Of a DNA stretch of 64,000 nucleotides, positions 1 through 64,000 are shown piece after piece. Position 1 is the first letter of the stretch, and each line of letters starts with the position of its first letter. Below the pieces are notes generated by a model. That model was not told the DNA's origin. It saw nothing but the letters and a program-made list of their open reading frames with translations, and ran no database searches. Source of the stretch: Lytechinus pictus (Eukaryota); assembly GCF_037042905.1 (NCBI RefSeq), contig NC_087259.1:30814001-30878000 (forward strand), written 5' to 3'. The position numbers and the translations under genes are program-made.

Positions 1-302
1 TCTGCATCCTTTACAGGCTCTTCAATATACGGCTCCAGTCTAACTGAATGAAGATGAATGGGTTCCTTTTCATTTGGCAATAAAACCCTTAACTAGTGAT
101 TTTGTGTAAAAATCTTTCTTTCCAAATCTCAGTTGAACTGTCGAAAATTCAAGTACTATACGAAATAATAGTCCTGACATTTATCTAAATACCTAATCCG
201 ACCTCTCGATTCTTAATAATCAGTTCTATTGTATTGATAAGAAAATCCGAAAAGTATGCCAAAAAATCAGGTACTTCTCTTACTTCCAAATTGCCTTCTT
301 AA

Positions 303-889
303 AGGACAACTCCACCCTAACAAAAGTTGATTTGAATAAAAAGAGAAAAATCCAACAAGCATAGCACTGAAATTTCATCTAAATCGGATGTAAAATAAGA
401 AAATTATGACATTTTAAAGTTTTGCTTAATTTCACAAAATAGTTATTTGCACATCCTGACTGGTATGCAAATGAGGAGACTATGACGTCATCCACTCACT
501 ATTTCTTTTGTATTTTATGAAATATGAAAATATTCTAATTTTCTCCTCATTGTCAAGTGATACAATGATTAATTCATCCCTGAACATGTGGAATTAGCAT
601 TGTTTGATACTATATGGTTCAGTCAAATTGGTCCTTATTGTCAAATCTGTAAAAAAAATGAAATATTTTATAATTCGAACAATAAAAAACAAAAGAAATA
701 GTGAGTGATGGACATCATCGACTGACTCACCTCGTTGTGCATATCACTATTTTGTGAAAAATAAGCGAAACTTTAAAATGTCATAACTTTCTTATTTTAA
801 ATCCGATTTTGATGAAATTTTCATCACTATGCTAGTTTGATTTTTCTATATTTATTCAAATCAGCATTTTCCTGGGGTGGACTTGACCT
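303..889. mobile_element. Kolobok/T2-like MITE, family A
   Basis: TTAA|AGG...CCT|TTAA (TSDs 299-302, 890-893), ~200-bp imperfect TIRs; same family as 27507-28109. Confidence 0.85.
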
Positions 890-1747
890 TTAAAAAGATA
901 AATCCTCGGTGTTAAATACTTACAGATAGCAAATGGATAGAAAAAGCGCTCCTTTCATATTGGTGTTTGAATTGTATTTTCCAGTACATAATTAACCCTC
1001 CCCACCCCCCCAAAAAAATGCACGCGGAACGCAAATTAGGTGTGAGTCGGAACACTTTCACACCGCCAAAACAGATTAAGGTTGTGTAATGAATATTCAT
1101 GTAATTAACGATAAATGAAATTTAATGAATAATTAATTTTTGCTTGAAATATGTACAACAATTTACTACTTATTTATTAATCATACTCCGTCCGACTTTC
1201 ATATTTTAGAAAGTGAGTGAGTGAATAAAAAGCAGTGTCTCCGTGAAACTTTGGATTTTATTTCATATGACGTTGAATATTCATTATTAACACGATAGTA
1301 ACGTACTGTACAAGTTTCATGTTGTTGGTGTATCGTAAACTGCACATTTTCCCGTGAATTTTTCACAGATTGAGTGTCGAAATACTCAGTAACAACATCA
1401 AAAATGTGCATGTTGCATTATTCAACCATCTCTTAATCAGTCATGTCTACAGAGTATGTCCAGGTATCGGAGTTAAAGCAAATATTTTGGGATTTGACTC
1501 TCTCGAGAGTTTACCCACTCTTTTCAAACGTGCACCCCTTCTCTACCCAGACAATGGTATATAAGGACTTCAAGGTACCTCTCCATGGCTCTTAAAGAAA
1601 AGGAGTCACCACGGAAAGGGTTAACCTATTCATACTGGGTGCTCATCAATGAATGGAAGGGATAGCAAGGTGTCTAAACTGTACGGAAATGTTAGGGTAT
1701 AGCACTGAACTATAATAGTTCAGTGGGGGTATAGTACAAGCGTTTAA

Positions 1748-2332
1748 AGGAGAATGAAACCTTTAGAACAAGATAGCTTGTGTGAAAACAGACAAATCAA
1801 AGAAACAGATCAACGAAAGTTTGAGAAAAATCGGACAAATAATGAGAATGTTATGAGCATTTGAATATTGCGATCACTAACGCTATGGAAATCCTCACAT
1901 AGGCAATGCGACAAAGATGTGTGATGTCACTTGTGAACAACTCCCCCCATTACTTTAGTATATATTTCACTTAAATGGCATCTTTTATCACATCTATCAG
2001 TAGATCATGTGTTCTTTTTATAGGAGGGCATGTAATACAGATTTTTAAAGAATACATTATGGATAGAGAGTTTGTATCACCATAAGAAAAAGCAAAAAGA
2101 GACATTTTGGGGGTATTTTTTAGTCCATCAAAGGGAAAGTTGTTCACATGTGACATCACATATCCTTGTCGCATTGCCAATAGGAGGATCTCCAGAGCAT
2201 TAGTGATTGCAATATTTAAATGCTCATAACTTTCTCATGGTTTGTCCGATTTTTCTCAAACTTTCGTTGATCTGTTTCTTTGATTTTTCTGTTTCGACAC
2301 AAGCCTACTTATTCCAAAGGTTTCATTCCCCT
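1748..2332. mobile_element. Kolobok/T2-like MITE, family B
   Basis: TTAA TSDs at 1744-1747 and 2333-2336; AGGAGAATGAAACCTT / AAGGTTTCATTCCCCT ends; ~200-bp TIRs. Confidence 0.85.
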
Positions 2333-2882
2333 TTAAAATGATTCTGGAATAGAAGAAAAGGGGGAACTGGATTGACAGTAATGTAGTTTGAATAAGATGG
2401 ATAATTATAATTTTAGAGCAAATTTTACGGGATGCGAGAAGATTAATTGAAAATTGTTATATATATTTTTTTTAATTGAATGTAAAAAAACAGACATTAA
2501 TTATAAATTTGTTCTGAGCCAAAGAGAACACAGATGGAAAAAGTAGGAAGAAATGTTGAAAGTAGGAATTGGGTGTGAATTATATGGGAGGAGGGATGAA
2601 AAAAGGGAAAGAGACAAGAAAAGTAGGGAAGACAAAGACAAGAGGAAGTGAGAGCAAGAAAGAAAGAGAACCACCAACACTGCTATCATTCACACACCAT
2701 CATCACCACCATTACCATCACAATCACCACCACTAGTCTGCTGAGCAAACCCTTCACTCTAGTTAAGGGTCTGAAAGCTCATATGCCTTGTGTAATGAAT
2801 GACCTGAAACATGTCTTACAATTATGTGTTATTCTTTGCCTGGAGATCCATGCACTTGTTTATCAGTTTCAATCAGGGTATG

Positions 2883-3105
2883 NNNNNNNNNNNNNNNNNN
2901 NNNNNNNNNNNNNNNNNNNNNNNNNNNNNNNNNNNNNNNNNNNNNNNNNNNNNNNNNNNNNNNNNNNNNNNNNNNNNNNNNNNNNNNNNNNNNNNNNNNN
3001 NNNNNNNNNNNNNNNNNNNNNNNNNNNNNNNNNNNNNNNNNNNNNNNNNNNNNNNNNNNNNNNNNNNNNNNNNNNNNNNNNNNNNNNNNNNNNNNNNNNN
3101 NNNNN
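2883..3105. other. Assembly gap (223 N)
   Basis: Run of N. Confidence 1.
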
Positions 3106-3474
3106 TGTATCACCTACTTCACTCTCCTCAATCATGTCATTGTCATCATCAGTATCAACACATTGATGTCATATTCATTTTTTTTAATCCCAATTATTTC
3201 CCTCATTAAATCTTTATCACAGTGCTATTACTTTAAGTTTCTCTTCTCAAATTGAATGTTAATGTTGAAATGCCTGAAGATCTACCTATTTCCAAACGTT
3301 CACTTTCATAATTGTTTTTTTTTTCAAATTTGTAAGTCATTGCAAACCTTTATCATAGGGCTCAGTGTCTGTAACTAATTTCCAATGATTCCTCTAAAAG
3401 TTACAAGATTTCAAAAACATGATACATCTATATTGAACACTCACCAGTCAATTAATATTCAAGATACTTTTTGT

Positions 3475-3480
3475 TTTATT
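3475..3480 (-). promoter_or_regulatory. Candidate polyadenylation signal (AATAAA) of the RasGAP gene, implying a ~3.2 kb 3'UTR
   Basis: tttatt on the + strand with GT/T-rich sequence downstream on the minus strand. Another tttatt near 5530 lies inside a MITE. Confidence 0.35.
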
Positions 3481-4322
3481 TATAAGTTTTCAATCAAGAT
3501 ACAAATGCAATTACACAAAAGTTTTTATAAATTATATTTTCATAGTTTAAATATGATTCAAATCTCATGGTTGGATACACAAATGAACAAAACAAAATGG
3601 GCAAAATATCTCAATGTACACTAGCAAGTCTGACTTATGTATTCATTATAAATATGATCGAATAATAAATATATCAACACTAATGCAAGACTGTCTCGTT
3701 TTTTTTCTCCAAACAAGTCAGCTTGATATTGTTGCTCTCCATCCCTCTCAATCTCTTCCTTGGCAAGCTAAGCTATGAAACCTACAAAAACACAACTATT
3801 ATCATATAGTATAAGAAAAGTTATATGATAAAGAGCTATTCAACAGCAATATTTGAGTTTTCAAATATCAGAATCTACATTTACATTGATAAATAATCCA
3901 TTACTTCTTAGCACCTAAATGCTTGGAAAATAAATATTGAGACAGGGAAAGGGAGGGGGTCGGGGGAAGGGTATAGAGGGTCTATAGTTCTGTTAAGTTC
4001 CAAGCAACTAAACTATATCCATCGTAATAATAAAATACCAATAATTCATATTTGTTGAATGATAGCCATTAAAGTTAACATGACATCATTCTGACATTAC
4101 ACAAGGAATTTGACTAGTGGTTGACAGTATAATTTAAATAATCAGATTCCAAATATAAATCATTGATTAGTATAATTTTGTTTCACTTTGGACTAATAAA
4201 TCACCTTTATGGGACAATGGTTTCCTGAATTTGAAGTATAAATTATTCTAAACGGAATAGAATTGTGAACAATCAGCAACTGCTTATAGTGACATCAAAT
4301 CTCTTTCATAGTTGAATTAATG

Positions 4323-4477
4323 CAGGGTTTTATGAAAGTTGTCCGCACTGACAATAAGCCATTATCTGTTACCATGGTAACAGCAAATGGCCAGTGCTCC
4401 TGAGCCAATCAATTTAACTGAGATTGTCAGGTTTATAAATGTAGTCAGAGCTGACAACTTTCAAGAAACAGTCCCCT
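4323..4477. mobile_element. Short Harbinger-like MITE with CCAATCA core (degenerate copy)
   Basis: Similar to 20386-20537; ATGAAAGTTGTC / GACAACTTTCA inverted ends. Confidence 0.55.
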
Positions 4478-5423
4478 CATTCTATTAAAGCCATAATCTT
4501 GGCAAGTAACTCACATTTGACACAACTATCTTTTTGAATTTTAAACAGTAGTTAACTTTCAATTGTATTTTGATATTTAAATAAATGTACATATGATTAC
4601 AACTTTTAATTTAAACGCTTTTATGTGCAAGCAACTCTATATTATATAAAAACAACCCTGTAAAGTTTGAGGTTGACTAACGAGGAGCATGAAATACACT
4701 GCACCTTACTCTCAACAAAGAATATGAAAATGTTGATTTATCTCACATCAATGATGGTAAATTACACTCTAAAAGCAATGCATGTTTTGTTTTTCAAAGC
4801 TAAGATCTTATTTTTACGAAGGTAATATTCAAGATGCCAATACTATCATCACAACAGTCATATGAGTTTTCCCCGAGGTGGATTTGTTGATGAGTGGAAT
4901 GTAAATCAAAGTGCATTATGGGTAATGATTAGGATACAGTTGCAAGTCAGGTGATGAACAAGTTTAAAGGAAATCTCATTCCCAAGTTATAGTGCACATT
5001 CAAAAGATGTATCCCTGCTGATGTAGATCAAATGTACATATTCCTCATGTAAGTAATTGTGAGATAATGTACATGTACGAGTGAAACACCATATGCTAAG
5101 TTTGATGACATGCTAAATCATTGGGGCTGACTGCTTATGCTCTAACATGCATTTTCAATAGAGTCCAGTTTCCACATAATGAGGTCTCTGTATCCGATGG
5201 GTTGATTAACAGTAGGTATATGAAGCAAGAATAAATCTCTCCAAAATACAGTTATAATTTTTTGCGATGAGGTTGCGTGGTGCTGATTTGGTGTACATGG
5301 ACGACCACATCAGTCATTTTACTCTGCTGTTAAATTGCTTGTGTTAATTCAACACCTTTAGTTGTTACTATTACACTCTTCAGTGTTATGTTCAATCTCT
5401 AGGGTGTAATTTCAACACCTCAA

Positions 5424-5579
5424 GGGACCCGTTGCATAAAAATTTTGCCATAAAAAAACTTTGGCAAAATTTTTGCCAGATTTTTTTAATGTGTAATTTT
5501 TAATGGTATTTTGTTTGCCAGAGTTTTTGTTTATTGTGCCAGAGTTTTTTTATGGCCAAAGTTTTATGCAACTGGATGC
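5424..5579. mobile_element. Short foldback MITE inserted in another repeat (~5325-5641)
   Basis: GTTGCATAAAA..GCCATAAAAAAACT vs AGTTTTTTTATGGC..TTTTATGCAAC inverted arms; flanks rich in GGTGT/ACACC motifs. Confidence 0.6.
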
Positions 5580-6666
5580 AGGTGTAGTCGTCTAGGGACA
5601 CTGACTGGTGTAGGTTGTAACACCACAGTTTTTACACTGTAATTAACGGAGCAAGAATAATATCAAGAAATACTATTCTGCTCTTAATAATAAGTGAAAT
5701 ATAACCACACATCTTCAAACTAGAAAAAATATTCAAAACTTGATTGTGCATATTCGAGCTATCACAACACTAAAAGGAAAGATGGCATTCTTTGCCATTC
5801 TTTGCAAAAAATCACATTTGCATGCCATTTGTGCAATAATATGAAACAGCACAAATTATGTTGAAACAAAAATCACATTTCTCAAATCTGTCATGTCATG
5901 TCCTGGTATAGAGTATTACATGATCATCAACCTTAAAAAGCTATGAAAATTGCATCCAAAATATAAGGAATTAATACCGAAATGTGAGAGATATCAATGA
6001 GTATGTATTTTCCATAATCTCTCCAAACAAGAAGAATACCACAGAATGAAATACACACATTCTCACATAGTCATATAAGAGGTTACAGATTTTTTGCACT
6101 ACATATATTCATGACATTGTGTGAATTGATTTCTTCAACTACTTTAACTGTTTTTATATATAATGTATTATTCTGTTTTCAAAAATTGAAGTTGACTGAT
6201 GATAGTAGATAGCTATAGAATTTGCAATTATTTTAGGTTATAATTTAAAAAAAATTCATTGAATTCTCCATATTTAACCAATCAGACAATACAGATGTAC
6301 TTTTCAAATCCATGATCTTAATAATTTTATCTGTGTGATCAACCCAACAATACGTTCTCCAATATCACATAATGTATATCAACTTAATCATTTATATTTT
6401 CTAGTCTCAATCATGTCATGGGTTAAGATGATGTAATTGATACTATTGCAAATTTCAAACTCTTTTAAACACACTGGAACCAATAGATTCTGAAATCTAA
6501 TTACGGCTCCTTCTGATTTCATAACAAGTTTCAAACTGCCTTGTTGAATGAAATTCATATCATTGAAGAAGATGTCGATTCCATCCTGTTCATATATACG
6601 TACATAGTACGAATACTGATCAGTTCTAATCTTAATATTTCAAATCTTTGTCTGCAAAGAGGACAT

Positions 6667-6850
6667 TTAATGTTGACTAGTTGTTAGGCAACGTTGTTTT
6701 AAGGCTTGTAGCGCCCTCATGAGTCTCTGATTAGCCAAGTCTAAGGATTGAATGCGGATCTCTTGGGCGTCGATGATCTTTTGTTTGGCTTTGACTGCAC
6801 CCCTCATCCCCTCTTGCTCCGCCCGCAATTCTTCTTCCACGCACATCAGC
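6667..6850 (-). CDS. RASAL2-like: RasGAP terminal exon P, coiled coil ([61 protein letters not shown])
   Basis: ctttag acceptor, phase 2, TAA at 6669-6667. Matches the RASAL2/DAB2IP-type C-terminal coil. Confidence 0.95.
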
Positions 6851-9800
6851 CTAAAGAGGGCAGCAAACAGAAATAATGTAAGAAAAAAAATGACAAAATT
6901 AGCAAATAGGCCAATGATCAATGTTACTTCAATAAAATCTTATATCATTTTTTAAACAAATCATCTATTTATTTGATTTGATTCTTTTTATCAGTTTTGT
7001 ACATGTAGGACTGTAGAAATTTACAAGATATATTTCATGTGATGAATGTTAACTCTTCAGATAATCTATGATCATTATAATTATTCATTATCATTCTCAC
7101 ACTACAATATGAATCAGGGTATACAAATATATAGCAAAATTCTAGAAACAGGCATTATGTGCTAAATAAATATAATCGTAATATTCTTGTTCTATCAATA
7201 TATGATTTTTTATGCTATGATTCTATCTATGTAATATGATATAACAATATCTGTTTATATGTACACACATGTAGTTATATTGTGAATATGATTCTCAATA
7301 GAAATCAATTATTTTCCATGCTTTACTTTTAATATTGGTATATTTATCTATGTTTCACTGGCTATTAGAGTCTAAAAATGTGTCATTTTTAATGTTTAAG
7401 TTGGATGATTGACTCACAAGCGATACACAGGAGAAAGGAAACATGATTGTTTTCAAAACATGTCGGCATGGCAACACAGCAAACAAATTTGAATTTCATT
7501 CTCATATTTAGTAACAAGTAACTAACACACAGGGAAATGTTGCATATAAAATACTGGATAATTTGTATGTTTTGGAGCCAGAAGGGCTATAGCCCATCTG
7601 AAATAAACCCCTCTGGCTAACTTACAGATGACAACTTTCTGTTTGACTAAAAAGAGCACATACAGCAATGTTTGATCATTCTATCAGTGGATGCAAGAAT
7701 ATAGATCTTTGAGGTGAAATACTCTGGTGTTGAAAAGTTTTAATCCAAAAATGGTCCTCCATATCTGAGATGAATTCAAGCCATGCATAACATCAAAATA
7801 GAGATTTATGAAAATAACAAGCACACAAAGTTTGTTAATAAAAGCCATGCATGTAATACTCTATGAAGTCTGAAGCATAGGCTACAAGATAGTCATTGAT
7901 CTCATCATACATGCACATTGAGAATATATAGCCTCGATTCAGAAACAGATGATTATTTATTACATCCCCTTAGGTAAACCAAATGTAGTTTAATAATCTC
8001 CTGTTTTCCTATACACATCTTGAATTGACAGTATACATTAAATCTAATTACAGACTTCTAGCATTCAAGATGGTCCTAAATACTTCCATCATTATTCAGT
8101 TCCAAACCATAACTCTATACTCCAAACCACTACACGTCAAAGTCCCGGTTAATATTACCCTGTACTTCTCCACTAAAAAGGAAACGTTTTTAATAGACCA
8201 AAAATCACCAACTTGGTTTCAATGGAATGGACTGAAATCATTTTGATAACCCAAACTTGCACAAAGCTTGCAGAACAGAACCATAAACAATGTATGCTGA
8301 CTAGATATCCATTTTCCATTAATTATTAGGCCTAATGTAGATTATTCATTAGTAACGTAGTAGAGATGATGACGATAACCATGTACATCTCAGTCCACCA
8401 AAAAATGTATCCACAAAGAAATCACAATGAAAAAATCTACTTCACAATGATTTATTATAAGTTACATTCCATTATAAAGCTAGAAAATTAAGTTTTTGTA
8501 GTTTTTGTTTGCTGATGAAAAGTAGCACTGATTGATTTAGAGTATTATGTGCACAAGACCCGCCACCCCCCTTACATTCAAAAATCTGTACCAACAGTTT
8601 CACAGTCATATGACTTGTATAAAATCATCTAATTGTGATCTTGTGAAAATTTGCAGAATATCATTTCCGGAAGAGTTTAAGAGTTCTAAGTGCCTGATGA
8701 CCTGAGTAAGCATTTTTAAAATCTCACCTTGGATGCATTCTCCCAAGTAAACAAATCACAAAATCTAGTATATTGAAAATGAGAGAGTGAGTATAAAATC
8801 TGGCTCTTGCATGAGAACTGGCATCATAGGAAAAGAAAAAGTATCTATTTTCATCCCCCAGAATAAAATTATTCAGAAAGAGTAATTACCAACAGTTTAT
8901 ACACCCTAGAGAAATATCACCATTCAAATCTCAATGATAAAAAAATTCCCCTGAAAGTAACAAAGGAAGGCAAGCTGACTGATAGCTTTAGGATAAAAAT
9001 AATGTGTGAAAATTCAAACACTTTGGAATTTGTGAATTCCCTCAAAGCAATTATTGATATTTCATAAGTTAACACCACCACAGGAGTGATTTCTCTTCTT
9101 ATTTTCAATAGAAGTGTTAGATTGCTCACTATTTCACCTGTTCATGTTAGTCACATTTGCAACTGAATTATTTTATCAAAAACCTTAGGCACTTTTAATG
9201 TAAATGATGCTTATTGAAAAATAATTTACAGTGTCTTTTTTAAAAGTAAATTCAGTTCTCTGGCAATATCTATTAATGATTCAGAGTATAAAATTTAAAA
9301 TCTTGAAAATAAGTTAACCAAAAAAAATCCAATACGCTTCCTCAAGATGAAAAATATTCAATAGACTGTCTTCAATCAATATTATCCTGGATATTAAATC
9401 TTCGTAAAAAAAAAGACATTTATGAAATATAAATTAAGTCCACCAAGTATCAGACATTTATCAAACACCCTTACTTCTTTGAAAAGACTAAACATCAATG
9501 TATGGAAAACAGATCACTCAACTCATAACAATATGATATGATAATACATTGCATATGAGCAGGTAGACAGCTGGTCTATTTAAATCTGACCTTTATAATT
9601 GCCTTCCCCCAAACCATGGTAGTAATATCATACACAGTGTGAGTTTACACATTAATGTTGGAATGTAGTCAATGTACTGATTTGTAAATTAATGGCTCTG
9701 CTCCACAGTACAATATTAATCTAATCAGCAAATACACTCCAGTCAGGTCCCTACGTTCATCTAACTCTGGTTTCCAAGTTATTCCTAAATCCGTTAAGAC

Positions 9801-12800
9801 ATGGGGGTTCGGACTTTTGCTCGCGCTGGCCCTATTCTCTGGAATGATCTTCCCCTGACAATCCGTGAATGCACGTCCATTGACACATTTAAACGTTACC
9901 TTAAGACTCGTCTATTCAATGCCTCTTACTCTTAATTGTTCCTGAATCTATTACTATTATATTTGTACTTTTTCTCTTTCGTTCTTTCTCTCTTCTTTCA
10001 CTGCGCCTTGGGCACTCTGCCGAGTGGATTTGGCGCATTACAAATCACATATATTATATTATTATATAACCCCTTTCCAATGATTCCAATACAACATAAT
10101 ATTATGAAATGCTAGTTTGATGCTGATGACTCCTGTCTGAAGAAAATAGGATAATGACACAGTAATGACAAATACCACACCAATGATAATTTCACTGAAA
10201 CCCAAACCCATCTTTAATCATATATTTAACATTAATTAAAATGATGACCCTTCAGATTATTTTCTAAGAAAGCCCTTTTAATCTCTACACGTGTACCATT
10301 CCTGTCAATGCTAGGAATCCTTTAATTCTTTATTATATTTTTTAGATAGAAGACTTCAGGACGAAGAATAGAATCTGAACATTTTTTTTCAAGTTATGAT
10401 AAATGGATGGGAAAATAAAGTCTACTGAATTAATTAAAAACTACTTTAGATTTTGATATAAAATCAGTTTACTGTTGAGGTTCACTAAACATGGGACACG
10501 GAATGGTTTTCAAAGGGGGGGGGGGCTGACCATGCAAACAATCACAATCGTATGGTCATTTTTATGTTTTTGTACATGGTTTTGGAATAAAGTGGGGGGC
10601 TGAAGCCCCCCCCCCATTCCGCGGCCCCTCTGCTAAATAGTCTACATAAGAGCTCAATGTCAGATGTGAGGGTGTGAACAAACAAAACTTGTGAGTTCAG
10701 GAAAGAATTAATTACATTACAATAGGTAATGATGCAGGATGCTATATAAAGGCACTGTATCATAAAGCTTAGCGATTGATTGTGTGGAAATTTCTATGAT
10801 TGATTGCATAGTGTATAATCAATACTAAAAATAAACCCTGTGATCAATCGCTAAGTTTGATGTTACAGGGCCCTGGTTTATGATTGATGAGTTAATTTCA
10901 AGGAGGGTGGGGGGGGGGGGGCTTTCATTCAATTTAAGTATAACAAGCTAAAGGGAGTGCAAAACAAACACATTATTGGACAATGAGAAGGTGAGGAGGT
11001 GGAGGGGGGGGGGCAAGATTGATTTCTTGTCAAGAGGAAGAAGATGGTGAGAGAAAGAGAGACAGAGAGAAACAAAAAGGTGTACGTAGTGTAAGTAATA
11101 AAAAAAATATGAAAGAGAAGAAATTGCCATAGTAACATCTAAAATTTGCAGAAATGAAAAATTTTACGACGTCTTGAATTGATTACAACAGTTAAGACTG
11201 AACGCATTACACACAAATCAAATATTTAACACTTGAATTAGAAGTCAAAATGCAGCAATTTCACTTAAATCCCATTAAATATTTTTCTAATTTGTAAAGG
11301 TTCTACTTTTAGGGTTATTTTAGCAGTAACAAGTGAAGCTGTAAGGTTTTCAAGTTCTCTACGTAGATTAATTAATAGTAATTTTCTGCTTAATTTTTTT
11401 TGCTTAAATCACAAAATTGCTATGTTGCATGGGTTTATTTCATTAAAGGGATTGGAATCACATCTATAATACAGTTTCATGCTGGAGACAAAGATATATA
11501 GGGGTATAAAGGGATTTAGGAAGGGGGGTTGTACTTTGTAAGGTGAATACACAAATATGTGTATCAAATGTTAGGGACAAGATATATTACTGCCTTGCAA
11601 TTTGACAAAGATTAATCATTGGAACACTAGAAATCTACCACCATAACAAATAACAAAGCTTTATTCTTATCAAAAATTGATCATTATACCTGTTTTTACT
11701 AGTTGTCCTTAAAAACATCTTAAATGAAAATTGTAGAACTATTACCAATGGCTTAAGAGAGATACCTCTTGAATATAAAAAAAACATCAGTTTGACAATA
11801 CATCAACCATAATGTCATTACTTGATCAATGATATAAATTCATATCATTATAGACATCTAAGAAAAATAAATCAAAATTACGAGTTTTCCTCTATTTGTT
11901 TCTTAAAATGTAGGTTAAAGGTAATGAGACAACCTCCACAAGAATATTATTATTGCATGGGGATGAACTGAGTTGAACATATCAATGACTAATAATATGT
12001 TTTAAAGGGTTTCTTTTTGTAGTTGTTGCAAATTGAGATGAAGAAATACATCCACACTTGTTGAATATGAATATGATGGTTGATTTCATGATCAGAAAGT
12101 TAGAGCCAGACTTGAAATAACAATACTAGTATATTAAAAGTGTTATGGCATTCCAAAGAGTATTATTACGGCCTCAATCAAGTGAAATGATTTGAAATAA
12201 GAAGAAGATACCAACAATGTTATGACATTCCAGAGAAATAAGGTATTATTACAGTTTCAATAAAGTGAAAATGGTTATAGATAGAATGAGTAAATAGGAA
12301 TTGTTCTTTCCCCAAGATGCAAAACGATTACCAACCATAATTCCCCCTCTGTCTTTTCATCATCAACAACTTGACATACGGAGGATCGGAATTCAACCCT
12401 GAGAGATGAGATAACACAGCACCAAAATAATCATCATTGTTGGAATAAAAATAGAAGAGGTAGCATTGCAAATAGCAATAAATCAAACAGAAAAGTAAAG
12501 CATGACTGAAAAAACGTTAGGAAAAAGTGAAAGTGGAGCAAGAAAATAAACGTTAAACATAAAAGATAGCAAAAATAAAGGAAAATTGAATCTTAGTAGC
12601 AGAAAAAACAAGCCTAGCAAAAAGAACATCTCATTTAGGAAACAAAAATAATAAATAGAAATAATTAAGAACATAAAAGAGCAAATAAAACAAAAACATA
12701 CAAGGGGACTGGCTTTCTATGACAGAATTCTACAAGGGGATATTACACAAATAATACAACTAGGGGGTCAAAGGTGAGGGTGGGTGCAAAGGTCAAAGGA

Positions 12801-15800
12801 TAATTCTGCAAGAATAAATTACTAAGAGATTATGGATAAAGGGTGCATTAGACTAGTTTCATCTAAGCAAATCAACTTCATCATTTAGAGACAAGCTGCT
12901 AACGAGATGCTAACATTGAGAGGAAGCAGGGGGAACTGTGGGGGGGGGGGGGGTTGAACAGATGGAGGATGGGGGTCTACAAGTGGTGGAAGGAGTTTAC
13001 AGGTGGTGGAAGGGGTCTACAGGTGGTTGAAGGGTGGTTTCTCACTGCGGGGGAGGGGGTCTTGCTTGGTGGACACTAACATCAAGAGAACCTGTCGTTA
13101 TTATACCTTCACTAAAGATGGGTTGAGAATGTGATAATGAGGTGGGCAGTGTTAGGAAGAGAAGGATAGGGACATGGTTAGATAATCCAATGGAAGCTTC
13201 AGTGCACGGTGTGTGACGATGGGAGAAAGGAAATACATGTTAGAACACCATCTAATAAACAGTGATTCTATCAAATCATTCATTCTACTCTAAACTAAAA
13301 TGAGATATACTGACAATGTATCCTTTATCTATAACCTTATATTTCATTGTGTGAAATAGAACTAATTTACAATAGCCAAACAAATTTCCAAGACCCAGAT
13401 TCAACTTAAATATAACCATATTTCAAAACTTGGAGAATACTTCTACATAAACCTATCTCCCTCAGTCTTCTACCAGACACATAGGTTCACTCACCAAGTC
13501 ATTTTAAACACATGTTTTAAGAAACCAATATTTCATAGTTTATAATAACTTATATATTTTATGTGTAATGGAATAATCATCATAGCAGTGGTGTATTGAG
13601 AAAGTTTTCAGATTATATAACACAAACCAATATCATATTCACTTCCACACATTTCCCCAAACAGTGTAGCAAATTTTCAACAAGAGTGAGACAAAACACC
13701 CCACAGAAATAATCCCACTCAACATAAAAACCTATCACCCCAAAACACTCCATCTTAAGAAAAAGATAAGCAAAAACAAATAACAGTTAGGCAACAGAAG
13801 CAGTAGCCGTTTCCATTGAAATCAAGTCAGTGCTAAAACAAAAATATTTCATTCCAACTGAAATTCAATAAAAGCAAATTGAAACAGTGTAAGAGAAAGG
13901 AGAGATGATGGAATGATAGTTGAAAAATAAAGGTAGAAGAAATAGGAGGAAACAATGATAATATTCATCAAGAAAAGTCATGAAAAAATGAGAATGATAA
14001 TCTTCAAGAATAAGACCCTGAAAAATATGATAAATTAAATTCAATTATATTTGTAAAAAATAATGCCAATACTTTATCAATTGCATGAATACAAAGTAAA
14101 AGTAACAATTGCAACGATACTTTGTTATTAACTTATTTGGTGATGTTTGAAGCAAATTGCAAAGAAAAATATGTTCTTGAAGGCATGAACAAAGAAGTGA
14201 ATTGCAGTATTAAAATAAATATCTTTAAAATAATACTAAAAATATGAATTGAGTAGAAATAGCAACAGATGAGTGATTTTGCTTTTACTCAGAGACAACA
14301 GGAGAAAAATATTCACAATGTATAGCAAAAGTTGATAAAACTTGTCCCTTTCTTTAATAGATGATAAAAGCATTCATAATAACGAGGCAATATAATATTC
14401 TCATTTTGAATACCTAATTTTGATATACTTGCATTCCAAAATGCAATTAAATACAAGGATAAAAAAGAGAATAAGTGATGAAATGATATGAGGTGAAGTG
14501 AGATGAGGGCAGGCCAGTGATTGAGAGAAAAGCGACGTTGATGACGACGACGGCGCATACATACCGACACTAGGGATAGGAGGCTATTATAGGTTGACCA
14601 TTAGCTATTAATTAAAGGGAAAAGAAAAAAGGGGAGCAAGTGGTAGTATGAGGGTTGGTGGAACACAGCGCTGTACAAATATTGCGAGTGATTGGTTGAC
14701 AGGGAAAGGGGGGAGGGGTGATGGATGAAAGTTCACCTTGAAAATTTATGTATTCCCTGTGTTCTTAGTAAGGGTATATATTATTTATGCCATCGTAATG
14801 TTCAGGAATAGATGGTGAAAATGGCAAAAAAAAACCAGGGGTACAATTATTAATTCTAACACACTCTGAAGCTTGAAAGAAAATTATGAGATATCTAGTA
14901 ATCAAATAAGAATAAGCTTTAATAATAATAATAATAACGCAGTTCTTGTATAGCGCATATCACATTACGTCATAACGTCCCCATGCGCTTCCAAAGGACT
15001 TGGATATTATTACACCGGCTTTAGCCCCGCAGCCTTTTACAGCGCGGTGGCATTTCAAGGAATAAATTCCTGCCAGGTACCCATTCAACTCACCTGGGTT
15101 GAGTGCAGCACAATGTGGATGAATTTCTTGCTGAAGGAAATTACGCCATGGCTGGGATTCGAACCCACTACCCTCTGTTTCAAAGTCAGAAGACTAATCC
15201 ACAGGGCCACAACGCTCCACGCTTTCTTACCCTACCCTTTTAACTATTCAATAAATTGCAGACAATTAAACAAATAATGGTAATACTTGGAACAGCGTTT
15301 CCCTAAGTTTCTAGAAGGACCTATTTTAAGTTGACTTATTTCTTCGGTGCTATATGGGAATATATCTTTTAGTAAGAATTTTTAAAAAATGGTGAACGAT
15401 CTTGAAAAAAATAAAACACTGCTTTTCTATCTTGAAAATGAATGTGAAAATCTGGATAGATTTATAGTTTTGAAGGAACAAAGCGTACAAGGTATTCTTC
15501 CTGAATGTCCCTGCGCATCAGTTAAACTGCTTCCCTATGAATTAATAAAGCTTGTATTTCTATGCAAGCTATGGATACACGCAGGATGTATCCCAAATTA
15601 AGTGTAATATAACCTAAAGCTGTTACCTTTATATATCAATCTGCAAACAACCTGATACGTGTTAACTCCAATAACTATACTTTTCTTGCATATTTGGACT
15701 AAATGTGTCTATCATTGTTGATTGTTGAATTTCCTGAAAATTTACAACTTCTTTGTAATGATCTAGTTTATTAACAAAGCATTCTTTTACACCTCTGCTT

Positions 15801-18800
15801 CTCTCTCTCGAAAAAGGGTTGTTTTGCCAACATCACATAGTACATTTTTCAATTTAAAAAAAATCAAATATAGCTTCTAAAAGAGAATAATAAATTGGCA
15901 TAGGTCATAAAAATATGTCAAATTTCATTTGCTTTATGAACTTTATTATTTGATAGAGGTAAGAATATGGGGAAATTTGAAGAAATTAAAAGAATTATAC
16001 ATGACTGAACAACTGACATGTATGTTTCATGGAAAATGTGTGTATTTGTTGGTCATTACCAATGCTATAGAAATATTGCAAGAATTTGGCCCTCTTCTCC
16101 CTTACAAAAAGCCTTCATTGTCAATGCAGCAAAGGGTTTTTATCATTTATCTTTGTTATTATTTGAATAGGGATATACAATATAAATTATTATAATATGA
16201 ATAATACGCAACATTAAGAATTAAATATTATTAAAGATCAAGATTTATCAAAGTACTAAGCAGTTAGCCTCTCTTGAGTCTATCAAGATGTTAATGGGGG
16301 TTAAAGACATGTTTGGAGAATGAATGACCCTGGTTACTGGATTGGAGCACAAACGAGAATAAGACCACTGACTGAATTTCTTGAAAAAGGATCAGAAATT
16401 CACAAAGAGTAAACTTAGGTTCACACTAAACACGTACATGAACTACCCCTGTATTAAGGGTAAGGGGAAATCAATGTCATCTGCTAAAGCTTCTGGAAGG
16501 GGTCTAAATGACCTTTGACCTCATACCTGCTTATGACATCCCTGATCTGCTGGTCTTTCTCCTGCTGCTGTACTTGAAGCTCTGTCTCTGTAGCTTCAAC
16601 CTTTAACCTCATCTCTGTGAGGGCAGCCTCTGCCTTGATATCCTCTTCTTCCAGTTGTTTCTTGGTCTCAGCCAGCTGGGATGCCATCCGCTCCAGTTCT
16701 AGCTTCAGGCTAGAAATTTCATTGTCGTACTGAAGATGAAATTAAAAGAGTAATAAATGATACAAACATTAGGAGTGGATGGGTATAGTATCCATGATAG
16801 TGCCCCTTCCATTTTAATCAACATTATCATGCCTAACATATCACAATCACTATCACCACCACCACCGCAACCATCCCTGCCGCCAACACCACCACCATCA
16901 TTATCAGCATCATTATCACCATCATCATCATCCCCATAATCACCACCATCATGATAATCAATATAACTTTTATCATCATCATCATCATCATCATGTAAAA
17001 AACAAACCTAACTTTACCTGTTGTTTTTCCTCTGCAGTTGAGATGTCTCCATGAGATGGGGAGTCCTCACTGCGTCTGGTCCAGATTGGATCCTGGCTAA
17101 CGGATGCTCCTGAAGGCACAGGCTGTATCCGATGCTGGACTGATCCTACCCTGCTAGGCCTAGTCTGGAGCACTGTCGGCTCTGTAACAGGACAGAACTC
17201 CAGTGGGACGGGGCAAGTGAGTGCTTCATTAGTCAGTTTTTGTTTGGTTACTAACTGGGTGATAATATTCCTCCTTGTTGGAGGACTTTGCTGTTGGGCT
17301 AGTCCTGTGCTGTTATTAGCAGTCCGGTTGTGAGTCTGTTGGGGCATATCTAGTACTGGGAAAGCCCCTACTGTAACAGGAGTAATGGTTGCTTCCTTAG
17401 AGGGTATTTGCGATGGTGTTATGCGTATGTGTGCTGTATTATCTTGTCTAGGACGTGATACGGAGGGTAGCAAGACCTCAGAGAATGCTTTCTCTTGGTT
17501 CTGTACAACATGGTGTCTGACATTACTTGAAGGGAAAGTAGCATTATTGTAATCCTGAGATAGAGCAGTCTTAGGATTTGGCATAATTATAGAGAACTGT
17601 GGTAAATCGTGCTTCTTGCTGCTGCTCAATCGGAAAGTTGCCTCCGAACACTGCGTTGATTGATTATTGCTGTTTGGATCCAACAATACAGGAATCTCAT
17701 CCGTTGGTGTAATAAGATTTCTAAAGAAGTCTTTTCTGTGAGCATCATTTAATGCTTTCACAGCTTCAGTTGGTGACTGCGGCTGCGTACTGTCCATTTC
17801 AGTACAAATGCTACCAATAGGCAGAGTCATTTTTGTATGGATTGAGCTACTACTGCTATAGCTCTCGACTGGCAAGCGACTTTCTGTTGGCTTATAGATA
17901 TCCCCAACCATGTCTGCAGGTGGTCGGGATGATACATGTACTTTAGGGAGTGTGTGTGGTTCTATGTTTACATACGCTGGGTGCTTACTACGTGAAGTGT
18001 CTGCATGAAAACTCTTCCCCTTTGAGAACTCTGTGCGTCTAAAACGGGGTGGGGAAGCACCACTGCTAGAAGAGCTGTGCGATACATCCCCATCCAAGTT
18101 GGACAAGTCTGAATCTGCTCCGTTGCTTGGTGTACTGTTGACAGAACTCATGCTGTCTGTCCCGGCATCTTTCTGCTTTAGCGCCCTCGATGACAACTGA
18201 AAGGCAGGGTTAGAAAACGACAATGGCAGCGTGCGAGGCTTCTGCCCATTGTCATCATTCTTTGGTTTGCTTGAGTCACTAGTACTGAGGGTCGTATCGA
18301 CATTGGTATTACTACATACTGTTTCTATACACACTGTATAGACATGGCTCTTTTCCTTTGTTTCTATTCGAGTCCTTTCCTCTTCAACAATCTGTAAAGG
18401 TTCCATCTGAGAGCCAATTAGTGTTTGATCTTCACCAATATCATAATCCTCTCTGTTCACTTCAATCTCTGACTGTCTCACCATCTTTGCATGTCTGCCA
18501 TTCTTTGCATTCATAGCTCTACTGTTCAGCTTAGAGATCGATGTTGTAGAGTCACTATCTTGCTGGATGAAGTCTACTAGGCTGTTAATGGTTGATGACT
18601 TTGTAATCGTCTTATCCATAGCAACCTCGTACGGAGGCAGCATCTCGACATCGCCTGCTGTCGATGGTTCAGCATCTTCAAAGATCTTACTAAGATTCTT
18701 CTTGGCCTGTGACGTCGCTGTCGATGATGTTGAAGATGATGTCGTGGTGGTGGTAGTGGTAACTGATGTCGCACTGCTTACCGTGTTGTCAATCTCCACA

Positions 18801-21800
18801 TGAGTTGACTGGTAGGGGATAAACTTATCAGGTTTGCTGACTTGATCAGAAATCTTGGTCAAGATGCCGGGTAAAGGACTAACCTTTTCCTTGCTTGGCT
18901 GCATAAGAGAACACAAAATACAATTAATTTTTTCGTTTTTTTTTAAATACTATCAGAGGGTTTTTCAACAAATATTTAAGACCAACTTGCAGTCGCTCTT
19001 AAACTCCAGTTGTGTGCTGCATAATACATCATCACCACATTGGTTAAATCATGCTCAGAGAATGTGTTCTATTGCAAATCAATCAATTAGATTGCTTGTT
19101 AAATAACATGTATGTGTTGGAATACAGGCATGCCTGTGATTCATGTTGAACTCTTTGTAAAACATCCCAAAGGAAATTAAAAATGTTAAGTGACAAATAC
19201 AGATATGTTAATATTAAATCGATGAAGCTAATTTTCTTGAAGATTTCAACTACCTATGACTCCTATATGCATTCTTGTAAATGAATACTATATGCAATTA
19301 CCTGCCTACAAGCTATAAATTTTTGTCATATAAAACATACAAATTACATTTCTCTCTTAATCTGGAGTAAGTCCTGGCTTCACTTAACTTGTGAGAATGA
19401 TACGCTGTCTTCAGACTAAGGCAAATGTCACAGGAGCAAACATTTGTATAACAAACTTAAGCAACTGATCATAGAGGCAGAGCTGCCAAGTTGTATTTTG
19501 CATTTTCAGTATTCTTATCCCCCAAAATCAGTATTTTGACCCCAAAAAATCAGTATTTTTACCGTGTGAGATAAATATGCAGACCTGCCAACCTCTGGGA
19601 ATGAAAAACTGTATTCTGTGATTAAAAAAATGTATTTTTCCCCAAAAAAGTGTATTTCATAATAAAATGCTTGGTGCACTCGCTCATCGCGGCGCTCAAG
19701 CTGCATGCAAGCTAAAATGCGCACTGCTCTTGCAGATGAAAAAAAACAAAACATTAAAACATGTGTATATATCTTCACCCTGGTTTTAACAAAATGATTG
19801 AAAAAAAAAAACAAGTTACCTGAAATTACATTGATCTAATAACCAAATTTGTGTATGTTTTATGAAATGGAGACATATAGAGATTATTTTTCTCAATAAA
19901 TTACGATTTAGTAAAAAAAAACAACAACATATTTTTCAAAGAAAAAACGTACTGCCTTATTTTGGTTGCAAAAACGTACTAAATACGGCTAAAACATACT
20001 GGTTGGCAGGTCTGTAGAGGTGATATGATTAATAGTATTGATCAATAATTGCAATTAATTGTACAGTATAAGCCCAAGTCACAAACCTTATCAAACTTGT
20101 CTACTGCTTCACTCAGTAATGAATGTGTTAGAGCAAGCTCTCTTCCTAGGTCAATGTAACCGCTGAACTTCACTGCATGGCTCTTATCAGTGGCACTCTG
20201 TAGAAAAAAAAACAATGAAAAATTCATATTTCACAAATCATAACAAAGAATTAGCATCACTTGTTCCATATATGAGGAATAATTACAAAGTTTTTTTTTA
20301 CACCAATGCAGTTTTCAGCAAAGATGAAAATATTGATCAGTAAAATCCTTCTGCAGAGTTAACTCAAGAAATTTGAAAAGGTAACCAGGGGAGCATTTCA
20401 TGAAAGGATTTTATCCGACAAGTCCTGTTTTATCCGACAATTACCATAGCAACAGTACCTCTCAGCCAATCAGAATCGGGGAAAGTTGTCAGATCTGACA
20501 ACTTGTCGGACATAAATGTTGATGAAATGCTCCCCTGTTGTTTAACTTGAGCCCTACTGAGGGCTTAATCACGTATGAGGACTTGACAAGTGCTCAGCAT
20601 TGTAGAAATTGAAACCAGCATTGTAACATATCAATTGAGTCCATTTCTTATTAGTCTAAAAGCAAGTGGTCTGCATCTTTACTTAATATCACATGTCATG
20701 TAAATCTCTTCTTTCTCTACGTAAACATTGCTATTAAATCTAGTCCCTTATTACACTCCTCACGGAGTGATAGTAGGGACCAATCCCTTTGGAGTGAACT
20801 GTAAGTCCATATAGAGCGCTTAATAGCTCCTTCTGGAGTGAACTGTGTACCTTTTTAGACACTTAGACTCTAAAAGAGATAAAATCCCCTCTCAAAAGCC
20901 ACGAATCTCACTCCAAAGTGATTGACATTGTCTCACTCCCAGAGGAGTGTGCTTACGGACCAAATTAGTTCTCATGCATTAAGAGCGGTGAACACTATTC
21001 CCTGGATCCTTTGACTTGACTCATGCAATGTTTACAAATGTCAAATGAAATATGAAAATGACCATATTAATCATAAATGGACTAGCGACCTTCTGGCTCA
21101 CACTTGATAAGCTGAGATACATTGGGTTCCAGAAGGATATTGACATGATGAAAGTGTTCGTCAAGAGAGGAAACTCAGATAAAAGAACATCAAAGTTTCA
21201 CCAGATGTGAGGTTAACAAAATTGGAAGAAGTGTTCCCAAAGGATCGGAGTGGATAGAACAAAATATGGTGTCTCACTTCCAGTTTAGACCAAATTTAGA
21301 AGATGAATTTTAAAATGGCTGTCAGAAGCTCTTATAATGTTCTATTCAACATGAATCACATGAGAGTTCTTCTGGCAGTGATGTACAGGTTACTAATAGG
21401 AAAGAGAGAGAAGCACAGTGCGTTGACAGTTTCTGAATGTTTCAGCATCAGAAAAGGACTATGGCCAACACTTGATAAAATATCCTTGATCAGTCATTGT
21501 TGAAATAACATTCAGTGATGAAAAGGAAGAGAATACTCAACTGTTAATATTCGAAATTCCCAACTAGTGAGAACAAAATTCCAAATTGATTTGGATGAAA
21601 TGAAAATACAGTACACCTTTGTAAACTCAGTAACTGTTCACTGATGCAATAAAATACTGCTTATTCTCAATAGTTCTGACTAAATAAAACAATATGAATA
21701 TTCTTTGTCTCGTTGCAGATAAAAACATTTATTGCAAGTTGACTCCAATCAAGACCACTTGTTCAGTCAATGCCTAAGAAAAGCTATGATAACTGCAATT

Positions 21801-24800
21801 ATTAGATGACTTGCTGAATTCCCATTAAAGAGTTATCATTCCACAGCTAATTTCTCTTTCTAAAAAAGTGCTGAAATCCAGAAGCAAACACTGAAATCCT
21901 TTCATCCATACTGCAAGCAGTACTGCTGCTCGTATAAGCTCAGACAAGCCGAGGACTGATCCTGATGAATGGCAAAGCTACAGCATGGATTGAACTTTCT
22001 CTTCCTCTTCTCTCAATCGCAGATCAAGCTTTTCCCTCACTAGGATGAGCCTAAAGAAATTGTCAAACTGGCAACTTAGTTGCCAAGTTGAATCCCATAA
22101 AATCCCCAGAGATACAAGAGATTACACTATGATGCCATGAGATAAATTCAATATTCAACTCTAAATGGTACTGCTGAATTCTGAGCCAAGTTTGATGATA
22201 CATGCCTGATATTCAGATAAAGTTCCAAATTAATATTTTCCCTCTCTATTTGAAGAAAAGGTTCTATGATCCAAACTGAGATTTCCACCATTTGCCTTTC
22301 ATTTATATTTCATTCTTTAAAATTCTTTTGTTGAAATACTCTGAACTCTTATAAATCAGATCTGATCAACATGAATGTCACAGTGAGAAATCCCACAGTT
22401 CAGGACTAACCCAGATAAAACCCGAATCACTCCCAATTTTCATGCTACTCTGTGAAAAAAGTGAGAAAAATACAAGTTCAGAGACACCCAAGAGATATCT
22501 ACATGTAAATGCCTGAATTACTCTGCTACTTGATGAAAATACCTTCAAGTCAGGCAAAGCTTTGACTGTTCTTCCTGATAAAACCATAGACTCTCTGAAA
22601 TAAAAGCTCTTTGAATGCCCCCCATCTTTTATCAGCTTCAGGCTGAATGTTTCTCCAGTGGTATAACATTGGATTAGCTACTTGTTGACAGGCAAGACAG
22701 ATCTTCAATTAAAAACCTGACTGAAGATTAAGACCATGACTAAAAAGAGAGGTCATATTAGTTGATTTTCTCATTTCAGGATTTTTCAGCTGGATTTAAA
22801 TATAAATGAGAAAAGTGATTTAGTGATCTACAGCTTGGGGACATTCTAGGGGGACCCTCGGACATGCCTCAAATGATATGTGAGTCACACTAAGCATTGC
22901 AATGCTTATCAGTGTGGGTATCTAAACCAATAAGAAAATTGAATAAAATCATTTAAGAGTGAGAAAGCACAGTAAAAAAAATCAGATTAGTTAAATCAAT
23001 ATGGTCTCTTTTTACTTGAGGTTGTAAACCGGTTCTTTTTATAAATGTAATACAAAATCAATTTCTTTACAACATTTCAGAAAGGATCCAAGGATATTGT
23101 GAACATCACGAACATTTTTGTTGTTCCAGCGTGAGAGCAAAAATGATTTAAATATATTAAACATTATTCATATTCACTTTCTCCTTCTTTCTTATTCCTA
23201 CTCAAAAAAAAAAATATCATGAGATCAACATTTTTGCAAGAGTGTTGATGCATATCAAAGTTTAAAAAAGCATTCTTTCCTTCTTTTGTAAGTTACAGTA
23301 CATTATGAATGTTCCTTTAAAATGAAAGCAACATGTTTAGAAAGACATCATGGCTGCTTGCCATACGACTGTCTAAACATAATGATTTGATCATTGCCTA
23401 GTTCTCCTACAGTTTGGGGTACTTTTTAGCTCTATACTTTTCTCACAAATTCATTGTCTTAAAACAAAAGAGAAAATTTGCCACTTTAAAGTCTAAATTA
23501 GACTAGACATAAGGTCCCAATTGAATATCTATTTTTTAAACATATATTTAATTATTTATTATTATTACTTATTTATTTATTTTTCTTGGGGGGGGGGGTA
23601 GTGGGTAATATAGGTGAATAGATTTTATTCTCACTACCTAAAGTGGTTTGATTTCATTATTGCTCCCCTAAAAACTAAATAAATCTAATAATTCTCCATG
23701 GTGGCTGTCTGCCATTCCGGAGGATGACATTAGGATTATGACAGGAAGCTAGGTGAGTCATACCTCTCACAAGGTTTCTATCCAGTGAGAGGCTTCCCCC
23801 TTAACATCAGCAGAACATATTCCACAGCCTTGAGAAAAGCACACTTAAACAAATATAATTTGAGGATTCTTAACTCTTGGTTATTGTAACCCGTTGACAA
23901 GACATTGCCCAAGAGATTCCAATACATGATTCTGATTCTAATGAAGTGATATTTGATTACTTGATGACAAGGGGATTCAAGATAAGATGTCTTTTACAGT
24001 CTCGCTTAAAACTTATCCATAACTATACCAAAATGTTCAGATTCAGATTTTTTGTTAAATAATTCTAATCAAATTAAATTTGGGCAACAAATGTACATCT
24101 TCAAGAGCATTAAGACATGGTTTAATCTAAAAAGGAAACACAAATCTTGGATATATTTGCTTTGTTGGATCAGGAGCCAGTTATAGAGTGAGTACTAGCA
24201 ATCAATTACAACAAATGATCGTCAACCAACCCAAAGCATCATTCCAAACTTGCATTTTTTTTTTGTTGGATTTAAAAGTAAAATTCTTTTTACATTCAGT
24301 CCATGGCCACAAAGAGATGGGACTATTAACTTCACAAAGCATCAAACCAGAAATGACAATACAATGGTGAAGATAGTTCAGTGATCATAATCATGATCTC
24401 TTAAGAAGTAAAAAAATCTAATGATGTCTTTTTAAAGCCCACCCACGAACTTTTAACACATCCATTTCCAAATTGAATCAACATCCTAGATTTTAAATAT
24501 AAATCTTGGAGCATGAACAAACTCAAATCCAAATAGGTAACAACTGTTGACATTCTTTGGCAAAACAATCACATTTTTGGAGGACATTTTTAAAGTTACT
24601 GATTTCAATGCCAAAGTGAATCAAACTGTCTTAAGTTATTTTTTCCAGCAAACTTCTATGTATCTCTGCAATTAAAATCATAAGCATGTTATCTTTGATC
24701 TTATGCTCCTGTTATTCAGGATCGTTTCAATAAAAAAATGGCTCAAATCAACTAAACGACAATCAAATGCAATAAACACTTTTCTGTGTCATCTGAAACT

Positions 24801-27800
24801 TAACAAATTATCCAAATTCTCAAATGGCTCAAATCAACTAAACGACAATCAAATGCAATAAACACTTTTCTGTGTCATCTGAAACTTATCCAAATACTTT
24901 ATCATTAATAAAACTATAAGTACTGCCTACATTTGGACTGAGGCAACATGCAAAGGTTACACATAAACAGTGATCCTTTTACTGATCTAAATATTGTGGC
25001 TGGCTATAACAATAAAATAAAATTGATTATCGGCAGATAAATGAACACAGTTGTCATGCTCACAGTATAAACACATAAAGTTTTACTTGAATGTCCAAAA
25101 CTGCAAGAATTTTACATATCATTAATAAAACTACCTTTACAACAAACATGTAGGCCTATCCTAAATTAACAAACAAGTTGCCATATCTTGTTTTGACATT
25201 TTTCTTGACCACATAGAGCAAATAACAGCTTATGGTAATGGATTCAAAGTAATAGTGAGCTGTATAAAAGAGAATGAAATTCTCAAACCTGTATTTTTTC
25301 AAAGTCAATGACCAGCTAACTCACCTTGATAGAAAAGTCAAATTCTCTTTGTAATTCCCAAATCTGATATATTTCTTCATAATCATCAAGTCGAAGACCT
25401 CCATACTTAGACCATGATCGATTCATCTTGCTCGCTCTTAAAAGCAGACTAATGAACTGCCTAACAAATGTTTGAATTGACAGAGCAAAGTCTTTGATGA
25501 CAATTGCCAGAGTTCCTTCTCAACAGACTAGAGTCAATCACTCGCACTCATTCGCCAGGATGCCTAATTTTCAAACGGAAGTCGTGAGAGAACATCACAG
25601 AGCGGGGAACAGAAGAAGTCATCTCAAACCAATGATGATTGCTAAAGACTTCCCGCTGATAAATGTTGCACTCTCTTGGTATTCCCTGGATGTAACTGAC
25701 TAAGAATTATTTCCATAATCTAATAACAACCAACTTCCACATTCAGAAATCATATATTTGACATTCCCCAAAGGAATTCACAAAGCCTTGTTAAAATGTC
25801 AACAAGATCTACAGGTGGGCATGAGAATGACAGGGCCCTGTGACATACACCTTAGCAATTGATAGTAAGGCTGATTTCTATAATTGATTGCATTGCTTAT
25901 TGTGTATAAATCAATCATAAAAATCAATCCTACCATCAATTACTGAGCTTTATATTACCGGGTCTGGGTCATTTTTAAACACAATTTCCTTTGTACCTCA
26001 AACTTGCATGCCATGTCCTATATAAAAAGGAAGGGGGAAGAACTATTAAATCTCTAATTATTTCCCAAATTAGAGGCCACCTAAAAACAATCATGACATT
26101 GATGTTAATGACCTTTATAGCACAGCATGATTTCAAAGCACTAATCAAAAGTTATAAATACAGGAACTATTTCTGATTCAGGATTTGAACATTACTATTG
26201 CATATTGATTCTGGAGAACAGGAAAAAACCACTGATGACTGGTGACTCATGGATTACATAAATGCATATAAAACAAATGACCACAAAATCTGTTATCATG
26301 TGATATCAGAATATGTACCATAAAGACTTCACAGTTCCTCTATTAACACCTCAGACAAGTAGCAGTAAAACTGTACAAGAGGATTTTTAAAATCTTCCTA
26401 TTCCATTTATGTGGAATAACCTTTCTGTGGAAAAATCTTCTAATGACAATCTAGATAAATGAACTTTGAAGGAAATTTAAAGAAATATTTTAATTCTAAA
26501 CTAAAAGAGGAAATGAATGAGAGTCTAAGCATATTCTCTGACTATATTTGTTATGGGGTTCATGAAATCATGCGGTCCCTCTCTATAAACGACGTCATCC
26601 TTTCACGTTTGGTGGATTAATAACAAGACAAACATGCATGAAACGTCTCTCAGTGAATCACTAATTTTCTGTTCAAGAGAGAAAATTTGATATGAACAAC
26701 TTTCCCCCATTATACAACATAAATTAAGTAATTATCTCTTTTCTGATATATTCTATCAAGCTGAAATTTGTTGATATATCACGATTCTGATTGATTCAGC
26801 TGTCACCAGATGTGACATCAACCCTGACACTGGATTAAAATTTGCAATTATTAAATAACATTTGATAATCTCTTAATCTGGAATCATCTTTCACTTCAGT
26901 TCATATAATTTCTGAAGTACATATAAAAATAAAGGCAAAAAAGTTAATAAATGGAAAAATAGTTTTGAAATAAAACAGGAAAAAGAAAGCAGAGATGTAA
27001 CTGATTACAAGGAAATGAATGATAGCTAAAACGAGGAAAAGCAGGAGGTAATGCGTTGAATGGTGAAATATAATGGACATATGCTGTAGCAATGTAGAAA
27101 TATTAAAAAACTAAAGATTTAAGAGATAAAGAGAGGCGGATAATGATTTAGAGAAATAAAGAAAGATAGATGGTAGAGAGGGTGGTGTTGGTGAGGGCTT
27201 GATAAGCAGACGAAATAAAAAGATAGTGCAAGAAAGGAAAAATAGGCAAAATGGAGGGAAGAGACAAAAGAGGGGTAGAGAAAAATTATGACTATAAGAA
27301 TTGGATGGGAGAAGCAATGAAGACACAGGCCGGTATTCTGAAGTCGGGCTTAACTCAAACTCAGGTTTAAAGTTGTGGTTTAGGTATGGATAGCCAATTG
27401 TTACATAAATCACTAACAGTAGAGACATCATTATTCAGCTCATTTAGCTCTCAAATCATCCATAATTGTCTAGAAAGTATAAATAGATGATTGTCTTCAC
27501 CATTAAAGGTCAAGTCCACCTCAGAAAAATGTTGATTTGAATCAATAGAGAAAAATCAGACAAGCACAATGCTGAAAATTTCATCAAAATCGGATGTAAA
27601 ATAAGAAAGTTATGACATTTCAAAGTTTCGCTTATTTTTAACAAAATAGTCATATGAACGAGCCAGTTACATCCAAATGAGAGAGTCGATGACGTCACTC
27701 ACTCACTATTTCTTTTGTTTTTTATTGTTTGAATTATACAATATTTCAATTTTTACGAATTTGATGATTAGGACCTCCTTGCCTGAAGCACAAAATGTTA

Positions 27801-30800
27801 AAATAATGGAATTCCACGTGTTCAGGGAGGAATGAAACTTCATTTCACATGACAATGACAAGAAAATCAAAATATTTCATATTTCATATAATAAAATACA
27901 AAAGAAATAGTGAGTGAGTGATGTCATCGACTCTCTCATTTGGATGTAACTGGCTCGTTCATAAAACTATTTTGTTAAAAATAAGCGAAACTTTGAAATG
28001 TCATAACTTTCTTATTTTACATCCGATTTTGATGAAATTTTCAGTGTTATGCTTGTTGAATTTTTCTTTTTTTATTCAAATCAAGTTTTTGTTGGGGTGG
28101 ACTTGTCCTTTAAAGAATCAGGAAAGAGCACAGTAAACATGAGTAACATACATGTACAACTTAATAAAAAATTTGACACTTTGGCTTCCCATAATTTTAG
28201 CACAGAGTTAGACCATGGTCTAAGTTAAGCCCGACTTCAGAATACGGGCCACAGAGTTTAGGCAAATGTTTAAATCAACGATACTACAAGACATCTCTAT
28301 AACACACACACCCTTTGTAGAGCTTACCTCTGTGCCCTGTTTCATAACCTTACATCAATACTAAATGATGAATCAGAAGAAAAGAAATTGCTCTTGGCCA
28401 ATCACAAATAGCACCTTGCCATTGAAAAAAAAGACATTTTAAGGAACTGGTTTTCTGGCTGTTCAGACTTGGTAAGCTGATATGAAAATCATCAAATATT
28501 TCAAAGTCAGTTGGTGTCATCACAAAAGCCAAACTGCACAAATCATGAGTTCAAAATGACAATAAACCTTGTGACTACTGGATTTTGGACTTAACTGTGA
28601 CCATTCACTACCAGTAGGCAATGTTTTTAATCCTAATTAAGATTAAAGGAAAGGATGAGAAGATAATCTTACCGATATCTCCTGTAGAAAGACCTTCATG
28701 TTACCCCACTCTCTTTCAAGGAACTCATTCATGAATTTCATGTAGTTCTCCTTTGTTCCAAACCTTCAAATATAAAAGATATGATGCACATATTACTACT
28801 TACAAAATTATTGCATACTGCATGCCACATACCAATTACTAACGTCTCTATGCGCTTCCAAACAAACTTTGGATATCATTTTGCAGTGCACAAAAATTTC
28901 AAGGAATAGATTCCTGCCAAGTACCCATTTACCTCATATATTAGAAGTAGTCGTAGCAGTAATCCAAAGACTTCAATTCAATTTAGTCCTCTTTGAGTTA
29001 TCTCACACTTCCTCAAGAAAATCAGAAAAAAATCAATGATTCCAAAATCTTTCAAGGGATACCAGTATTTAGGTACGACTATTCTAGCTCTCTAATTTAC
29101 CTTGTAAAAGTCTCAGAGCTTCAAATCTGAACTAAAGAGCCATCTTTTCCAGCAACTTTGTGAATAATATGTGACATATTGGGGAGCCGGTGCCTTTGAA
29201 TTTCTTTTTAACAGATAAATGTTGCTATATTCGCATTATCATTCCATAGCTGTATAGTCAATTACATGACCTTTCATATACCCTTGATATCTGACAGGTT
29301 TTCAGGTCTGACAACTTTACTTGGTTTTGATTGGCTAAAAGCACAGGTGTCTGACTGTTACTATGGCAGGTGTCTGACCGTTACTATGGAAAGTGTCAAA
29401 TTATAACAACTTGTTCCTGAAAACTTTCATGAATTCCAACAAAGTAAAAATAGGACTTACTTAGTGAAGTTGGCAAGAGCTTGAACTGTCTTTGCAATGA
29501 GGGTCAAACATCTTGACGTCTTCTCGTTTGGATACTCTTGGATCAGCTCAAAGAGACTTGGTGACATGATGGCCGGACAGAGAAACCGTAGGAATATACA
29601 ACCACTGAAAATAAGAAGATAAAATAGGTTAGGGGTTAGGTCTTTTATCAATAAGCATTTGCTTTGGAGATAAAAATGACATGTAAAAATTGCTCAGATC
29701 AGATCATTGCTCCAATGAGAGTTGTTTGAAGAAGGATACTTCCATCTGTATTTCAATAGACAAATTACAGAAAGCTAACATCATTTGGTCTCATTCCACT
29801 TGGTATAAACCCATTTTTGCACTAGTTTATCTGACTGCAAGTTGGAAAATTAGAAAACTTGCACAAACTTATGATAAGAAAATAATTATTCAATTTGATT
29901 CCGAGACAGAAAGACAGAGTAAAGTGAGTATTACAACATAGATGGGGACACAGCTTGCGAGTGTGGGGAGGATCAGACGATGCAACACCTTCTGGTCTGC
30001 CTCCTCCTACCAGAGCCATGCACTGCCGAAGATCAGGGGCCTGTTGTTTAAAACTTTTTACCTGAGAAAACTCTGGTAAAAATTGAAAACTAAGGTTAGT
30101 CTGATTTCTGCCATTGACTTTAACACAGGGCAAAAACTCCGGACTAAGCTGACCATTCTAAGATGTTTAATTATTGTTTTAGTGGCCCAAACATGGAGTA
30201 GTGTATGTGGAGAGCTTTGTAACCGAAATGAAAAGGTGATATATCAAATGATCTTTGGTTTGGATTGGACTATACACTGTACACCATCCCAAAGAGATCC
30301 TTTACCCCTGACTCACCTAATGAGCTTTGAGCAGACTTCATCCCCATTGATGCGTTCTGCAAAGCGTTCTCTAAGTTTATTGAAGATTGCCCTGAGATCA
30401 GATGGGAAGGCTGCTGAGGAGTTGAGTATCTTACAACAAGCCATCTCACACATGACCATCAGGGATTCTTGATGCTGTACTACTGTACCAGTCATCGTCT
30501 TGGTAGGGTCAACCTCACAGTCTTCATTGGTCATGTATAGGTACTGGACGAAGTCACCAAGGGTGTCTTGTAGGTACTGAGGATATCAAAGGCAACAAGA
30601 AATGAGAGATTATTACACTCTATATGTAAAATTCAAAGAGATACCAGCTAATGCCATCAAATAATTAACCTTTTGATTTGTCTGACCCCCATTCATCGCA
30701 ATTTTTTTTTACTCAATTCAAGAACTGATCAAGCTATGGTAACTTGAGAGCATTTCATATGAAATAGAAGGACATTAGTTATGAAGTTCAGGAAACCCCA

Positions 30801-33800
30801 CCCTAAAGATGATTTTATGTTTCCCTTAATGAGGTTCAAGAACTCCCATTCCCCCAAATCCAAAGCATCCCCTAGAACCCCTCACATCTTCTATACCTTT
30901 CCTCCGATGAGTTTCATGTACGCCTCCATAGACTTTGTTGCCATGGTATTTGCCCGGAAGACCAGACTTTCATCTTCTATAAAAGTAAAGGAACAAAGAA
31001 AAAATGTGATAAAACTTCTAATATTGTTCAAAATGACACTGTAATACTACTACTCATTAACAGATGACAACTGAGCAATGCACCATTTTCATATTACACT
31101 TGTTTAAATGCAACATGGCATTCACTTTACACTTTCTTTGAATAAAGAAATCACATCCTGTTGGTATTGATAAGACTTCATTCATTAAAATGAACAAATA
31201 AAAATGTTGATGGGCATATTATAATTGACTGTATATCCGTCTCTGAATGTACACATACTGAGCTGCAGAGGGAGCTATTTAGATTTTACTTGGTATAAGA
31301 TTGATTAAGAAAGAAAATCAGTGAGGGAGAAATTATAATGTGTCTCCTTGTGTTTCAAAGAATTAGAGAGAGAGGAAGAAAGAAAAAGGGGGGGGGGGAG
31401 GGATATAACCAAAAGAGAGAACGTCCCAGTATCAGACAACTCATATATAAATGGCTTAATCTGTCTAGTTACGAGAGTTCATCACAAATTACCTAGTATT
31501 CACCCAGATTGAAGGGATAGAAAGTGAGAATGAAAAGTGAGAGAGGGAACCAAATGAGAAAGGGAGAATGTGAGAATCAGAGAATGGAAGGGTAGGGGTG
31601 GACTTTATTCTATTAGTAAATAGGGTTTGCTACTGAGTCAGAATCCTTTATACAATTTAATCTTGTAATTTTGTTTGACAGCATCAAGTTCATAGAGGGG
31701 AGAAGGTGATAGAAAGATAAAGAAGGAGAAATAGAGAGAAATGAAGGATGATAGAGCAAGAGGGGGAGAAAAATAGAGTGCGTAAGGGATACAGAGAGAG
31801 GAACAGAGATGGATGGATCAAGTATAAAATAGATACAATGTGAAAAGAAGGGAGAATATAAAAATGAAAGAAGAAGAGAGAGACAGACAGAGGGAGAGAA
31901 ATTTATGTGTATGAAGAGAGAGCAAAAGCAAGACAAAAAAGATGAAAAATAGATACAGTATACAAAATATAAAAAGAACAGAGGGAAAGAGAGAGTTGAT
32001 AAGAGGGGCAGAGAAGGCCAAACGTGACGTTGAAACAAAACAATGCCGTCATCACCTCTCAATTGAATGTGTTAAATGGATTGGCACTACTGAAGGCACC
32101 TCTACGTCTGACCCAACTGAAAGCTTATTTCCTCTCTAGTCGTTAAATCTTCTTCTTTATCTCTTTACTCTCTTGGGTATCACATAATAAACACAGTCAT
32201 GCAAACATATATCCTTCACCATTCTAGAACTGACTATACTCCTTTGATACACAAAAACATTTTAATGATGTACATGAACTTCACTAAGGAAGCTTCAAGC
32301 TTTCCCTGGATCATAAAATTGTTAAGGAATATAAATTATAGTAAATGTTATTGTTAGGGGCTTTAATATTTTTGTCACGGTTTCTTGTTGCCTGAGAGGC
32401 CTGCCAATGAATATTTGAAAGGAAAATAATGATAAATTCATGAGCAAAGTTGCTCATGAAAGTGCTTTTCTACATGCCTTCCCAAATACAGCATAGAATG
32501 TTTGTAAGATAAGCTGGACTGAAAGAGAATACCAGGCAGTGCTTACATTATCTGTTGATAAGATCTTTATCTTTAGAGAAGAAAACTTTGCCCTCATATA
32601 TCAAATTTGTTGATAAATGAAAAGTTGGAAAAAAAATAATTCAGTCACAAGTTAACCCCCCCCCAAAAAAAAAAAATAGTGAGTTTTTAAAGTTTTGTTA
32701 AAATACAGTAATTTTATACTGTAACCCAACCTTCATTGCTTAGCATACTTTTTAATATGAAAGAAACTGACCTTGAATTGCATAAAATTTAAATAAGTAT
32801 GGGCTTCCCTTTTATTATATGCAATCATGAGCATTATATAATCTATGTCTCCACCTATTTTCAAAGCAATTTTACGAAATTTAGACCAAAAGTGATGGGC
32901 TTTGATCACATTTATTTCAAGAAAAGAACTCTAAAATACCTGCAACAACACTGTAGACCATGGGCATGGATTGGAAAAGGATGGTTGTAAATAACAGCTG
33001 ACCCTAATATGTCAAAATTTGTTGTTTACAAGTTTGAATGTTCACCCAATTTGATGTGTGTCATACTTGATCACACATTTGTTTACAACTGACCTTTATT
33101 TTTGTTTTGTTGTCTGCCTTCCACCAAGAGGAAAGGGAACTATAGCTCAGTGAGTCCAATCACAATTCATCTACTTAGTGGGGGATTAATGGGCAAAATT
33201 GGAATAGTCTTTGAAAACAGACAATATTTGATAATTTACCAAGAATATCACAAACAAAATTCAAGTCTAAAATATCAGAAAGAATTCTGTGTGAGCTTAA
33301 GATAAATATGAAGAATTTGTTCTGATGAAGAATGTGGATAATGCTTGGAATATAAAATATTAATGTTTTATTCATATATTGGTTATCATTGTAATTTTCT
33401 TCTAAATTCTCTGAATAGTCCAATGATATATACATCTGTGTTACTTATAGACACAATCAGCAACCTCTAGTGAGCATGAATCTATATGACTTACTGATGC
33501 TTTCTGTTTCTTTCATGACCATCTCAACCAGGAATTCTTTGGCTGATCCTAAGCAATGAAGGATCTTTATGAGAGAGGTCGCGACCTCTTCCTTCGTCTT
33601 GACACTGATTTCCTGTTCTAGTCTCTGACATAGCGCGACCGAGTGTTCTTTCAAGTACTGTGAAAAAAGGAAAGAAACAGAGGATCTTCAAGAATCTGGA
33701 AAGACGAATTTCAACCAAGAAAGAGGAAGATTTGGATGGTTGCTGGGTGACACTGTGGAGATAATTTATGGCCTTTCAAACAATGATGAATTATGAGTGA

Positions 33801-36800
33801 AAAGTTTCCAGTATCCTGTCAAAGTAGATAATGTGAACTATGACTTTGAACTCTTCCTACCTATCTCATACTTCCTTCTATCACTCTCTCTCTCCTTTCT
33901 CATTTACCTATTTATGTACATGTATTCATCTTTTGTTCTTTCTTTCCTCCATTCACTTTCATGTCAGTTTTTCTTCTCTCTTTGTTACCTCTTATGTTAT
34001 TATTCTCTTGCAATATCTAAATTCTCTTTATTGAAATATTTTCTCTCTACTTTTCCTTCCTACTTTCTTTCTTCTTAATCTTCTGTTTCTCTTCAATGTT
34101 TCTGGTGCCTCTCATTTATTCTCAGAATATAGCTCTTCATCATTACCCTTTTTTGGTAAAAAAATAAATATGCATTGCTTTTCTTTTCTCGTATTTATTT
34201 TCATAATGAATCATTGATGCTCAATCATTATCTCTCTTCTTCTTCTAAGGGGTATCTCCATGTTCAACTCTCAAAAATATGATGCCAAGTACATTCCCAG
34301 GTATATATCATCGGAAGCTGCGGTCACCGGCAAGCGGGGGTTGCTTGGCAAGATTTATGAGGAAGCTAGCTGACTGTTTAGGTTATTTGGTGGAGGAAGT
34401 CTGGTTCATAACTCTCGTCTGCTTTGGATGATTTCCTTTGGAGTTGGCAGAGGATTTTTTCCGAGGTTCCAGGGGAATGGAATGATAGGCTCAATGTCCA
34501 TAGTCATGAAAATGTCAACGTACATTCCCATGATTATGTATCATTATTAGAGATCATCCCTAATCCCTTTTTTATAATAAATCTTGTCACTCACTGTTTT
34601 GAACAAGTAATTGGGATTTACTGCAATCTTCAGAGTCTTTGATAAAGATCTGGACTTAATGAAATGTTACTAAGTAAAACAGTGCTTGAGCGAATACTTG
34701 AATGAAAAACTGAAAAAGGAGGATTCTGAAAAGAAGGAATATAATTTAATATTATTTGATAAGTCAAGGGGGAGCAATGAGAGGGGTTGGGGGCTGCTGG
34801 GGCGGGGGATTACCCTTACCTGTGCAAATTCTGAGTACTGGCTTATAGGTAGAATTGAGATGTTTTGGTAGCGAGCTTTTATCCTTAATGCTGGGATCTC
34901 TCCCCTGAAGTTAATAGGGCTGGAAACACGGTACCTGAGAGAAAAAAAATATGGGTTTATATCTAATATTGTAAATCATGTTCTAGCAATCACTTACCAA
35001 TAAAAGCAACATTTTGAGAGTTGGTTTTCCTTGAAAGGTAGCATTTTCAAAGGATGACATGGGCCTTATAGACTTCTTGCATGGAGGTTATGTGTATAAT
35101 GAATTAAACTCAATTCAATTTGATTCACTTTCATTCTGTTCTATTCAATGTACTGCAATTTGGCCAATTCTGGCCAAGAAGGGCTTTAAAATAATACATC
35201 AATAAAAATGTTGTAGCTCCAGATTCTATAAACTTACCAACTTTCTACTGTTGTTTTACTATTAACCATGTTGACTGGTATCGAGACTAACCCTGCAAAG
35301 TAAAGAAAAAAGTTTAAAGACTATTATAAATGTTTACATTGATAAAAAACATCATTCATATTGATTTAAGCTGACAGAATAATTTTGTTTGATAACATGT
35401 TTGTACAAAATGTACATGAAAACTGCTATGGAGCAAAAAAAGAAGGTTTTGTGCATAGGCCTTCTGAAGAGAGAAATATCTTTTTATCAATATTCAAAAG
35501 ATTTTGTTTTTAATTTGATAAAATGTTACTTATTTCATACACACAAAACATATGCATACTGTAGTGGTTCTTTCTTACCTATATAATTCTTATCTCTTCT
35601 CTTTTTCTTCTCTATCTCTTTATATACATGAACATTGATGGCCTCAACAGCTGGCAAGCATCTACAAGTAAAAAGGGAAAGACAAAGAGAAAAGGGAGAC
35701 ATCAGTGAAACATTTTACTTATTGATGAGAAGAGAAATATTGATATAAACCTATTTGTATAATCATGCATGAATTTACAAACAAAAGAAATATATAAAAC
35801 CAAAATATAAGCCTCAAAAGGTCTATGTAACTTTATAAACAACTTGATGACACAGCCACGTGGAAGATTTCCGGATGCATCTTTTCAGAGATTTTCACTG
35901 GAAAATTTGCTCTCAGCCAATCAGATATAAGTATTTCAGTAGCTTGTAACATTTGTCAGTGATTTTCAACTTCAATATTCTTCATGAAATGCTACCTTGT
36001 ATCTGATGGGTAAAAAATGCCAGATTCTGTAATAATTAACATTTTCAACAAAAAAAAGCAAGCCCTGAAAACCAGGGAATGTTATCAATAATCAAGATAT
36101 CCTACCTCAATCTCATTTGTTATTCGTATGAGGAATAACTGCCTTTCTAATAATGTAAATCTGCTTTAATACGACATGAGTTGTGAGGCTAAAGACGTTC
36201 GTGTGAAAAAGCTGTTGCTTTCATGGTCAATCAGGGGTTAGACATTTGGCAGCTATAGTTATCAAACAAGTGTTCAGCTTCGATCACTGACAAGTGAGAA
36301 AGGTCTGCTGTCTATATTGCCTTGATGAGGAATTAATAAAGTTAACTTAGACATGATAGATTTTGGCTAATGTATCCAACTGTCATGAAATTCTTTGTAT
36401 CTTAGCAGTCATCATATTTTTTCTCAGAAACAGGAAATTAGGAAAACAGACTGATGTAATTGTTTTAAAAGGGCATCAACGGCAGTGATAATTAGATATT
36501 CAGCGACTCTGGTGAAATTAATTATTTTACTCATCAAAGTACAATGATTTATTTCAGGGTATGCAATTTTTTGCATAACATCATTGATAAGAGTGATTTA
36601 TTCAATAAGCTTTTCCCCATATTTCTTTTCAATAGTGCAATTTTAAAAAGATTTTTCAGTCTCCAGTTCATCCTGTTGCTCTGCACCTGGCAGTAAGTGG
36701 GTCCAAAGTACCCTTGATAAAAGCTGCCCTCTATTGGTGAACTCATGTCATGGTGAAAGTGAGAATAGCAACCTACATTCGTATGAATGATACACTTTGC

Positions 36801-39800
36801 ACCTGTAAATGTGTTTATCCCCAAGGGACATGAGACTCAGTCTATTGGTTAATCCTTTCTAATAGCCTGCCTATTCGCAGTTCAGATGAGAAAAAATTCA
36901 CAAGAAATGTACATGGTACCCAGAAATGTCTAAAGAATCATCATCAGGTAATGTACTAGGCACATACAATGAATACCAAAGAACAATGTTCATTCCACAT
37001 TTGTTGTTCTCTGTATTCACAATAGTAACCAATTGATAAAAACATTTGTAATATGGTAATATGAATTTCACACTAATAAAAGAATCACATATCATATTAG
37101 GCCCATAATTCTCTTCAAAATTATGATATCGTAACCTGAAAATTGCTGAAATATTTGATGTGCTGGTATGTTTTGTGACTCGAATCTGACGTAGCCATAT
37201 ATTCAATCTCATAATATGATTTTATCTACTGTGAAATAAAATGTAACAAATTTGTGAAATATCTGTACATACAGTGGGCCAATGGTGTAAATGGGGGGGG
37301 GGGGGGGGTTAGTGGCCAACAAGACATAATCAGCAATTATGTTGCTTTCTTGAACACTGCCCATCATGTGATTTTCACTCACACCATTACAATCAAATGG
37401 GACTGAAGGGGAAATTTGGAATAGAAGAGGTAATTAAATAATTAAGTAGAAGAGAAACCATGGATCATACAGCTAGATCACATCAGTCAGAGAGCTAGTT
37501 AAATCTATCGTGAAATTTTAAAGATAAAAACAAAAACATTAAAAAAACTATTTGCTTATGACACTTGTATACTTAATTTTCTACAGAAATACAAAGACCC
37601 ACTGAAATCCAAAGAAAGATGAAAGGAGATATTTGGGGGAGGGAGGCATTGTGGTAGCTAAAGAACCATGCCAACCTCATGAAAAGAATTCCATCTTTTT
37701 AAGGGATGAATAAAAGGATAAAAAGGATTTTGGTGTGAAAAGAGTATTATAAACTTTCTCCAGGGGATACAAGTTTGAGAAAAAAGTATTTTTCATAAAA
37801 ACTGTATCATCTATATAGAAGGACATACAACTGCAATTCGCACCTCTGTACTATACACACATAACTGTACATATTGGCAATCTTTTGTAATCTATACTAA
37901 TCACAACAAGTGCAACCTGCTCTGACTATGAAATTGATATAATTAACAAAGGTTGAAGATAACGAGTCACGTTCATCGTCCTACAAAACAAGGCAATTAT
38001 CTGGCTACCTGTAGTAGCAATTGATTCTAAGTAGGCGGGGACGAGAGAGAATAGACCTCCATCAATCGCAGGAAATTGGAGCATTTTTCTAGAGTGGGTG
38101 TGGGCGAGATAGGGAACGGAAGAAGGTTCATAATTACCCTCCTTGTTTCTACGCCCTTTACACCGCAAGCATTCTCAGCGGTGCTGTGTTATGAGATGGA
38201 TACTAATAATGTCATATATTACAAATAATTATACATTTATCATTCTTCTCATTGCCATTAGTCATTTCCTGGAGTCATTTTCAAGAATTACCAAGAGAAA
38301 TTTATGCCATGGTAATGTGATGTACAGATGAAGTATAATGAATAACTGAAGTTAGAAGACTGAAAAAATATCATGATCATCTTCTTTTCTCGCGTTGGTA
38401 CTTAACTGACAAAATATTCACAAGAACCTGTTTAAATCAATTTTCTAAATATAAGTATTATTTTTCTAGTTTCATCCAATTTCACAAACTCCATTAATCA
38501 TTTTTTTAGTTTCTGAAAGTTATTATTATTTTTTCTTTAAAGAGGGGGGGGGGGGGGGTTAGAACTGCTGGGGCCTTTTGCACAAAGTATTGTAATCAAA
38601 TGTAACTCCAAATTCAAACACGTCTTTATTTTCAGTCAAATACATGTTTATTATATGCTTTGATTTTGTGTGTGTTAAAATGGAACTGTTAAAGTTTATA
38701 TTCAAAGCCTTCATTAAATCAAGGGGCAATAACAACATAATAACTGCATGGCCCTATAATTTTTCCAAAGTACTTTGTATGATGCTCTGTTTAGGTGAAC
38801 TCTAATTAATATCCAACTGAGATATAGTCATCAAAGTTGACTGAACTAATTCATAATAATCCCTAAGACATGATCAATTATTAGAGTAAATTAGATTTGG
38901 AAAGGTTCTGTAAATAGAATAGGAAAAAAAAAAAAAAAGAGGTATCAATGACATTTCAAAGCCATAAAAAAATAATAACATAAAGAGCAAAAGGACAAGT
39001 ATGAAAAGCCAGTTATAATAATGATACATTTCTATCAAATACTTTAATGCAATGTTGGCATCATAACAAAGTGTAGAATTAATTATCAAGGTTCTGAGAA
39101 AACTTCAATTTTGGGGGAATGAATGACAGTACTTTTCCTCTTCAATTAATAAACTGAAGTTCAGTAAGTTAACTCTCAACCTATAACTTCAGAGAAATAA
39201 GCGGCAGAGCAATTGTCGTAAGAGTAAATGTCACGTTAACTTTATGCATTAAAGAGAAATTCCAGTAGTTGCAGTAAACACTGATTTCATGAGAAAGTCT
39301 GTAATTAACAAGGCTTAATTGTCAGTATATCATCGAGGATCTAGATCTTGTACAGTTACATGAACTGAACTTCGTGAAATCTTGAAATCTACGCTGAAAA
39401 ATGTTCAGACTGAAGATCCCCAACACAGATAAGCGCACGTGGGACAGTGTATAATTACTGCTTTGAATGTCGTGCCCGATGCTCTACCCGAATCCTGTGC
39501 TTATTTGCTGATTTCTCAGCAATTACACAATTTCTTCCAGAATCCTTTGGCACATACGTTTTATTTATACAAACAGACACTTTGGTGGTCATTTCATTGG
39601 ATTCTATACGAACTCATTTTGATATCATTACCAAAACTAGCATTTACCTTTAACCTGAGCAATGCATGTTTATGTTTTTGAGATCACTGTAACATTTGCA
39701 CATTAGTTGTACTTTGTTGGAAAACATGCTCCTTTAAGCGCTTGAAACTGATAACCTAAAGTCTACATTTGTGATAATATGATCAAAGATCTTGGTGACG

Positions 39801-42800
39801 TTGCATGACCTATCCCTTTAAAATCTGATGAGCACTCCCCAGTAACTCTTGGCAGTGAACAATGCCAATTGAATGCTTAAATACTTTATTTTCACTATCT
39901 TAAACAAGAGGATAGGGAATGGGTATAATCCTCTGTTATCCCTCTCGAAATCCGTTCTGAGCTCTCTAAGCGGTTTTTTAGGAAGCTATCAATTGAGTAT
40001 CGCCTTCCCGACTGTAGGAAGAAGGAATCGTAGTAATGACAACTTTTGAATGACAGCAAATGAATTTTAACAGCAGCACCTTAATTCATTAAACATGTTA
40101 TGAATAGAAAGTAATGAGCGACTATTTTAAGCCACATAAATGGTGCCGTTTAAATGGCTGAGCATTTATTCATAAGATTATATTTATCACTGATCCTTGA
40201 TTTGATTTTTTTAATTGAATAGACATAAAAATATTAGCAGTTAACATTGACTGACTAATTGATTTGATTTATTTACCAACAATATTCACATGTTTACAGA
40301 TTATTTTAAAACAAATGACAAAAAAGTTACACAGATGAAACAAAAAAAAGTCAGGAGATATGGCTTACATTTCTATCCTCAGATGTGATATTAATTAAAT
40401 ATTCATGAATTTCCTTCTTCAAAATGATGATAATTCTATATCATATACTGATGTTCATATTCATAGTATAAATCTTCAAAGAAGGATGGGGAAATCTCAA
40501 CTGATTACGGTATTGGTGTTTTAACATTAATTCCAACATTCTATAAACCATTCCCCTCCTAAATAAACCAAGATAATAAAGTGCATAGATGAGAATGATA
40601 GCCAAGAATATATATTCCCATAGGAAGCCCTGCATCCACTGTGATAAGATCTATTCATCACCGATGCCAAGATTAGGGGAACATCTTTCCCACAACATTT
40701 TCACACGAAAGCTAACTTCAGAATTCAGATGATCTTCACTTACATTATCACTTGGCATGTGAGTAACCATATCAATATATTTTAATGCAATTCAAAATGT
40801 GTGTGGCATTGTTTTCCTGTATAACATTTTTAAAATAATTCTGCAAGTAAAACATGCTTTTAATTCAAAACACGTGATTAAAATTAGCTATTGTAGCTTT
40901 TAATATGCATTGCCTTCTTTAACTATCAGATCAATAAGATCAGACATTTTCTTAAAATGTCAATATCAGGTTTCCTATATTTCCTAGACAGTGAAGTAAC
41001 AGTATAGGGAGTGACAATTGGTTTAAGTTGTTAGAATTTATTTTCAATAAGTTATTTATACAGGGGAGAAAATGTTTTTTTAGGGCTATTTTTTCTTTAC
41101 ATAGGGGCAATTGCTGAAGTTTATTCAATTTCAAGGGCTACTTTTTTGCAATGCAATTATGAAGTAAATATCACTATTCTTCCATATATTTAGAATATCA
41201 CTTTTTCAAAATATTCTTGAATATTGTTTGTGTCAGATCTTAGGGTGATCTAGGATGGTCATCCCAAAGCATACAAATTAGTGCTGCAAGTCAGGTGGCA
41301 TGTTCGGGTTCGGTTCGGCAGGGTTCGGCAATTTTTTTCCGAACTTTGGTTCGGTTCGGGGTTCGGCTATTAATGCCAAAATTAAACTATTAACATAAAA
41401 TAAAGAAATGCCGACCCTCGAACAGATAATATTGACAAAGATCTGTCATATATTTATAATAAATTTTGTTTCTAAAAAGAATAGTTATAAAAATTGTTGC
41501 ATAACTTTCTTTTATTTATTTTAATCTTTAAACAAAAATAAGAGTCATTTCTACTTTCATTTCTAAAATGAAATAAAAAAAACAGAGAAAAAATATTGAT
41601 GAGAGAATCAGGACAGAAATGGAATTACAAAGATCATATTTTTTTTTCATGATTATTTCATGTAGCTATGATCATGATCGATTACAATGTCATTGCAAAC
41701 GCTGCACGCAGCTTCTCCGATTGGAAATTGTTGATCGAGAATGTCGAAACAGTAGACAAACAACCTCCACTCAACTGTTATTATACTGGTAAAATTCACA
41801 TTCCAAAGAATATGAAATGTTTTAGAAAGTCCCTATTTTCTGAAAAGTGGTTAAATCTGGTCAATCAATTACTTTAAAAAGATAAAATATCAGTCTATTC
41901 TTGGTCCAGAAAGATTGACGCTACGTGACTTCAAACATATTTCCAACACGAAAAGTGTATTTTAGTGTTGTGAAATCACTCGGCGTTGATCTTCAGAACC
42001 AAGATGGAACTGACAATTTATCATTTCATTTTCAGTAATTGACCAGATTAAACCACTTTTTAAAAAATATTGACAATGGAAAAACGTTTCTAATTCGGAA
42101 TACAAATTTTACCTGTATAATAGCAACTGAGAGCAGGTTGTTCGGACTTCCTGTTTCAACTTTCCTTACCAACCATTTCCAGAACGCGATCAGGGAACAT
42201 GCGTTGATTCGGTTTGAATTTTTATCTTTTCTGTTTTTTCTACCCTCATTCCTTCATCTCTTATTTATTTATCTTTTATCTTAATATGAAAATTTCAGAA
42301 GGTGAAATATACTTTACCATTACTTTGTCTGTCACAAGGAATTAATTTATGTATTGTCTTTTTCTTTTTTTAAATACAGAACAATTACATGTACATCCGA
42401 TTACAATCACGATCGATTACAGCAATACACAATTCAACTACACTTTTGAACTGTGTTTAGCTTAAAATGTTCCTACATTTTATGAAGAAAAAAATTAATT
42501 CATGTTTATAAAAATATTGAAACTATAAATTCAATCAAAGACGAGACCGAAGCTGTCATACTTTGTCATTTATGAAGAATGAATTTATGTCTGATCCTTT
42601 TCTTTATTAAATACAAAATATTTAGGTCCGATTACGACAATGTGTAATTAATCACACTTTTATACCGAGTTTAGCAACAAATGTCCCCTCATTTTATCAA
42701 GAAATAATATATTCATGTTAATAAAATATTCTTAAGTTGATAACAGTTCAATCAAAGATGAGATGGGAGCTTTCATAGTGGATTTTAAAAATATTTTGGG

Positions 42801-45800
42801 TGGAATTCTTATTGTGCACAATCACTAACCAATAATTTTTTTTTATATTTTACACTTAAGTCTATGTAGTCCCCGCTGTTATGTATTTAAATAGCTATAT
42901 CAATGTGCCTTTTTTTTTTACCGAACCACCGAACCAGGCCTTTGCGTTCGGTTCGGTCCGGTTCGGAAGTGCCAAGTTCCGCGAACTTCCGTTCGGTTCG
43001 GCAGTTCGGCTACAGCACTAATACAAATTAGGGGAATTTTAGGGCAATTTGGGCCGTCATGAGGGCAAAATCACTGTTGACACTAATGTATTTTGTAAAC
43101 CCTGTAATATTGGCTTTATTCTATTGTACCACATCATACTCAACTTGTTAAATCTGAAAGGGATATATCAATAAACAATTTCACAATTTTTTGTTATAGG
43201 GAAATATATTTTGATGACGTATAATACAGATCAGGAGTTTAATTTACAGCGAAAAGCTGCACCATTACAAAAGCAATGAACTACATTCCCTTAGGGACAA
43301 CCAAATTGAAACATGATCATTATTACTACAATATTTCACAAAACTATTTAACAGATTCTTGATTAGATTGTAGATTATACAAGGATTATAGGAAGTTATG
43401 GCCAGACTTGGCGTAGGTTTAGCGCCAAGCCGGCAATTATTTGGCAACGATTGAGACGTCTTCCTGACTAGAGCTAAGTTTGGACTGATTCCTTGGGAAT
43501 ACTTCGGTTCATTGAACATCAGGAGTGCGTGTTGTCAGGTAAAACATGCCCTGTTGGCTAAATTGTAGTCAAAAGTTTTTACACGATTTAAAGTTAACAT
43601 GAGATACATCCTGACATTGTGTTTTAACATGCTAGTCATTGTCCCATGCTTACAGGTAAAGAGCTGTTACTTGGTAAGTGAAGATAGATGGGACTAAAGA
43701 TAAGTGCAACTTAAGCAGCAAAACAATCAAATTTTATGGGTTATCTGGCACCAATGGAAACAATTATGTAGGTTTTCTATTCCAAATATTGCCTTTTTTG
43801 TGCACTTTCACAATAAAATGAATTGTGGTGTAGTGGTTCTAGCCCATGCTATGAACCAAAAGGTTACAAGTTTGAATTTCTGTCATGGCATTAATCTTCT
43901 TCAGCACAGGAAGTATTCACACTGAGCTGCACTCTACCCAGGTGAGGTAAATGGGTACCTGGCAAGGTTCGTTCCTGAAAATGCTTGTGCACTGTAAAAG
44001 ATTACCAAGCTAAAGCTTAGGTATTCCTATTCAAGTCCTTTGGAAGCATATACATGTAGATGTTATATAAAAAGTGATATACAACCAATTTTTTTCAAAA
44101 CCATATTTATAATCCATCATGTCCAGGGATCTCTCTCTGATCTTACCCAGTTTCTAGGGATTCTTTTTTTTAGTGGCTCAGTAGGGTGGTACACCCCTGT
44201 ATATCATATCTGGGAGTGCCCCCGCCCTTTCTGGGAGTGCCCCACCCCTCTCCTTGGGAGTGCCCTATCCCTTCTCAGGGGTACATCATTGACTTACTTG
44301 AATGTGAACTGTTCACCCCAGAAGACCATATCATTACGGTGTTTGGGTGTGGTCCTGGCATAGAGACTGTCATCTAAACAGATCTCACAGAAGTACCTAA
44401 GAACAAGAAGGACATACAGTAAGTAGGTTAAAATGATAATGTTAACATTGAACATGGCAGGATGGGGAACTAACCATTGATGCAAGAACTCAATATAATC
44501 AAGAAATTGAAGCCCCTCGATAAATTAGGGAGTATTTCACATTTCAGCAACTATAAAAAAAAAATAATAATCATATGAAGCTCATATGAGAACAATTTTA
44601 ATTTTAAAAAGGTGTCTATCTTGTTTTTAATTAACTGTAATCCAAACTGTAAAAATACTGTACACATTTAACCATGCATAAATATGCTAGCTAATTTGCT
44701 GCTGAAAAAAATAAAGTAAAAGGAAACAACCAAAGGCAAAAATGGTGTGCAATATTAAGATACATTGAACAAAATTAACAAAGGAAACATGAGATTAATT
44801 GAAGAGTCTAATCATAAATACTTTACTACAAAGGCTTTTAATATTGACAATGGTATTCGTGCCGTACAAGACATATCTATGTAAACATAAAATTACATAG
44901 AATAGGTAGATTGCAGATTGATAGATATATGATCGCTAGCATTTAGGCAAATGTAACAAACCAATTTGCAATGAACTTTTAAAAACATATGAGAGGTACT
45001 CTGAGGGTTGCACTATCATCACATGACATCTATTAAAAAAAATCAAAAGTAAAAAAGCAAATTTGCTGACAGACACAAACAAATAATAAATAGAAAAAAC
45101 AAAACCTTCATTGTTTTTTAAATAGATATTTCTCATATTAATTCCTTATAATAAAATATATTTTTGGTTCAAAAATAACCAACCCTAGATTACAAAAATA
45201 TAGGCCTACACAAACAACATTATTATCTGCTTCATCAAATTTAAACTACACTCTGTATCATTACGATGAAGTACATCCATGGATTACAAATGGACTCTAT
45301 TGCCAATTTGAATCAATATATCAATCTCTGTATACCACTCAGCTATCATTTAATAACACCACTTCTTCAAATAATATTACCAGACTTGTATCATAAACAA
45401 ATTTCTCAGCACAATTTACTTTCTCCATCTATCCTATTACTCAGCCATATAAACACTTCCCTACTGTGTTAATATGTTTGCATTGATTTTTGTGTCTAAC
45501 TCGTCTGTTTGCGTGCGGTATTGTTTTAAGCAGTGCGAGCTCTTATGATATTGACAAGGCGGTATGAACGTGAGATATTCTAACTATGCACAGTATGAGT
45601 CATCAGTGTAAGTGCAATGTGCATGATGTAGATCAGGTAGCCATTTACACCTGGAGGAATATAAATCTAGGCAATGTACAAAACATCTATGGTGGAAAGA
45701 AACAGACAATGACAACAAATTTCTTCAACATTTTGGAAAGCCTTGTTTTTCATTGTGTAAACAGATAATTTGCAAAGTTTCTCTCTAAAATGGTGGATGA

Positions 45801-48341
45801 ATATCACCATATTGGATAAGAAGTGGAAGTATTTTTCTTCCAGACTAGTTTATGTTTAGGCTTATTCATTGGAAAATCACCAGATTTGTTCAGCAATCAT
45901 AAAATAGATTTCCTTTTATCAATATAAGTTGATTAGAAAGGACTCCCAAACTAGAATAAAAATAATATTCAACAAAAAAACCCAAAACAAATATACCTAC
46001 AAAAAGTGAAACCTTTTTAACTTCCGATATCCAAGTTTCCCCCAATAGTTAATTGTTGTGTAGATTCATGTTTCCATACACACTACACAGCAGGTATAAA
46101 ATAAACTATGCTCGGCTGAAATGGGAATGCACTGTGTATGATGGAAATCTATGAAGTGCTACCGTGCACCCGATGTATGGCAAACAATTGCCTACGCAAA
46201 AAACAGATGATGACTAAAAGTAATGATTAATGGGTTTTGAGTTCTGCTTGAACTGAGCGCATTCCCAATGGTGGATTCAATGAAATTCAAATTTAAATTG
46301 TTAACCCTTTCAGTGCTAAAACTAATGCAGACACATACCAAAAGAATAAGATTTCATGATTCAAAATATTATTAATGCTCTAAATATAAGACACATACAT
46401 GCATAAAATGTACAATAAAAAAATTCTTGATATGTTTATTACAAATCCATAAATAATCATTTTCCACAATGTTTTTTTTTTCAGTATATGACCATTTTTC
46501 TTTACAAACTAACAAACAAATCTATAAAAAAACCTAGTTCTTATAATAACAATGAAAAAAACTCAGAATATTTCAGCTTCATTGAGTGAGTTAGCACATA
46601 CAAAACAAATACGAGAATACAACAATATCAAGCTAATTTTATACACCATGTTTAATTTTAACTTATTTCCTCCTAAACTTGCAACCCAGTGGTCTGCTAT
46701 AATTTCATTCACTAGACTATTAATATGTAAGATTACAAATAACACAAGATTAATAAATATCATCAACATATGTCATTACAGTGCATGAATGACTGTGCAA
46801 TAATGTTATCAAATATTAGTCAAAACATAAACTTGTTTCTTTCATGAGTAATTTAACATCAAATGATCCAAATCTACACCCACAATATAAGTAATAAACT
46901 GAATGTGTAAAGCTATCATGACAGAACAGATGTTATCAGGTAAAAATTGTGCAAGTCAGTTTAAGACGTTTTCATTTGAGGGTATTTGTAATGTCAGGAT
47001 GAATCCTAAATGATACTAAAATCATACAATATCCTCTAAGTAGCAAATGTTATCTGTTTCTCAATTGGTTATAGTTGATATTTTATTATAAAACTATGGA
47101 TGATGGATATCAACATTTTTTAAATTATCTTTAAAATGAACATGAACTAAATATTTGTTAAATCCCAAATAAAACTCCTGCAAAACGACAAAAAAGGATT
47201 TTTCTCAATAAAAAAAAATGATGCCTCCCTATAAAACCCTCTCTTCTAGTCAACCATGCCCCTTCTCTATGCTCTATCCTAATAATATCAATTTGATTTA
47301 TGTTTTATTATTTATCACCCACACACAAACCAACCAAATATATGTTTAACCTCAAAATGATCAATATCTAAAACTTTATGTAATTAAAATATTTAATTAG
47401 CCAGGAAGTACAATAAATATCTAGTACAATAAATATCTAGCAAAATAAAACCAACAGACAGATTGTGGTAATCATAATCATTTAAAACCTTGTAATACTC
47501 TTTACTTCTTCAAATATTCACCTTGAAAACTACCAAATTAGTAAATAATCAAAAATTATTTGACCTACATGTAAAACTTGTAGGTATTTATCCTGTAACT
47601 AAGTGTAGCAAGGGAACATTTTTTGCTTAAAACAAATACACAAATAACCAAATAACATGGAATAAAAGATGCATACTAAACTAAAGGTGACAGCTTGCGG
47701 TATGATCTTGCATGATATATTCACAAATATTACAATTGTCACAATTCTTGAACAATATATGGATAGAATGAAGGATACTGCTGTATGTGAATAAGTGTAG
47801 ATATGTGAAATTGTTTTATTTTTTAAAAAATATATCTACTTACTCTCGTCCATCCCAACTGTGGCAATATTTTTTTGTGAAACAATAAAATATGAATTAT
47901 TCAAAATCTGATGAGCGAAGCAAAGCTCAAAAGGGAGAGGCTTAATACACGCACATATGCTTAACCCCCCACCCCCTAGAATATATTATTTGTTAAAATT
48001 CATTTTTAGCATGATAAAAAGCAAACACACTGTAGAAGGGTAGAAATCCTGTTTGTTTTCTATATAAATGTTGCATATAGTTATGAGTACATGTAGCAGG
48101 GTGTTGCTTAATTTTGCTTTCAATATTGGGCAGTTCCATAAAATATGTGTGAGCGGCATATTTGTGAAACAATTTCCAGTTTTCTCTTTCATATGGAATA
48201 CTCATGGTTTGAGCAGTCCATGACATGAAATAAATATGGGAGCTGTACAAAACATTGATTTTATGGAATTGCCCCGTTATGACATTAAATAAATGACAAT
48301 ATTAAAATGTTATTTGAATATTATTGAAAGGGCTGCATTGA

Positions 48342-48378
<37 letters not shown>

Positions 48379-51300
48379 GTAACAGCTGCTTATTTTATAA
48401 GGGTCACTGGATATGTAATTATTATACTAATATATCATTAGTAATTGTAATTATCAGGATTACTTTAAAAAATACTAGATCCACTTAATGCATAATCATA
48501 TTTTATTTTCAACTAGTTTTCATAGAATCAGCAAGGTAGATAGAGGAAAGTTGGAAGTTACAGGACGATGATTAAATGCATCTTTACTCACTTTTTCTTT
48601 TGAGGGATGTTCTTTGCCTCCACCACCCATATGTTGAGAGATGAGTCTGTTCTCCTTCTCTCATCTTTGTCTGGATAATGTGCACTTAGTATACTGAGAA
48701 GAGATAAAAGAGAATGAGCATCACTGACAAAGTAAAAATCACATCATTCAATACTAAAATTAAAATATCATTCTTAATGGAAGGGGAGGGGTGGCAATAG
48801 CACATGACACTCTAAAATTTCAAGGATTTAAATTTATCTGAGCATTGATGTATAGGGATAACCCAAACATTGGATTGATTTTTAATCACAAATGATTTAA
48901 AAAGTCAAATCTTTTTAACTCTTAGATTCAAATCTACATGGTTCAAATCCAAATCTTATGTTCAGCAGGTCACTATTCACAGCTGCTCTAGATTTATTTA
49001 AATTCCTTGAAATTTAAAGAGTAGAAGTATACATGGGATATAAACAAACACTAACAGCATACATCCCAAGCACATGAACTAGACTATCTGACCACCCTAA
49101 ACAAACTAAAAGAGTCTAATTAATAGGTTGAGGTCCTTCCTATAAAGCACACCACATAAAGTTCACTTCCATACCTTAAGTACACAGGAAACAATTCAAA
49201 TTTCCTCAAGGTTATTTGACATTAGGATGTTCTAGTCTTGGAGCCTTAACACCCATTTCTTTGATGCAGCATGTGAATGCTGACTAGTGTTGAGTTGATT
49301 TGCATAATTATACTACTTTAATACACATTTTAACTATTTAAATATTTGATACTGTTTACTTGATTACCATATTTTTTACTTCTTTACTTTATTTACAGAT
49401 CCTCCTACCACTGTTCCCTGAAATTTTTACTTTGTAATTTTTTTGTTTTATGTTTTCTTTGTAGTGCACCTACAATATTGTTGTAATATTTTCTGTTTTA
49501 AAAATTGTTGCATCAATAACTGAAATGAAGTTATTTTGATAAAATTCATGTACGTACAATGTTGAGCCATTATAAACAAAAAAGTCAACCACTCAAGAAA
49601 ACAAAGTTTCTTTCCTTAAAAGATATTTCTTTCCTTGATGATGTCATAACTGTTATCCATTTCTGTTTGACATTTTCTCTACAGCAAGGCAATATGATTA
49701 GCATAGTTAGCACTTTTAGAAACGTACGTCGACATAGACGACTGATACGAGATGACGTCATTTTTTGGCGTTCCATATGCCTCAGGTCCTCACACACGTC
49801 CACTATCAGAATCAAGAACCTCGCCACATCCATTTTGCAGTTCTCCTAAATCATAGTCGACGTGCACGTGAGTGACGTCATTTTAACCATTCAAGCCCAG
49901 CATGAAGATCAACCTTTCCCTTTTAAAACACAGTTTTCAGTGACTCTTCACAAAATTAATGTAAGTTGTATGATGCATTATGTTTATCATATTTGAAATT
50001 ACTCCAAAATATATATCGATATATATCCTAACTCGTGTAAAAAGGAATCAAAGCAAGTTGCACCTTCGCATCACCCGACCGGGTCGCCTGGTACCCCATA
50101 TCTTCCGGGTCGGGCAGCGTGTCATGACCCGCTGATTATCGTGCTGTTTCATGTGGACGCACGTACAAGTCGGGTGAAATCTAAAATATTCGCATCTGTA
50201 GTGAACAAGGGCAGACGACGACTTTGACTCGAACGATCAGAGGACTGCTACGTCGTTCTCGTTCACTGCTCCTAAAACTCTCTAGTGATAAAACCCACTG
50301 GATTTGTTTGTTGACACTTAGGGGGGTATTTTTAGCGAAGTCAACTACCTCTCTCTTTCTCCCTGCCCGGTAATTTACTGTCTTATACTACATGTAGATG
50401 CCACATACAAGGACGCAACAATCCGCTTGCCCAATTAAACATATCACGCACATAGTTGATTGATTACATATCGGAATAGTGGGGAAATGGTTGGGTCTAA
50501 AAAGAATGCCTCATTCTTTCCTGGGAATAACTGGGACATTGAAGGACAATTAGTGAAGTCCGCAGTCCTTTTCGGTGCCAAAATTGAGGAAATGTTGATT
50601 ATTTTACGTATTGCACATTTCAATGGACTTTATGCAATAGCTGCATATTTCAATTTCGTCTTTACCTTTTATTGAAGGAGTGGCTGTGACTGCAATTGTA
50701 CTTTTTAGGTCAGAATGAACATGGACATGTATCTGCTCCATTATTTTTATCAGTTTACTACCAAAGCAAGTGAGTAAGTACATTGACAGGTCATTGAACC
50801 AAAATGGGATTCATTCATTTGCAGAAAAAAAGATTGAGAGAGGGTGGGGGGGGGGGGGAGATGATAAGCTAATACAAATTGTGATTTCAATCTCCAATTG
50901 TTTTCAACATTTGAAAATTCCCTCTTTCTACATCCATGATACACCTGGGTCTAGTGTGGCTAATACAGAAGTCCCACCACCAAAGGGCTTTTGTCTACAG
51001 TCATTTCACATGCAGCTGTGAAATGTAGATGACAATATTATTGATATCAAGGCAAATGATATCAAGGCAATCAAGGCATTGCTTTGTCATTAAACTCATG
51101 TAGTGTGTGAGAAAGATTGATGAAGGAATACAACAAACGGAGGAAATTCAGTCAAATCTTGCCTGTCATCAGCATCTATTCTGGTCAGTAAAGCACGCCC
51201 TCCCCCCTCCTCTAATCCTCAACCTACACTCAAATTGGCAATATCCTCTTCACAGTAATGTGCTTAACTGTGCCGTTACTTCTCACTCCTTTAAACTTGT

Positions 51301-54300
51301 TCTTCTAATTACCCTTCAGATCCCATGAATGTTTCAGAAATAGCTACTGTGCATATATAAATGACCCTTGTGGAGACAAACGCTGGAAGAACAGACCTTT
51401 TCATTGGAATCCCTCCCACTCTTTCCTGTTGTTCAAACTGATATGGCTTCAGCTTTTGGTCCAATGATGCATTCCCCTTTTCCCAAGTAACAGATACATG
51501 TAAACCTAAATATCACCAACCTTTACAGCACTAAAAATGTACACATTTTTCTTTTGTTGTTGAATGGGATTGACTAAATCTGCAAAGACCTAGAATACTG
51601 ATAGTTGTAGTTCAACTTGAAAAAGCCACAATTTTTAAGAGTTGCAAGCTCCAATGTACTAATGAGAAGAAAAAATCAAAATGATTGATAACTTTTGAAC
51701 AATTATAAAGTCTTGATCACTGATTTTGGTGAATAATTGTGGTACCACAAGGATACGTTTTGGGACCTCATCTAGTCTCAACAACTAGGATATGGATGTG
51801 GTCCAAGGTTGAGGGATATGTGATACCATAAAAATTTCATAAATGTAAACCATTTCAACTACCTGCTTAAAAGAACATAGCCCAAGAGACTTCATCTTAT
51901 CTAGTCACAACTGCTGGATACCTTAATTGATATACTCCAGACCTTAGTAAGGTGTGGTACCACAAGGATAGTTTGTTGAACCATTTTTTAGGATACACAT
52001 GATATATAGAATACCTTTCTATCCATTTGTCTCTCTCGCTTGATGAGCGGCAGGAGTAGTACTTGCTTCCTAGTGAGGTCTTGATCTGAAAACAATGGTC
52101 CTGTCCAAGGATGCTGGAATGGAGAGGACGGACCACCAGGTCATTGCCAGCGAGGTCAATGACATCTAACGATGACTGCGGACCCAAGTTGAGGGACTCA
52201 TGTGACCGTGAGGATTTGACGTGGGACCCGAACATGGTGGGGCTGCAGAGGAGGAAAAGGAAATAGAAAAAAAAAATGAAAGTTCTACTTGTAACTCAAC
52301 AATGACTGTGATTCTAAAGAAGATATTGATCATATCCAATGTATTTCCCTTGCCAATGAAACAGTATCTGGGTGAGTGTGAACTACAACTATCATACAAT
52401 ACCACTCTATTCAATATGAAATACAAGAACATAATTGGTGACATACTCAAACATTAGCATTGAAGAGCAGTCAGTCAACTTCATGCTGTTTCTTCCACAG
52501 TACAAATATTTTTTAATGATTTTTATCAACGTTTATTCACGACAACAGTAACCTGTGAGCTTTGCCACAGCATGTCCAGCTATAAATACCCCTTGCGGGT
52601 ATGGCTTCTTAGGACTGAAATGAGAATTACGTCAAGGTTTATTCCAAGACATGAAGCAGCGTGTGTCAAGACAATACAACAAGCATTCCTACTCTGGAAA
52701 ACCAGTTTGTGATTTGAGGATGAGCAAATGATTAACGACAGCTGGTATGTACCACATAGCAAAGGAGTCAGGGCTTCTGAAAGACTAATGTCAGACAAGT
52801 CTTCCAAGCATCATACTTTCTGACTTCCCAAACTACAATTCAAAAGGAATGTATTTGAAAATAAATCAAGGAAAAATAGGATTTTGAACTTGTAATGAAC
52901 ATAGATTGATAATTATTGCCATTTCAAGTTTAATCTGTGCAAAAAAGAGACTTGAGAGATTCATAGTACACATAAACTATTTCAAACAAAATTGGGCATT
53001 GATATGAAACATCTTAAGCATAATATTATGCTATTAAGCATAAGAATGTTTGAAGAGTTGAAGACATTGGAAACATAATATAATGTGTTTATCAACCCGT
53101 AATAAATATTTACTGACTGCCATCACATTTCTATGACAAGGTGATGAATAATCTTTACAAAGAAAAATATCATCATGACAGAGTTTCCTATTAACCAGCT
53201 GAGTAGGCCTACAATAAGGTAGTGCTTGGAAGTATTCTGAATCTGTGCATCACACTTCATGTGAATGAAAAATTATGTTCCTTAAAATAACAAAAAGCTT
53301 GATAAAGTTTTAAAAATCTGATATTTTAAATGCTCTATTCATGCAAAATAACATGAATTGCCAAATCAATTAATCAATGGATAAAAAAATGGTCACTACA
53401 CTTTTCAATATAATTCCCATTACTGAACTTTTACCAAAGTAATAGACAGTATTTTACTGAGTTAGCCAAAGCACAAGGCTAGGGTGGTCCTTTCTACCCT
53501 TATATTTCCTGAAATTGGACCAGGTACTTTTTGTAAAGATGGGCCGTTATATAATGTTTCAGCTTTAATTACTGAAACAAAATATATCATAAGTATAAAG
53601 GTCATTAAACTTTATGAAGCAAAAGTTATATTTCCAACCAGATCTGATCAAAGTGATATACTTTATGAAAAGCTTTTTACAAATCTGAATACCGGTAATA
53701 CATGCTCTGATTTATTTTACTTGTACTACTCAAGAGCAAACGTAGGATGACCAGAAACCAAACATCAAAATTAATAAACGATATGAAAACAATGAGTCCA
53801 GATTGGCTATCACAAAATAACAGTAAACTTGGGTTTAGTGACTAATTGCTTGAATTGGAAAATCAGGAATGTGAAATAGAAGTCACAAACACAATTAGAC
53901 AGACCCCATGAATTCAATTGATAGCCAATCATCATTGCAAAACAGTCAGACTGCAGGTCCCAAGAAAGTGGCTTCTTTCATCCAAGTGATATTCATGACT
54001 TGAGATGTTTTGCATATTTAATGAGCTTGATGCGGACCAAAACACCTCTTTTCATTCGGTCATTGCTGCTCTAATTGTGCATCGAATTTCATGAATTTGG
54101 TACCATTGTAAAGAAGAAGAATCATTCTTTCAGGTCATGTGTTTGGATTTATTCAAAGATTTTGTAATATAGGTTAAAATTTTGATCTAAAATATGCTAC
54201 AAAATAAATATTTTTACCTGACAAAAGCTGCTATTTTCACACTTTATTTTTGTTTGAGCCCAAATGATTTTTATATCATGATAAAGCTGAATATGTATGC

Positions 54301-57300
54301 TTTGAAATGATATAGGTTTCAAAATAAGAATTGGTTTAATCGGGTCAAGATCACACTTTTCATTTGCCAAGTACATAAAGCAGCTTGAAAACAAGAATAC
54401 TGCACTCTGATTGGTCAAAGAGACCGCACACTGGCAAATTCCAACGGTTCCAGTGCCTGGGTTCGTGGGAAGGTCACACTTCCCATGTGGTAATCTCCTC
54501 AAATACCCCGCGCCTGTTGTTCTGTGAATCTTATCCAGCCAATCAGAACTCTGGATTTCATGCAAGTACAAAATTTCAGAAATCTCGTCTTGTACCTTGG
54601 TGGGAAAAGTGTGATCTTGACCCGATTAAAAGGTGCTGCATATCAAGAGTGGCATTGTGAGAAAGTACAGAAGTTCAGCTTTATGTTGATATAAATATCA
54701 TTGAGGCTCAAAATAAAAAGTTTTGCACAATTTGCAAAAGAAAACAGAGGAAGAAAATCCAGTTTTGAGGCACATTTTCAGGCCAGAAATTTACTTATTT
54801 AACAAAATATTGTATACAAAATAAATGACCAATATGAAAGAGTAACTTTTACTCTATCTGATGGTGCAATAATATTTCATTTAACTTGAAGTTAAAACAG
54901 GTAAATTCTTAGAGAAAGAAAATCTCACGAATCACGAGATTTTGCAAGGAGGAGGATTCAGCCACAAGATGATTTGGATGAATCTGGCCTTTTTGCTCAT
55001 TAGCATAGGGACCTGCGGTCTGACTGAAAATGATATTGCAAACTATAGGTTGACTGTAAGAAGCAGTGGAACCCAAAACCAAGACCCTACCCATCCCTTT
55101 CTGAGCAAAGTATCTACCGAGGATTCACCCCCAATTAATCTCATCATATCAACTAATCCCGCCTCTTGAGAAACTTTTAACCCCTCCTTGCATCTCTCTG
55201 GTCAAATTCAATTTCTTGTTACTGATTTCACTTGGTGTCAATAGTCTAGCTTGCTAGAAATGCTGATTCACTCATGCTATTCACGGTTAGGTATTGGCCG
55301 TTAGATAAAGGTTAGTCACCATATAGGACTCTAGATCTAGCACCTGTCAAACAGCAGGAAATCAACAAAGAAACATTTGAAGAAATGAACAATACAAAAA
55401 TTGTTTTACAATATAAAGATTACTTCTAGTAATAGGAGTACATGTACTACTGTAAGGTTAAACACTAATTGCCATGTAGCGATCAGGAACATAAAGAAAT
55501 TGACAGAGGATTCCTGCATGAAAAAATGTCATATCATGAATTATTTATGTATGCAGTGAAATGCAGATCTAGATCTAGACTTGAGACTAAATGCCATTAG
55601 TTAATGCTGTATAAATTAATGTCCGCCTGGAAGAATGATGACCAAACTAATTAAATCCAACATCATATAATAAAGAAGCATGGCAGATGGTCTGTCTGAA
55701 ACTCACACTAATTGCAAGTTATGCCCAGTAATAATTCTAGACAAAGAGGTGGACAAAGAGATGGATAAAATTACTTACAATGTTTTGTTATGATATTATA
55801 ATCATTTTCATTAACTTTTGCTTGAGGACTTAAGTTGACAGAACAAATTTGGAAATAAAGTTTTTTAAAGGACAAATATATTGATTATGAATATGGCCTT
55901 ATTATATATCAGTGGAAAGGTCATAATGTGGGGATTATCAATTGGTCATTCAAAAATAACTAAAGTAATACATAAGGAGGAAATCGCCAATTAAAAAGCG
56001 CTAAAATGCCTCTCCGAAATACGCCTCCCATCGGTCTCTGAATTGACTCGAATTTGATGACGTGTATGAGTGTACGAGAGACGTGATTGGCTCTCCCACG
56101 TCAAGCTCCACTTGCATGCAAAACCTGTTGCGAGGGTACGTTTTCTCCACACTGTCACTGAATACTTCGATCACGAAATGAAAGAAAACCCAGAAGTTTA
56201 TCTAGATTTTGGATTTTCAAATTGATGATTTTGAAGATGAAGAGAACGATGATGAAGTTTCTAGCTCTAGTGACGTGGATGGAGGTAAATGTGATTGTAA
56301 ACAAACCTTCACAAACACACATTGCTTGCTCGCCTTGAGAGTAGATGCACGTATTGCACAGCTCTCAATCGGCATTTTGGATGGTTTGTTTACAATCACA
56401 TACGAGCTACGCATGTTGGGGATGATCTTTTACATCTAATTTTAATTTACCTCAACTTTTTGCTTCAAAAAAGGTTTTATCGTAATTTAAAAATAGTACG
56501 AGGTGTTGCTATATTTTTATATAGATAAATAACTCCCCTAGTTTCGTAATTTTGTCAAAATAATGAGGTAGAAATTATATCTAACAGAACAAGTGACAAT
56601 TTATCCCAGCCACGTGAAGTTTAACTTTATCGTCGGTGAATATCGTCTGCTGCTATTCGTTGAGTTGATTTGCCTTCAGATTCGGATATATTCACTTGTT
56701 TGTAAGTACAGTTATATCATTATGTTTCTTCTTTAGAGCCTTGACAGAGGGAAGAGACTCTGTATGGATGGTCAGGCTGGAATTTTCATGGATTTATTTT
56801 GGCCCGCGGTAGGCCTACGTGCAGCTAGCACTAGCAGCTGCATGAGTTGGTAGCGAATCGGCATGCAAGTTGAATTGTCCGACTCATCATCATAGACGTA
56901 ATTCCCCTAATTTACCTCCATCCACGTCACTAGAGCTAGAAACTTCATCATCGTTCTCTTCATCTTCAAAATCATCAATTTGAAAATCCAAAATCTAGAT
57001 AAACTTCTGGGTTTTCTTTCATTTCGTGATCGAAGTATTCAGTGACAGTGTGGAGAAAACGTACCCTCGCAACAGGTTTTGCATGCAAGTGGAGCTTGAC
57101 GTGGGAGAGCCAATCACGTCTCTCGTACACTTATACACTTCATTAAAAAAAAACAATTTCGCGGACGTAATTGAGCGTGTTTGAAGCATTCAGAGAGAGA
57201 ACTTTAAACTTTCAATTAAGTGAGTTTCATCGGTCTCCATGATAAATGATGTACACCATCGTGTTCTTCTTATTTTCCCCTTTAATTTGATATATAATTC

Positions 57301-60300
57301 TTCATTTTTATGATTTTCAATATATTTCTACTTTAAATAAAAGGGTATTTTTATCTGGGGGAGGGGCTAAAGAATGTGATTGAATTTTATTATTTTAAGA
57401 TTTTAACTCAATTTTTAATCTAAAATTGATGAGATGAGACATTTGGAAATAAAAACAAATCACTAATTTTGGCCTTACGGGACATATTGTCATAGCACAG
57501 ACAATAATGAGCAGTTTGTGTTTAATGCTACTATGGTAGTAATGTGCTCCTTGAATAATCAAGCAGGATACAAGAAATAAACATTACTCTTGATGTTGCA
57601 CTTCTAAAACATATGGTTGTGTGAACATATCCTAATAGTGTGAACTGGATTAGTCACAGCCGAGCATACATTAGTGAAATCAAGATCTGAGAAAGAAAAA
57701 AATATTCTAGAGTCTTGACTCACTTCTTGAAATGGTCTTGAGGGAAAAGTCATGAAAATATGTTCACCTGATTAAACTTCACTTTCTCCACCAACTCCGT
57801 AGAATGTCCATCAAGTGCAATTTGGGATGTGAAATAGCAGTTTGATTATCTTTACCATGACCTTTTACCTTGTACTGATTTAATCACTCCCCGAAAAAAA
57901 TACCACCATTCCCATACTTTAACACTAATAATTTTTTTAATGAAAAATTAAAAGGAAATAAAAATCTACTGAAAAATAAATGATGTACCTAGGATTATTT
58001 CATACGCATTATTCTCAAAGTAATGAATTTTAAATATATAACTAAAATATGACAAGTTATATATGTGATGATTGTGACCCTTAATTGATATATCCCATCA
58101 ACTTCAATTAAAATATATTTTACTGTTAATAAGCATCATCAAGCAAAGAATACAATTTGCTACAATTCAAAAATCTACATAGGGAATACAGTCACACTCA
58201 GAATACTAAGGGCATCTTTTTTCTGACACTTCTGAATTCCAATACAATAATATCAAAACCAAGTGATAATTAATGAAGGCACTATATACAGTCTCATTAA
58301 TTCAATAACACAGAATAGGGGTCAGACATAGATTTCCTTCACTGCGACAAGGTTATTAAGCAATAGAGATAAGATTATCTTATGTAGGGAAACTCCCATA
58401 ACAGCATGCACTAAGTAATAATTGAGATTAAGACCTGATTAATATCTGTCAGTATTATAGATTTGCTGCCCAAATCAATTCACTCCTTTAAATTGCCTAC
58501 ATGTAGAGATCATGCTTTACATGCTTTATTCAGTTTAACTTAACTTGACCTTCTTTATAATAATAACAACAAAGAAGATCATTAAATGTACAATTTATAT
58601 GGTCAACTGTCTATAAAATAAAATTAATCGCTCAAAATATACTATATAATGTCAAACTAAAAAGTTTTTCTTTTATAAAATAAATTGTGAGAAGAGCCAT
58701 CAAATGAAAATTCCATGTCTTCTTGCAGAAGGACCATGATTCAAGAAAAAGTAAACTTCAATCTAAACGAACCAGAAAAAAAATGTTCTTAAAAAAAATT
58801 TGAAACTAAAACGTAATATCAATAACAATAACAGCTTACCTAACGTGCATAGATATGAGTGAAAACATTTTCATATTTTGTAAATAATCCACAAAAGAGG
58901 AAAAGTATCCTGAATGATGCTATCAATCCAGAAAGAATTCCTTTCAAGAAACAGCCGAGCTAAGAGAAGAATCTCAGGTATGTGACCTGACCAAGTTCAA
59001 GCTCTGGAACCGTTTCTAAGGTTCTTCTTCAAACAATCACAGTGTAATCCACGATTGAGTTCCATAATTGACGAAAATGACTGGTAGAACTCCCGCCGTG
59101 AGGTTTTTGAATCAGGAACAAGTCCATATTTGGGAGAACAACAGGAGGAGAGAAAGAAAAGGAACATTGCAGAAGTCAGCCAGTAATTTGTTTCAACGAG
59201 GGTACTTGGATTAACCCTGTAGGGTGAATGCAGGGGGGCACAAATTAGCACGACAGGCTCGCGCTCAAATAATGTTTAAGTTCCTCTCCTGAATTTGATA
59301 TCTGCTGCTGGCGCTTTGCTCCCAGCAGAGGCAGAGCAGTTGCGGGTTGTTGAGTCGGTTGGAAATGTTTGTTGCTGGTAGTGATAGACTAACGTCCCAG
59401 GCTTTTCGTTGAAAACCAGGGAAGCTGTCAAAAGTGTGCCGATGAAGGAGATCTGTCAAAATGTGCAGCATTTCAAAATATTCTGGGTTTGAGCCAAATT
59501 CACCGTGACGTTAGTTTGAAATTATAGTTGACCAAGGTATATATTTGTTTTGTGATTATCCCTTCATACTGATTGATTAAGAGATTGGCTATTCGCTGTT
59601 ACTAAGCAGACTGACCAGTAACACATAATATATATCTTCACATTTCATTTATCTGATATCAAGTCTCATCTTCTATAGTATAAATATCAAAATATGTAAA
59701 AATGTAATTGACTATTGAAGACAGATGTTTTCACAACAACAATTTGCAAAAATAAAAACTCTTGAATACCCTGTATGGAAAGAGAATAAAAAGAAGGATT
59801 TTACTTCCTTCATTTCCTCAGTCTTAACAAACAATTCAAACTACAAACCTCCCATCCTCCATCCCTTTTGAAGTTTATCCATAAACAGGGTGCTACATAA
59901 ACTCTAGCCCGATTGCCCGGGGCAAGTAAAAGTTAAAGTCAGGCAAGTGTTTTGAAGTAAAGACCAAAACTACTTGCCCGAATTGGGTAAGCAGAATTCT
60001 CATAGTAGAATGACTAAAATTAGGGTCGATATGATATTGACCCTAATTTTGGTCTTGGCAGGCAAGATAAACTCACTTTGGAAAAAGAAATGCAATAACA
60101 AGGTAGATCAGTTCATGTCAAAGAGAGAAAAAGGTCAATGGTTTATAAAACCGCAAAACTTTCTTTTGAAGAGGTAAAACTTTTTTTTCAAGGCTTTTTT
60201 CGGGCAAGTGAAATAGATTTTTGGGCGAGTATATTCCAACTATCTAAAAATTTACTTGCCCAACTGGGCAAGTGCTTCTAAAAAGTTTTGTAGCACCCTG

Positions 60301-63142
60301 CATAATAAAAAAAAATGTTGACATTTGAATTAATTATACGGGCTTGTTAACAAGCTTATACATGGCTTATGTACTATTATTAAATAAACAGAGCCTTTAC
60401 AAATAGGGTTAAAAATCAATACAAATTAAAAAACACAAACAAATGAAAAATGTCAAAATATTTCCTTGTTTGGGGTGAGGGTGTAATGAATTTAGTAATG
60501 ATGCTGATTGACAGACCAACCACAGATTTTTTTTTTTTTACATCTACTGTTTTGTTTTTATTTTGCTAGGTGACAATTAAAAGGAAGTAACTTTACAGAC
60601 AACCAGCAACAAGATATCCTGTGACAATGTGATCCAGAGTGATAGAACAAAGTCTCTCTTTAAAATATATCTGATTCAAACATGTTTGTTTTTGTTTGGC
60701 TTCTAATCCTCATTTTTTTGTATTACTTTGGGCTGATCAATTGAATCTGTACATATATATCTTTCTTTGAGATTCTGCACATGTATATCTCTGTAGCTTC
60801 TACTAATTATATGAACAATAAAGCAAAACTGTAATCCTCTTGAATTCAATATTATACTTCAGACAGTTTTTCCTTTCTCAAAGTTCTTCTTTGTTGGAAG
60901 GAACTCAATGACTGAAATAAAAGAAACCAGTAATTCGTTGTTGGTTTGCAGTTTCATGATTAATTCAACTTTCTTGAGGATGCTGAATGCTTATAACCTC
61001 ATTCTCATCTACTTTCTTAAACCAGCTTAACGTGTAAATGGGAAAGCTTAAGCCAGGCAATCTTGTGTGATCATCTGAACCAGTTTTGAAATCCACTTCG
61101 CGATGTGGTTTTCAAGACCACTTTGCCTCACTAAACTCAACTGTATGGTATACATGGACAAAATTGTTCATTGGGAATCGATTGGAAGTATTGAGAGTGT
61201 GTGCATGTAGGACACTCTACTCGGAACAATTCCTATCCCTGCAGTTTCAAATTTAGCACAAAACATGTGATCCCATTGAAAGCATTCCCATAGCAACAAT
61301 ATCGCTTTAGGTGAAGTAACTTTGGAATCAACGACATGGTAATGAGAATGCTAGCAAAACAATTAATTCTTAACTGGTTTTGCGAAGTGTTTTACGGAAA
61401 ACCAGTTCAAGAAAGTAAATGAGAACAAGGTCAAAGTCTTTTGATACTCAGTTACTTCTAACCTATCCAAGTAATTTACAACTACTTTGCAAAATAGGTT
61501 CATTGTTGCAGCATTGTTTTGGTTTCTCTGTTGAGTTTCGATCTCATCGATCTATGTAATGCAATAAACTATCTATTGACGCCAAAAGGGCATTTATTCA
61601 TGTAGTTGATGTTACTCTGACATAAAGTGGTTTCAAACCGCCTCGATCATAAGAATCCCCGTTAAATTACGAGAACTTTTTAGGCTAAAAAATACCCATT
61701 AATTATTCCTGCATTCACAGTTTCACACCACCCCGAAACATACCCTTCGGGATAAGTTCCTGAAGTTACGAGCATGTGCAGTATGGTCTGATAAGCAGGC
61801 AAGGCGCGAGATTCAAAATCACTAGCTCAGCAGCCACCCACGGCGCCCGCGCCCAACTACATGCTGGGCTAAAAGTTCGCGTAAATTGCTTTCACATTGC
61901 CAAAATACCTGCGACCTTGGAAAAATCCCCGCGAAAGTTATCGTAATTTTGACAAGTACCTACTATTTAGTGGGTATTTTCTTTCGGGGAGATTACGCGT
62001 AATTTGTTTTCACATTGCCAATATTTACTGGTATTTTCTGATCGGGGTAAATTTCCCAATCAGAAAATACCTGGAACTGACCAACTTCGAGGCGGTCTGA
62101 AACCACCTTATTTAACTTCAATAGAAAGGTGATTCATAAACTGGTTGATACTTTGATTGGTTTGTGTTTGATCAGGGAGGCGTAAAGGAAGGAGCGGAAT
62201 CTATTGACCCCATGCTCAATACCACCAATAAGATATGCACTTATCTGCATCTGGTAACCAGTTAGTTAGAATAATAACAATATGCCATATGAAAGATAAG
62301 TGTTTGAAACTCATGCATTAGAAATAGAGTAGCAGTTCATCTCAGCCCTAATTAAAACATTTTCAAACTTACATGCAATGTTTATTAAAATATTGATGAA
62401 AATTTTTGCTCTTCTTTTTCATTTAGGCTTTATTTTAATATGCATGTGAAAATACATTCCATTCTCAGTAAATAATAGAATGAGATTTGTGAAAGGTGAT
62501 TCGGGAAGCCTTATCAGACCATCCTCAGATGTCATTTTGTTTTGACCTGTTTTCATTATAATCATGGTAACAAAATTATTTATCTCCAATGAAAAATGTG
62601 GAATTGATTTTGATCTAATGTTTAAACCAAAAAAAAAAAAATGTCTTCTTTGTTCTGAGAACCTGTTAATTTTGGCAGTCTGTGGTAATTGGTCAGGTAT
62701 ATTTAGGTCTCTCAGGGTTTGTCTCAGTCTTGATGGGAAAGTGATGTGTCCTAATTAGACTACATTTATGTGGGCATGCTGGGGTCTGTAGTGGTTCGTA
62801 GTCTTCAATATCTTTCAAAAGAGGGTCATGGGTCTGAATCCCAGCAATGGCAAATTTTCTCTGGAATGAACACTTTTAACTGTACTCAACCCAAGTGGGG
62901 TGACTGAGCGCTGCTGATAAACTGCTAGCTGGAGCTATAGTCCAGTAATAATAGTTGCGCCTTGTGTCCACTAGCAAAAAGTGCGAATACAGCAATTATT
63001 ATCATCATTATTAATGAGTTACATACCTTTCACATTCCTCTATATCTTCCTTTGTTGGTTTGAATGGCTGTTGACGTTCTCTTTCTATTTTACCAACGCT
63101 CTTTGTCCGCTTCAGAGCCTTTTTCATACGATTCGGGATACC
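6667..63142 (-). CDS. RASAL2-like: Ras GTPase-activating protein, SynGAP/RASAL2(nGAP)/DAB2IP family; 16 coding exons in window, 5'-partial
   Basis: Manually joined exons 63142-63027, 52242-52015, 48693-48592, 44396-44298, 35661-35579, 35292-35238, 34934-34820, 33657-33495, 30976-30897, 30576-30317, 29604-29461, 28763-28673, 20197-20087, 18898-17018, 16729-16527, 6850-6667. All introns are GT-AG with matching phases; 3915 nt open frame. Family motifs: [78 protein letters not shown]. Probably a single invertebrate co-ortholog of vertebrate RASAL2/DAB2IP/SYNGAP1. Confidence 0.96.
7626..7646 (-). CDS. Candidate 21-nt frame-preserving microexon (S-QTESCH-L)
   Basis: tgctgtatgtgctctttttag|TCAAACAGAAAGTTGTCATCT|gtaagt; phase 2->2, no stop. 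Confidence 0.5.
9688..10057 (+). mobile_element. 5'-truncated L2/CR1-group LINE fragment (ORF2 C-terminus, 3'UTR and tail)
   Basis: Translates [24 protein letters not shown]...TWG / (frameshift) [36 protein letters not shown], followed by GCGCC...GGCGC stem and a (TAT)n-like tail. Confidence 0.85.
10492..10632. mobile_element. Short GC-ended MITE-like repeat
   Basis: GGGACACGGAATGG vs CCATTCCGCGGCCCC inverted ends; internal GGGGGGCTGA repeats. Confidence 0.5.
10762..10875. mobile_element. Small palindromic MITE (second copy ~25832-25966)
   Basis: CTTAGCGATTGAT...ATCAATCGCTAAG inverted arms with a related copy elsewhere in the window. Confidence 0.55.
11690..11707 (-). CDS. Candidate 18-nt frame-preserving microexon (R-TTSKN)
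   Basis: gtttttaag|GACAACTAGTAAAAACAG|gtataa; phase 2->2, no stop. Confidence 0.35.
12332..12398 (-). CDS. Candidate cassette exon [22 protein letters not shown] with three possible donors (19, 63 or 67 nt)
   Basis: Strong acceptor gtgctgtgttatctcatctctcag; open in phase 2; donors gtatgt (exon end 12380), gttggt (12336), gtaatc (12332). Confidence 0.45.
12971..13037 (+). repeat. 20-bp tandem repeat x3 (GGGGTCTACAGGTGGTGGAA-like)
   Basis: Direct inspection. Confidence 0.7.
13739..13753 (-). CDS. Candidate 15-nt frame-preserving microexon (R-WSVL-G)
   Basis: cctaac branch point, long pyrimidine tract with TGC, cttaag|ATGGAGTGTTTTGGG|gtgata. Confidence 0.4.
14921..15220 (-). mobile_element. 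tRNA-derived SINE with conserved central core and L2-like (TTA)n tail
   Basis: A box TGGCCCTGTGG (15209-15199), B box GGTTCGAATCC (15165-15155), core CTCAACCCAGGTG..AATGGGTACC, tail GCGCTATACAAGAACTGCG(TTA)n. Confidence 0.85.
16527..16729 (-). CDS. RASAL2-like: RasGAP exon O, coiled coil ([19 protein letters not shown]...[13 protein letters not shown])
   Basis: cttcag acceptor, AG|gtatga donor, 203 nt, phase 0->2. Confidence 0.95.
16845..16993 (+). repeat. (CAT/CAC)n degenerate microsatellite in the intron between exons N and O
   Basis: Direct inspection. Confidence 0.8.
17018..18898 (-). CDS. RASAL2-like: RasGAP exon N, 627-aa Ser/Thr/Pro-rich, probably disordered region
   Basis: atgcag acceptor, CAG|gtaaag donor, 1881 nt, phase 0->0. 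Lies within ORF 16991..18916. Contains PLSFSNPAF (family PLSFQNP motif). Confidence 0.93.
19478..20014. mobile_element. Non-autonomous DNA transposon with 6-bp TSD (TAGAGG) and a duplicated left end
   Basis: TAGAGG|CAGAGCTGCCAA...TTGGCAGGTCTG|TAGAGG; second end CAGACCTGCCAACC at 19580; subterminal GTATT/CGTA repeats. Confidence 0.8.
20087..20197 (-). CDS. RASAL2-like: RasGAP exon M ([37 protein letters not shown])
   Basis: ctacag acceptor, AAG|gtttgt donor, 111 nt, phase 0->0; GYIDLGREL motif. Confidence 0.95.
20386..20537. mobile_element. Harbinger-like MITE with CCAATCA core (related copies ~4323-4477, ~29290-29435, ~35880-35997)
   Basis: CAGGGGAGCATTTCAT...ATGAAATGCTCCCCTG perfect 16-bp inverted ends. 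Confidence 0.75.
24736..24888 (+). repeat. Recent tandem duplication, 67 identical bp with period 86
   Basis: 24736-24802 equals 24822-24888. Confidence 0.9.
25325..25426 (-). CDS. Candidate alternative (first or cassette) exon [34 protein letters not shown]
   Basis: CAAG-ATG start context, 34 stop-free codons, strong AAG|gtgagt donor in phase 0 matching exon M. Confidence 0.55.
27328..28250. mobile_element. PIF/Harbinger-like MITE (3-bp TSD ACA) interrupted by a Kolobok-like MITE
   Basis: 28-bp TIR GGCCGGTATTCTGAAGTCGGGCTTAACT (1 mismatch), ACA on both sides. Confidence 0.85.
27507..28109. mobile_element. Kolobok/T2-like MITE family A, nested
   Basis: TTAA TSDs at 27503-27506 and 28110-28113, ~220-bp TIRs. 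These TIRs explain the mirror ORFs 27510..27698 and 27918..28136. Confidence 0.9.
28673..28763 (-). CDS. RASAL2-like: RasGAP exon L ([30 protein letters not shown])
   Basis: ttgaag acceptor, TCG|gtaaga donor, 91 nt, phase 2->0. Confidence 0.95.
28790..28936 (-). mobile_element. Truncated copy of the tRNA-SINE (3' half)
   Basis: atgcgcttcca...ttcaaggaata.attcctgcca.gtacccatt shared with 14921-15220. Confidence 0.65.
29461..29604 (-). CDS. RASAL2-like: RasGAP exon K, FLR motif ([18 protein letters not shown]...[15 protein letters not shown])
   Basis: tttcag acceptor, AA|gtaagt donor, 144 nt, phase 2->2; RasGAP signature. Confidence 0.97.
30317..30576 (-). CDS. RASAL2-like: RasGAP exon J ([24 protein letters not shown]...FPSDLRAIF...SKLI)
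   Basis: cctcag acceptor, AG|gtgagt donor, 260 nt, phase 0->2. Confidence 0.96.
30897..30976 (-). CDS. RASAL2-like: RasGAP exon I, arginine-finger exon ([26 protein letters not shown])
   Basis: ttatag acceptor, AAG|gtatag donor, 80 nt, phase 1->0. Catalytic Arg codon CGG at 30956-30954. Confidence 0.96.
31320..32015 (+). repeat. Purine (GA)-rich low-complexity tract
   Basis: A/G-rich composition producing spurious hydrophobic minus-strand ORFs. Confidence 0.7.
33495..33657 (-). CDS. RASAL2-like: RasGAP exon H, GAP domain start ([34 protein letters not shown]...)
   Basis: tcacag acceptor, A|gtaagt donor, 163 nt, phase 0->1. Confidence 0.95.
34820..34934 (-). CDS. RASAL2-like: RasGAP exon G, C2 end ([38 protein letters not shown])
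   Basis: tctcag acceptor, CAG|gtaagg donor, 115 nt, phase 2->0. Confidence 0.95.
35238..35292 (-). CDS. RASAL2-like: RasGAP exon F, C2 domain ([19 protein letters not shown])
   Basis: ttgcag acceptor, TG|gtaagt donor, 55 nt, phase 1->2. Confidence 0.93.
35579..35661 (-). CDS. RASAL2-like: RasGAP exon E, C2 domain ([27 protein letters not shown])
   Basis: ttgtag acceptor, G|gtaaga donor, 83 nt, phase 2->1. Confidence 0.94.
39253..39649. mobile_element. Kolobok-like non-autonomous element, family C
   Basis: TTAA|AGAGAAATTCCAGT ... ACTAGCATTTACCT|TTAA imperfect TIRs. Confidence 0.7.
41279..43020. mobile_element. Non-autonomous hAT transposon, 1742 bp
   Basis: Perfect 8-bp TSD ATACAAAT (41271-41278, 43021-43028), TAGTGCTG/CAGCACTA termini, dense subterminal GTTCGG repeats at both ends; no transposase ORF. 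Confidence 0.9.
43824..44080 (+). mobile_element. Degenerate tRNA-SINE copy
   Basis: Core CTCTACCCAGGTGAGGTAAATGGGTACCTGGCA and AAGTCCTTTGGAAGC shared with 14921-15220. Confidence 0.7.
44211..44271 (+). repeat. TGGGAGTGCCC-based 21-23 bp tandem x3 just downstream of the exon D donor
   Basis: Direct inspection. Confidence 0.65.
44298..44396 (-). CDS. RASAL2-like: RasGAP exon D, C2 domain ([32 protein letters not shown])
   Basis: tcttag acceptor, AA|gtaagt donor, 99 nt, phase 2->2. Confidence 0.96.
48343..48377 (+). repeat. 35-nt poly-G run (G-quadruplex-capable)
   Basis: Direct inspection. Confidence 0.85.
48592..48693 (-). CDS. RASAL2-like: RasGAP exon C, PH-C2 linker / C2 start ([33 protein letters not shown])
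   Basis: tctcag acceptor, AA|gtgagt donor, 102 nt, phase 2->2. Confidence 0.95.
52015..52242 (-). CDS. RASAL2-like: RasGAP exon B, PH domain (SSRSHESL...[40 protein letters not shown])
   Basis: ctgcag acceptor, AG|gtattc donor, 228 nt, phase 2->2. Confidence 0.95.
54046..54842. mobile_element. Foldback (long inverted repeat) non-autonomous element
   Basis: Perfect 27-bp IR 54335-54361/54604-54630; further arm pairs 54281-54290/54675-54684 (same centre) and 54046-54064/54824-54842. Confidence 0.7.
55869..57332. mobile_element. Kolobok-like element with an internal perfect 222-bp inverted repeat
   Basis: TTAA|AGGACAAATATATTGA ... TCAATATATTTCTACT|TTAA; IR arms 56069-56290 and 56910-57131. 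Confidence 0.75.
58840..58874 (-). CDS. Candidate alternative first coding exon [11 protein letters not shown]
   Basis: Three in-frame ATGs, AG|gtaagc donor in phase 2 matching exon B, CpG-enriched upstream region. Confidence 0.5.
59530..59590 (-). promoter_or_regulatory. Candidate internal promoter (CCAAT box 59583-59590, TATA-like ~59538-59545)
   Basis: AGCCAATC and TATATA on the minus strand upstream of a CpG-enriched ~650-nt segment that ends in the 58840 donor. Confidence 0.3.
59886..60300. mobile_element. hAT-like MITE
   Basis: CAGGGTGCTACA/TGTAGCACCCTG 12-bp TIR, subterminal GGGCAAGT repeats, partial TSD (CATAA-containing flanks). Confidence 0.8.
60997..61430. mobile_element. Degenerate Harbinger-like MITE
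   Basis: ~30-bp imperfect TIR CCTCATTCTCATCTACTTTCTTAAAC / GTTCAAGAAAGTAAATGAGAACAAGG. Confidence 0.55.
61626..62107. mobile_element. PIF/Harbinger-like MITE (TWA-type flanks)
   Basis: TAA|AGTGGTTTCAAACCGCCTCGA ... TCGAGGCGGTCTGAAACCACC|TTA. Confidence 0.8.
62775..63013 (+). mobile_element. Degenerate tRNA-SINE copy ending ~14 bp from exon A
   Basis: B-box-like GGTCTGAATCCCAGC, core ACTCAACCCA, GCGCCTTG and ATT-rich tail. Confidence 0.65.
63027..63142 (-). CDS. RASAL2-like: RasGAP exon A ([38 protein letters not shown])
   Basis: ttgtag acceptor, AG|gtatgt donor, 116 nt, phase 0->2. LKRTKS matches the family IKRTKSQ motif. Missed by the ORF track. Confidence 0.9.
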
Positions 63143-64000
63143 CTACAACAAAGAAAAACAAAATAGGCAAATATAAATATATAAATAACGTCAATTAAAC
63201 ATCATCCCTTAGAACAACACTGAGTGTTTGAAACCTTCATCTATATTAAATAGAGCTATGAAATGAGATAAGATGACAATTAGGTTGGACTATCATTCCA
63301 AGCAATGTTTATGTCATGCATAGAGTGCTGATCATGCTGGTATAATCTTTACTGTTTGGAAGTTTTCATGGTGAACCTCAAGCAAGCGAGCTATGTTGTG
63401 AGTAAAATGAGGATGCTAGCTTTTATAGTATACTCTAAAATATCTTCTTGACAATTTTGCATACCATAGCATTAGCAAGCTGAAGTACAATGTAACGGTA
63501 TTGAAATCTTGCAAGTAAACTTACACAATGAAGAGATTAAAAATTCATGCCTGGATATAAATTACAATTTACTGTCTCACAATATTTGTTGCTCTAAATA
63601 ATAAAATGATTGAGAAATATAAAGCTAATAAACAATTACTTCATTTGAAGTGGTTTCCATATTGTGGTTTTGAAGGGGAGTTTCAGGTATACCAAATAAA
63701 ATCAAACTTACACAGTAAGACAGGCCTGTGTAAAGCCTTGATCAGATTTAAAAAAAAAAATATCTGTATAAAAAACAATTCTGCATGAAGTGTTTGAGAT
63801 GTTAGACTTCAGGTTCATGTAAGCCTATATAATAAAAGTTTTTGAATACAGAATTTTACATTAAGCTAGTGTGAAAATATAACCAGTCAGGAATAATATT
63901 TAAATAGTGCTTCATGTGATTTTACTTTTTATGTGAACAGGCCCATTTGTCAATTCCTGAGCTGTGAATTGGCTCTCGTTTGTCCCCTGATAGCAGAGCT

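What the first reader, a model, noticed from the sequence alone, without database searches (positions are those of the whole stretch)
6851..16526. The last intron, which splits the coiled coil, looks like a microexon hub that could diversify the RasGAP C-terminus
Seen: this 9.7-kb phase-2 intron has relatively few TEs and long minus-strand pyrimidine tracts. It contains many closely spaced AG...GT pairs that stay stop-free in the incoming frame. Frame-preserving candidates are 27 nt (14737-14763), 15 nt (13739-13753), 63 nt (12336-12398), 18 nt (11690-11707) and 21 nt (7626-7646). Several have a TGC in the pyrimidine tract. Established: neural microexons are driven by SRRM3/4 (eMIC domain) through UGC motifs; mammalian SynGAP has alternative C-termini (alpha1/alpha2/beta/gamma) and oligomerises via this coil. 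Inference: combinatorial microexon inclusion could insert 5-21 aa into the coil and tune oligomerisation. Caveat: 3n lengths are not clearly enriched over chance among all AG-GT pairs I found.
Basis: partly seen in the sequence, partly recalled or inferred. Interest (0 to 1): 0.72.

Follow-up and report, generated by a model that had tools for sequence, protein, structure and literature searches.

The report
Known alternative exons, not a microexon hub
The supposed 9.7-kb "last intron" of this sea-urchin RasGAP gene holds one conserved 63-base cassette exon and one alternative end exon with an immediate stop, both already in public gene models, and nothing supports a cluster of microexons.

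Summary
The window is Lytechinus pictus. The gene is the minus-strand "ras GTPase-activating protein nGAP-like" (SynGAP/DAB2IP/RASAL2 family).

Confirmed: the intron boundaries, phase 2, and all five AG..GT strings.

The strings are no more frequent than chance. There are 204 stop-free 3n pairs, against 212±22 in shuffles and 206 on the opposite strand.

RNA reads and RefSeq isoforms show three outcomes after exon O:
- **Cassette included.** It adds 21 aa, and 19 of the 21 are identical in S. purpuratus.
- **Direct O→P junction.**
- **Alternative last exon.** Splicing to an acceptor at 14604 gives Ser then a stop (…DVISS*). A single-copy 3.2-kb 3'UTR follows and ends near 11402, after an AATAAA.

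The other four candidates have no support from reads or isoform models. The 21-nt one lies in DNA that a strongylocentrotid contig lacks.

At 63 nt the cassette is not a microexon. The TGC motifs are at background frequency.

The junction lies 11 residues before the end of the region that aligns to the solved SynGAP coil. By inference, that is where mammalian SynGAP-β diverges.

All three isoform types are already in RefSeq, so this is ordinary and already annotated. A real 15-nt microexon exists elsewhere in the gene, at 47844-47858.

The parts
16527..16729 (-). Exon O. It encodes 67 aa of coiled coil plus 2 nt, starting in phase 0 and ending in phase 2. Its donor is CAG|gtatga.
   Evidence: Sequence. 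The joint 16729→17018 to the large upstream exon is seen in all four runs. The peptide matches L. pictus RefSeq isoforms exactly.
11402..14604 (-). Alternative last exon. The acceptor is ttaatag|C at 14604. The codon AG|C (Ser) is followed by TAA at 14601-14603, giving …DVISS*. A roughly 3.2-kb single-copy 3'UTR follows.
   Evidence: The joint 14604→16527 (GT..AG on the minus strand) appears in an X15 contig at depth 92 of 156, in 5 reads of X21 and in 1 read of X22. RefSeq Lp X5 and Lv X10 end …QIRDVISS. An X15 contig covers 11402-14593 continuously at depth 24. The stretch is single copy in the genome. The 3' extent is inferred.
11434..11439 (-). AATAAA polyadenylation signal of the alternative last exon.
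   Evidence: Sequence. The X15 contig ends at 11402, 32 nt downstream, just before a genomic A-run. That this is the poly(A) site is inferred.
12336..12398 (-). Conserved 63-nt in-frame cassette exon encoding 21 aa ([21 protein letters not shown]). Acceptor ctctcag|GG, donor ATG|gttggt. It lies inside the 3'UTR of the alternative last exon.
   Evidence: The joint 12398↔16527 is seen in 6 reads from 6 start positions in X22 and 1 read in X21, with a short side of 63 nt. RefSeq Lp X1 maps exactly with junctions 16527→12398 and 12336→6850. S. purpuratus has [21 protein letters not shown], 19 of 21 identical. The DNA is single copy.
6667..6850 (-). Exon P coding part. It encodes the last 60 aa of the coil plus the third base of the split Arg codon. 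The stop codon is at 6667-6669. The acceptor is ctttag|GC.
   Evidence: Sequence, translation, mapping of RefSeq X1 and X3.
14737..14763 (-). Unsupported.
   Evidence: The string is present. Its acceptor is weak: 11 of 23 on my scale, about the median of all AGs in the intron. It has no joint and appears in no isoform model.
13739..13753 (-). Unsupported. It lies inside the alternative 3'UTR.
11690..11707 (-). Unsupported. It lies inside the alternative 3'UTR.
7626..7646 (-). Not conserved and in no isoform model. It was not covered by the one read-laying run.
   Evidence: It falls in a 221-nt L. pictus segment (7598-7818) that corresponds to only 52 nt in the strongylocentrotid contigs L003 and L004. 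No isoform carries it.
7819..7927 (-). Intronic island alignable with the strongylocentrotid contig (74% identity). It holds two conserved TGCATG motifs, starting at 7915 and 7851. A third, at 7787, lies just outside the island and is not conserved.
   Evidence: Any regulatory role is speculation. TGCATG is not enriched in the intron as a whole: 4 observed against 2.7±1.6 expected.
14940..15220 (.). Young interspersed repeat of about 281 bp (SINE-like) with more than 3000 candidate copies at 94-97% identity. It accounts for the huge read depth at this spot.
   Evidence: Neither ARAGORN nor Rfam calls a tRNA or known RNA family here.
9687..10066 (.). Second high-copy interspersed repeat of about 380 bp, with more than 3000 candidate copies at 87-98% identity.

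Best explanation
The interval 6851-16526 is a three-way alternative-splicing module at the C-terminus of the Lytechinus pictus nGAP-like RasGAP, not one intron full of microexons. After exon O the transcript takes one of three routes.

- **Route a.** It splices to 12398 and includes a conserved 63-nt cassette. This adds 21 residues inside the coiled coil. It then splices from 12336 to exon P.
- **Route b.** It splices directly to exon P and gives an uninterrupted coil.
- **Route c.** It splices to 14604, where a stop codon follows one Ser codon. It is then probably cleaved and polyadenylated near 11402. The protein ends exactly at the O|P boundary and lacks the last 61 residues of the coil.

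Shown: the two alternative acceptor junctions in RNA, the exact mapping of the public isoform proteins, and conservation of the insert.

Inferred:
- The poly(A) site of route c.
- That the insert puts a hinge or break into the helix.
- That the truncated form has weakened oligomerisation or scaffold binding, by analogy with mammalian SynGAP-β.
For: - **Junction reads and contigs.** 16527→12398 has 6 reads in X22 and 1 in X21, with a short side of 63 nt. 16527→14604 has an X15 contig at depth 92 of 156, 5 reads in X21 and 1 in X22. An X1 contig runs 480 nt past 16526 without touching the intron, which I read as the direct O→P form.
- **Sample dependence.** Usage of the two acceptors differs between X21 and X22 (1:5 against 6:1, Fisher p=0.03).
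- **Public isoforms.** Lp X1/X2, most Lv isoforms and most Sp isoforms carry the 21 aa. Lp X3, Lv X4/X12 and Sp X8 skip it. Lp X5 and Lv X10 end …DVISS.
- **Exact mapping.** The X1 protein maps with canonical GT..AG at 16527|12398 and 12336|6850.
- **Conservation.** The insert is 19/21 identical between Lytechinus and S. purpuratus. Exon O is 85% identical and the large disordered exon 72%.
- **Route c anatomy.** The TAA follows the 14604 acceptor directly. AATAAA lies at 11434-11439 and the contig ends at 11402. The stretch 11401-14930 is entirely single copy.
- **Link to SynGAP.** The C-terminus aligns to the SynGAP coiled-coil crystal structure 5JXC at E=1.4e-8. The junction falls 11 residues before the end of the aligned coil.
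- **Structure predictions.** AlphaFold2 gives one helix at pLDDT 97 without the insert. With it, the helix breaks at the middle of the insert and pLDDT falls to about 53.
- **Other echinoderms.** The sea cucumber has a 17-aa insert, a skip form and several truncating ends at the same residue. The sea star has one alternative end there.
Against: - The donor side of the 63-nt exon rests on the "side 63" read length and the RefSeq mapping. I did not see a directly listed 12336→6850 joint, because exon P lay outside the 6-kb stretch that could be laid.
- The 14604 exon could instead be a short internal poison exon with a donor at 14565|gtatgt.
- The continuous contig 11402-14593 could be retained pre-mRNA, and contigs carry no strand.
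- X21 and X22 come from a differently labelled organism than the window.
- All functional statements rest on homology and single-sequence AlphaFold models. The trimer prediction gave no answer.
Confidence: 0.85

Rival explanations
1. The intron is a hub of several SRRM3/4-dependent microexons (15-27 nt, plus the 63-nt one), included in combinations in neural tissue to tune the coil.
For: The strings exist and are stop-free. Three have a TGC upstream. One candidate is real. The gene does use a 15-nt microexon elsewhere, so the species can splice such exons. The tissues of the RNA runs are unknown, so neural-only inclusion at low level cannot be excluded.
Against: The number of such strings equals chance and equals the opposite strand. 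TGC is upstream of 38% of all AGs. None of the three micro-sized candidates in the covered stretch has a junction. None of the four appears in the 34 full-length urchin isoform models examined. The 21-nt candidate lies in DNA missing from the strongylocentrotid contig. The real cassette is 63 nt. Three candidates lie inside the alternative 3'UTR.
Confidence: 0.04
2. The 14604 exon is a short internal "poison" cassette (about 40 nt, 14565-14604, donor CG|gtatgt). It brings in a premature stop and sends the mRNA to nonsense-mediated decay. On this view it controls dosage rather than making a truncated protein.
For: A good donor, gtatgt, lies 40 nt after the acceptor. The read short side of 38 plus 2 ambiguous letters would fit 40 nt. 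The joint contig depth (92) exceeds the depth of the downstream contig (24) in X15.
Against: No joint leaving 14565 was listed. A contig runs unbroken from 14593 to 11402 and stops 32 nt after an AATAAA. Depth downstream of 14604 (24) is far above the intron upstream of it (2-4) in X15. The 3.5 kb is TE-free, as expected of a functional UTR.
Confidence: 0.15
3. The alternative junctions are splicing noise without function.
For: Read counts are small, 1-6 per run. RefSeq isoforms are computational models.
Against: The insert peptide is 90% identical between urchin genera whose neighbouring disordered exon is only 72% identical. It is included in most models of three species. The …DVISS end is shared by L. 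pictus and L. variegatus. In X15 the 14604 junction carries more than half of the exon-O depth. Other echinoderm classes vary at the same residue.
Confidence: 0.05

Closest known systems
Mammalian SYNGAP1 C-terminal isoforms (α1, α2, β, γ), especially SynGAP-β
   Same: It is the same protein family (PH_RASGAP, C2, RasGAP and DAB2P_C domains). The coiled coil is homologous to the solved SynGAP trimer 5JXC. [quoted passage not shown] In my alignment the urchin O|P junction also lies 11 residues before the end of the aligned coil. The urchin …DVISS* form is therefore truncated at the equivalent residue, by inference. SynGAP-γ likewise uses a short exon with an early stop.
   Different: SynGAP-β arises from a frameshifting extension of exon 18, not from a separate last exon with its own 3'UTR. 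No 21-aa in-coil cassette is described for SynGAP. The urchin tail has no PDZ ligand (it ends …TTSQH). The urchin gene is named nGAP/RASAL2/DAB2IP-like rather than a SynGAP orthologue.
RefSeq gene models of L. pictus, L. variegatus and S. purpuratus "ras GTPase-activating protein nGAP(-like)" / "disabled homolog 2-interacting protein"
   Same: They hold exactly the three outcomes found here. Examples are XP_054770291.2 and XP_063966380.1 (+21 aa), XP_063966381.1 (skip), and XP_063966383.1/XP_063966384.1 (…DVISS).
   Different: These are automatic models. I found no paper that describes these isoforms or their regulation.
SRRM3/4 (eMIC)-dependent neural microexons
   Same: Both are short, frame-preserving alternative exons in a synaptic-type signalling gene. 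A UGC lies about 24 nt upstream of the 63-nt exon's acceptor.
   Different: At 63 nt it is more than twice the 27-30 nt limit. UGC is at background frequency. Neural specificity and SRRM dependence are untested. The gene's real 15-nt microexon (47844-47858, with UGC at -9 to -7 and donor gtaagt) fits this class better.

Membership tests
SynGAP/DAB2IP/RASAL2 subfamily of RasGAPs | Domain order PH_RASGAP, C2, RasGAP, DAB2P_C, followed by a C-terminal coiled coil. | tested here: met
   The precomputed Pfam domains PF25321, PF00168, PF00616 and PF12004 are on the exact L. pictus cluster and its orthologues. The exons map to the window. The coil aligns to SynGAP 5JXC at E=1.4e-8.
Cassette (skipped) exon | Both flanking junctions are used, and a skipping form exists as well. 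| tested here: met
   The upstream junction is in RNA reads. Both junctions are fixed by exact mapping of RefSeq X1. The skip form is RefSeq X3, together with the X1 contig running past 16526. The 12336→6850 joint was not itself seen in reads.
Alternative last exon | It has its own acceptor, an in-frame stop, and its own cleavage/poly(A) site upstream of the distal last exon. | tested here: inconclusive
   The acceptor junction and the stop are met. The poly(A) site is supported only by AATAAA at 11434-11439 and a contig end at 11402. No poly(A)-tailed read was seen.
Neural microexon (SRRM3/4-eMIC programme) | Length 3-27 nt (≤30 nt). | tested here: not met
   The only supported exon among the candidates is 63 nt. 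The definition comes from the abstracts listed and from PMC12992808.
Neural microexon (SRRM3/4-eMIC programme) | A UGC motif close to the 3' splice site, above background. | tested here: inconclusive
   A UGC is present upstream of three of the five candidates, but also of 38% of all AGs in the intron.
Neural microexon (SRRM3/4-eMIC programme) | Neural-enriched inclusion that depends on an eMIC-bearing SRRM protein. | not testable with these tools
   The tissues of the runs are coded. An own-genome search with PF15230 (SRRM_C) found nothing, but its controls also found nothing, so it is uninformative.
Neural microexon (SRRM3/4-eMIC programme) | Deep evolutionary conservation of the exon. | tested here: not met
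   This was tested for the 21-nt candidate only. It is absent from the orthologous strongylocentrotid sequence. The other three micro-sized candidates could not be compared, because no DNA of relatives could be fetched.

The most novel reading that the evidence does not exclude
The phase-2 intron that splits the Arg codon in …(D/S)(V/I)I(S/G)R|LM.VEEEL… would be an ancient alternative-splicing hot spot of the SynGAP/RASAL2/DAB2IP family. It would be used from echinoderms (urchin cassette and stop exon, sea-cucumber 17-aa cassette and several ends, sea-star alternative end) to mammals (SynGAP-β). Its role would be to switch the distal coiled coil, and hence trimerisation or condensate formation, on and off. 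The conserved TGCATG pair at 7851 and 7915 would be part of its control.
Probability: 0.2. Interest if true: 0.5.

Novelty: already known. Interest (0 to 1): 0.2.

Why it matters
It matters little as a discovery. The real exons are already in the RefSeq annotation of this species and its relatives, and the "microexon hub" does not survive a chance control.

There are two modest points of value:
- It is a clean worked example that AG..GT, stop-free, 3n strings in a long AT-rich intron are expected by the hundred. They should not be read as microexons without junction evidence.
- Echinoderm members of the SynGAP family vary their C-terminus at the residue that, by inference, is where mammalian SynGAP-β loses the end of its trimeric coil. 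That could make sea urchins a simple system for asking what coil integrity does for these RasGAPs.

Tried and rejected
- **DNA from relatives.** I tried to fetch the orthologous intron of L. variegatus, S. purpuratus and Diadema setosum through the look-up of encoding contigs. No DNA came back, because the gene ranges were too long or withheld. Conservation of the 27-, 15- and 18-nt candidates could therefore not be tested. Only the 1.4 kb upstream of exon P could be compared, using Logan contigs L003 and L004.
- **Homotrimer prediction.** Complex prediction on three copies of the insert-bearing coil gave "no answer" (score 0.00). This is evidence neither way.
- **SRRM_C search.** An own-genome search with PF15230 was blank, and so were its controls, so it is uninformative.
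- **RNA genes.** Rfam and ARAGORN on 6000-17500 found nothing, so the very deep read pile at about 15000-15200 is an interspersed repeat and not an RNA gene of a known family.
- **Short protein query.** A search with exon O+P found only three fragments and no new junction variants.
- **Read coverage.** The single read-laying run was limited to 6 kb and covered 11200-17199. Exon P, the 21-nt candidate and the 12336→6850 joint were not directly observed.
- **Exonised TEs.** I considered whether the two real exons derive from TEs and rejected it. Both lie in single-copy DNA.


Full report
**What the sequence is.** The minus strand carries a RasGAP gene. The peptides of exon O (16527-16729) and of the large upstream exon (ending at 17018) are identical to RefSeq isoforms of Lytechinus pictus "ras GTPase-activating protein nGAP-like". 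The window lies at 30.81-30.88 Mb of a contig in an 812-Mb assembly. The protein has PH_RASGAP, C2, RasGAP and DAB2P_C domains. It therefore belongs to the SynGAP/DAB2IP/RASAL2 subfamily.

**Checking the observation.**
- Exon O ends AGCAG|gtatga at 16527, and exon P starts ctttag|GCTGATG at 6850. Joined, they read …QIRDVISR|LMCVEEEL… with the Arg codon split after its second base, so phase 2 is correct.
- All five candidates are at the stated coordinates, are flanked by AG and GT, and are stop-free in the incoming frame.
- Their number is what chance gives. The intron has 1433 AG..GT pairs of 9-63 nt. Of these, 470 have a length divisible by three, and 204 of those are also stop-free. First-order Markov shuffles give 212±22, and the opposite strand of the same DNA gives 206.
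- A TGC lies within 40 nt upstream of 38% of all AGs, so three of five is the background rate.
- On a transparent consensus-match score, the five candidates rank 5, 8, 10, 13 and 14 of the 204. Nothing separates them as a class.

**What RNA shows.** I laid two Logan contig sets of organism A (one holds 100% of the exon-O words) and two raw RNA-seq runs of organism B on 11200-17199.
- **Positive control.** The junction from the large exon to exon O (17018→16729) appears in all four runs.
- **First alternative junction.** It goes from the exon-O donor to 12398, skipping 12399-16526, with GT..AG on the minus strand. It has 6 reads from 6 start positions in X22 and 1 read in X21.
- **Second alternative junction.** It goes to 14604, skipping 14605-16526. 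It appears in an X15 contig at depth 92 against 156 for exon O, in 5 reads of X21 and in 1 read of X22.
- **Direct form.** In X1 the exon-O contig continues for 480 nt that do not lie anywhere in the stretch, and its first letter fits G. I read this as the direct O→P form (inference).
- **Sample dependence.** The two raw runs differ in which acceptor they prefer (1:5 against 6:1, Fisher p=0.03), so usage depends on the sample.
- **The other candidates.** No junction was listed for the 27-, 15- or 18-nt candidates. Depth was only about 10-17 reads, so rare inclusion is not excluded.

**What the public proteins show.** A profile-free search with the large exon found the S. purpuratus orthologue. 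It reads …[37 protein letters not shown]….

I listed the 90% clusters. They gave 15 Lytechinus isoforms (out of a 25-member cluster), 9 full-length S. purpuratus isoforms or earlier models that reach this junction, and one S. purpuratus earlier model with a different end (discussed below). The 24 isoforms fall into three classes at this junction:
- **+21 aa:** Lp X1 and X2, nine Lv isoforms, and six Sp RefSeq isoforms plus one earlier model.
- **Skip:** Lp X3, Lv X4 and X12, and Sp X8.
- **…QIRDVISS stop:** Lp X5 and Lv X10.

The L. pictus X1 protein maps to the window only with the junctions 16527|12398 and 12336|6850. The L. pictus insert, [21 protein letters not shown], is the translation of 12336-12398.

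**The alternative last exon.** The minus-strand sequence at the 14604 acceptor is ttaatag|C TAA…, giving Ser and then a stop. Four observations suggest that 14604→~11402 is a last exon with a 3.2-kb 3'UTR:
- An X15 contig runs unbroken from 14593 to 11402 at depth 24. The intron just upstream of 14604 has depth 2-4.
- AATAAA lies at 11434-11439, and the contig stops 32 nt later in front of an A-run.
- The whole of 11401-14930 is single copy in a genome where two neighbouring elements have more than 3000 copies each.

The poly(A) site is inferred. A rival reading is a 40-nt poison cassette (14565-14604, donor gtatgt), which I put at about 0.15.

**Is the cassette functional?** Its peptide is 19/21 identical between Lytechinus and Strongylocentrotus. 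Exon O is 85% identical, exon P 97%, and the disordered large exon 72%. Both real exons lie in single-copy DNA, so they are not exonised repeats. This argues for purifying selection on the insert.

**The 21-nt "best" candidate.**
- Logan contigs from a strongylocentrotid-like urchin (exon-P peptide identical to S. purpuratus) reach about 1.4 kb upstream of exon P.
- They align to window 7927-7819 (74% identity) and to 7597-6595 (68%). The 221 nt between these blocks in L. pictus (7598-7818), which holds the candidate and both of its splice sites, corresponds to only 52 nt there.
- The candidate is therefore not conserved, unlike the real cassette.
- Two of the three TGCATG motifs upstream of it (7915 and 7851) are conserved. 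The motif is not enriched in the intron as a whole: 4 observed against 2.7±1.6 expected.

**How it may work (inference).**
- The C-terminus aligns to the crystallised SynGAP coiled coil 5JXC at E=1.4e-8. The urchin junction (…DVISR|[11 protein letters not shown]) matches …SIIGR|LMLVEEELRRD, which is 11 residues before the end of the aligned coil.
- Published work places the SynGAP-β divergence at the exon 17-18 junction. It says β lacks the last 11 residues of the coil, co-sediments less with PSD-95 and is more cytoplasmic (PMC7314543; PMC7754318).
- The urchin …DVISS* form is thus truncated at the equivalent residue, by a different splicing mechanism.
- AlphaFold2 on single sequences gives one continuous helix (pLDDT 97) for the skip form. 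For the +21 form it gives two helices, broken at residues 84-86 of the fragment (the middle of the insert), with pLDDT near 53.
- I take this as a weak hint that the cassette puts a hinge into the coil.
- A trimer prediction gave no answer.

**Wider comparison.**
- **Sea cucumber (Apostichopus japonicus).** Its models have, at the same residue, a skip form, a 17-aa insert (SGTYSVGDSQLIPSGNG) and several truncating ends.
- **Sea star (Acanthaster planci).** One model has an alternative end there.
- **Diadema.** The models show only the skip form.
- **S. purpuratus.** An earlier model carries a further end (…DVISRESECTSYVKN).

The position, though not the inserted sequence, is variable across echinoderm classes.

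**Comparison with microexons.** Microexons are defined as 3-27 nt, or ≤30 nt (abstracts; PMC12992808). The supported exon is 63 nt. Nothing here tests SRRM dependence. A search for SRRM_C in the genome was blank, but so were its controls. The gene does own a true alternative 15-nt microexon, in another intron (47844-47858, see "noticed in passing"). This shows that the annotation pipeline can detect such exons in this gene, and it makes the absence of the four candidates from the isoform models more telling.

**Verdict.**
The strings exist but are at chance level.
One candidate is a real in-coil cassette and the interval does diversify the C-terminus. However, there is no hub, no combinatorial microexons and no SRRM evidence, and the main truncating exon was missed.
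- The real features are already annotated in RefSeq for this species, so novelty is "already known" and interest is low.

Noticed in passing
window 47844-47858 (-): A genuine alternative 15-nt microexon (cacag|TTGGGATGGACGAGA|gtaagt). It changes …PQKK-K-YFCE… to …PQKK-NWDGRE-YFCE… at the start of the C2 domain. RefSeq isoforms of L. pictus, L. variegatus and S. purpuratus either include it or skip it, with an identical peptide. It is absent from the Diadema, sea-cucumber and sea-star models. It has a UGC at -9 to -7, a weak pyrimidine tract and a strong donor, which is the look of an eMIC-type microexon.
   Followed up: partly
window 14940-15220: A roughly 281-bp interspersed repeat with more than 3000 candidate copies at 94-97% identity. 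Read depth here reaches about 100,000 in contig sets and about 2,400 per strand class in raw RNA-seq. It is a young, heavily transcribed SINE-like element. ARAGORN and Rfam do not call it.
   Followed up: partly
window 9687-10066: A second interspersed repeat of about 380 bp, with more than 3000 candidate copies at 87-98% identity.
   Followed up: no
window 7819-7927 (-): An intronic island alignable at 74% with a strongylocentrotid contig. It holds two conserved TGCATG (Rbfox-type) motifs, about 970-1070 nt upstream of exon P. They might bear on the choice among the alternative exons. This is untested.
   Followed up: partly
window 16896-16994: An imperfect (CAT)n/(ATG)n triplet array of about 33 units in the intron just after the large exon. 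The read tool skipped it as a repeat.
   Followed up: no
proteins P0040, P0045, P0046, P0048 (Apostichopus japonicus) and P0059 (Acanthaster planci): The sea-cucumber models combine a 17-aa cassette with at least three different truncating ends at the same junction. The sea star has one alternative end. This position is variable across echinoderm classes.
   Followed up: partly
window 2883-3105: A run of 223 N (an assembly gap or masked stretch). I left it untouched.
   Followed up: no
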